Below are positions 1 to 50,117 of a stretch of DNA of 50,117 nucleotides, one piece after another (within the stretch, counting starts at the first letter, position 1; each line of letters begins with the position of its first letter). Under the pieces are notes generated by a model. It saw only the letters and a list, made by a program, of their open reading frames with translations, was not told the DNA's origin and searched no databases. The DNA is from Octopus bimaculoides. Its lineage: Eukaryota. The stretch lies in assembly GCF_001194135.2 (NCBI RefSeq), contig NC_068981.1, positions 194,053,769 to 194,103,885 of the forward strand, given 5' to 3'. The translations under genes were made by a program, and so were the position numbers.

Positions 1-74
1 TATATATATATATATATATATACATACGTACATACACACACACACACATACATATATATATACATACATACATA

Positions 75-460
75 GGCACAAGGGTGGCTCTGTGGTAAGT
101 AGCTTGCTTACCAACCACATGGTTCCAGGTTCAGTCCCACTGAGTGGTACCTTGGGTAAGTGTCTTCTATGGCCTTGGGCCAACCAAAGCCTGAGTGGAT
201 TTGGCAGGTGGAAACTGAAAGAAGCCCGTCATATATATATATATATGTGTGTGTGTGTCTGTGTTTGTGCCCCAGCATCGCTTGACAACCGATGCTGGTG
301 TGTTTACGTCCCCCGTAACTTAGCGGTTCAGCAAAAGAAACCGATAGAATACAAACTAGGTTTACAAAGAGTAAGTCCTGGGGTCAATCTGTTTGACTAA
401 AGGCGGTGGCTCCAGCATGGCCGCAGTCAAATGACTGGAACAAATAAAAGAATAAAAGAT
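75..460 (+). mobile_element. tRNA-derived SINE family A, full length (about 25 full or partial copies in the window)
   Basis: A-box-like TGGCTCTGTGGTAAG and B-box-like GGTTCAGTCCC. CORE-like ACCTTGGGTAAGTGTCTT, then GGAAACTGAAAGAAGCCCGTC, an internal (TA)/(TG)n linker, a second module ending GCATGGCCGCAGTCAAATGACTG, and an AAAAGA tail. Confidence 0.85.
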
Positions 461-1038
461 CATCGTCATCATCATACATCCATTTTCCATGCTGGCATGG
501 GTTGGATGGTTTGACAGGAGTTGATAAGGCCAGGAACTGCATCAGGTTCCATCTGTTTTGACATGCTGGATGCCCTTCCTAATGCCAACCACTTCAAAAG
601 CGTATGGGCTGCCTCTTATGTGACACCCCATCACCAGTGTTTTTTTTTCCAGTTTCTCGTTAAACAACATCTGTAGTACAGGCATGTGTGTTGTGTTGAT
701 AATTTAAAGATGCTTAAGTGATAAATTCCATTAGAAAGGTAAGTGTTCCGGTGGATCTGTGCGAGCCATCATCTCAGTCTCTGACATAGGGATAATTACC
801 TAATAATTCTTTTATCACCTTCACTGTCTGGCTAGCTTACCTCCATTGACAGACTCTCTCTCCCCCCCTCTCTCTCCCTCTCTTTCCCTAATCTCACAAT
901 CTCTTCTTCCTCCATCTTCTTCCCTCTAATCCTTGCCGCTGGTTAGGATTAACCAGTAAGGTCAAGCTGACACGTGTGTGTATGGTTGTATTATCCTACG
1001 TGACATTTATCATGTAATAGGTGTTGTTAGCTTATCTA

Positions 1039-1101
<63 letters not shown>
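1039..1101. repeat. (CA)n microsatellite; many others, e.g. 1-72, (TA)n at 1722-1750, 2066-2115 and 21752-21796, (CT)n at 2311-2370, (TAGA/TAGG)n at 12545-12630, (CA)n at 14398-14438
   Basis: Direct reading of simple repeats. Confidence 0.95.
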
Positions 1102-1103
<2 letters not shown>

Positions 1104-1717
1104 CTAAATTTCCTCTAGTGGGACATTTCGAGAAGTGTTTGACAAGCATCAAAGATATCTCTCTCTCCTCTCTACCCATTCTGTGAAATGTCCATCAGTG
1201 TTAAAGCACTATTAGCTGTGAGACCAGGCAGAGTTGTGTGACAAAGAAAATAGTTTCAGCTCCAATCCTACTGCCGGGCACCTTAGGACAGTGTCCTCTG
1301 ACATAAACCCCAGATCAACCAGAGCCCCATAAGTGGAATTTAATGCATTGAAACTATACAGGAGCCTGCTGTAGGGACCATTTCTTTTTTTGGAGGCTAG
1401 GCTTAACCCCTTTGATACTAACATGCCCAAGACTGACCATTAGTTCTATCATACAAACTTTTTGTTTTAAAGAGATCTAGATTAAAACCTACCATCCAAA
1501 TATCCTGTTCCTTTATGTTCCAAACACCAAAGAGGTTTCACTAAATTCTTCATTACAGATCCTGGTATGACTGTGTGGTGAGAAGTTTGCTTCCCGACTA
1601 CATGGTCCCCAGATTCAGCCCCTCTGCATGGCACCTTGGTCAAGTGTCCTCTGTTGTAGCCCTGAGTCAATTCAAGCTTTGTGTGTGTTGTTTACTAGGT
1701 AGAAACTGGAAGATGCC

Positions 1718-1750
<33 letters not shown>

Positions 1751-1752
<2 letters not shown>

Positions 1753-1909
1753 TCTCTGAGTGGTTGGCGTTAGGAAGGGCATCCAGCTGTAGAAACTCTG
1801 CCAAATTAGACTGGAGCCTGGTGTTGCCATCCGGTTTCACCAGTCCTCAGTCAAATCGTCCAACCCATGCTAGCATGGAAAGCGGACGTTAAACGATGAT
1901 GATGATGAT
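1751..1909 (+). mobile_element. (GAT)n-tailed retroposon family V (5'-truncated 3' end of a probably RTE-like LINE, with a V-domain-like motif), young copy
   Basis: GAGTGGTTGGCGTTAGGAAGGGCATCCAGCTGTAGAAA...GGACGTTAAACGATGATGAT. GGAAGGGCATCC-x-GTA(A/G)AA resembles the V-SINE/DANA motif. About 18 copies in the window. Confidence 0.8.
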
Positions 1910-2063
1910 ATATTTTAGCTATATATATATATCATCATCATTTAACATCCCTCTTCCACACACACAAACACACATATATATAATTTTGGTGAAAAATGCC
2001 TTTCAAAGGCTAATTTATTATATTCTATGAAGTATGTATGTGTTTGATTATTAAGAGTGTGCG

Positions 2064-2119
<56 letters not shown>

Positions 2120-2313
2120 CACACACATACTTTAGTAATGTAAACAAGCTTCTTCTTGGTCCTATATCTTCACAATCCCTTCTAATAAACAGTAGACATT
2201 CTACTATATCTGGATCTCATTTAGTGTTTTTCCTTTTTCCAACTACTCCACTGTATTTACATATTATTTAACTTGTGTCATAAGTCTACCTACACACACA
2301 CACACTCTCTTTT

Positions 2314-2372
<59 letters not shown>

Positions 2373-2883
2373 CAACAGCAACCACTACCATCCTGCATAT
2401 TGTACAGACCAATAAGGGTGCTTCTCACCCTGCTACAAATAGCAACTAAACTTTTATTCCCTTAAATTCCACTCTTCTTACCATTCTTCTTATGTTGCTA
2501 ATTTAGACAACATTGGCTGACATAATATTAGATACATACAGCCTGAATAATAGTTGGGATGGTCATGGCTGGAATGCTTTTGAACACATGAGTATTTAAT
2601 TAAGGCTTACTTGAATGTAAACAACATCAACAACAATCCTACCACTTGGTCATGTGATACTAAGTAACATTACCAAGACATTGCATCATACACACACAAA
2701 CACACACACACACACAACGCGCACACACACACATTACAGTGTTATGGTAACGGATGTCTGCATGATATATTTTGGTTTCTTCATGTTACCCTATCTTAGG
2801 TACCCTCAACTGCTGAACTGCTCCCAGTTCGTAGATCTTTCATCTTTTACTTGTTTCAGGTGTTTGATTGCAGCCATGCTATG

Positions 2884-3235
2884 ATGCCAGTGCCGCCTGA
2901 CTGGCTCCCCGTGCTGGTGGCATGTAAAAAGCACTATCCGAATGTGGTCAATGCCATCTTCCCCACCCCGCCCTGACTGGCTCCTGTGCCAGTAGCACGT
3001 AAAAAGCACCATCCAAACATAGCCGATGCCAGTGCCACCTGAGTGGCTCCAGTGCCGGTGGCACATAAAAAGCAGTCACTACACTCTCGGAGTGGTTGGT
3101 GTTAGGAAGGGCATCCAGCTGTAGAAACACTGCCAAATCAGATTTGAAGCCTGGTATGGCCTCCTGGCTTGCCAGCCCCTAGTCAAACCATCCAACCCGT
3201 GCCAGTATGGAAAACGGACATTAAATGATGATGAT
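2884..3235 (+). mobile_element. Retroposon family V with about 3 tandem units
   Basis: Repeated GCCAGTGCCGCCTGACTGGCTCC-GTGC.GGTGGCAC.TAAAAAGCAC units, then the V motif and (GAT)n. Confidence 0.8.
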
Positions 3236-3647
3236 CTCTTTTGCCAAACTAAGTTTCAGGGATGTAAACACCCCAACACCAGTTAAGTGGTGAGGGGGAA
3301 CATACACAATGAGCTAAGTTTCACTTTCTGTCTACCAGATTCAGTCACAAGGCTTTGGTCAGCCTTGGGCTATGGTAGAAGTCACTTGCCCAAGGTGCTA
3401 TGCTGTGGGACTTTCAGTATATGATTAATGGCATGTAGGGTTTTCATGCCATTAATGATATGCAAAGCACTTCTCCTGCCCCTCATCAAGGAGTCAAGAG
3501 CTGCTCTGACCAAATGGCTGTGTGGTTAGTTGTTAACTTTGCATTTTTATTCAAATGGCACCATGTCCACTACTGACCACCCACTACCACACAGTGGGCA
3601 AAGAAACAAAGACTTTTGTTAATGATTTCTCTCTTTTGCCCCCCCCC

Positions 3648-3685
3648 NNNNNNNNNNNNNNNNNNNNNNNNNNNNNNNNNNNNNN
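3648..3685. other. Assembly gap (N); other gaps at 28983-29152, 33645-34094, 35057-35748, 42617-42729 and 46683-46707
   Basis: N runs, mostly next to homopolymers or microsatellites. Confidence 1.
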
Positions 3686-6600
3686 CGGACATTTGATGGT
3701 GGTGGTGTGTGTGTTTGTGCCTCCCCCCCCCCAACCACTATTTGACAGCCAGTGTTGGTGTGTTTATGTCCCCTTCCCCTTGTAACTTAGCGGCTCAACA
3801 AAACAGACCGACAGAATAAGTCCCATGCTTAAAAAAGAAATAAGTGCAGGCGTCGATTCGTTTGACTAAAAATTGTTGAAGGGGATGCCCCAGCATGGCC
3901 ATATCCAATGACAGAAACAAGTAAAAGATGAAAACATGTGTTTGTATATATGCAATGTCTGTATACGTGTGTGTGTGTGTGTGTTTTAAGTAGGATCTAG
4001 AAATAGCAGTGTTTAAGCAGTTTTTATTTGTTTTGGCTATTTTTGTTTTTCCTGTTTTTGTTTCTTTGCACTCACTGTTTATTTCCTGGTTCATTTAGTG
4101 ACCAACTTCGTTTCCTCTATTAGTCATTTTACTAACACCTTTACTAACATTACTACTCTATAATGGTGTCTTGTCTGTTCGTTCTGTGTAATTTCAAAAT
4201 ACCAAGCTATTTCACAATCGTTCTTCAATTCTAGGTCACACTGCTAGTTTGACCTTTGTAGAATTCTCTTTTTGTTTTTTTCGTATCTTTTGTTGTCTTG
4301 TGACATGATGAAACTAGCTTAATGACTATTGATAAACGAGATAAGATGAAATGATTTGCGTACATAATACCATACCTTTATATTGTAAGTTCAAAATACA
4401 CCAAGGTTAACTTTGTCTTTCATACTTCTGGGGTTGATACAAGAAGTTGCAGTTAGAGTGGAAGTTAGAGCAACAATGCCCTTACTTCAAACTCTGTAGT
4501 TTATATCTGAAACCTTTCATCATCATATTTCTGATGAAATACACTGCCTTTGTTTTAATTATTTTTGTAAATAACAAAGAATTTAGCCAAATAATCGTAT
4601 TGTGCCTTGGAAGGGTCATTATGCCAATAATAACACACTCACTGATTCCATATCACTTCTTTATTGTTAATCAATTGTTTAAATATGTAACCAACTTACT
4701 AATCAATCATTTGTTTCATGTGCTGGTTATACAGTCAATCAGTTGTTTGTGAGTGAAAGTCCCTTTGTTGCTATTCATGACCACTTCAAGGTAATAATAA
4801 AGAAGTGGTATTGAACCAGTGTGTGTGTTATTATTGGTGTAATGATCCTCCCAAGACTAGATTTCACATCAAGAATCTTGCAAACCAAATACAAAAATGA
4901 AATTAACGAAATAATTTTATTATTATTAAACTGGTGTAACTTGGAATTTGGATTGAAAGGGGGAAATGTGGCTCTGTGGTTATGAAGCATGATTCCCAAG
5001 CATGTAGCCTTAGGTTCAGTCTCACTATGCACCAGTTTGAGCAAGTGGATTTGGTAGATAGAAATTGAACAGAACTTATCGTATATACACGTGTATTTTT
5101 TATGTACCCTTATTTTGACATCAGCAATGTTGTTCATTTCTTGTCTTCTGTGAAAAATATGTCTAGCAATGGAGGAAAAATGGTCTTGCTTGGAAACAGC
5201 TGAGGGTCGGTGACAGAAAGAGCATTCGGCTGTAGAAATTCTCCCTGACCCCTGCAAGCATTGAAAAGTGGACATTAAATGCTAATGGTGGTAATTTAAT
5301 TGATGAAACAACTGGACAACTCATCACTGACAATGTTTTAATGTTCATTTTTCTATGCTTTCATGGATCAAATGGAAGATTTTCTAAGACAAGATGCCCT
5401 TCCTGTCACCAAACCTCCCTTGTTTCCAAGCAAGGTTAATATTTCCCCCATGGCCAGACATGTTTTTTCACAGAAGACTAAAAATGAACAACATTGCTTG
5501 TATGATGATGATGCTCATTTACAGCCATCATGTGATGTCAAGATCAGAGTGTACACGCACGCACACACACACACACACACACACACATATGATGAACTTC
5601 TTTCAGTTTCTGTCCATCAAATTCTCATCTGAGGCATTGTGTCGTCCCATGGCTATAGTAGAAGATACTTGCCCAAGGTACATTCAGGAGGACTGAACAT
5701 GAAACCATGAGGTTAGGAGCCAAGCCTCCCACCCACACTCCCATATTTACTTTGTGTGTGATGGACTTTTCGCAACCCAATTCTTTGATTGGAAACACTT
5801 ACCAAGACATTGCACTGTGGAACTCATCCTGGACTGGCATGGTTGCAGTGGGAGCTTCTTAACTGCACGGTCACACCTAGCCCCATATCCATCCATCCAT
5901 ACTTACAGTTGAGATATGCTAATGCCAGCTTAATTGCACCTCAGCCATGTGGTATATCCAGCCTTGCAGACATGCCATACTGTGTCCTCTACTGCAACAT
6001 GAACTGCAACACTCATACAGTATAGGTGAATGTGTTGTGAGTTAGGGATTAGTGACATAGCTGTTCATTATGGGACTTAGGAAGTGTGGTGTGGCCTTGA
6101 CTCTGTGCTTGTTGATTAACTCAGGTCAGCTTTGATGAAACGCAGGTGTTGTGTGGGTGTATGAAAGAGTGATACCTTTGCAGTATTTGTATAAAAGAGA
6201 GAGAGAGATACTTCTGTAATGTGTGGGTTTGTGATAGCTCTCTGCAGTGTGTATGGGTGGCAGAAAGAGGGGTAAATGATCAGTAATACAGAAGGTGGGG
6301 GAGGGCCTTGAAATTAGTCTTGTAATTAAACTGTGTATTTATAATATTGATTAATAAAAACACACAGCAAATATAGCCACTAGGCTGTTTTTTTAGTATC
6401 CTAATCGGTTGGAAGTTTAGTTTTAAAAGCCTTTGGCGATGCCATTGTGGAATTTTGTATTATTAACAAAATAGAATAAAAATTACATTGTTGAAGATGG
6501 ATTAATTTTATTCCTACTAAAATGTATTGAAGAAAATCTGTATCTGTAGAAAGTCAAAAATCCAAATCAAAAACTGACATCTTAGAAATGGGACTGTTTC

Positions 6601-6775
6601 TCTTAGATCTTCCTTCACAAACTACTAAACCCTTCTGTCCCCAAATTTCTGTTGAAATACACTGCCCTGGTTTTATTAAATTTTGATAAAGACAAAGAAT
6701 TTAGTATAACTTTGTCAGGTGTTTAGATCATAAATTAATATGAAATATTGGTGGAAAGTTTTAATGTAGATCTCT

Positions 6776-7135
6776 TTAAGCCTTATGTTACCATATTTCT
6801 GGTGAAGTACACTGGCTTTGCTTCACTTAATATTGAAAATAATGAAAAATGTTGTAAAATAACTGTTTTTATTGAACTGATGTTTAGAATACAAATTAAC
6901 ATGAAATCTTGAATATCTTAAATAGAAAACCTATCAGGTCTAAATCTCTGAACAAGAAGCATGCAGCAACAGTATGATAGAGTAAAGTTTATTTGCCAAC
7001 ATAAAGTGGCAGTCCTGATTAGGATCAGTGTTACTGTTATTTAGCCTACTTTGAATATTTTGATCACTATAAAATGTGAAGTTTATATCATAGAACCAGG
7101 AGCAGTTTTGGATGGGTTTGTATCAAAAGGGTTAA
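6776..7135 (+). mobile_element. piggyBac-like MITE (family P1), degenerate; other fragments at about 1403-1552 (-), 4530-4600, 6625-6775, 13337-13545, 15440-15560 and 15800-15940
   Basis: Ends ...TATCAAAAGGG|TTAA (7132-7135). Related copies start TTAA|CCCTTT (13337, 1403). TTAA plus CCC...GGG termini is the piggyBac signature. Shared body AAATACACTGCC...GAATTTAGTAAAATAACT. Confidence 0.65.
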
Positions 7136-7427
7136 GAAGTTTGTATGTTGGGAACCAGAGGGAACCAGTTCAAATGTGTATCATTCTGTAAAACAAACTC
7201 CTATTTAACCCTTTTGTTATCAAGGAGCAGCTTCAGGTGGTTTGGTCCAGTGCAGGGAACAAATTAGTCTCTGTGAAACTGGAAATTTTAATGCATTTTA
7301 TCAATTTATATTTTTTATGACACCATTGGTTCCATCTTTTGACTCTGCAGCCTTCTGTGTGTGTGTGCGTGCGTGTGTGTGTTATCCTTAAGTTTGTAAT
7401 ATTAGTCTGATATTTCTCTTGAGTAAG

Positions 7428-7615
7428 ATGGCGAAATGCTTAACGGTATTTCGTCTGATATTACGTTCCGAGTTCAAATTCTACAGAGGTCAACTTTGCC
7501 TCTCATCCTTTTGTGGTCGATAAATTAAGTACCAGTTGTGTACTGGGGTCGATTTAATTGACTGGCCTCCTCCCCAAAAATTTTGGGCTTTGTGCCTAGA
7601 GTAGAAAAGGATATC
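7428..7615 (+). mobile_element. SINE family M with tail type B (CCCCAAAAATTTTGGGCTTTGTGCCTAGAGTAGAAAAG)
   Basis: Same core as the 17839 copy, different 3' tail. Confidence 0.8.
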
Positions 7616-8048
7616 CCTGTTCAGTATGTGTAGTATCCTGTGTCTGGTATTTCTGTGCCGTGTGTGTGTGTGTCTGCAGTGTCTCATAGAGATCTTTTAT
7701 ATATGCTGAAGTAATATTAGAAAAACGGCTTGGGAGTAGGAGATGCTTGACCTACATTTAACATGGGGTGGATGAAGATAGTATAACTAACTAGTATGGG
7801 GGGGGGGCTGAGGTTGCAAGACATGTTTAATAGGTTTATAATATGACACTGCTGCTGCTGATGATGATGATGATTAACATGGTAATGTCATTTGTTATTT
7901 GATTCTCCTTCTACATGGTTAGATTCTCCATCAAGCTTTTCTATCGAGGACATAACCTTTACTCTGTTAATTTTCGTGTTGCTTTTTATTTTTTTAATCC
8001 CAAATTAACTTCTAGATTTGAGGTTTCTAAACTATCTCTCTCTTTCTT

Positions 8049-8079
<31 letters not shown>

Positions 8080-8364
8080 GTAGCTTCTTTCATTCTAACA
8101 GCAGCAGCACCACCTCCTCCTCTCTTGCCTTTCCAATGTCCATGACTTTTTTGCTACTACCACTTACAACCCTCTCCCACCTTTGGAAATGTCGGTAGGG
8201 CCACCATTCTCCCCAATGGTATCTCTAGTGCAGCACCACTCACACCTTTCTTTGCAGATGTGGCAGTCTATCTAGTTTTATCAACATGACCTGCCCTTTT
8301 GGAAATAACCCCAGTTCCAATATCCACCACATACACACATACACTACTTTTTAAAGTATCTATA

Positions 8365-8745
8365 GTGCAGGAGTGGCTGTGTGGTAAGAAGCTTGCTTCC
8401 TAATCTCATGGTTCCAGGTTCAGTCCCACACTGCGATGCACTTTTGCCAAGTGTCTTCTACTATAGCCTTGGGCCAACCAAAACCTTGTGAGTGCATTTG
8501 GTAGATGGAAACTGAAAGAAGCCCGTCATATATGTGTGTGTTTGTCCCCCCACCCCACTCCCACCGTTGCTTGACAACCAATGCTGGTGTGTTTACGTCC
8601 CCGAAACTTAGCGGTTCGGCAAGAGAGAGTGATACAATAAGTACTAGGCTTACAAAGAATAAGTCCTGGGATTGATTTGCTCAATTAAACGCGGTGCTCC
8701 AGCATGGCCGCAGTCAAATGACAAACAAGTAAAAGAGTAAAAGAA
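8365..8745 (+). mobile_element. SINE family A, full length
   Basis: Same head, linker and tail as 75-460. Confidence 0.85.
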
Positions 8746-10077
8746 TACACATACGTGTATGTGTGTGTGTGTCTCTCTGTCTGGGTTTGTCTCCCACCAC
8801 CGCTTGTGTATATGTCCCCGTAACTGAGCAGTTCAGCAAAAGAGACCAATAGAATAAGTACCAGGGTCGATTCATTCGGCTAAAAATTCTTCAAGGCATT
8901 GCCCTAGCATGGCCACAATCTAATGGCTGAAACAAGTAAAAGATAAAACATTCTGCAACCACTGCTACTTTATTGTTGGATGTCTATCCACTCGTGTGTG
9001 TGTGTCTGTTTGTGTGTACACACCCACACACACATATAGAACACAGCACAGACATGTGAGAGTTCCAATTGTTAGAATGCAAGCAATTAGTATGACGACC
9101 AGTCATTATGTCAATATTATCATCTCTCTACATAAAAGTTTGGTTTTATACTTAATATATTGTAATAAAGTCTTTTACTACTACCCCCCTCTTCTTACTT
9201 ACTTCCCCTACCACCACCACCACCTCTCTCTCTCTCTCTCTCGTTTGCTCTGCAATAAGCCACCATCTAACAACAATATATACCCAGTTTTATAGGCCCT
9301 GACCTTCTTCTAACAAACACAACCAATCAATAATCGTATTCACACACATCTCACTGACTCACTTTATTTCTGAGGTTACTACTGTTCCTTCTTTTTTTCT
9401 TTTTTTTTTATGTATTCCCAAGCAATTTCTCCAGCCACAGACTCTGTGAAATTTACATTCTCATACCATTATCACCATCACCATCGTCATTATTAATAGC
9501 CGTGTGTGTTCTTCTTAATGCCAAAGTAATATATGAGTTTAACTTGCAGTGGTCAGTGGCACATATTTGAACAGCAACAACGACAACAAGTATATCAAAT
9601 ACCATACGACAGTGGTTCGTAACTGGGGGTCCATATAAGATTCTGTTGTTAAAATTCATGAGCAGGCGTGGCTGTGTGGTAAGAAGCTTGCTTCCCAACC
9701 ACATGGTCCCGGGTTCAGTCCCACTGCGTGGCACCTTGGGCAAGTGTCTTCTACTATAGCCTCAGGCCGACTAAAGCCTTGTGAGTGAACTTGGCAGACT
9801 GAAAGAAGCTCGTAAAAGAATGGCAAAAAAAATAAGAGTAAATTGCTTACACTCCTACAATACACTTAATTTAATTAAAATTTTTTTAATACAGTTTCTA
9901 ATAATATTTAATTATGAAGATATAATAGGATTTTTAAAAATTAGAAAAGCTATGGGGTCTCTCTGAGTAAAACGGCTCAAAGGGGTCCATAGGTACAGAA
10001 TGGTTCAGAAAGACTGATACCAAATAAATTCTTGATTTATTAAAATTAACCTTGGCTTTGGACACTAAACTCGGCTT

Positions 10078-10513
10078 GCGAAGACCTGTTGGGATAAGTG
10101 AAATCGAAATCGTGATGGCACAAGCACCGACCAAGTGTGATCATTGCCAGAGCAGCTGTCTGGATTCCGTGCCAGTGGCACTTAAATAGCAACACTTGTG
10201 CTGGTGGCACATGAAAAGTCATTCGAGCGAGGTCGTTGCTAGTGCCACTGGACTGGCTCCTGTGCAGGTGGCACGTAAAAAACACCATTTTGAGCGTGGC
10301 CATTGCCAGTATCACCTGACTAACCTTCGTGCCGGTGGCACATAAAAGCACCCACTACACTCTGTGAGTGGTTGGCGTTAGGAAGGGCATCCAGCTGTAG
10401 AAACTCTGCCAAATCAGATTGGAGCCTGGTGCAGCCATCTGGTTCGCCAGTCCCTAGTCAAATCGTCCAACCCATGCTAGCATGGAAAGCGAATGTTAAA
10501 TGATGATGATGAT
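10078..10513 (+). mobile_element. Retroposon family V, long copy possibly reaching the end of a LINE ORF
   Basis: 5' end GCGAAGACCTGTTGGGATAAGTGA (reads AKTCWDK-stop) is shared with 26376 (CTCGAGGGGACCTGTTGAATCAAG). Tandem units, V motif and (GAT)n tail follow. Confidence 0.75.
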
Positions 10514-10520
10514 ATATGTA

Positions 10521-10567
<47 letters not shown>

Positions 10568-12709
10568 GTTCGTGTCTCTTTGCCCCCCCCCCATCATTGT
10601 TTGACATCCCGAGGTTAGTGTGGCTGCAGTCTAATGACTGAAACAAGTAAAAGCTAAAAGATGAACATCTACAGTTTACTTGAGAAACAGGAGTAGTAGT
10701 ACTCAATAAAGGTGATAGTTTTAGCTTGGTACTTATTTTGTTGGTTCCTTTTGTCAAACCACTAGGTTACAGGGACTTAAACACAACACCACCAGTTGTC
10801 AAGCAGTGTTGAGAGACAGACACAGAGAAACACAGGTGCCATGCAGTGGGGCTGAACCTGGAACCACATGGTCGGGAAGCAAACTTCTTATCGCACATTG
10901 TTGCATATTATAGATTTTTGCCTTATAAGGCTGAAAGTACAAAAACAAAAAAAAAGGTTAATAAAAACCCTGGCTCCCATCTACTTCGTCGCTCTCCCTT
11001 CCCATCAATCTCATTTATTGGGCACTGACTGTTTCATGTCTCAAACAAGTTTTTGAGAGGAAAACATTTCAACGTTATTGATCAATTGATTGATTGCCTT
11101 TTGATTGCTTCTGGCATATTGGTTTTCATCTGTTGTTTTTGCACACACACACACTGTGCACAGATACACATAAATGTGTTCTTAACACACACGTCCACAC
11201 ACACACGTCCACACACACACACACACACACGTGATGTTGTTTGGGCTTGGTCATCTGATTAACCAAATTTACTTTACCTGAAAATAGTTTGAATGGATTT
11301 AGCTGGAGCACATTGATTATAGGGTCACCTTGGGATTAAGCAGTGATACAAACCCCAATATTCTGTTGCTGAGTCATAAATCTCTTATCTTTTACTCATT
11401 TCAATTATTAGACTGTGACCATACTGGGGCCCCTCCTTGAAAAGTTTTAGTCAAACGAATCAACTTCTGTACTTTTCTGCCAAACCACTAACTTACAAAA
11501 AAAACATCAACACCGGTTGGTAAGCAATGCTGGGAAACAAACACAAAAACATACACACACAAATACACACACACACATATTCTCATCACCATTATTTAAT
11601 CTCCATTTTCTATACTGGCATGGATCGGTCAGTTTGACAGGAGCTGGCAGGTCAGAGAGCTGCACCAGGTTCCAATTGTCTGTTTCAGCATGGTTTCTAC
11701 AGCTGGACGCCCTTCCTAATGCCAATCACATTTCAGAGTGTGCTGAGTGCTTCATATGTGGCAACAGCACGGGTGGTTTATACGTGGCACCAGGACCCAC
11801 AAACTTTCAAATGATAGGGGGACATAAATAGCCCTTTTACTATCACCAAATGCTTGATACAACTAAAGGGAGCTAAGAACCTCGCATCTGTGCTCACTCG
11901 CCAGCCTGAGTAATTTGAAGGATTTGTGATGCAAGTACTCAATACTTTGTGAGTGGTATATTCAAAGCAACACATGACAAGCAAGCATGATTTTGGTAGC
12001 ATGTGTCATACTTTCTCTAATTGTAAATGTAAACACTTTTTTGACCATCCCACTTTTGACCAAGTGGAACATCAAGTTGTAGGTAAAGAGTACTGTACTC
12101 ACAATTGGCTGGTACTCATTTCAACTGAGTCGGCTGGAACAACATGAAATGATGTTTCTTGCTTGAAAACACAACGCACTGCCCGGGCCAGGAATCGGAC
12201 CCACAACCTTATAATCTCAATCTCAACACCTTCACTATTTGGCCATGTGCTTTGTGTATGTTTTTATCTGTCTGTGTGTCTGTTTGATGCTTAATGGGGT
12301 GGTAGGGTGGAATGTGAACATCAGGGAGAAAGTTTTTAAAAAACAGTTGTTTTCAAATGAAGTCTCTTATGATATTTGTTCCATGCTAAGTTACACCCAC
12401 TCCCTTGTTACTTGTGAGAAATGCAGTGAACCGATGATTAGTCTGTTAAGGATCTTTTACAAACAACGCTTTTGTTGACTGATTGCAATATAAAAGGAAT
12501 GAATGCAAAATACATAGATTAAGATATTTATGTGTGTGCATGTATAGATAGGTAGGTAGGTAGGTAGATATGTAGATAGATAGATAGATAGATATGTAGG
12601 TAGGTAGGTAGATAGATAAATAGATATGTACTTCTAATATAGGATAAAATTTTTCAAAAAATTTCATTAAGTGGCCAGCATATTAAATTACCTTTTCAGG
12701 TGAAAATTA

Positions 12710-12927
12710 TAAACAATTATAAATAAGAGCAAAAGAAAAAATTTCTATGCCAATTTGCTGAGAAATAGACTTTCAATCGTCAATCACCACATTCAATAGA
12801 CATCACTATAAATACACATCGTTATTCATAGTATGTATATTGTATGTGGTGATTGACGATTGAAAGTCTATTTCTCAGCATATTGGCATAGAAATTTTTT
12901 TCTTTTGCCCTTATTTATAATTGTTTA
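12710..12927. repeat. Near-perfect inverted repeat (about 83-bp arms, about 50-bp spacer); foldback MITE candidate
   Basis: 12710-12792 is the reverse complement of 12844-12927 with 2 substitutions and a 1-nt homopolymer indel. TA at both outer ends. Confidence 0.8.
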
Positions 12928-13336
12928 GACAGACAGATAGATATGTAGGTAGACAGACAGATAGATATGTAGGTAGACAGACAGATACACACATATATAT
13001 ACACATATATAATTGGCACTGTTCTTGGTTATCTCAGTTAACTGCAGGTTGTGTATTTGTGTTGGTGCCTGTTGCTTAGATATTTTTGGATTGTGATTAA
13101 TGTAACAAGTTGTGCTGCTCAATGATTTATCATATATGTGACTAATTTATTGATTATCATCAGCTATGTCCTACCTAACATTTGTCAGGTTTATTTTGTT
13201 TGTACCTGCTTATAGTCCATGAAATTTCCCCCTTTATTAGACTGAAAAAAAAAAAAAAAAACTATATTTCACTTCACATTTGTTAATTGTTAGTAATCCT
13301 CACTAATTAGTTATAGAGCATGATTAGCGATTTATA

Positions 13337-13545
13337 TTAACCCTTTCGTTATTGTATTTATTTTGAGATGCTCTGTGTTTCTTTCAATTATTTTAGATAT
13401 AACAAAGAATTTAGTAAAATAACTTAATTATCATTCAGCTAGTGTTAGGAACATAAATTGTGACCATGGTTTGGTGGAAGATTTTAATTCAAAACTTATG
13501 AAAACAAGACATTTGTACTGCAGAGCCCAAGCCGGTTTCAGCCGG
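13337..13545 (+). mobile_element. piggyBac-like MITE (related to P1), right end truncated
   Basis: Starts TTAA CCCTTTCGTTA; the body matches the 6776 element. Confidence 0.6.
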
Positions 13546-14391
13546 TGAAGGAACCATGTTTTCCTTTAGGGACCCCACACAATCGGTGAAACTCTACAGC
13601 AGCTCAGTGCTCCTGGTGAGATAGCTAACCACTTTGTGGCATAAACTTTCCTCTTAGTTATGTGTGGCTCCAGGATTCAGTCCCACTGCCATCAATATTC
13701 AGCTGATGGAAAGGGCAGAGAAGCTGTCTAATAGGTTGTACCTATTCACAATTGCGAGACTTAACTCATTTCTCTAGTTGATACCACCACTTGGCCCTCG
13801 CTTGCCCTTAATGAGGTCCACTCTGTTGCAAAGATTTTTGACAAGATTTTCAGTCTGAGGTTGAGTTGTGTCATTATTTCTTCATTGTTCCATAAGGGTG
13901 ATTGTGGGGGTTCTACTCTTTCACCTCTGACTATCACGTAACACCTTAATCCTTCGATTACCCTATTTTGGTTAAAATATATGGACTTTGTTTCAGCAAA
14001 CTTTGAAAATACTGAATTTAGTAAAATAACTTTGTCATGAGCATGGCTGTGTGGTAAAAAGTTCCCAGTCACATGGTTCCAGGTTCAGTTCCACTATGTG
14101 GCATTTTGGGCAAGTAGCTTCTACAATAGCCCCAGGCCAACCAAAGCCCTCTGAGTGGATTTCGTAGACAGAAACTGAAAGAAGCCTGTCATTCTTACAG
14201 TCATTCTGCTAGAACTGGTACACAATATTGTTTCAATATTCCCTTTTTCAGTTGATCCTTGCATAGGACATAATTCCAACATTTGTTAACGCTCCTCCTC
14301 TCCCATAGATACAGTCAACCCAATGCTTCATTAGGGCCCAACACACACAACTCACCATGACATTATTTTGAACTTATTGTCTGCACTTTGC

Positions 14392-14440
<49 letters not shown>

Positions 14441-15055
14441 ATCTGATGAGCTTCCACTCATTTTCCACCTACCAAATTTCATAATATGGCGTTAGGAAGG
14501 TCATCCAGCTGTAGAAACTCTGCCAGATCAGATTGGAGCCTTGTGCAGCCATCTGGCACACCAGTCCTCAGTCAAATCGTCCAACCCATGCTAGCATGGA
14601 AAGCAGACATTAAACAACAACGATGATGGTGATGATGATGAAAGCTCTGAAAGTAGACACCTACCAATGAGATTGAACCAGCAACTGATGGTTGTTGAAT
14701 AAACTTTCTTCTTAAAACAAAACGGCCATGACTGAGCTCATTTATTATAACAGATCTGATTGAATGTCATCGGGAAGATTAGTTATAGTGTTGCTTGTAG
14801 TTGTTGTAGATGTTTAGTAGGTCAGTGACTTAGTACTGTAAACATAATAGAATAAATGAACCAGTTATGTGCAGGAGAGCAAGAGGTGGAGGTCTGCCTC
14901 TAAGCTACCAATTGCATCATTGTTCCCCAACCCTTAGGATATAGTCCATGTCTTGTGGAACTTTGACACAATTAGATCTTTTCTTGTTTTTTCATAACAA
15001 TAAACCAAGACCTTTTAAAGTGTCTTTAAAAGGTTTTGCTGTGCTAATGGGAATA

Positions 15056-15384
15056 ACTGCCACTCCACTGGTAACGACAACGAATGTTCCAGTTGATCTG
15101 ATCAGCAGAACAGCCTGCTTATGAAATTAGCATGCAAGTGGCTGAGTATTCCACAGGCACGTGTACTCTTAACATAGTTCTTGGGGAGATTCAGCATGAC
15201 ACAGAGTGTGACATGGCCAACCCCTTTGAATTACAGGTGCAACTCAATTTTTGCCAGTTGAGTGGACTGGAGCAACATGAAATAAAGTGTCTTGCTCAAG
15301 GACACACTGTACCAGTGGGAATTGAACACACAACTTTACAATCAAAAGCTGACTACCCTCACTGCTTAAGGCATATGCCCTCAC
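15056..15384 (-). mobile_element. tRNA-derived SINE family C, CpG-decayed copy
   Basis: Reverse complement of a GTGAGGGC..ATGCCTTAAGCAGT-type head, GTGTCCTTGAGCAAGACACTTTATTTC, and GATCAACTGGAAC body. Confidence 0.8.
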
Positions 15385-15699
15385 TAGCCCTGCGCCTTCA
15401 CTTTGCTCTGCTGAGTCCAGAAGAATCCTTAAAGAGATTTCACATTGATCCTTTTTTTGTTGTATTTCTGTTGAAATTCACTGTCTTCGTTTTAATTAAT
15501 TTTGAAAATAACGAAGAATTTAGCGAAAACAAAGGCAGTGAATTTCACTCTATTATCCGGATATGTGAATAGCATAAATTACAGTAGTCCATTAATCCTT
15601 CTTTATCAGCTACATTGTGACTTCACATAATAACCAAAATGTTTATAAGTCCTTTCACCCTTAAAATATAAACTGCCAACAGCAATATATAAACTGTTA

Positions 15700-15732
<33 letters not shown>

Positions 15733-17838
15733 TGAAAAAGAAGTTTAAAATGTGGATTATCAAATTATATTAACAAACTCTCCTAACTGGATATGTAAAA
15801 TTTTATAATGAAGAATTTAGTGAAATAACTTTGTCATGAAGTTTTTTGGTGAGTGGTTTTGTTTTAAATCACTTTAAAACAGGGAATTTGTATTACAGAA
15901 CCAGGGGTGGTCTTAGATGGATTGATATCAGGAGGGTTAACCAAGACCTTATTGACCAAATTTCCTTACATTCCGTTTCATCATCATCATTTAGCATCTG
16001 TTGTCCATGCTGGCATGGGTTGGACAGTTTGACCGGGGCTGGAAGGCTGCACCAGACTCTGGTTTGATTTGGCATGGTTTTTATGTGCCGCCAGCATGGG
16101 TGCCATTTGCATGACACTGGTATCTGTCATGGCTACAATTTTGCTCAGCTTGATGGGTCTTCTTCTCAAGCACAACATAATGCCAAATGTCTTAGTCATT
16201 GCATTAGTGAGGCCCAACACTCGAAAGAAACTCAGCCACTTTGCCTCCCTGTGGCCCAACACCCAAAATGAGCTCAGACACTTTCCCTCCGTTTAGATAT
16301 AATAGCCTGCACAATGAATATTATTGCAGTGGGTATGGTTTGTGCAGGGCCAGTCTCACTCTCTCATCCTTCAAACTTGTATTGGTCAACTGCAACAAGT
16401 GCTATAAGCTCAGTAGTTATCTGGATTCAGGATTTGCATGGAGTACCCTTCTCTTAGATGAGCAGCTTAAGATCCTCATCGTCCTTTGAGGAGTCTGTGA
16501 GTGACCTTCTTCTGGGGGCAGCTCCATGAAATGCTAATTAGCTGAGACCTTGATAGGTCAGAGTAGACCCAGGAACGGAAGTGGCCAAGGGATGGTTCCA
16601 CACTCCTCAAAACCTGAAACTCTACCCAGGACAGACATTTGCATATAATTAGTCTATATATAGCACTATGTCTTGTGGCACTTTAAGCAGCCTCTCTCAG
16701 ACATTTAGGGCTTAGGTGAAGCCCCAATTGGGAGACATTGATCTACCCCAAAGATGCATTTCAATCCTGATGACTACACAGTTATACCACCTCTGTAAGA
16801 TCTGTGATATGATATATTCAGCTGTAACATCTACGTCTTCTGTTGACTTGTGTCAGAGACATTGTTAGCCACATTCCATAATGCCATTAATTATAGAATT
16901 TTCATGGCTGCGTTTTATTATTGCCCCTTTCAAAGCTGGAATACCGAAAGTCACTGTTTCTCACAGCCATTGTTGGGTTTTACATCCTCACACACCTTTA
17001 GAGCAGAACCAGTGTTAAGAAGACCCACTCGGGGTGTTGTCACTGTTTGCTTCAAGGGACCTGGGAAGCCCTAGTATCAATCGATTAAATCAGACCCAGT
17101 ATTTGATCTTCTGGAAGGATGAACCATAGGATTTGAACTTGGACTATAAATGGCCATAACTAAGTGCTACGCAGCCACAATTCTGCTAATCTACCCCTTT
17201 TTAACATTGTCAATTAGGGAGATTGTTACGACCCTCACCAGGTCAACACTGATCAAGGAAACCTACGGTCACAGATGACAGTGAGTGATTTGAAGGAAAT
17301 TAGGCTGCTATTTCTCGATAGGTTGTGTGAATACATAGAGGTTCACATATAGGCTTATAAATATTATTTATTTGGTGTTATTTGGTGCACAGTGCAGAAA
17401 ATCTGGGACAGATTAAGTGATAAATGCAGAAGCTTCTAATTCATGTTAATAGATAAACAGAATTTATTGGGGGGGGGGCTATTTGATTCCGTTTATTTTT
17501 TTTTTGTTTTTGTTAAACATTTAGTATTTGATGATAAATTTGATCAAATAACAATGGAAACTCCTTGCTAATGAGGTTAATACTTCAATAACTTGTTAGC
17601 AAGGTTAACAATAATAATAAGTTAAATATACTGTGAGAGAGATTAAACTAATTGAAACACTTAGCACAATTGGCATATCTGCTTCTGATTGTGTGTGTAC
17701 ATGCGTGGTTTACAATCATTGTAGATGTAGTAGGGTCAAAGAGTTAAGTTCACTTTACAGCCATAAGATCTCGGGTTCAATCACATTTTGTGACATCTTG
17801 GGCAGCTATCATTTTCAGCCTTTATCTCATGAGTGAAA

Positions 17839-18058
17839 TTCTTATTTCTTTATTGCCCACAAGGGGCTAAACATAGAGGGGACAAACAAGGACAGACAAA
17901 GGGATTAAGTCGATTACATCGACCCCCCCCCCCCAGTGTGTAACTAGTACTTAATTTATCAACCCCCAAAAGGATGAAAGGCAAAGTCGACCTCGGTGGA
18001 ATTTGAACTCAGAACGTAAAGACAAACAAAATACTGCTAACGTTTCTGCCAGCTCACC
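17839..18058 (-). mobile_element. tRNA-derived SINE family M (Meta/MESC-like core) with tail type A
   Basis: Reverse complement of GGTGAGCTGGCAGAAACGTTAG...TTCTGAGTTCAAATTCC.CCGAGGTCGACTTTGCCTTTCATCCTTT..GG.TGATAAATTAAGTAC...GCCCCTTGTGGGCAATAAAGAAATAAG. The core resembles the Meta domain (GTTGACTCAGCCTTCCATCCTTCCGAGGTCG-type). Confidence 0.8.
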
Positions 18059-18389
18059 ACTGAGAAATTCTGTTAGTGGAAACTGTAGAGAAGCCCACTG
18101 AGCAGATTGTTGCTTGTAATTCAAAAGATATAACTTTAACACACAGTGTTGTGCTGGTTCTGCCTAAGAATTAAGTTTAAGGCTACATGTGTCTGGAATA
18201 CTCAGCCACTTGCACAACTGAATCCTCTTCACCTTACAATGGAGGCCCACCACCACCGTCACTACCAAAGAGGTTCCAATGACAGTTCCTGTTGACCATT
18301 TTGACTATGTTTTTTTTATATTATAGGCTTAAGTGATACCTGTCATATGCCAGGTAACTTTTTCCACCATGGGTAATATTGAGTGGTGC

Positions 18390-18547
18390 CACGTATAAAG
18401 TTTGTTTCCTAATCACATGGTTCTCGGTTCATTCTCAGTGTATGGCACCACCTTGAGCGAGTGTCTTCTACTATAGACCCAGGCTAACCATGCCTCGTGA
18501 GTGGATTTGGCAAAGAGAAACTGAAGAAGCCCATCATATATGTATAT
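18390..18547 (+). mobile_element. SINE family A head, continuing into a retroposon at its (TA)n linker
   Basis: Degenerate head through GAAACTGAAGAAGCCCATCATATATG. Confidence 0.7.
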
Positions 18548-19073
18548 ATCGAAATCAAAATGGGAAACTGTAGTTGTGGCCGATACCAGTGCCTCCTGAC
18601 TGGCTCCCATGCTGGTGGCACGTAATGAGCGCCATTCAAACTTGGGTCGATGCTAGTGGCGCCTGACTGGCTCCTTGTGCCAGTAACATGTAAAAAGCAC
18701 CATCCGAACACAGTCGGTGCCAGTCCCCCACTGACTGGGCTCCTGTGCCAGTGGCACATAAAAAGCACCATCCAAATATGATCGGTGCCAGTCCCCCCCC
18801 CCCCCCCCCCCGCCGATTGGCTCCTGTGCCGGTGGAACATAATAAGCACCATTCAAGCGTGGACCGATGCCAGTGCCGCCTGACTGGCTCCCTGTGCCAG
18901 TGGTATGTAAAAAGCATCCAGTACACTCTTGGAGTGGTTGGCATTAGGAGAGGCATCCAGCTGTAGAAACCTTGCTAGATCAGATTGGAACCTGGTGCAG
19001 CCTCCTGGCTTCCCAGACCCCAGTCGAACTGTCCAACCCATGCCAGCATGGAAAGCGGACGTTAAATGATGAT
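18548..19073 (+). mobile_element. Retroposon family V with five tandem units of about 65 bp
   Basis: Five CCAGT..CTGACTGGCTCC..GTGCC.GTGGCAC.TAAAAAGCACC units from 18585 to 18920. Confidence 0.8.
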
Positions 19074-20762
19074 ATATATATATATATGTGTGTATGTATG
19101 TATGTATATATATATATGTATTTTTGGTGTTAGGAAGGGCATCCAGCTATAAAAATCCTGCCAAAACAGTCACAGAAGTCTGGTGCAGGCTTCTGCCTGG
19201 CCGGCTCTTGTCAATCCGTCCCACCCATGCCAGCATGGAAAGCAGACATTAAATGATGATGGTCTGTGTGTTTGACTTTGTTCTCCACCACTTCTTGACA
19301 ACTGGTATTGGTTTGTTTATGTCTCCATAACTTAGTGGTTCAGCAAAAAGAGACCAGTAGAATAAGTACCAGGCTTAGTCAACTCATTTGACTGAAATTT
19401 TCAAAGTGGTGCCCCAGCATGGTTGCAGTCTAATGACTGAAACAAGTAAAAGATGAGAGATGTCCACTAATTATGGTTTAACTTTTAACGAATCCCTTGT
19501 ACAAAATTATATTAATTTTCAAAAGGGTTTTTTTTTAGCCTCGATGCAAATCTCTCGTTTGTACTCCCTCCAACAACTACTGTCATTTATACCTCACCTC
19601 TCCCATCACTATGGTTCTTTCTCTCTCCTCATCCTGCATCTCTTCCATTAATTCTCTCTCTCTCTTTATATAATGTAAAGTATGACTGGCAAAACCAATT
19701 AACATTTGTCTCAGTTATAGAGATTGTTTGTACTAATGAGGTCATTATAACATTGAAACAGGTTCAAAGTTATCTCATACTCATTAACTTGTATTGTTTT
19801 ATTTATTTCTAGTTATTCTCTTCTCTTCTATTTCCTGTATGAACGAGGTTAATTCTAACTTACCTATTGTTTAAAATATTGTTTTTAACTGGTTGTTTAG
19901 TACAAAACACTTGTGACAGTCTTATGTTGTCCTTTTTCATGTGATGGTCAAATATTACAGTTTTGACAAGAGGCTAGCAGTGGCAGCACCAGCTGTGCTT
20001 GTGTGTATAGACTTATATTTTACGAAGCTTACAGGCTTATGACACCTTGTTAATTAAACCACTTCACAAATTAATTAAGTCACTTCATAGTATAAGATGT
20101 GTTAGGTGGGTGGCAATGGGAGGGTTCTGCACTGTGGGGGAAGACAGACAGAGAGAGCAAAGCTTAATTGAAGGAGAAATCCAAACTTCACCATTTGTTA
20201 TTATTCACTACCCTGTTTCAGCAGCGGGGTGGAGTACCCTGACAGACAGACAGACAGTCATACATATATCCATGTGCATTCACACACACTGACCTCGTGC
20301 ATATGTACCCGTTAAACATACACTTGCATAATAATCATCTCTGAATATACAATAGCATTATACACCCACCTTCGTGAACTTTAATACATTCACAGCTCTA
20401 CACGGAGACAGTGAGGAGGCACGGTGAGCTAATAGTTGCGGGCTGACCTAAAATATTTCACTGATAAACTACTAACCACTCTACTACTACTACTACTGGT
20501 GGCAGTGGTGGTGGCAGTAGTAGTAGTAGTAGTAAAAACAGCTGTTGTAGTTTACTTTACAAATCTATATATGGTTGTGCGTATTCAGTGAAGGTTGAAT
20601 GTGATCGATCTTATAAACCTATATATTTCTGTGTGTGTGCGTGTGTGTGCGCTTACCATAACTTGTAGACTGGAAAAGACCAGTTGTATAAATCTATATA
20701 TTATGTATATAATTTTTGAAGGTTGAATAAAGCTATTCATATATAATGTATATTAGTGTTTG

Positions 20763-20793
<31 letters not shown>

Positions 20794-20819
20794 ATTATAT
20801 ATAGATATATATATATATA

Positions 20820-21120
20820 ACCGCCTGACTGGCCTTGTAGGGTTTTCGAGCAAGATCGTTGCCAATGCCCCTGGACTGGCTCTTGTGCGGGTGGCACATA
20901 AAAGACACCATTTCGAGCGTGGCCGTTTTCGTGCGGGTGACACGTAAAAGCACCCACTACACTCTCTGAGTGGTTGGCGTTAGGAAGGGCATCCAGCTGT
21001 AGAAACTCTGCCAAATTAGATTGGAGCCTGGTGTAGCCATCCTGGTTTCACCAGTCCTCAGTCAAATCGTCCAACCCATGCTAGCATGGAAAGCGGACGT
21101 TAAACGATGATGATGATGAT
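20820..21120 (+). mobile_element. Retroposon family V, young copy inside a (TA)n/(CA)n tract
   Basis: CpG-intact; nearly identical to the 1751 and 25300 copies over the 3' 150 nt. Confidence 0.85.
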
Positions 21121-21748
21121 ATATACACACACACATTTAGTGAAGGCACATGGCTTACTGCTTAGGGTGCTGCATTCACAATTGCGAGATCATGGGTTTG
21201 ATTTCCAGACCAAGCTTTGCGTTGTGTTCTTGAGCAAAGCACTTCACTCACGTTGCTTTGCAATCATTTCGACACCTGACATGTATCCAGTTGCACCTGT
21301 ACAGATAATGTCGATTTGGAGGGAGTGAGCTTATGTCTACACAAACATTTGATCACTATAAACAAATCATCTGTGTGGTTGTTCAGTAAGAAATTATTGA
21401 ACCCTCATACATCGTCTAACGATGGTAGAGTCCATTATTATATATACTTGTATAAAGAATATTAGGAGTTTAATTCACTTGTGATCTAAATGAATAGATA
21501 TGCACTATAACAAGTCAACTGTTAGGTTCGAAGGTCAGAGCTAAGGCTAGATATAAGGATCCATGTTAGGGTTCCATTATAGCCTGTATATTATTATATT
21601 AGAGGAAAAATCAAAACCAAGGCAGAATCAGTATCTCAAGTCATTTAGAAAAATTTAATTAAAATTCACCTTACCCTAATTAAATTATTCTAAATGACCT
21701 GAGATGCTCGTTCTGCCCTGGTTTTGATTTTTCCTCTCGTATAATTTT

Positions 21749-21799
<51 letters not shown>

Positions 21800-22398
21800 G
21801 TGTGTGTATAGATTCAGCATGATACAGAATGTGAGAAGGCTGGCCCTTTAAAATATGGGTCCAACTTGTTTCTGCCAGCTGAGTGAACTGGAACCTTGTG
21901 AAATAAAGTGTCTTGCTCAAGGACACAATACACCACTAAATATCGAGCTCCTGACCCTATGATCATGAGTTGGATATCCTAACCACTAAGCCATCATACA
22001 CACCTTCATTTAACTTACGCATTTAAAGTTTCATGGGTATAGCATATGTCCACATCATCAGATGTTTGGAGAAGAGTGGAGAGAAATTAAAAGAATTTTA
22101 AAATGGCTTTTAAGTGAAAGTAGTTCACCCTCCTTTAGATACTAATGTAGGTAAACCAACCACATGGCTTTAGCTGACCGATGGAGGCCTAAATACTCTT
22201 ATCTAAAAGCCATTTTTAATTTCTTTTATATCCCCTTCATTTGAACATCTGATGATATAGACATGTCCTACAGCAATGTGGAATTGAAACGTGTGTATGT
22301 GTGTGTTTTATTATTTCAATGTCTGCCTTTTTTTCATGTGTAGGTTAAATGGAGGTGTGTATGGCTTAATGATTAGGATATTCAGCTCATGATCATGA

Positions 22399-22731
22399 AA
22401 AGCACCATTCGAGTGTGATTATTGCCAGTGCCACCTGACTGGCTTCCATGCCGGTGGCACATAAAGAGCAGCATTCAAGCGTGGTCGATGCCAGTGCCGG
22501 CTGACTGGTCCTGTGCTGGTGGGATATAAAAAGCACCATTCAAGTGTGGCCGTTGCCAGTGGCACATAAAAATCACTCACTACACTCTTGGAGTGGTTGA
22601 CGTTAGAAGGGCATCCAGCTATAGAACCCTTGCCAGATCAGATTGAAGCCTGGTGCAGACTTCTGGCTTGCCAGTTCTCAGTCAAACCATCCAACCCATG
22701 CCAGCATAGAAAGCAGATGTTAAACGACGAC
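22399..22731 (+). mobile_element. Retroposon family V nested in a family C SINE (22351-22398 and 22732-22958)
   Basis: The family C head (GGCTTAATGATTAGG...CTCATGATCATGAA) stops at the insertion and resumes with GTCATGAG...GTCCTTGAGCAAGACAC. Confidence 0.75.
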
Positions 22732-23091
22732 CGTAGGGTCATGAGCTCAATACTTAGTGGTGAGTTCTGTCCTTGAGCAAGACACTCAGCTGGTAAAAAT
22801 GAGTTGTACCTGTAATTCAAAGGGGTCAACCTTGTCACACTCTGTGTCATGCTGAATCTCCCTGAGAACATTAAGGGTATGTATACCTGATAAGTATTCA
22901 TGAGCAGGTTGTTCTGTTGATTGAATCCACTGGAACCCTCATTGGCATAACCGATGAAGAGCCAGGCCAGGGTTAATGAAATTTATTGAGGCAGATTTTC
23001 TAAGGCAGGATTCTCTTCTTGTATCAACCCTCACCTGTTTTTGAGCAACGTAATATTTTCCGTAGTTCTCAGAAGAAACAAATGGTACAAT

Positions 23092-23452
23092 GGCCAGGTG
23101 CGACTGTGTGGTAAGAAGCTTGCTTCCCAACCACATGGGTCTGGGTTCATTCCCACTGCATGGCACCTTGGACAAGTGTCTTCTGCTATAGCCTCAGGCC
23201 GACCAAAGCCTTGTGAGAGGATTTGGTAGACAGAAACTGAAAGATGCCTGTCATGTGTGTCTGTGTTGTCTCCCACCATCACATGACAACCAATGTTGGT
23301 ATGCTTACATCCCCGTAACTTATGCTATCAGTCTCTTTTGCCGAGCTGCTAAGTACTAGGCTTGCAAAGAATAAGTCCTGGCGTCAATTTGTTCGACTAA
23401 AGGCGGTGCTCCAGCATGGCCTCAGTCAAATGACTGAAACAAGCAAAAGAAT
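23092..23452 (+). mobile_element. SINE family A, full length
   Basis: Same modules as 75-460. Confidence 0.8.
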
Positions 23453-23650
23453 ACGTTTCATGGGAGATTGCATACAAAAAACACCATTTATATGACAGGC
23501 ATATTTGTTTACAGTTAGCAATGATACGCACAATAGGCTTCTCTCAGTTTCCATCTACCAAGTCCATTCACAAGGATTTGGTCCTCTTCGGGCTTTAGTT
23601 GAAGACAATAGTTGAGGATGATATGCAGTAGGACTAGCTATATATACATA

Positions 23651-23931
23651 GGTCGTTGCCAGTGCCGCTGGACTGGCTCCTGTGCAGGTGGAACGTAAAA
23701 TACACCATTTTGAGCGTGGCCGTTGCCAGTACCGCCTGACTGGCCTTTGTGCCGTTGGCATGTAAACAGCACCCACTACACTCTCGGAGTGGTTGGCGTT
23801 AGGAAGGGCATTCAGCTGTAGAAACTCTGCCAGATCAGATTGGAGCCTGGTGCAACCAACTGGTTCACCAGTCCTCAGTCAAATCGTCCAACCCATGCTA
23901 GCATGGAAGGCGGACGTTAAATGATGATGAT
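23651..23931 (+). mobile_element. Retroposon family V
   Basis: Two tandem units, V motif, (GAT)n; flanked by TATACATA-type repeats. Confidence 0.8.
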
Positions 23932-25171
23932 ACATACATACATATGATGACGTGACAGTTGAATGGAGCTATTCATATATTTGTGTATCAGCCTGTGTTT
24001 ATAAACGCACTGGCTTTTGAAAGCTGAATAAGACTATTCATGTCATCATCCTATAAACCTCTCTTTCTCTCTCTCTCTCTCTCTCCACCCCCCCCCCACA
24101 CACACACACACAGTGGTATTTGAATGTTGAATAACAGCAATCATTTGTTTCCTTTCGATCTGATATTAAACAGTGTTGCTACTGTTACCTGTCAGTGCAG
24201 TAATCTTGGTTTAGAATTATTTAATTAAAGATAGTTTAGGTTCTTGTTTGATTAATTCCAGACCCACCCCCAGACACAGAGCTACATTATCCAACATATT
24301 CCTATTGTTTCTAGCTAATCAAGCTACTGCATAAAGGCTTCTCCGTTGGCATTCACATACAGACAAGGACCGAAATAACAACAACAAAAAATAGTCTTTA
24401 GACTAAATGGTAAAGATGAATTGTGAGAGGAGGAGGTACAAAAGGAAACAGCACACACACACACACACACATATCATTGTCATGCAACACTGTCTGCCTT
24501 CCATGCTGGCATAGATTGGATGGTTTAAGCTACACCAAGCTCTGTCTGCTTTGGCATGGTTTCTAGGGCTGGGGGCTCTTCCTAACACCAATCTTTTTAC
24601 AGAGTGTACTAGATGCTTTTTTTTATGTGGCCCCAACACCAGTGAGGTCACCAAGTCATTTGCAAGACGATTCCCCCCCCCCATTAAATGAGGTGGGGGT
24701 AGTATTGAGTGGGGTGGCTTTGTGCCAAGTGATGAGAGGTTAGTGTATGAGGGACAGAAATAAGTGTCCTACAATACATGGCTACCTCAGTTGGAAAAAG
24801 AGAGAGAGAAAGTGGAGAGAGAAGTTACAGAGTGGGGTATATTAGTGAAGAGGTACTGAGGATAGGATAGGGGTGAGTGGATGGTTAAGTTTACAAGGTA
24901 TCAAAAGGTGAGTGAGATGATGGGGAGGGAAATGCCGGTGGAGGGAGGGATTGTTAGGAAGATATGTTGTGGGCAAGGAGAAGCTGTGTCAAGTTACTGG
25001 GAGGTGTATACAAGTGAAGTGGTACATATATACAGACACCCTTATGTTACCTCTGGAGGAAGGGCATCCAGCGACACAAAGCACATCAAAGCTGACATTG
25101 GAGCTCAGTGTAGCCCTGTAACTCACCAGATCCTGTCAAACCATTTAACAAATGCCAGCATGAAAAACACA

Positions 25172-25692
25172 TTAACCCTTAAAAAGCTTTCGGATTTCCT
25201 TGTCAAACGTAATCCTTATTTATTCACATTGTTTTGAATTAATCATGGATTATTTTGTAGTTTCAGGTTTTTAATATTGTGTTTCTATATTTTTAGAATG
25301 GCATCGTTGCCAGTGCTGCTGGACTGGCTCTTGTGCGGGTGGCACATAAAAGACACCATTTTGAGTGTGGCTGTTGCCAGTACCGCCTGACTGGCCTTCG
25401 TGCGGGTGACACGTAAAAGCACCCACTATACTCTCTGAGTGGTTGGCGTTAGGAAGGGCATCCAGCTGTAGAAACTCTGCCAAATTAGATTGGAGCCTGG
25501 TGTTGCCATCCGGTTTCACCAGTCCTCAGTCAAATCGTCCAACCCATGCTAGCATGGAAAGCGGACGTTAAACGATGATGGTGATGGTGATGGTGATTGT
25601 AGTGTAGGTATGAGGGGTTAGGCTGAGTCAGTTTAAACATAAAGCAGGTAGAATGTTTGGGTTTAGGTGTGGTGGGATTAGATGTTAGAGGG
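25172..25692 (+). mobile_element. piggyBac-like MITE (family P2) interrupted by a (GAT)n-tailed retroposon
   Basis: TTAA CCCTT start at 25172, CTTATTTATTCACATTGTTTTGAATTAATC body, resuming after 25597 with GTTTAAACATAAAGCAGGTAGAAT. Confidence 0.55.
25300..25597 (+). mobile_element. Retroposon family V, young copy inside a piggyBac-like MITE
   Basis: About 1 difference from the 1751 copy over 150 nt. Confidence 0.85.
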
Positions 25693-26375
25693 TTTGTTGA
25701 TGATATATACACAAGCATCGAAAGTCTTTGAACTGGTGACATTATTAAGACATGTTATGCAAAATAACACTAACACGATAATATCGTGTCCCTTTTGGCT
25801 TTGAGGACGGGGGAAACGAAAAACATGAGACAAAGCCAGAAGAGGTTGCTTAATTCAGGAAAAGAGTGGGATGAAAAAGGGGAAGAGAAGGGCCTTGTGG
25901 TGCTGGAGAGAAGGAAAGAATAGAAGCAAGCTGGGACCACACTTGCTTGAGTGTTGGAAAGGCAACTGGATGTAATGACAGCCGGGTTATGAGAATTGTC
26001 AGTCAATAGCTGGAGACAGGGCAATGGAATTAGATGTGTAAAGATATATGAGAGGTGTAATGGGGATTTGAAAGGTCAGCTTAGATTGTGTAAGCTAAGA
26101 AAGAGGTCGAGGAATTTAATTAGAGGTTGGTATTTGGAAGACTGAAGCATTTCAAGTCTGACAATAAACCTGCTGTCGTTATTGTCACAAGTTAAGGCAA
26201 CAAGCTGAAAGAATTGTTAACATGTCAGAGAAAATGTTTGGCAGCATTTCTTATGTTTTGTGTTCAAACTCTGCCGAGGCCAACTTCAGGGTTGGTAAAA
26301 CAATAACTAGTTGGGCACTGGAGTTGATGTAATTGACTTACTCTTCCCTCCACAAATAAAAAAAAATTTCAGGCC

Positions 26376-26761
26376 ATGCTCGAGGGGACCTGTTGAATCA
26401 AGTACATCGAAACCAAAATCAAATGGAAATTGTAGTTGTGAGCCCCGTGCCAGTGGCATGTAAAAAGCACCATCCGAACGTGGCTGATGCCAGTGCCACC
26501 TTGACTGGCTTCCATGCCAGTGGCACATAAAAAGCATCAACTGATTGTGGTTGTTGCCAGCCCCCTGTGGGCCCTGTGCTGGTGGCACGTAAAGAGCACC
26601 CACTACACTCTCGGAGTGGTTGGCATTAGGAAGGGCATCCAGCTGTAGAAACTCTGCCAAATCAGACTGGAGCCTGGTGCAGCCTCCTGGCTTCCCAAAC
26701 CCCAGTCCAACCGTCCAACCCATGCCAGCACGGAAAATGGACATTAAACGATGATGATGAT
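26376..26761 (+). mobile_element. Retroposon family V, long copy; other copies at 461-625 (-), 11570-11790 (-), 14487-14640 (+), 15980-16100 (-), 19125-19260 (+), 24470-24660 (-), 34170-34310 (-), 35749-35860 (+) and 38757-38925 (-)
   Basis: Shared V motif and tail in either orientation. Confidence 0.8.
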
Positions 26762-27044
26762 GTGCATATAGGAGAAAGGATTATTATTATCAGCAATTAA
26801 GGTGACCATCTGATAGAATTATTAGTATTAGTCAAACAAGGCTTAGTTGTGTGTTTTTTTTTTTTCCAGCTCTTTACATTCTGAGTTCAGATACTGCCTA
26901 GGTCAACTTTAACTTTCACCTTTCTGGGGGTCAGTAAAATAAAGTACCAGGGTCATGTAATCGACTAGCCCCTCCTACTGAAATTGCAGGCATTGTGTGA
27001 AAGTTTGAAACAATTATCAAAAGTTGCCCCCTCGATAACTTCAG

Positions 27045-27399
27045 CCCTTTAGAATTCAGATTACTCCGTCAAATGTGAGGCTTATTTATTCACATTGTCT
27101 TAAATTAATCCTGCATTATGTCAAAGCTTCCAGATTTTGATGTGACTATATTCTTAGGATGATATTGTAGGGTATGTGTAAGCAGCCAGATCTGGCCAGT
27201 GTGAACATAAAACACGTAGAATATTTGGCCTGGATGAGGTCAACTTTGCCTTTCATCCTTTTGGATCAATAAATTGAGTACCAGTTGTGTACTGGGGTCG
27301 ATCTAATTGACTGGCCCCTCCCCCAAAATTTCAGGCCTTGTGCCTAGAGTAGAAAAGAGTATTTGGGCTGGATATGGGCCAGTTTAAATGCTAAAGGGG
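27045..27399 (+). mobile_element. piggyBac-like MITE (family P2) interrupted by a SINE
   Basis: CCCTTTAGAATTCAGATTAC...GCTTATTTATTCACATTG... to TTTAAATGCTAAAGGGG. Same body as 25176-25692. Confidence 0.6.
27236..27356 (+). mobile_element. 5'-truncated SINE family M (tail B) inside a piggyBac-like MITE
   Basis: Flanked by an imperfect direct repeat of about 17 bp (GAATATTTGGCCTGGAT / GAGTATTTGGGCTGGAT). Confidence 0.75.
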
Positions 27400-27499
27400 C
27401 TAAAACAGTCAGCACCATGTTAAGTCTGTAAACAACAAGAAAAAGACCATTTTCCAAAGTTAAATTGTTTATACATTTTTATTTTTTCTTCTTCGATTT

Positions 27500-27533
27500 T
27501 TTTTTTATCATTTTATTTTATTTCTCGTTGCAG
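27500..27533 (+). promoter_or_regulatory. 3' splice acceptor of the RING exon
   Basis: T-rich tract ttttttatcattttattttatttctcgttgCAG directly precedes in-frame RING residues. Confidence 0.85.
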
Positions 27534-28701
27534 TTTTCTGATATGCAAGAACCCGTGTCACTGCGTGAACAAACATCAGTTCTGTCGTTCCTGCGTCACC
27601 GTATGGTCAGGAAGCGGGAATTCTGAAAACCACAACAAATGCCCCGTGTGTCGTGTGAGCGGCTACTATCTGCCGAGTGGTGCTATTGCAGATAACCTCA
27701 ACAACAGGCAAGTGCGTTGTCTCCTCCGCTCCTGCATATGGGTCGGTCAGCTGAAAAACATCCACAATCACCGTCATGTGCTCAATAAGAAACTACATCA
27801 CGAAGACAATTACAAGATGAGCAAGTCATGCCATAGCAACAACAACGATAGCAATAACAATAATTTGAATCTTAGAGACAGATGCTCTGAAATAACGGAG
27901 AGAGTTCTACCAAAGGAACCCTCGTCAGCAGCAGCTATCCTCCAAAGAATCCGGAATGAGAGGAAAGAAGCCAACTTGTCTTCAAATAATTTGTTCACCG
28001 AGGCCACCGCAGACACCACCACCACCCAATTGTCCCCTTCGTTAACAACCCCTAGTACAGGGCTCAGTTCTAGAAATGTTTTATCTTCTAGCAGTTCAAC
28101 ACCAGTAACTAATACTAATAATAATATTACCGATAATAATAATAGTAGTAGTTTAGTTAATTTTCAACGCCAACATCCAACACTTGACAACAACAACCAT
28201 GTGAATGAGAGAGCAAATGAGTCTATAGAGAATGTCCTTCGTTCGTTCATTCCTTCTACTACTACTACACATCCAACTCCTGTAAGTCGCCTTAATAATA
28301 ATAGTAGTAGTAGTAATAGCCTTTCTAGAAGTGCTCTTCAAGCAAACACCACCCCACCATCCTCTGCTCCACCGGTTACTGAGCCTGATAATGTTTCCAC
28401 CAACCCGAATAACAATTCCAATCGTGTCGGTCCTATCCACCATCGCTCTGTAAATCGCCGAACTGGCCCCAAGGAATACGAACGGCTACGGGCTCGCATG
28501 AGAGAGACCCGTCTTCGACTGGAACAAATGGAAACCACTCGCCGCGAATTGGCTTCTTTCCAGGAGAGACAAAGACTTCAGCATTTGGTCGAGGTGCGAG
28601 AACTTGGTCGGCAGCTGAACGAAGTGACATTCCAAATCCGGCGTCTGCTGAACCAGATGAGTGCCAACGAGGATCAGCCTCCCACCCAATTGGTTAATTA
28701 A
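27534..28701 (+). CDS. Terminal coding exon of a RING-finger (C3HC4-type) putative E3 ubiquitin ligase, with a TRAF/RNF151-like zinc finger, low-complexity N/S/T linker and C-terminal coiled coil; 5' exon(s) not located
   Basis: Polypyrimidine tract plus TTGCAG acceptor at 27500-27533. The exon opens with 1 nt of a split codon, then FLICKNPCHCVNKHQFCRSCVTVW...KCPVCR (RING ligands 3-8), then VRCLLRSCIWVGQLKNIHNH (C-x4-C-x-W-x-G-x-L...H). The frame is open to TAA at 28699-28701. The heptad-like EYERLRARMRETRLRLEQMETTRRELASFQ...QIRRLLNQM lies near the C-terminus. Confidence 0.85.
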
Positions 28702-31066
28702 CTCATCAGTTAATTAGCAAATAAGAATCAAAGTGAATGCCCAAACGGCTGTTAGTTTCTCTTCATTTCTACAATTATAGCCAACATCCTTTAACAAAAC
28801 ATTCTCTTCTTCTCCTCTACCCCCCCCCCACACCTACTTTTAAATTAGGCTTACTTCACTAATTCTTGTCCTCGTGAATTTTTATTTGCTTATCTCACAT
28901 TTTTTTTCTTTCCTATTGATTTTATTTCTCTAATGGACAATTGTTTCGTTATTTTCTTTAGAATTTAGAGCCATTTTTTTTTNNNNNNNNNNNNNNNNNN
29001 NNNNNNNNNNNNNNNNNNNNNNNNNNNNNNNNNNNNNNNNNNNNNNNNNNNNNNNNNNNNNNNNNNNNNNNNNNNNNNNNNNNNNNNNNNNNNNNNNNNN
29101 NNNNNNNNNNNNNNNNNNNNNNNNNNNNNNNNNNNNNNNNNNNNNNNNNNNNCAAAAATCAACATTTACAGGAAATACTCAATTTTCAAATTTTTATTTC
29201 ATGATACAATCTGCTTTCAAAGTAGAAGAATCTATTTTCTGTCTACATTTTTCGATTTCTTTGAATTTTCCTATCAGTGTCTTCCATTTTAGTTTGAATA
29301 TTTGTTTTCTCAAAATATATGCAAATCTTTCGGTTTTTGATGTAATTTTTAGAAAAAGAGGAGTCTGACTGGGGTTTCGTGCACCAGGACTACCTCGCTG
29401 TCGTTTACTTACTTTGGAGCAGATGGGGGGGGGTACAGTGTTACTGTCAAGATCCCCACCAGTTTTTCTCCATTTGGGGCATTTCATTATTTTCGTCTTT
29501 CTCTGGGTCCCTTACCTTATGATCAGAGAAGGGATTTATAAAACCAAAGGGAGGGAAAAAAAAACTCTAAAGTAAGTAAAAAAAAATATTGTGAAGTATT
29601 TTTTTTTACAATTAAAGTATTTCAGAAATCTGATGTCTGCCTTCATAAGTCACAAACACTAGCGCCACCTACAGTCTTCTCTACTGATGGGGACAGTTGT
29701 AGATGTAGTGTCCATATGCAGACAGCTGTAATGTTAACACAATGCTGTCTACATCTATAAACAATTGTCTATAAATGTAGGCAGCTATATATATACACAC
29801 ACATACATACATACGTGTGTGTGTGTGTGTGAGAGAAAGAGACATACCTTTGGTGTACAGTGTTATTTTCTTGGTGTTCCGTTTTCTCCCAGTAATACAA
29901 GCTCCTTTTCACTCTCCTTTCTCTGCCTTGTAGCCCTGAGAGAGAAAAAGATCCATTAAGAATTAACTTCACTGTTTATCAGAAGAAAGAAAAATCTTCA
30001 CAATATTTTTTTTCGATTTCAATTGAATGTGAGGAAGTCATTGAAACAAAAGGAAATGAATTTAGTGTGGAGGAGTATTTCCTGGAAGATTAAATCGGGA
30101 TTTTACTAGAATTTTATTTCATTTTTTTGTTTTCTTTTTTTTTTCCTCCCCATTGTCTTACCACTGCTTTTATTAATTTGTTTTGTTTAATGGTGAAAAG
30201 AAAATAACAAAGGCCAAAATCCTTATAGATGTGTTTCTGGAAACCTCTCAGCTTACCTCAGTCCCATTATTGACCAGTGTTTGTTGGCCATTATCAATCA
30301 GGTATTGATTGCTTTGCAAACCTGACTTGAACATTTATGAAATGATCAACATTATCAAAGACTTAAGCAATATGAGTATTTTTATTATATTTCATTTTAT
30401 TTTCAAATTTTTTGTATATTCATGTTACTAAATAAGTATCATCCCTGTCCGAGTACTACAACAGCATGTCTATCTATATATGTTTGTCTTATATACAATT
30501 ATGTATGTGTGTATATTACATTTATATCCAATTTTTCTTTTTTTCCTTTATTTAATTTTTGTAAACTAAAAATGTTCATAAAAAAAAAATTTATCTCTAG
30601 TCAAATGGTTTTAACAATTGGTGTTATTACCAGTTCTGGAATCTCAGATATGACGATGCAGTAAAAAGACCCCCACCACCACTGGATTTTCTCACCCCTA
30701 ATATCACCTTTGGTTATGGTAATTTCTCCTGTATGAGAAAAGCCAGTTATCCCAGTCCTCTGTTCCCTCCCCCTCCTGCTCTTCTATCTTTTCTATGAAG
30801 AAAAGCTTGAGGAAAAAAAAAATCTTTCTTGAGAAGAGAATGAGCCTCAGAACAATATTTTCCTCTTTATCTCTTCCAATGCATCATTTTTAATAATCCC
30901 CCCTACCCCACCCTTAACTGTGTGATATATAACCCTCAGTTGGAGTTTATATTTATGTTACAATATATGCAGTATTGTGAACTATCTCTTTAAAATCAAT
31001 GTGTTACCAAGTACTTTATCATCCTCAGTACTTGACTATGAAATTTATAAAGCAATTTTAATAGCA

Positions 31067-31072
31067 AATAAA
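31067..31072 (+). promoter_or_regulatory. Candidate polyadenylation signal for a long 3' UTR of the RING gene (alternative at 31650-31655)
   Basis: AATAAA at the end of a repeat-poor stretch (about 28.7-31.6 kb) downstream of the stop; common by chance in AT-rich DNA. Confidence 0.2.
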
Positions 31073-32332
31073 AATGGCAAATTTTTTTAAAATTTGTTTT
31101 ATCATAACTGTATGACATCGATTAGTGTGAACATCTCTTGACCGTCAATGAACAATCCCACTGCAGCCAGCTCATGACCAGTGAAAGGATTGGTTCATTA
31201 TCATCATGGCCATAATATACAGTCTCGTTGCCACCACCACTGCAACCAGCCAGTGACTTACCTGTGTATTTCCTCGCCATCAGCAACAACAAATGTTCTG
31301 GCTAAGGTTTCACCTGTAGTGAAAGACACGGCTGCATAGCTTGAGTTAATGTGTGTTGTGTGGTGACAGCTTTAACGAACCTCAGCAGCTTCAAGTGTCA
31401 TCTCAGAAAAGTGGTTTAACTGAACTAGATAGGAGTTCTGGTGGTCAGTTCAACTACCAACCTCAGTTAATTTAAGCAAATACAAGGTTTTAATTGAAAA
31501 CAAACTGAACGTGTTTTATGTGATGCATAACTCTGTTTCTTTTATGGTTTTCTCTTGCAACTCAAAGCAGTTAACAGAACAAGCATTGTCGCATTAGTTT
31601 TGATCAATACTTTTATTTTATAGAGATAATTGCAAAATATATATATATTAATAAATGCGCCCGGTTTCTATGGCGTATATGTACCCCAGTCCATCGCAGC
31701 ATTACTCATTTTTGCTCAAGAACACAATTCAAAGTATTCTAAGGAAACGGTTTCGTGAAATGACTTAAAGTCGTAATAGAGGATAATACTGTCTCTTTTA
31801 TGTCAGTGCCAGAGACATTTCAAGGTTGAAACACAGCTTTGTGAGGACAGCGTAAATGTCACTAAGAACATGGTCAAAATTGTGGTTTTTATAACCTTCA
31901 TTGGAAATTTCTAGAATTGTCCAGTATATTTTTCAAATTAACACCAAAAGAACTTTCTTATGAAGTAACTCTATTTTCATTCAATAATACTTTGCTAAAA
32001 TGCTTTTTGCTGCAGGGGGTAGATGGGGTCACTTATGCAGCTTGGCTAGAATAAGGGAAACAGAACTACTCCTCATTCAGAAACACTTACATAGATATAT
32101 GCTGGTGTGTGTGTGTATATTTGTGTTATACCATAAGTTGCAGGTTTCCGGGGTTTTTTTTTTAGCCCCAACCAGCTTTAATAGAGGAGGTTGATTAACA
32201 GCATTCCAGCCATGACCATCCTGTCTTTCTTTTCAGGTAAAAGGCTACATTAGGCTACATTATCTTGTTTTTAAACAAACAAACAAAAAAAACACTGGTT
32301 TGGAAGAGGTTTAGCTGTTATTGCTAGCATAT

Positions 32333-32692
32333 AGGTGGCTGTGTGGTAAGTAGCTTGCTTACCAACTACATGGTTCCAGGTTCATTCTCACTGCGTGGCA
32401 CCTTGGGCAAGTGTCTTCTACTATAGCCTTGGGCCGACCAAAGCCTTGTGAGTGGATTTCGTAGACAGAAACTGGAAGAAGCCTGTCGTATATATGATGT
32501 GTGTTTGTCCACCAAACATCGCTTGACAACCAATGGTGTTGTGTTTACGTCCCCGGTTCGGCAAAAGAGACTGACGGAATAAGTACTAGGCTTCCAAAGA
32601 ATAAGTCCTGGGGCCGATTTGCTCGACTAAAGGTGGTGCTCCAGCATGGCCACAGTCAAATGATTGAAACAAGTAAAAAAAAAGGAAAAGAA
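32333..32692 (+). mobile_element. SINE family A, full length
   Basis: Same modules as 75-460. Confidence 0.85.
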
Positions 32693-33323
32693 TATCAAAT
32701 GACTACATAGAAGCCCTCTCATTGACTTAATCTGCAACATGTATTTCGATAATCTAATTGGCCCACTGGAAATTACTTGTTTAGAAATATAATAAGCTTA
32801 TTGGATCATGGCCAACAAAATCCACAACTGCAATATTTATATCATCTTGTTTACAACTTTCCTACTAACTGCTAGGTTTTTCACACGACGTCACACAGAA
32901 AGGTGTTTAGAAATATTGCCCAGTCATTTGTTGGAGTAATTTATTCCCAGGACAAACAAGAATTTCATGAATAAATTTATAGATAAAAAGGTCGGTTTGG
33001 GAACTAAAACAATGATATCTGTGAAGACATGCTGAAGCAGTTTAGAAAATTAATTATTCAAAGACAATGTCTCTATGCAAAACAGAAATGTTTATTAATT
33101 CATGTGGCAAGCATTAAAAATCTAATTAGAAATAATTGTGTGGTGGGCATGGAGGGAACATTGGATGCTTGTCTAATATTTTGTGTGGTAAGTAGCTTGC
33201 TTACGAACCACATGGTTCCAGGTTCATTCTCACTGTGTGGCACCTTGGGCAAGTGTCTTATACTATAGCCTCGGGCCAACCAAAGCCCTGTGAGTGGATT
33301 TGGTAGACGGAAACTGAAAGAAG

Positions 33324-33489
33324 GCGGCGAGCTGGCAGAAACGTTAGCACGACGGGCAAAATACTTAGAGGTATTTCGTCTGCCGCTACATTCTGAGTTC
33401 AAATTCTGCCGAGGTCGACTTTGCCTTTCATCTTTTCGGAGTCTGTTTGTGCCCTCTATGTTTAGCCCCTTGTGGGCAGTTAAGAAATA
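33324..33489 (+). mobile_element. SINE family M (tail A) nested in a family A SINE, with a 15-bp TSD
   Basis: TSD GGAAACTGAAAGAAG at 33309-33323 and 33490-33504. Confidence 0.9.
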
Positions 33490-33534
33490 GGAAACTGAAA
33501 GAAGCCTGTCGTATATATATATATATGTATGTAT

Positions 33535-33644
33535 GTATGTACTCAATCCAAACATGAACAAGCAACGCGAGGAGGTGGAATAAGTACAGTGTTATTGGAC
33601 GCTCAGGAGAGGACTTCACGTTTCGAGGCAGAGCTCTTCATCAG
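33535..33644 (-). ncRNA. Hammerhead ribozyme core, probably from a Penelope-like element terminal repeat, truncated by an N gap
   Basis: Minus strand reads CTGATGA-A-GAG ctctgc CTC-GAAAC gtgaa GTC: conserved CUGAUGA and GAAA, stem II GAG/CTC, minimal stem III and a GUC cleavage triplet. The 5' strand of stem I lies in the gap. Confidence 0.55.
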
Positions 33645-35017
33645 NNNNNNNNNNNNNNNNNNNNNNNNNNNNNNNNNNNNNNNNNNNNNNNNNNNNNNNN
33701 NNNNNNNNNNNNNNNNNNNNNNNNNNNNNNNNNNNNNNNNNNNNNNNNNNNNNNNNNNNNNNNNNNNNNNNNNNNNNNNNNNNNNNNNNNNNNNNNNNNN
33801 NNNNNNNNNNNNNNNNNNNNNNNNNNNNNNNNNNNNNNNNNNNNNNNNNNNNNNNNNNNNNNNNNNNNNNNNNNNNNNNNNNNNNNNNNNNNNNNNNNNN
33901 NNNNNNNNNNNNNNNNNNNNNNNNNNNNNNNNNNNNNNNNNNNNNNNNNNNNNNNNNNNNNNNNNNNNNNNNNNNNNNNNNNNNNNNNNNNNNNNNNNNN
34001 NNNNNNNNNNNNNNNNNNNNNNNNNNNNNNNNNNNNNNNNNNNNNNNNNNNNNNNNNNNNNNNNNNNNNNNNNNNNNNNNNNNNNNNNNNNNNNTTTAGC
34101 ATTATTAGACCTCCTCAGTGAAACAGGTTTCACAATACATGCTGAAATAATGAGAGAATTACTAATCATTTAATATTAATTTTCCATGCTGGTGAACCAA
34201 TAGACTGCTTCAAGCTCCAAGGTCTGATTTGGCTGGATGCCCTTCCTAATGTCAACCACATTACAGCATATACTGGGTGCTTTCTTTTTTTTATGTGGCA
34301 CCAGCACTAGTGTACAATTTTCATCATCCCACTACCAAGTATGACATCACCCCTTCCTTTCTCATTCATAAACACAAGAGTATTATTACAGTAGATTATC
34401 TCGGTAACCATGGGAGCTATGAGAAAATACAAAGCCCAGCAACAACACCGGATCATTCTACACATGTAATTTTTCACGCAATTCCACCCAGTCGTTTGAC
34501 CATGAATCCCAAGACAAGATAAATTTGACATGGGTGATTCTATGTATAGATAACTATGATAAAGAAAGGAAACACAGAAATGTAGACTACTTTATTACAA
34601 GCTGCTACAAATATCCAATAAAAAACTCTACAAGCCTAATTAATTAAAAACAAAATGAAATATAATCCTTTTGAAATCACAAATTAGACTTTTCTTCAGG
34701 AATTCATTATTGGAATGAATGCGTTCTACCAACAAAAATATGAAAACCTTTACAACAGCCCAGAAAGGAGCAAACGAATTGTGATAGACAGAAATTAACA
34801 TGAACGCCAGACTGATCAAAACAGGAAAATATATTTTTCCATTTTGTTTTGAATTAATTAGGTTTGACAACAACTTGGAGTAAAGTAACGTCTACACTTT
34901 TATTTTTCCCTTTCCTTATTATACTTTATTGTACAAATACTGAATATATAGACCTTTTGTATATTCTATGCTTTGGATTGAACCGGCGGACTTGGATGTT
35001 TAACATCCCTTTGAAGG

Positions 35018-35056
<39 letters not shown>

Positions 35057-35859
35057 NNNNNNNNNNNNNNNNNNNNNNNNNNNNNNNNNNNNNNNNNNNN
35101 NNNNNNNNNNNNNNNNNNNNNNNNNNNNNNNNNNNNNNNNNNNNNNNNNNNNNNNNNNNNNNNNNNNNNNNNNNNNNNNNNNNNNNNNNNNNNNNNNNNN
35201 NNNNNNNNNNNNNNNNNNNNNNNNNNNNNNNNNNNNNNNNNNNNNNNNNNNNNNNNNNNNNNNNNNNNNNNNNNNNNNNNNNNNNNNNNNNNNNNNNNNN
35301 NNNNNNNNNNNNNNNNNNNNNNNNNNNNNNNNNNNNNNNNNNNNNNNNNNNNNNNNNNNNNNNNNNNNNNNNNNNNNNNNNNNNNNNNNNNNNNNNNNNN
35401 NNNNNNNNNNNNNNNNNNNNNNNNNNNNNNNNNNNNNNNNNNNNNNNNNNNNNNNNNNNNNNNNNNNNNNNNNNNNNNNNNNNNNNNNNNNNNNNNNNNN
35501 NNNNNNNNNNNNNNNNNNNNNNNNNNNNNNNNNNNNNNNNNNNNNNNNNNNNNNNNNNNNNNNNNNNNNNNNNNNNNNNNNNNNNNNNNNNNNNNNNNNN
35601 NNNNNNNNNNNNNNNNNNNNNNNNNNNNNNNNNNNNNNNNNNNNNNNNNNNNNNNNNNNNNNNNNNNNNNNNNNNNNNNNNNNNNNNNNNNNNNNNNNNN
35701 NNNNNNNNNNNNNNNNNNNNNNNNNNNNNNNNNNNNNNNNNNNNNNNNTGTAGAAACCAAGGCAAATCAGACTGGAACCTGGTGCAGCCTCCTGGCTTCC
35801 CAGACCCCAGTCCAACCCATGCCAGCATGGAAAACGGACGTTAAACGATGATGATGATG

Positions 35860-35895
<36 letters not shown>

Positions 35896-36491
35896 CATAT
35901 GGTTCTGGGTTCAGTCCCACTGCATGGCACCTTGGGCAAGAGTCTTCTACTAGAGACTTGGTCCGACCAAAGCCTTGTTAGTGGATTTGGTAGATGGAAA
36001 CTGAAAGAAGCATGTGGTGTGTGTGTGTGTCACACCGCTTAACTGGTGTTGACTTGTATACATCCCCGCAATCCAGCGGTTCAGCAAAAAAGACCAACAG
36101 TATCAAGCTTTAAAAAAAGTCCCCGGGCCAATTTGTTCAACAAAACCCTTCAAGGTGGTGCCCCAGCATGGCCTCAGTCTATTACAAGGTATATATACAT
36201 ACACACTTAGTTCTTCTAAAGAATGAGAGAGCTTTCCTTAGTTGTAGAGGAATCTTCTACTACTTTCCAGATATAAACAGCCTGGGTGTTCCTAAAGAAA
36301 TGCGGTGAAATACTGTTTAAATCCTTTAATCTCTAGCGTACGCGGTGTTAAGAGCTGGGCATTGAGTGCGAGATTAACACAAGAAAACAAAATTAAAAGG
36401 ATTTAAGTTGATCTGTTAAGGTCAAAGGGAGATAACTAAAAGATTAAAATTTTTTATCTTTTTTTTTTTATACAATATTTTATATGTCAAA

Positions 36492-36799
36492 GGCGACGAG
36501 CTGGCAGAAATTAAATACCAGTTACGCACTGGGGTCCATGTAATCGACTTAGTCCCTTTGTCTGTCGTTGTTTAGCCCCTTGTGGGCAATAAAGAAATAA
36601 GAAACGTTAGCACACCGGGCGGAATGCTTAGCGGTATTTCGTCTGATGTTACGTTCTGAGTTCAAATTCCGCCGAGGTCGACTTTGCCTTTCATCCTTTT
36701 AAGATCGATAAATTAAATACCAGTGGGGTCGTTCTAATCGACTGCCCGCCCACCTCCCCAAAAAGTTTGGGCCTTGTGCTTAGAATAAAAAAGAATATT
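36492..36799 (+). mobile_element. SINE family M (tail B) carrying an inserted 3' fragment of family M (tail A) at 36511-36599
   Basis: Head GGCGACGAGCTGGCAGAAA jumps to core/tail A, then resumes at ACGTTAGCAC. AGAAA appears at both junctions. Confidence 0.75.
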
Positions 36800-37136
36800 C
36801 TATGTCATTCTACTCTGTTGGAATATAAAATGACTCGACACATTCTAAACATTACCATATAAATTAATCACAATTCAAAACTGAGCAATTTACCAGAAAA
36901 GTCTAAAATGGTTGATTGAGTGTTTTTGATGTTGAAATATTTTTGAAATTATATAGGCATAGGTGTGGCTATGTGGTAAGGAGTTTGCTTCCCAACCACA
37001 CGATTCCAGGTTCAGCTTCTCTGCATAGCACCTTGGGTAAATGTCTTCTATAGCCTCGAACCAATCAAAGTTTTGTCAGTGGGTTTGCTAGACGGAAACT
37101 AAAAGAAGCCACTTCGTATATGTGTGTGTGTATATA

Positions 37137-37521
37137 GGCACAGGAGTGAGTATGTGGTAAGAGCTTGCTTCCCAACTACATGGCTCCAGGTTCAGTCCCA
37201 CTGTGTGATACCTTGGGCAAGTGTCTTCTATTATAGCCTTGGGCTGACCAAAGCCCATTTGGTAGATGGAAACTGAAAGAAGCTCATCATATGCTTATAT
37301 ATGTGTGTGTGTATTCATTTGTGTGTCTGTTTGTCACCACCACCACTACTGCTTGACAACCGATGTCGGTGTGTTTATGTCCCCATAACTTAGCAGTTCG
37401 GCAAAAGAGAATGATAGAATAAGTATACTAGGCTTACAAAGAATAAGTCCTGGGGGTCAATTTGTTCGACTAAAGGCAGTGCCCCAGTGTGGCCACAGTC
37501 AAGTGACTGAAACAAGTAAAA

Positions 37522-37524
<3 letters not shown>
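37137..37524 (+). mobile_element. SINE family A, full length (another head at about 36955-37130)
   Basis: Same modules as 75-460. Confidence 0.8.
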
Positions 37525-37561
<37 letters not shown>

Positions 37562-37885
37562 CAACACCGCTTGGCAACTGGTGTTGGTGTGTTTACATCC
37601 ACATAACTTAGCAGTTCAGTAAAAAAGAGGCCAACAGTCAAAGTACCAAGCTTTAAAAAAAAAACGTACTGAGATTGATTCGTTTCACTAAAAGTTCTTC
37701 CAGGCAGTGCTCCAGCATGACCACAGTCTAATAACAATCAAATAAGGGATAAGGTCAATCTGTTGAGGTCATTAGTTTCCATCATGTGACATTTTGAATT
37801 AGCTGGGGTTTTTTTGTTTTTTTTTAAAATTCCTTGATCTAAAGACAATTTTGGGGACAACTCTTAAAGCTTGGCACAGAATACG

Positions 37886-38281
37886 TTTTTACTCTTGTTT
37901 CAGTCATTTGACTGTGGCCATGCTGGAGCACCACCTTTTTAGTCGAGCTAATCGACCCCAGGACTTATTCTTTGTAAGCCTAGTACTTATTCTATCAGTC
38001 TCTCTCGCTGAACCCGCTAAGTTACAGGGACATAAACACACCAGCATCGGTTATCAAGCGATGTTGGGTGGGGGGACAAACACAGACACACAAACATATA
38101 CACACATATACATATATACGACAGGCTTCTTTTCAGTTTCCGTCTACCAAATCCACTCACAAGGCTTTGGTTGGCCCGAGGCTCTAGCAGAAGACACTTG
38201 CCCAAGGTGCCACAGTGGGACTGAACCCGCAACCATGTGGATCGTAAGCATGTTACTTACCACACAGCCACTCCTGCGCCT
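37886..38281 (-). mobile_element. SINE family A, full length, minus strand
   Basis: Reverse complement of the family A head (CTTACCACACAGCCACTCCTGCGCC) and tail (TTTTACTCTTGTTTCAGTCATTTGACTG). Confidence 0.85.
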
Positions 38282-39602
38282 ATGATTGTTTAAAGTGGGT
38301 TAAGGAAACACTTATTTCAAAAATTATAATAACTTTGGCAAATGTTATAATAATTTCTAGCAATTTTGAAGAAAGGGAGAAAGTCATGCTCCTCCACCAC
38401 CACCAGTACTTTAATGCCACTTTATTTTACCAACCCACAAAATGTGAAAACCAGAGCTACCCCAGCAGAATTTGATTTCAGAATGTAAAGAGTTAGAAGT
38501 AACGCCCCTAGGCATTTTGTCCAGCATGCTAAGGATTCTGCCAGATCACTGCTTTGATAATAATCCCTCCTACCTTTGGCACAAGGCCTGAAATGGGGGA
38601 GGGGATAGTCAATTACATCAACCCCAGTACACAACAGGTATTTATTTTATTAATCCCTAAAGGATGAAAGGCAAAGTTGAACACTGAATGTAAAACCAGA
38701 TGAACTGGCACGAAGCATTTTGTCTGGCTAGCTAATAATTCTGTGAGGCCACTGCCTTCATCATCATCATTTAATGTCCATTGTCGATGCTGGCCTGGGT
38801 TGGACGGTTTGACCAGGGCTGACAAGCTGGAGAGCTGTACCAAGTTCCAGTCAGATTTGGCATGGTTTCTACAGCTGATGTCTTTCCAAATGCCAATCAC
38901 TCAAAGTGTAATGGGTGCTTTTACGTGCTACTATTTCTGACTGTAATTCCATTTAGACATGGAAAGGTCACAGTTATCTCCCTTAGACAAAGAGGTGATA
39001 TAGTGCAACCTGGAGGAAATAGCCGACAATATCCCTCAAATTACAACCTACAAGCTTCAAAAAAAATAAAATACGGACACTGAATGGGTATCTTTTATTT
39101 GATTTCAGTCACTGGACTGCGACCAGACTTGAGCACCGCTATAAAGCGTCGGGCATATTCTATTACATCGAAGTCAGTACTTGTGGGGATTGACGTGCTG
39201 TTCGATAAATTAAATAGCAAATGTATCAGATTATATATAATCGAACTCTTGAAGGTGGTGCCCCAGCATGGCTACAGGTTAATGAAACTACTCAAATTAT
39301 AAACAATATCGTGATTATTTTATCGATTTTGAAAGAAAAAGAAAAATCAATCCGTTTAGAAAGTAAAGGGAAGTAACTGAGTTATCGTGTTCCATCTAAA
39401 GAAAAATATAATGGAAAATAAATTAATGGCTTCCATTGATTTTCTCTCACCCACCCTCATTCTACCCTGGAAGTTTTGTCTTCCAATTTCATTTACATCT
39501 AGTATTTCTCTTGCGGAATATGACATCGATCGCAGTACTTTGCTGGTTCTTTATTTCTATCGATCATGCAAGGATAAAAGTCCAAGCGGACCGTCATACC
39601 TA

Positions 39603-40685
39603 CTCAAGTGTGCCCTCTCCCATCGACTTTGTTTCCTCATAACTTTCAGAAAAATGGATATTTTTAAGTGAAATTTTATATAAATACGTTTCAGGTGGTG
39701 TAGAGTCTGGGGATCTTTTTTAAAACGGGGGCCACATTTTTCATTAATGTTTTACGTAGTGTTTTTGGTACCGAAAGACTTTCAAACTTCGTATACTTAT
39801 CTATTTTGTGTTATAGAACAGAAAAATATTTTTGTATTCCAATTTATTTCATGTAAAAAATTGTCTTATTTCGATAATTTCAACCAATCACTGACAAGTA
39901 TTCAGTTGTTTACATTTACTCCTTTGGCTGATTAAGCGGTGTAAAGCGTATTTAATCTCCATACCTTCGTTTTATTTGCTTTTTTCATTTTAAATTTGCT
40001 TTAACCCTAACCCTATGGTTAGGGTTAGGGTTAGAGTTAGGGTTAATTGTTTCAGAATCGTTTGTTTATGTAGTCGGCACTTAATGTATATCGGCTGAAT
40101 GGACGTCAGTGATTGGTTGAAATTACAGAAATACGACAACTTTAACATGGAATAATTTATGGATTTCTTTTTTTTTTTAAGAAGACTAAGAGAAAAAGAT
40201 GTTTTATATGACACATTCTACCAGTGTTCCAATTTTCAAAGTGTTTCGTTAATGAAAAATGTGGCCCCCGTTTTAAAAAAGATCCGAGTCTGGTTATATC
40301 GGAATCTGTCGTGAAAAAAGTTGGGCTGAAAGTGGGCTTTCAGTTCTCATAACTTTCGTAAAAATAGGCATTTTTTAATGAAATTTTCTATAAATAGCTT
40401 TCACTTTGCGAAGATTATGATTATATCAGAAATTAATATAAAGTAGAAAATGATGGCCTCGCATATACACATACTGACACACGTCACATGAAATTTCTAT
40501 TTTAAAAAAATGTAATGCGTGTCCGTATGTTTGTATACGAGCCCAACAATTTTATTTCTTATATTAAATTCCGATATAATCATAATTTACACCATCTGAA
40601 GCGTATTTGTATAAAATTTCATTAAGAAAATACGTAATTTTCAGGAAGTTATGAGGAAACAAAGTCGAGAAGAGGTACACTTGTG
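39603..40685. mobile_element. Long-TIR MITE with probable TA target duplication (Tc1/mariner-like), interrupted by the 39711-40285 element
   Basis: Left arm CTCAAGTGTGCCCTCTCCCATCGACTTTGTTTCCTCATAACTTTCAGAAAA...GGTGTA matches the reverse complement of about 40540-40685. TA flanks at 39601-39602 and 40686-40687. The arm match continues across the inner insertion (TTATATCGGAAT). Confidence 0.7.
39711..40285. mobile_element. 575-bp MITE, Merlin-like (GG termini, 8-bp TSD GAGTCTGG), long imperfect TIRs and central telomere-like repeats
   Basis: TSD GAGTCTGG at 39703-39710 and 40286-40293. 37-bp perfect TIR GGATCTTTTTTAAAACGGGGGCCACATTTTTCATTAA. Further inverted match around TTTCAACCAATCACTGAC. 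TAACCC/GGGTTA repeats at about 40002-40045. Confidence 0.85.
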
Positions 40686-41532
40686 TACATATACAACTGG
40701 ACCTCATCGTCATCAAAACTTGGACAAGATTATCTCGAGTTACAGAATTTACCAGGTTTCCATGGCATGTAATTGACCGAGTTCATCACATTCCTCCGGG
40801 ACGGGGCGCTAGTCCATCGCAAAATGACTCATTTACAGTTGAGTGAACTGGAACAAAGTGAAATTAAAGTGTTCTACTTAAAAACACAACGCGCCTCCGT
40901 CCGGGAAGCGAAACCGCAATCCTTGTAAGTGCAACGCCCTAAGCACCAGGCCACGCGCCTTCAAAAAGTGGACCACGACAGGATTTGAACTGAAAATGTA
41001 AGGAACCAGATCGATTCTGCAAAGATTCTGCTGACCCACCTCCTTTAGGTTGTATATATGACTTTAAATGCCCACACATGCGCGCACACTCGCACGAACA
41101 TACGGAAGACGTACACAGACACACACACATACATACATACACCCATGCAGGCGACGGATTGACACGGAACTGTAAGAACGCCAGACAGGGTTCCTTGTAG
41201 TATTGGGTCCAGCATTCTGAGTTCAAACCCCGTCGTGGCCAGCCTGGGTGGTAGACTTAATCGGCTACCCCGTTTAACACCACCACTATCTGGCACTTTG
41301 GGTGTCTTCAGGCGAGTTTATTCCGTTGCGAACATTCGGGCTGGGTTTTCGGTTTTGTATATAACTTTAAAAACCATAATATTTACATAACTACGACCGT
41401 GTAGTCAAGACGTTTGTTTCACAACCATGGAGATCCGGGTTCAAACCTACAGCGCAGATCTTCGGGTAAGCGTCTTCGACAGTCTCAATTCACTACCAAC
41501 CTTGAAAGTGAAAACAGATAGATTGAAGCTTT

Positions 41533-41847
41533 AACTGGCACTCGACGACGAGTGTTCCAGTTGATCCGATCAACAGAACAGCCTGCTCGTGAAATTAACG
41601 TGCAGGTGACTGAGCACTCCACAGACATGTGTACCCTTAACGTAATCCTCAAAGAGATTCGGCATGACACACACAGTGACAAGGCTGTCCCCTTTGAATT
41701 ACATGTGCTGCTCATTTTTGCCAGCTGAGGGATTGGAGCAACGTGAAACAAAACGTCTTGCTCAAGAAGAATGTGCCGCCAGGAATCGAACTCGTCACCT
41801 TATGGTCGTGAACCGAATATTCTAACTACTAAGTCACGCACCTTCAC
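41533..41847 (-). mobile_element. SINE family C, CpG-retaining copy; others at 21140-21450 (+), 21810-22008 (-), 40748-40962 (-) and 12100-12250 (-)
   Basis: Minus strand GTGAAGGTGCGTGACTTAGTAGTTAG...GAGTTCGATTCCTGG (A and B boxes), then the same body as 15056. Confidence 0.8.
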
Positions 41848-43229
41848 CAGATGGAAGCCTATCGAGTAGGCGATATCTGTTCTATAGGTAATGTTAAACT
41901 TTATAAGTCCGGTTTAACACTACCCACCAGATCCTTGGGTGTCTCTTTCGGAATCCACCCACTTGCAAATGTGAGGGGGAAGTGGTGTAGCATGGACAAG
42001 GCCACAGGGGCAGTTGCCCTCGATGCAAAATTCTTTGAAGTACAACATTTCGAGAAGAAAAGAAACTCTCTCCCCGCAACAGTTACCCCGCCTCGACAGT
42101 TGCAAGTATTACGGGGATAATGGTTCAGCAAAAGATTTTGGTACCATAAGCACCAGTCTTAGAAAGTCCTGGAGTCGATTCATTCGACTAAAAAGGCGGT
42201 GCCCCAGCATGGCCGCAGTCTAATGACCGAAAAAAGACAAAAATAATTTTAGGAATTTATTTCTAAGAAATTCAAACATACTTTCCAGATTACCAGAACA
42301 AAATGTGACAAGAAAGAAAAATGGTAACGTCTGTTACTAGTAATAATAATGGTTTCAAATTTTCCCACGAGGGCAGAGGTTTTGGGGGATGGGAGGACTC
42401 AATTACATCGACCCCAGTGTTCAACTGGTACTTATTTTATCGACCCCGAAAGGATGACAGGCAAAGTCAATCTCGGCGGAATTTAGTAATAATAATAATA
42501 ATAATACAGAGTACACAACGGTAATTTTCCTGTTGCTTTGCCGCGAAACTAAGAACGATAACATCAAAATTCCTTCCCATCTGTAGAACATACTAGATGT
42601 ATATACACTGTTACAANNNNNNNNNNNNNNNNNNNNNNNNNNNNNNNNNNNNNNNNNNNNNNNNNNNNNNNNNNNNNNNNNNNNNNNNNNNNNNNNNNNN
42701 NNNNNNNNNNNNNNNNNNNNNNNNNNNNNCTTTTATGATAAACCAAATCACTTTTGTTGCAATCATGGCGCTTCCAACCAGCAGCAACACATTTATGAGA
42801 AAATTTTCCTTAAAGTAAAAAAAAAACACTTGACGCGTAATCACAGAGATATGAGTTCGAGTCTCATGGCTGGCCAGTAATGTATTTTTCTGTATTATAT
42901 GGATAATTTATCCTGATCTCGCTATTTATAGCATTATCACACGTTTGAGAAATAAATTTATTTCTGTTTCTCACAATACATCTCAACGCTTCTAAAAAAA
43001 AAAAAAAATTTTTAACTTTGTTTACTTTCATTGTAAAAGTTTTTTTTTTAAAGTTTAAAAAGACAAGTAATCAAGGTAAAACTATAAGGTTTTCCTATTG
43101 AATCGGAGGGAATCTTTCGATAAAAGTCTATGACGTCACGAGTGACTTTGTAACAGTTTTCCATTTGCTCGACAGAGGTGAATAGTCAAACACACTCGCA
43201 CACATATTCACTCCTGACTTATGTCATGT

Positions 43230-43257
43230 GCAATTTCTTTATTGCCCACAAGGGGCT
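43230..43257 (-). mobile_element. 28-nt retro-insertion consisting only of the tail A stem-loop and AATAAAGAAAT, with a 13-bp TSD
   Basis: ACTTATGTCATGT at 43217-43229 and 43258-43270 flanks GCAATTTCTTTATTGCCCACAAGGGGCT. Confidence 0.85.
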
Positions 43258-43898
43258 ACTTATGTCATGTACCAATACCGAAACATTACTAAGTAGGAAT
43301 TTTTCTCGTGCGTAAAAAAAAACAGAATTTTTTAGGGTATGTATATGATTAAGAAATGTAAATTACGAATCTCAAATTTTCAGTTTTGTATCGCAAAAAA
43401 AACAAAAAGGTTTATACTTAGCCATCATTAAAAGGCGAACGGAAGAAGTTCAAACTTGAATTCGAGGCAGAAAAAGATATTTTATGCTTCCAAAGCCGAG
43501 TATTTTTATAATCTTGGCAACATCTCCACATAGTAAAAAAGCTAAATTTTTATTATTGTACAGGTCCCGTGAGATGAATGTGAATTTCCGATCGCTAGAC
43601 TGTCGAAAGGGTTCTCACTGCCTCGTAGAGAAAGAAAAGATCAAGGAACCGAGTGGCTGTTTTCTTCTTTAAAGTTTTGTCCCTCCAAAATCAGTACCTT
43701 TCTTCAGTAAATACTATTACACCCATTTCATGAAACGGGTGGATAAAAAATAAATTACCATTATTCTAGCCATTCTATACTACATATTTCGGTAGATAAA
43801 CAGGGTACTAAAAGAACTTTCAAAAGAACACGAGTCAGTAGGAATCCCGGATAAATTTTTAACTATAGTTCTAATGAAGTGTTGAATGTTGGTCAAGC

Positions 43899-44103
43899 GG
43901 TACTACTAAAGCAGCGCGGACCCGAACGCGCAGTCGCGCGTCCGCGCTAGCTAGTCTTGAGTGGTCGATCCTAACCCTAACCCTATCCCTAACCCTAACC
44001 CGCATGTGCAAATGAATACGTGTTTAGGGTTAGGGTTAGGATCGACCACTCACGACTAGCTAGCGCGACTGCGTGTTCGGGTCCGCGCTGCTTTAGTAGT
44101 ACC
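43899..44103. mobile_element. 205-bp foldback MITE, Merlin-like (GG termini, 8-bp TSD GGTCAAGC), with (TAACCC)n/(TTAGGG)n inner arms
   Basis: TSD GGTCAAGC at 43891-43898 and 44104-44111. The arms GGTACTACTAAAGCAGCGCGGACCCGAAC...GGTCGATCCTAACCCTAACCCT are near-perfect inverted copies of about 80-90 nt (2 substitutions, one 8-nt indel). Confidence 0.85.
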
Positions 44104-44280
44104 GGTCAAGCTAGGGTTTGTCCAAAAGAAAATAAATTGACCACAAAAATTGTTCAAGCAATTTTTTACCGACGTTTTCCAATTTTTATCTGCCCAAATC
44201 AAAATGACGGAATGGCTCGTCTTGGAATACCTATTATGGTACGTTTAAGTACAATCTAAGAAACAGTGGGGTATCACTCA

Positions 44281-44580
44281 AACTTGGGCACCGAACCGTT
44301 AATCCGTTAATTAACGACGTTAACATTTTCGTTAACGATTTAACTTTTAAGTTAACTTTGGAAAGCATTATCGGACTTAACTTCCGTTAACTTCAATTTA
44401 ATTGAAGTCCACGGATTTTATAGTTTTGACACTTTTGAAAGGTGGTTTTAGAACAAAAACTGAATTTTTTTTTTCTTTAATAAAAATTAACGTTAACGGT
44501 TTATCGATAACTTCTGCTACATTAGGAAATAACTGATTAACAGTTATCGAAGTTAACTTTTTCGTTAACGGTGCCCACTT
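44281..44580. mobile_element. Probable MITE with short TIR (TGGGCACCG) and repeated subterminal GTTAAC motifs (hAT-like organisation)
   Basis: TGGGCACCG near 44285 and CGGTGCCCA near 44569-44577. Seven GTTAAC palindromes cluster toward the ends. No clean TSD found. Confidence 0.5.
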
Positions 44581-46259
44581 TTATTTAGTATCACATAAAA
44601 ATACACAATTCAACAAACTGAGAGAGAGAGGGAGAGAATGACCGTATTTGCTTACAACTGTTGAACAAGTAAAGGAATGCTCGTGTTCACAGGAGGACAT
44701 CAGGACAAGACGTGGCTTCACCACAGAGTAATATTCAAGATAAAATAAGCGAAACTACGAAGCAGTAAAATGCGGAGTTGTTGATAAGAGTGTCAAATAA
44801 ATACAAGAGAAGGCTTGTAGAGCAGCATCCGAAAGTTACGGCGAGCGTTGATGACAGCTAATGCATCGTGCTCTCTCAGGTTGGCTGAAAAAACGATTCT
44901 ACTCGGCAGACACAGGAAACGGTTATTTATCTGTTGATTTCTAGTTAGTAAACCGATTGGAGATACATGCAATATAACAAGTTAGCGACATCTGTTACTG
45001 AAACACAAATCTGCCAAAAGTAAATTCCCAAACCTAGAACGAGGGGAATATGTAGGGGTCACAATAGCCTGGCACCGCCTGGATTCGCGGTTATAGAGAA
45101 AAGCCATTCATTTACCCAAGATAACACGCAAGAGAATCCAGCTCAGAACCAAGTGGTTGAGAACAAACAAACCGTATTTGAGAAGCATTAAGTTTTCTAG
45201 AATATGCGCTGCTGAAATTGGGATGCGTCATTACCGATGCGACTTTTATACAATCACATACGGTTTGCTAGTTTATATATTCTTTATCTTTCAGTCCAGA
45301 GCACTGCGACCATGCTGGAGCACTGCCTTGAAAGGGCTTTTAGTCGAATGAATCGACCCCAGTATTCTATCGTTGTTTTGCCAAACCGCTAAGTTACGGA
45401 GACATAAGCCAACGCCTGTTGTCAGCGATGGTGGGGATAAACACACACACATATACATTTGTAACCGAGGCAAAATGTGTAACTGATCTTTCGTTATTTT
45501 CTCCCTGTCGGTTTGAAATCATTCCATTGCAAGCATTGCATCAGTATGGCAAATTATAATGAAATAAAGTATTGCTTCAGTATTTTGTATTGTTGCATCA
45601 TCTTTAGGAGTAAAAATTGGTCAGCATAGTTGTTGAAGGTGAGTCAATCCGAAAAAGTGAGGTGATTTTCTCTTCTAGAAATATTTCCTTGACTTTGACC
45701 CGATTATAACTGAGGTTGCCAATAAAAAAAAAACTGGATAATTTTGATATGTATGAATGTTTTCTCCAGAAAACAGAGTAGAAAAATTAACCTTATCTTG
45801 ACTTACTCATTTTACCCCAGCCAAATTTGTCTTTTAATCTGCTCAAAGAGAACGGCAATAATTTTCTGAAATAGTGATCAGATTAAATTGTTTTTATAAC
45901 AAGGAGAGGTTGCTAAAGGAAGATAAAAGGTTTTGAGGTCACCATTTTAGGTTTGTTGACACCACCACCACCTTAACGTTGTCCGTCGGTTATTGGGTCG
46001 ACAAAAAGTTGCTCTCACGTCGGGTTGACTCCGTGGTTGCTGGTTGAAGATGATGTCGGCGACGGTAGTTGTTGATAGCAGTGTGTGGTACACAGACGTC
46101 ACCTACTGTGTTGGATAGCTGTCGGGTAATAACAGCAGCTCGGCTTTGTTCAATAAAGCTTTATCCACAGCAGTGTGCGTTACAGATGAATTGCCTTGCA
46201 AAGAGATGTACAGTGTTTAATAGAGATGTCTCTGGTGTGTTAGCAGTGAATGAATGTTC

Positions 46260-47750
46260 ATTTCTTTATTACCCACGAGGGGTCGACAAAGAGGGACATG
46301 CATCACATTGGGGACACATAACAATTGCACAAAATATAATTAAATTAAAATTAAATAAAATGTATGATATAATGAAAGATGGAAAAAATGTGAAAATGAA
46401 AATGGTGTTACTTGCCCCGCCAAGTAACATCACTTGTTTCCTTTCCTCTATTCTCCATTATGTTTAAGCCAAATCTCTTTTTCAGTTCTTTAAATTCAAT
46501 AAACTGTGGCAGCTTTTCCTTGTCAAAAATCAACCTTCCACACTTCGCAATCCACATTGTGTCCTCTCTACTTTCATCTTTTGCTGTTCCATTAATAATA
46601 GCACCACACCTTCCACACCTACATCAACATGAACCGTGTTCTCCCGTTCAATTGCCTTTTCAAACAGGTTTTCATCTATGGGNNNNNNNNNNNNNNNNNN
46701 NNNNNNNGGGGGGGGGGGGGTTGCGCGGCATTGTATGAATGTGATCTTTTCTTTTGCTTTTGTGATGGAGGGGAATGGGAAGGCCTAGTGTTTGCAGGGC
46801 GAGGGTGGGAAAAGAGGGTATGGGTGGGTCTTGGGTAGTTGTTGGGTGAAGTTTTGTGTGTATCTTCTCTTTCTTTTCCCTTCCCATTCTTCCTCTTTTT
46901 CTGGAAACATTTCTTCCCCCCTCTTGTCCTTCCCGAGGCTTCTCTTGTGTCTTGCATTTCTTCCACTCTTTTATTTGGTGGAGGGCATTTAGCTCTGACG
47001 TGGCCCTTCTGACCACATTTAAAACAGCGCAGTGTTCTGCCCTTCACCCTTACATGCATTATGATTTCGTTTATAGTCACCGTTTCTTCTTTTGCCTCAT
47101 TTGAACCTTGAACTATCATGTTTAAAACTTGGCCTTTTCAATTCACGCTTTTCGTCTTAGTGGCCTGGAGCACCACTATTTTGCCCTCGGTCTCAGCCAA
47201 GACAGCAGCCGCTATCCAGGCCGGACTTCAATTTCTCCAAATGTCGACCCTCTGGCAAGATATGTTATTTCTTGCCAGATTGGCCTCAGCATTTTCTCTA
47301 CTTGCTCTGTTGTCATGTGGTCAATTTTTCCTTTCTTAATCGAGGAGGTCTTGAACATTATCGTTCTGTCTTTCATTATGTTTCTCGTTTCATGCGGAGG
47401 GGGTCACTTGCACGTTGTAACCGTCTCGACTTAATAGTTTATTGAATTTATCCATTTCGTTCACACATTGTCGTCCGATTATCGATCTACGTCTGCGAAC
47501 TTCCACTTTCCCAATTCCTTGACCATAACCTCAATAGTTCTTCTGATGTTTACAACTCTGATCCGCTAAGGTCTGAGTAAAATAAATTCCTTTTGCTAGC
47601 CATCACTAACCCTCAATGAGAGAAAGCACAACAAACTGCTGCAAAGCAGCACACAACAATCAAAACTTCAAAGCAACTTAACAGGCAAACTGAACAGTTA
47701 ATTCGAAGAGGACAACACTAGAAACTCGTTCTTTGTGTAGAAACTAGTGA
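46260..47750 (-). mobile_element. Decayed non-LTR retrotransposon derivative (L1/Tx1-like): 5' UTR, gag-like ORF1 with CCHC zinc knuckle, and 3' tail; no RT/endonuclease seen
   Basis: Minus frame reads ...VKGRTLRCFKCGQKGHVRAKCPPP (CX2CX4HX4C) at about 47030-46985. An upstream frameshifted segment reads MKDRTIMFKTSSIKKGKIDHMTTEQVEKMLRPIWQEITYLARGSTFGEIEVR. A T-rich 3' region ends in ACCCCTCGTGGGTAATAAAGAAAT at 46283-46260. The clade call is inference from the ORF1 type. Confidence 0.7.
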
Positions 47751-48970
47751 CCACTTTCCGTCTTTATGTAAAGGGCAGTGAATGAATGTGTGAAGACATT
47801 AGTTGTGCTTTGAATATACAGAGACTTAAAAGTAGTCTTTCTAGTTAGCACGAGATAACGAGATGGAGTTTGGTCCGTTCTGCTGGCGCACGTGGAAGAT
47901 TGATATCGTGTGTAAGACCAGCGTTAACGCGATAGAACAGAACCGCAGGTCTGGAGTCCTTTAGAAGCGAGACAAGGAACTCGGTTGACTATGGCTGCGA
48001 CTACATTATATAAATGACAATCGGACGTGTCAGAGAACGCTTGCTCGAGGGAGCCGGTCTATTCACCAACACAGACTGAATAGAGCTGTAAACCAACAGT
48101 GTCGTTTGCGCATACTCGGAGATCCAAAAATTCACTTTTAAACAACTGCTAATAGACATGCTACACTTAATGCGTGTAAGGGAAGGCCATTTGATAAGCT
48201 GATAAAGTTTTTGTAAGGTAAAGAATATATTTTGTCTCAAAGTCAAAAATGTAGTAAAAACCTCAACACCCGCCCATATATTTATGTTCACATACGACGG
48301 GCTTTCGGTTGCCGTCTACCAAATCATCTCGCGTTTTGGTCAGCACTGGGCTACCAAAAGAAATACTTGCCTAAAGTACCATGAAATGGGACTGAACCTG
48401 GAGCCATTTGGTTGGTAAGCAAACTTACCACGCACCCCGCATTTAGATATTTCCTTAAGCCTACGGTAGTAAAGTAGAATTAACAGTTTTGTACACAGAC
48501 AACACAAAAACCGAGGGTCCATTCCGAATTTACAAATCAAAGTAAAAACAATAAAAAAAAATAAAAAATAAAAAAAAAAACCACGGTCCGCGCAGTTTCT
48601 GTTACATAAAAGATTGAGAAAGGAAGGATATTTGTGGGGCAGATATTCACCTGGGAACATTAGTGACATAAGTGAAATGAGATCAAGCAGGAACCGAACG
48701 CTTTCCTGTATCTCAACAGTTATTAACTTAGTGACAGAACTAATTAGCAATTAAGACTATTGAAATACACACATCGCTATCTGAAGTATTTGAGGACAAG
48801 AAATGCAGGTGATGGAAAACAATGGGATAGAAAATAAGATTTTAAAGATTCATCTATATTAATTCTTGTTCATACAATTGGGAATGTAGTGTTTAATATT
48901 GTGGAATGTTTCGGTAAAGGAAAACAAATGAAGCGAATGGTTTTGGTATCACCGAGAAATCGTTGCTAAG

Positions 48971-49009
<39 letters not shown>

Positions 49010-49319
49010 CAGATTAGGAACATGATCTGGTTTTAAACTTAGTATAAAAAGAAAATCGATTCCAGTACTTGTCTGGTACTTTATTTTAGATCAACGCCAG
49101 AAGGATGGAAAGTGAAGATGTACCAAGATGATCAAACATTTGTAGATTAAAAGAAATGAAATGTTAAAATTCCTTTCCTGTAAATATCTTCAGTTGAATT
49201 CTTTTCCAATCAATGAGGTTAGGTGGTGATGTGCATGGAGAGAAGAACCCAAAATATCATACAAACTTTAAAAATAAAAGAATTCTGCAAAGTCCGAATT
49301 TGAAATTCATAGAAAATAA

Positions 49320-49697
49320 TCAAACGTCTTTTGGTTCAGAACCAAATTTCTTTGGTTCATCCTTACAAATATCGTCGGCATCATGAACTGACAACGGCGA
49401 GATAAATCGAAATGACAATTTCCTGAGACGTTTTAGGCTGACATAATTAATGATCTTCGCACGAGATTTCTGTGTAAATAGCTTCAACTCAAATTCTTCG
49501 ATTGAAATTAAACAAGAAATTTTATGAATAAAAGAAGACCTGTTTGATTTTGGGTATTTCCGGCCATGGCGACGAACTATTCTGCTGGGACGATAACGCT
49601 TTGGTTTTACTACTCCTTTCGGTTTGGTTCGTCTTTTAGCAACATTGCTCAAAGATTTTCCAGTAGAATCTGTTGGTTGTAGCTTCCGGCTGACCAT
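49320..49697 (-). CDS. Highly divergent histone H3-like ORF (125 aa from the second Met; variant or pseudogene), lacking most of helix alpha3
   Basis: MVSRKLQPTDSTG aligns ungapped to H3 MARTKQTARKSTG (M, K4, S10-T11-G12). GVVKPKRYRPSRIVRRHGRKYPKS vs [24 protein letters not shown] gives 13/24 identities ungapped. ICKDEPKKFGSEPKDV vs LCAIHAKRVTIMPKDI is also ungapped (C110, K115, PKD). TGA falls at the Q125 position and is followed by L (L126). The frame extends upstream to an ATG at 49760. Confidence 0.7.
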   Translation of the reverse strand: MVSRKLQPTDSTGKSLSNVAKRRTKPKGVVKPKRYRPSRIVRRHGRKYPKSNRSSFIHKISCLISIEEFELKLFTQKSRAKIINYVSLKRLRKLSFRFISPLSVHDADDICKDEPKKFGSEPKDV

Positions 49698-50117
49698 TTC
49701 TCTAAACTGACCGCAAACCTTGACAGTGTAGCCTTGATAATTTGTCTTTTTATCAATCATTTAAATAATAAATCGTTGACATTTGAAGTTAGTGTTGGTA
49801 GGGAAAGTCCATTAGATGCGGCAGGAGTAAATAAAATTTATGCAACTAAAATGTACCTGATAAAAGAAAGGTTACGGTTTCGAATAAAGCAAAAGTTCTT
49901 CGACCGTTTACAAAATAGCTTGAAGGTGGTGCTGAAACAGGGAAGCAGCGGACCAAGTACAATTCAGATTATATAAAATTATATTATATTATATAAAATT
50001 TATATATGTATATATATATTTAACATGTACACTAGCGCAGACCTGTAAAATGATTTATTATACATTAAAATAAATTATTTTTCCATGTTGTTGGCAGTGA
50101 AACGATCGTAACTTCAT

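What the first reader, a model, noticed from the sequence alone, without database searches (positions are those of the whole stretch)
49320..49856. Extremely divergent histone H3-like gene with a longer loop 1 and truncated alpha3: new variant or unusual pseudogene
Seen in sequence: three separate ungapped blocks match H3. (1) The N-tail keeps M, K4 and S10-T11-G12, but K9 is D. (2) The KPxRYRP...RxYxKS block has 13/24 identity. (3) C110...K115...PKD(V) precedes a TGA at Q125, which is followed by L126. The protein is about 7 residues longer between K56 and C110, mostly in loop 1 (FTQKSRAKIINY vs KTDLRF). Q68, H113 and T118 are not conserved. A strong acceptor (CCTTTCTTTTATCAG) sits upstream on the minus strand at 49857-49872, the homologous ATG has good context (GAAATGG), and no histone 3' stem-loop is visible. 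Established: a longer loop 1 and loss of Q68 are CenH3/CENP-A traits; 5' UTR introns and no stem-loop are traits of replication-independent variants such as H3.3; H113/D123 and alpha3 form the H3-H3 interface. Inference: very heavy amino-acid change with an intact 125-146 codon frame in AT-rich DNA is unexpected for a neutrally decaying pseudogene. It could be a fast-evolving lineage-specific (possibly germline) H3 derivative unable to form a normal tetramer.
Basis: partly seen in the sequence, partly recalled or inferred. Interest (0 to 1): 0.8.

Follow-up and report, generated by a model that had tools for sequence, protein, structure and literature searches.

The report
Octopus gene descended from histone H3
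A small intronless reading frame at the window's end is an octopus-specific gene whose front third still resembles histone H3; no histone fold is detectable, so it is better called an H3-derived orphan than a histone variant or dead pseudogene.

Summary
The ORF is real: 49320-49697 on the minus strand, 125 codons. Only its N-terminal part is significantly H3-like (H3 residues about 8-64, core GVxKPxRYRP...RxYxKS, 13/24). The C-terminal "C110/K115/PKD" block is at chance level and is absent in one orthologue. No histone fold was detected: no Pfam hit, near-zero bits against an H3 fold-only HMM, only 28 hhalign columns, and two low-confidence AlphaFold models.

The ORF is not a dead pseudogene. 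Intact syntenic orthologues exist in Octopus vulgaris (annotated hypothetical protein CAI9714696.1) and in a third, unnamed octopod. All ORF indels are multiples of three, while the flanks carry many other indels. The deep branch shows purifying selection (omega about 0.3, p = 3e-4). The window and O. vulgaris terminal branches change at the neutral rate (omega about 1.2-1.5) with the frame intact.

Conservation peaks sit on an upstream block and on an AATAAA block. No expression data could be checked.

Best reading: a lineage-restricted, fast-evolving, basic, H3-derived protein, not a nucleosomal H3 variant. The loop-1 and alpha3 details are over-read.

The parts
49320..49697 (-). Conserved coding sequence: 125 codons plus TGA (49320-49322). 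The product is MVSRKLQPTDSTGK...SEPKDV, pI 10.7.
   Evidence: ORF list. Orthologous intact ORFs in O. vulgaris (128 aa) and an unnamed octopod (125 aa from the same ATG). All ORF indels are 3 or 6 nt. Deep-branch omega is about 0.3. pI.
49545..49700 (-). H3-derived segment, corresponding to the H3 tail, alphaN and the start of alpha1 (H3 residues about 5-58; orthologue profiles extend it to about 64). The core is 49542-49625, residues 25-52, matching H3 32-59.
   Evidence: tblastn E 1e-5. PDB H3 hits at E 1e-3. hhalign P 6.7e-4 over 28 columns. Shuffle z = 9-10. In-frame DNA diagonal is significant.
49323..49514 (-). C-terminal 64 codons with no detectable similarity to H3 or to anything else. 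This half is constrained on the deep branch as strongly as the N-terminal half.
   Evidence: Shuffle tests not significant. Fold-only HMM scores 1.3 bits or less. No frame-shifted H3 remnant. dN/dS is 0.22-0.32 against the third orthologue.
49698..49760 (-). In-frame upstream extension (a second ATG at 49760 preceded by TAA at 49761-49763). It is not conserved and is probably 5'UTR.
   Evidence: Indels of 10, 3, 9, 2 and 1 nt between species, with identity 0.72-0.89. In O. vulgaris the upstream ATG runs into a stop, read from the alignment.
49758..49877 (-). Most conserved block of the locus, a candidate promoter or 5'UTR. It contains the acceptor-like (or donor-like, CAG|GTACAT) motif at 49857-49871 and a TATA-like CATAAAT at 49836-49842.
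   Evidence: Identity 0.97 window-O. vulgaris and 0.88-0.92 window-third species, against a background of 0.91 and about 0.78. The functional assignment is inference.
49038..49097 (-). Conserved 3' block with AATAAA at 49080-49085, a candidate polyadenylation signal 235 nt after the stop codon.
   Evidence: Identity 1.00 window-O. vulgaris and 0.90 to the third species. Sequence read.
48974..49007 (-). Genomic A34 tract, present at the same place but with different length in all three species. It may be a relic of a retrocopy poly(A) tail or just a microsatellite.

Best explanation
This is a single-exon, octopod-restricted protein-coding gene that arose from a copy of a histone H3 gene. Only the H3 tail, alphaN and start of alpha1 (about 60 residues, including the DNA-contacting RYRP...R..RKYQKS motif) are still recognisable. 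The rest (about 65 residues) has either diverged beyond recognition or been replaced.

The product is a very basic protein of 125-128 aa (pI about 10.7) with a bipartite-NLS-like KR-x10-KRYRP stretch and a mildly acidic C-terminus. I infer that it acts as a small nuclear DNA- or chromatin-binding protein, or as an H3-tail/alphaN look-alike. I do not think it is a nucleosome core histone.

The reading frame was under purifying selection over most of the sampled octopod history. In the lineages leading to the window species and to O. vulgaris, amino-acid changes accumulate at about the neutral rate while the frame stays intact. That pattern fits either relaxed constraint or diversifying selection.

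Shown: H3 ancestry of the N-terminal part, synteny, frame preservation, deep-branch constraint, and the absence of a detectable histone fold. Inferred: transcription from the conserved upstream block to the conserved AATAAA, nuclear location, and DNA/chromatin binding.
For: H3 ancestry:
- Searches support it.
- The inferred three-species ancestor is closer to H3 than any descendant: 20/57 identities against 19, 17 and 16, and 13.1 bits against 6.7-11.2 bits.

Real gene:
- A syntenic orthologue exists in O. vulgaris (L001, OX597814.1:569821-570207, CAI9714696.1) and in Logan contigs L002-L005.
- ORF indels are 6, 3 and 6 nt only. Flanks carry about 17 gap openings per kb, 73% of them not multiples of three. 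P(no frameshift) is about 0.01 for window-O. vulgaris alone.
- The L002+stem branch has 22 synonymous and 16 nonsynonymous changes, omega 0.31, p = 3e-4 after correction for transition bias. Its codon-position differences are 9/7/22.
- Both halves of the ORF are constrained.
- Conservation peaks fall on an upstream block and on the AATAAA block.

Not a fold histone.

Single copy and lineage-restricted.

Basic composition.
Against: - There is no transcript evidence. The O. vulgaris model comes from a pipeline that also accepts ab initio predictions (PMC10700109).
- The exact proteins occur only on genomic contigs in the collection.
- On the window and O. vulgaris branches, omega is 1.15 and 1.54 and substitutions are flat across codon positions (5/8/6 and 8/11/7). 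That is what a recently dead gene would show.
- The absence of premature stops is only weakly informative there (P = 0.51 x 0.34).
- If the local rather than the background indel rate is used, the frameshift argument weakens to about p = 0.1.
- Only three species were available and the tree is unrooted.
- AlphaFold on a three-sequence alignment cannot exclude a fold.
- The proposed function is inference from composition and from which H3 residues survive.
Confidence: 0.55

Rival explanations
1. The copy in the window is a relic. The H3-derived gene was functional in the octopod ancestor and perhaps still is in the third species. It lost constraint in the lineage leading to the window species and O. 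vulgaris and is now an intact-looking young pseudogene.
For: - Window-O. vulgaris dN/dS is 0.98, and branch omegas are 1.15 and 1.54 with flat codon-position spectra.
- ORF identity of 0.897 is no higher than the intergenic background of 0.911.
- H3-identical residues are being lost independently in each lineage.
- The window protein is not annotated in the protein collection.
Against: - Both lineages keep the start, the stop and the frame. Their two indels are 6 and 3 nt, where about 6 events were expected, 73% of them frame-breaking (p about 0.01, or 0.1 with the local rate).
- The flanking promoter-like and AATAAA blocks are 0.97-1.00 identical, above background.
Confidence: 0.2
2. It is a true but extremely divergent histone-fold H3 variant, as the first reader proposed (CenH3-like long loop 1, shortened alpha3), that pairs with H4 in specialised chromatin.
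For: - Its length and charge are like H3: 125-128 aa, 33-35 K+R and 9-11 D+E, against 31 and 11 in H3.
- The H3-like part is collinear and starts at the H3 N-terminus.
- There are weak collinear matches at C110/K115/PKD in two of the three species (p about 0.02-0.06).
- Short helices are predicted roughly where alphaN and alpha1 would lie.
Against: - No Pfam PF00125 hit at E<=10.
- The fold-only HMM scores 1.3 bits or less.
- hhalign stops at H3 residue 59.
- No long alpha2 helix is predicted. Prolines (SPL, EPK) and species-specific indels fall in the would-be alpha2/L2 region.
- The C-terminal motif is lost in the lineage with the clearest purifying selection.
- A recognisable CENP-A already exists in molluscs (PMC12210499).
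Confidence: 0.12
3. The constrained unit is a non-coding transcript or regulatory element, marked by the highly conserved flanking blocks. On this reading the ORF is incidental.
For: Between the window and O. vulgaris, the flanks (0.955-0.97, locally 1.00) are more conserved than the ORF (0.897).
Against: Third-position excess and a synonymous-to-nonsynonymous ratio of 22:16 on the deep branch are coding signatures. ORF indels are all in frame while the flanks are full of other indels.
Confidence: 0.08
4. The H3 resemblance is chance or convergence in a lysine/arginine-rich de novo orphan gene.
For: E-values are modest (1e-3 against the PDB). hhalign probability is only 27%. Nothing H3-like was found at the scale of billions of proteins.
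Against: - Composition-preserving shuffles never reach the observed score (0/2000, z up to 10).
- Every PDB hit is an H3 or CenH3 chain.
- The match is collinear and ungapped over 57 codons in the inferred ancestor, and it is stronger in that ancestor than in the descendants.
Confidence: 0.05

Closest known systems
Canonical histone H3 / H3.3 (Pfam PF00125 core histone)
   Same: The tail-to-alphaN segment is homologous (13/24 in [24 protein letters not shown]). Overall length and charge are similar, and the gene is intronless. As in H3.3, there is no 3' stem-loop, and there is an AATAAA signal.
   Different: No detectable histone fold. The K4/K9/K27 contexts are altered or ambiguous. The H3.3-diagnostic residues cannot be aligned. 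It evolves at 10-15% amino-acid divergence between congeners, whereas H3 is almost invariant.
CenH3 / CENP-A
   Same: Rapid sequence evolution of an H3 derivative. The region where loop 1 would be is nominally longer.
   Different: CenH3s keep a Pfam-detectable histone fold and diverge mainly in the tail. Here it is the reverse: the tail and alphaN are kept and the fold is unrecognisable. Molluscs, including an octopus, already have a recognisable CENP-A (PMC12210499).
Histone H3 processed pseudogenes / retrocopies
   Same: Intronless, solitary copy away from any histone cluster (no other histone in 50 kb of the window or 20 kb of the O. vulgaris locus). A genomic A-tract lies downstream. The two terminal branches change at a neutral-like rate.
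   Different: No stop or frameshift in any of three species. The deep branch shows purifying selection. The flanking promoter-like and poly(A)-signal blocks are conserved.
Fast-evolving lineage-specific histone variants (e.g. mammalian short H2A variants, primate H3.Y/H3.5; from my own knowledge, not tested here)
   Same: Young, lineage-restricted histone derivatives with high dN/dS.
   Different: Those retain a clear histone fold and form nucleosomes. Their germline expression is documented, whereas nothing is known here.

Membership tests
Histone H3 family (Pfam PF00125, core histone fold) | Significant match to the histone-fold profile (alpha1-L1-alpha2-L2-alpha3) | tested here: not met
   No Pfam family at E<=10 for the window protein, both orthologues or the consensus. 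An H3 fold-only HMM scores 1.3 bits or less. hhalign aligns only H3 32-59.
Histone H3 family (Pfam PF00125, core histone fold) | H3-specific N-terminal tail / alphaN sequence (…[22 protein letters not shown]…) | tested here: met
   13/24 identities. E 1e-5 within the window. Only H3 and CenH3 chains are hit in the PDB. Shuffle z = 9-10.
Histone H3 family (Pfam PF00125, core histone fold) | Predicted or solved three-helix histone fold | tested here: inconclusive
   Two AlphaFold2 runs gave pLDDT 54-56 and pTM 0.13-0.17, with only short helices and no long alpha2. The alignment has only three sequences, so a fold cannot be excluded.
Histone H3 family (Pfam PF00125, core histone fold) | Heterodimerises with H4 and enters nucleosomes | not testable with these tools
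   Needs multimer prediction or biochemistry.
CenH3 / CENP-A | Recognisable histone fold with extended loop 1 / CATD | tested here: not met
   No alignment across loop 1 or alpha2 is better than chance. Human CENP-A was part of the H3 profile used.
CenH3 / CENP-A | Centromere localisation | not testable with these tools
   Needs experiment. Recognisable CENP-A genes are already reported in molluscs, with expression data from Amphioctopus fangsiao (PMC12210499).
Replication-independent H3 variant (H3.3-like) | No 3' stem-loop; polyadenylation signal | tested here: met
   No RF00032 match even at E<=10. AATAAA at 49080-49085 sits in a block that is 100% / 90% conserved.
Replication-independent H3 variant (H3.3-like) | H3.3 signature residues (S31, A87/I89/G90) in an otherwise near-identical H3 | tested here: not met
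   In the HMM register, position 31 is K. Positions 87-90 cannot be aligned.
Processed / decayed H3 pseudogene | Disabling stops or frameshifts, or neutral evolution throughout | tested here: not met
   The ORF is intact in three species and all indels are multiples of three. The deep branch has omega 0.31, p = 3e-4. The two terminal branches are neutral-like, so recent loss of constraint is not excluded.
Processed / decayed H3 pseudogene | Retrocopy hallmarks: intronless, 3' poly(A) tract, target-site duplications | tested here: inconclusive
   The ORF is intronless, and an A34 tract lies at 48974-49007. The tract is 72 nt beyond the only AATAAA. Target-site duplications were not searched for.
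Transposon-borne ORF | Multiple dispersed copies | tested here: not met
   One copy in the 50-kb window and one in the 20-kb O. vulgaris locus. Only one O. vulgaris protein cluster was found in 5.8 and 1.84 billion-protein searches. Whole-genome copy number could not be checked.

The most novel reading that the evidence does not exclude
An octopod-specific protein has kept only the H3 tail and alphaN, which carry the modification sites and contact DNA at the nucleosome entry/exit, and has shed the histone fold. It is maintained by selection and evolves adaptively in the Octopus vulgaris / window-species clade. It might act as a decoy or competitor for H3-tail readers and writers, or as a germline chromatin protein caught in genetic conflict. 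That would be a histone-to-non-histone transition caught in progress.
Probability: 0.15. Interest if true: 0.65.

Novelty: new variant of a known kind. Interest (0 to 1): 0.4.

Why it matters
Histone H3 is among the slowest-evolving proteins known, and its known derivatives (H3.3, CenH3, testis variants) all keep the histone fold. A derivative that keeps the tail and alphaN, loses any recognisable fold and is still held open by selection would show a different route by which histone genes give rise to new proteins. This may be relevant because cephalopods have expanded their core histone gene sets (PMC12210499).

It also exposes a practical blind spot. Surveys that define histones by a Pfam PF00125 hit, as that mollusc-wide survey did, cannot see such genes. 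The window species' own copy is not in the protein collection.

If the gene proves to be unexpressed, the finding reduces to an unusually well-preserved relic of a former gene.

Tried and rejected
- **Logan contigs as transcripts.** I hoped the Logan contigs L002-L005 (about 1.65 kb, from four runs) were transcripts. They are collinear with the genomic DNA, including the region upstream of the acceptor-like motif. They start in an (AC)n repeat, end in a dispersed repeat, and are identical to one another, so they are genomic.
- **Frame-shifted H3 remnant.** I tested whether the C-terminal half is H3 read in another frame. No diagonal in any frame of a degenerate back-translated H3 exceeds the shuffles.
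- **Exact-sequence look-up.** Neither the 146-aa nor the 125-aa window protein is on record.
- **Second word-based homology search.** Using the three-sequence profile found the same two proteins only.
- **Paper searches.** Searching for the SRR run numbers and for the UniProt and ENA accessions found nothing.
- **Fold search.** Not run, because both models are low-confidence and the matches would be meaningless.
- **Promoter/terminator scan.** The built-in scan is bacterial (sigma-70) and says nothing about a eukaryotic locus.
- **Weak snoRNA-like Rfam hits.** All lie far below gathering scores and were disregarded.
- **Plus-strand ORF over the conserved upstream block.** The 80-aa ORF at 49734-49976 was rejected as a gene, because 10-55-nt indels between species break its frame.
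- **Neighbouring histone genes.** None found in the window or in the O. vulgaris locus.

Full report
**1. What is there**

On the minus strand, an ORF runs from 49760 to 49320 (146 aa). The ATG at 49697 has a strong context (GAGAAATGG) and is the one conserved in other species. From it, the product is 125 aa: MVSRKLQPTDSTGKSLSNVAKRRTKPKGVVKPKRYRPSRIVRRHGRKYPKSNRSSFIHKISCLISIEEFELKLFTQKSRAKIINYVSLKRLRKLSFRFISPLSVHDADDICKDEPKKFGSEPKDV.

The upstream ATG at 49760 is immediately preceded by an in-frame TAA. The 21-codon extension is broken by non-triplet indels in the orthologues. It is therefore probably 5'UTR.

**2. Is the H3 resemblance real?**

It is real for the N-terminal part.
- tblastn of H3 against the whole window finds this locus alone: E 1e-5, 20/54 identities, 49700..49545. 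No other H3, H4, H2A or H2B signal appears in 50 kb.
- phmmer against all PDB sequences returns only H3 and CenH3 chains, E about 1e-3, covering query 10-61. A profile of three orthologues gives the same result over positions 4-61 = H3 8-64.
- Composition-preserving shuffles never reach the observed score (z = 8.8-10.3 for the window protein).
- A comparison with degenerate back-translated H3 DNA finds one significant diagonal. It is in frame and ungapped, covering ancestor codons 4-60 = H3 codons 9-65, with a score of 66.7 against a shuffle maximum of 57.

It is not demonstrable for the C-terminal part.
- After residue about 62, local alignment to H3 59-135 gives z = 1.2-2.7 in the window and O. 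vulgaris proteins and below zero in the third orthologue.
- An HMM of the H3 fold alone scores 1.3 bits or less.
- hhalign against an H3/CENP-A profile aligns only 28 columns, H3 32-59, P 6.7e-4.
- Pfam gives no hit at E<=10 for any of the proteins or their consensus.
- No frame-shifted H3 remnant exists.
In the third species it reads ISKDQPKKFDSEQKNV.
HMMER and tblastn prefer R4-K5 = R8-K9. The data do not decide between the two.

Two AlphaFold2 runs (window protein first, then the O. vulgaris protein first) gave pLDDT 54-56 and pTM 0.13-0.17. They show short helices only, and the best confidence falls on the RYRP/alphaN-like stretch. With three sequences in the alignment, this does not exclude a fold, but nothing supports one.

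Rfam finds no histone 3' stem-loop.

**3. Relatives elsewhere**

The word-indexed search of 5.8 billion proteins found two relatives:
- P0001, an Octopus vulgaris 'hypothetical predicted protein' (CAI9714696.1 / A0AA36EUK3), 128 aa, 77% identical.
- P0002, 146 aa, 74% identical, from Logan contigs of four SRA runs.

A profile search of 1.84 billion representatives and a second word-indexed search with the profile found nothing more. In the data at hand, the family is therefore confined to octopods.

The O. vulgaris gene lies at OX597814.1:569821-570207. Its 20-kb neighbourhood is collinear with the window, at 0.91 substitution-only identity and about 17 gap openings per kb. The window is therefore from a related octopus.

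[quoted passage not shown] I cannot name the window species or the third species.

The Logan contigs are genomic, not transcripts.

**4. Gene or pseudogene?**

*Frame.* In the three-way alignment, the only ORF indels are 6, 3 and 6 nt. The flanks contain dozens of indels, 73% of which are not multiples of three. With the background rate, about 6.3 indel events are expected in the ORF between the window and O. vulgaris. P(no frameshift) is then about 0.01. With the lower rate of the immediately adjacent, themselves conserved, flanks, it is about 0.1.

*Substitutions.* Pairwise NG86 dN/dS is 0.98 (window-O. vulgaris), 0.26 (window-third species) and 0.34 (O. vulgaris-third species).

Parsimony assignment on the unrooted three-taxon tree gives these synonymous:nonsynonymous counts, and after allowing for the observed transition bias, these omegas and codon-position differences:

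| Branch | S:N | Omega | Codon positions 1/2/3 |
|---|---|---|---|
| Window | 5:14 | 1.15 | 5/8/6 |
| O. vulgaris | 5:21 | 1.54 | 8/11/7 |
| Third species + stem | 22:16 | 0.31 (p = 3e-4) | 9/7/22 |

- Fisher's exact test between the two terminal branches and the deep branch gives p = 0.0014.
- Both halves of the ORF show the deep-branch constraint.
- Stop-free survival is uninformative on its own (P = 0.51, 0.34 and 0.30 per branch).
- ORF identity between the window and O. vulgaris (0.897) is no higher than intergenic background (0.911).

*Reading.* This is, or was, a translated gene under purifying selection over most of the sampled history. In the clade containing the window species and O. 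vulgaris, the protein changes as fast as neutral DNA while the frame is kept. That means relaxed constraint, diversifying selection, or very recent death. Three species cannot separate these.

**5. Anatomy of the putative transcription unit (inference)**

Sliding-window identity peaks at three places:
- An upstream block at 49758-49877: 0.97 window-O. vulgaris and 0.88-0.92 window-third species. It holds the acceptor-like or donor-like motif and a TATA-like CATAAAT at 49836-49842.
- The RYRP core of the ORF: 0.95 and 0.90.
- A block at 49038-49097 that contains AATAAA (49080-49085): 1.00 and 0.90.

This is what an intronless gene of about 750 nt with its own promoter and poly(A) signal would look like. 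No expression data could be consulted.

An A34 tract at 48974-49007 is shared in position by all three species. It could be a relic of retroposition, but it lies 72 nt beyond the AATAAA.

**6. What it probably does**

- The protein is as basic as H3 (pI 10.7, 33 K+R and 11 D+E), with a mildly acidic C-terminal 25 residues.
- What survives from H3 is the segment that, in the nucleosome, runs between the DNA gyres and contacts entry/exit DNA (R40, Y41, R42, P43, R49, R52, Y54, K56, S57). That description rests on established nucleosome structure and on my own knowledge.
- The stretch KR-x10-KRYRP looks like a bipartite nuclear localisation signal. This is also my own reading.
- I therefore favour a small nuclear DNA- or chromatin-binding protein, or an H3-tail/alphaN look-alike, over a nucleosome core component. 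This step is inference.

**7. Comparison with known kinds**

- It fails the defining test of the histone family, a fold profile match. It should not be filed as an H3 variant or as a CenH3.
- Mollusc CENP-A genes are Pfam-recognisable, and CENP-A expression is reported in an octopus (PMC12210499).
- That survey defined histones by PF00125 hits, so it could not have reported this gene.
- It also fails the test for a decayed pseudogene.
- It is best described as an H3-derived, lineage-restricted orphan gene. I found no description of it in the searchable literature.

**8. Verdict**

It is not shown to be a histone-fold variant.
- Interest is moderate. The case is unusual for H3, but it rests on three sequences and no expression data.

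Noticed in passing
window 27565-28701 (+): A 378-aa open frame whose start has a weak RING/C3HC4 zinc-finger match (Pfam E 1e-3, below the curated cut-off; TRIM30 RING domain in the PDB, E 4e-3). It is probably an exon of a TRIM-like gene.
   Followed up: partly
window 34001-36000: Very AT-rich stretch (GC 0.21) in which frames of 250-330 codons are open on both strands. None has a Pfam hit. It looks like low-complexity DNA rather than genes.
   Followed up: no
window 97-451, 8386-8738, 23104-23453, 32335-32678, 37132-37526, 37878-38283; L001 5286-5654 and 16847-17261: A dispersed repeat of about 360 bp, in both orientations, at 76-87% identity to copies in the O. vulgaris locus. It is presumably a SINE-like element. 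Smaller repeat families of about 130-200 bp also recur.
   Followed up: no
window 48974-49007 (read on the minus strand): A34 homopolymer, 313 nt downstream of the ORF's stop codon. It is present at the same site in O. vulgaris (interrupted) and in the third octopod (A11). It may be a retrocopy tail or a microsatellite.
   Followed up: partly
window 49758-49877 and 49038-49097: Two non-coding blocks flanking the ORF are more conserved than the ORF itself between the window and O. vulgaris (0.97 and 1.00, against 0.90). One holds CATAAAT and the other AATAAA.
   Followed up: partly
window 22394-22565: Tandem repeat with a 65-bp unit, 2.6 copies, 75% matches.
   Followed up: no
window 49960-50012 (minus-strand reading); L002 1-26: An AT-rich (TATAA/TA)n microsatellite upstream of the gene in the window and in O. 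vulgaris. At the same place, the third octopod contig begins with an (AC)n run.
   Followed up: no
window 48292-48470 / end of L002: The third species' contigs end exactly where a repeat begins (…CCAAATGGTTCCAGGTTC). That repeat also occurs elsewhere in the window, which explains why those assemblies stop there.
   Followed up: no
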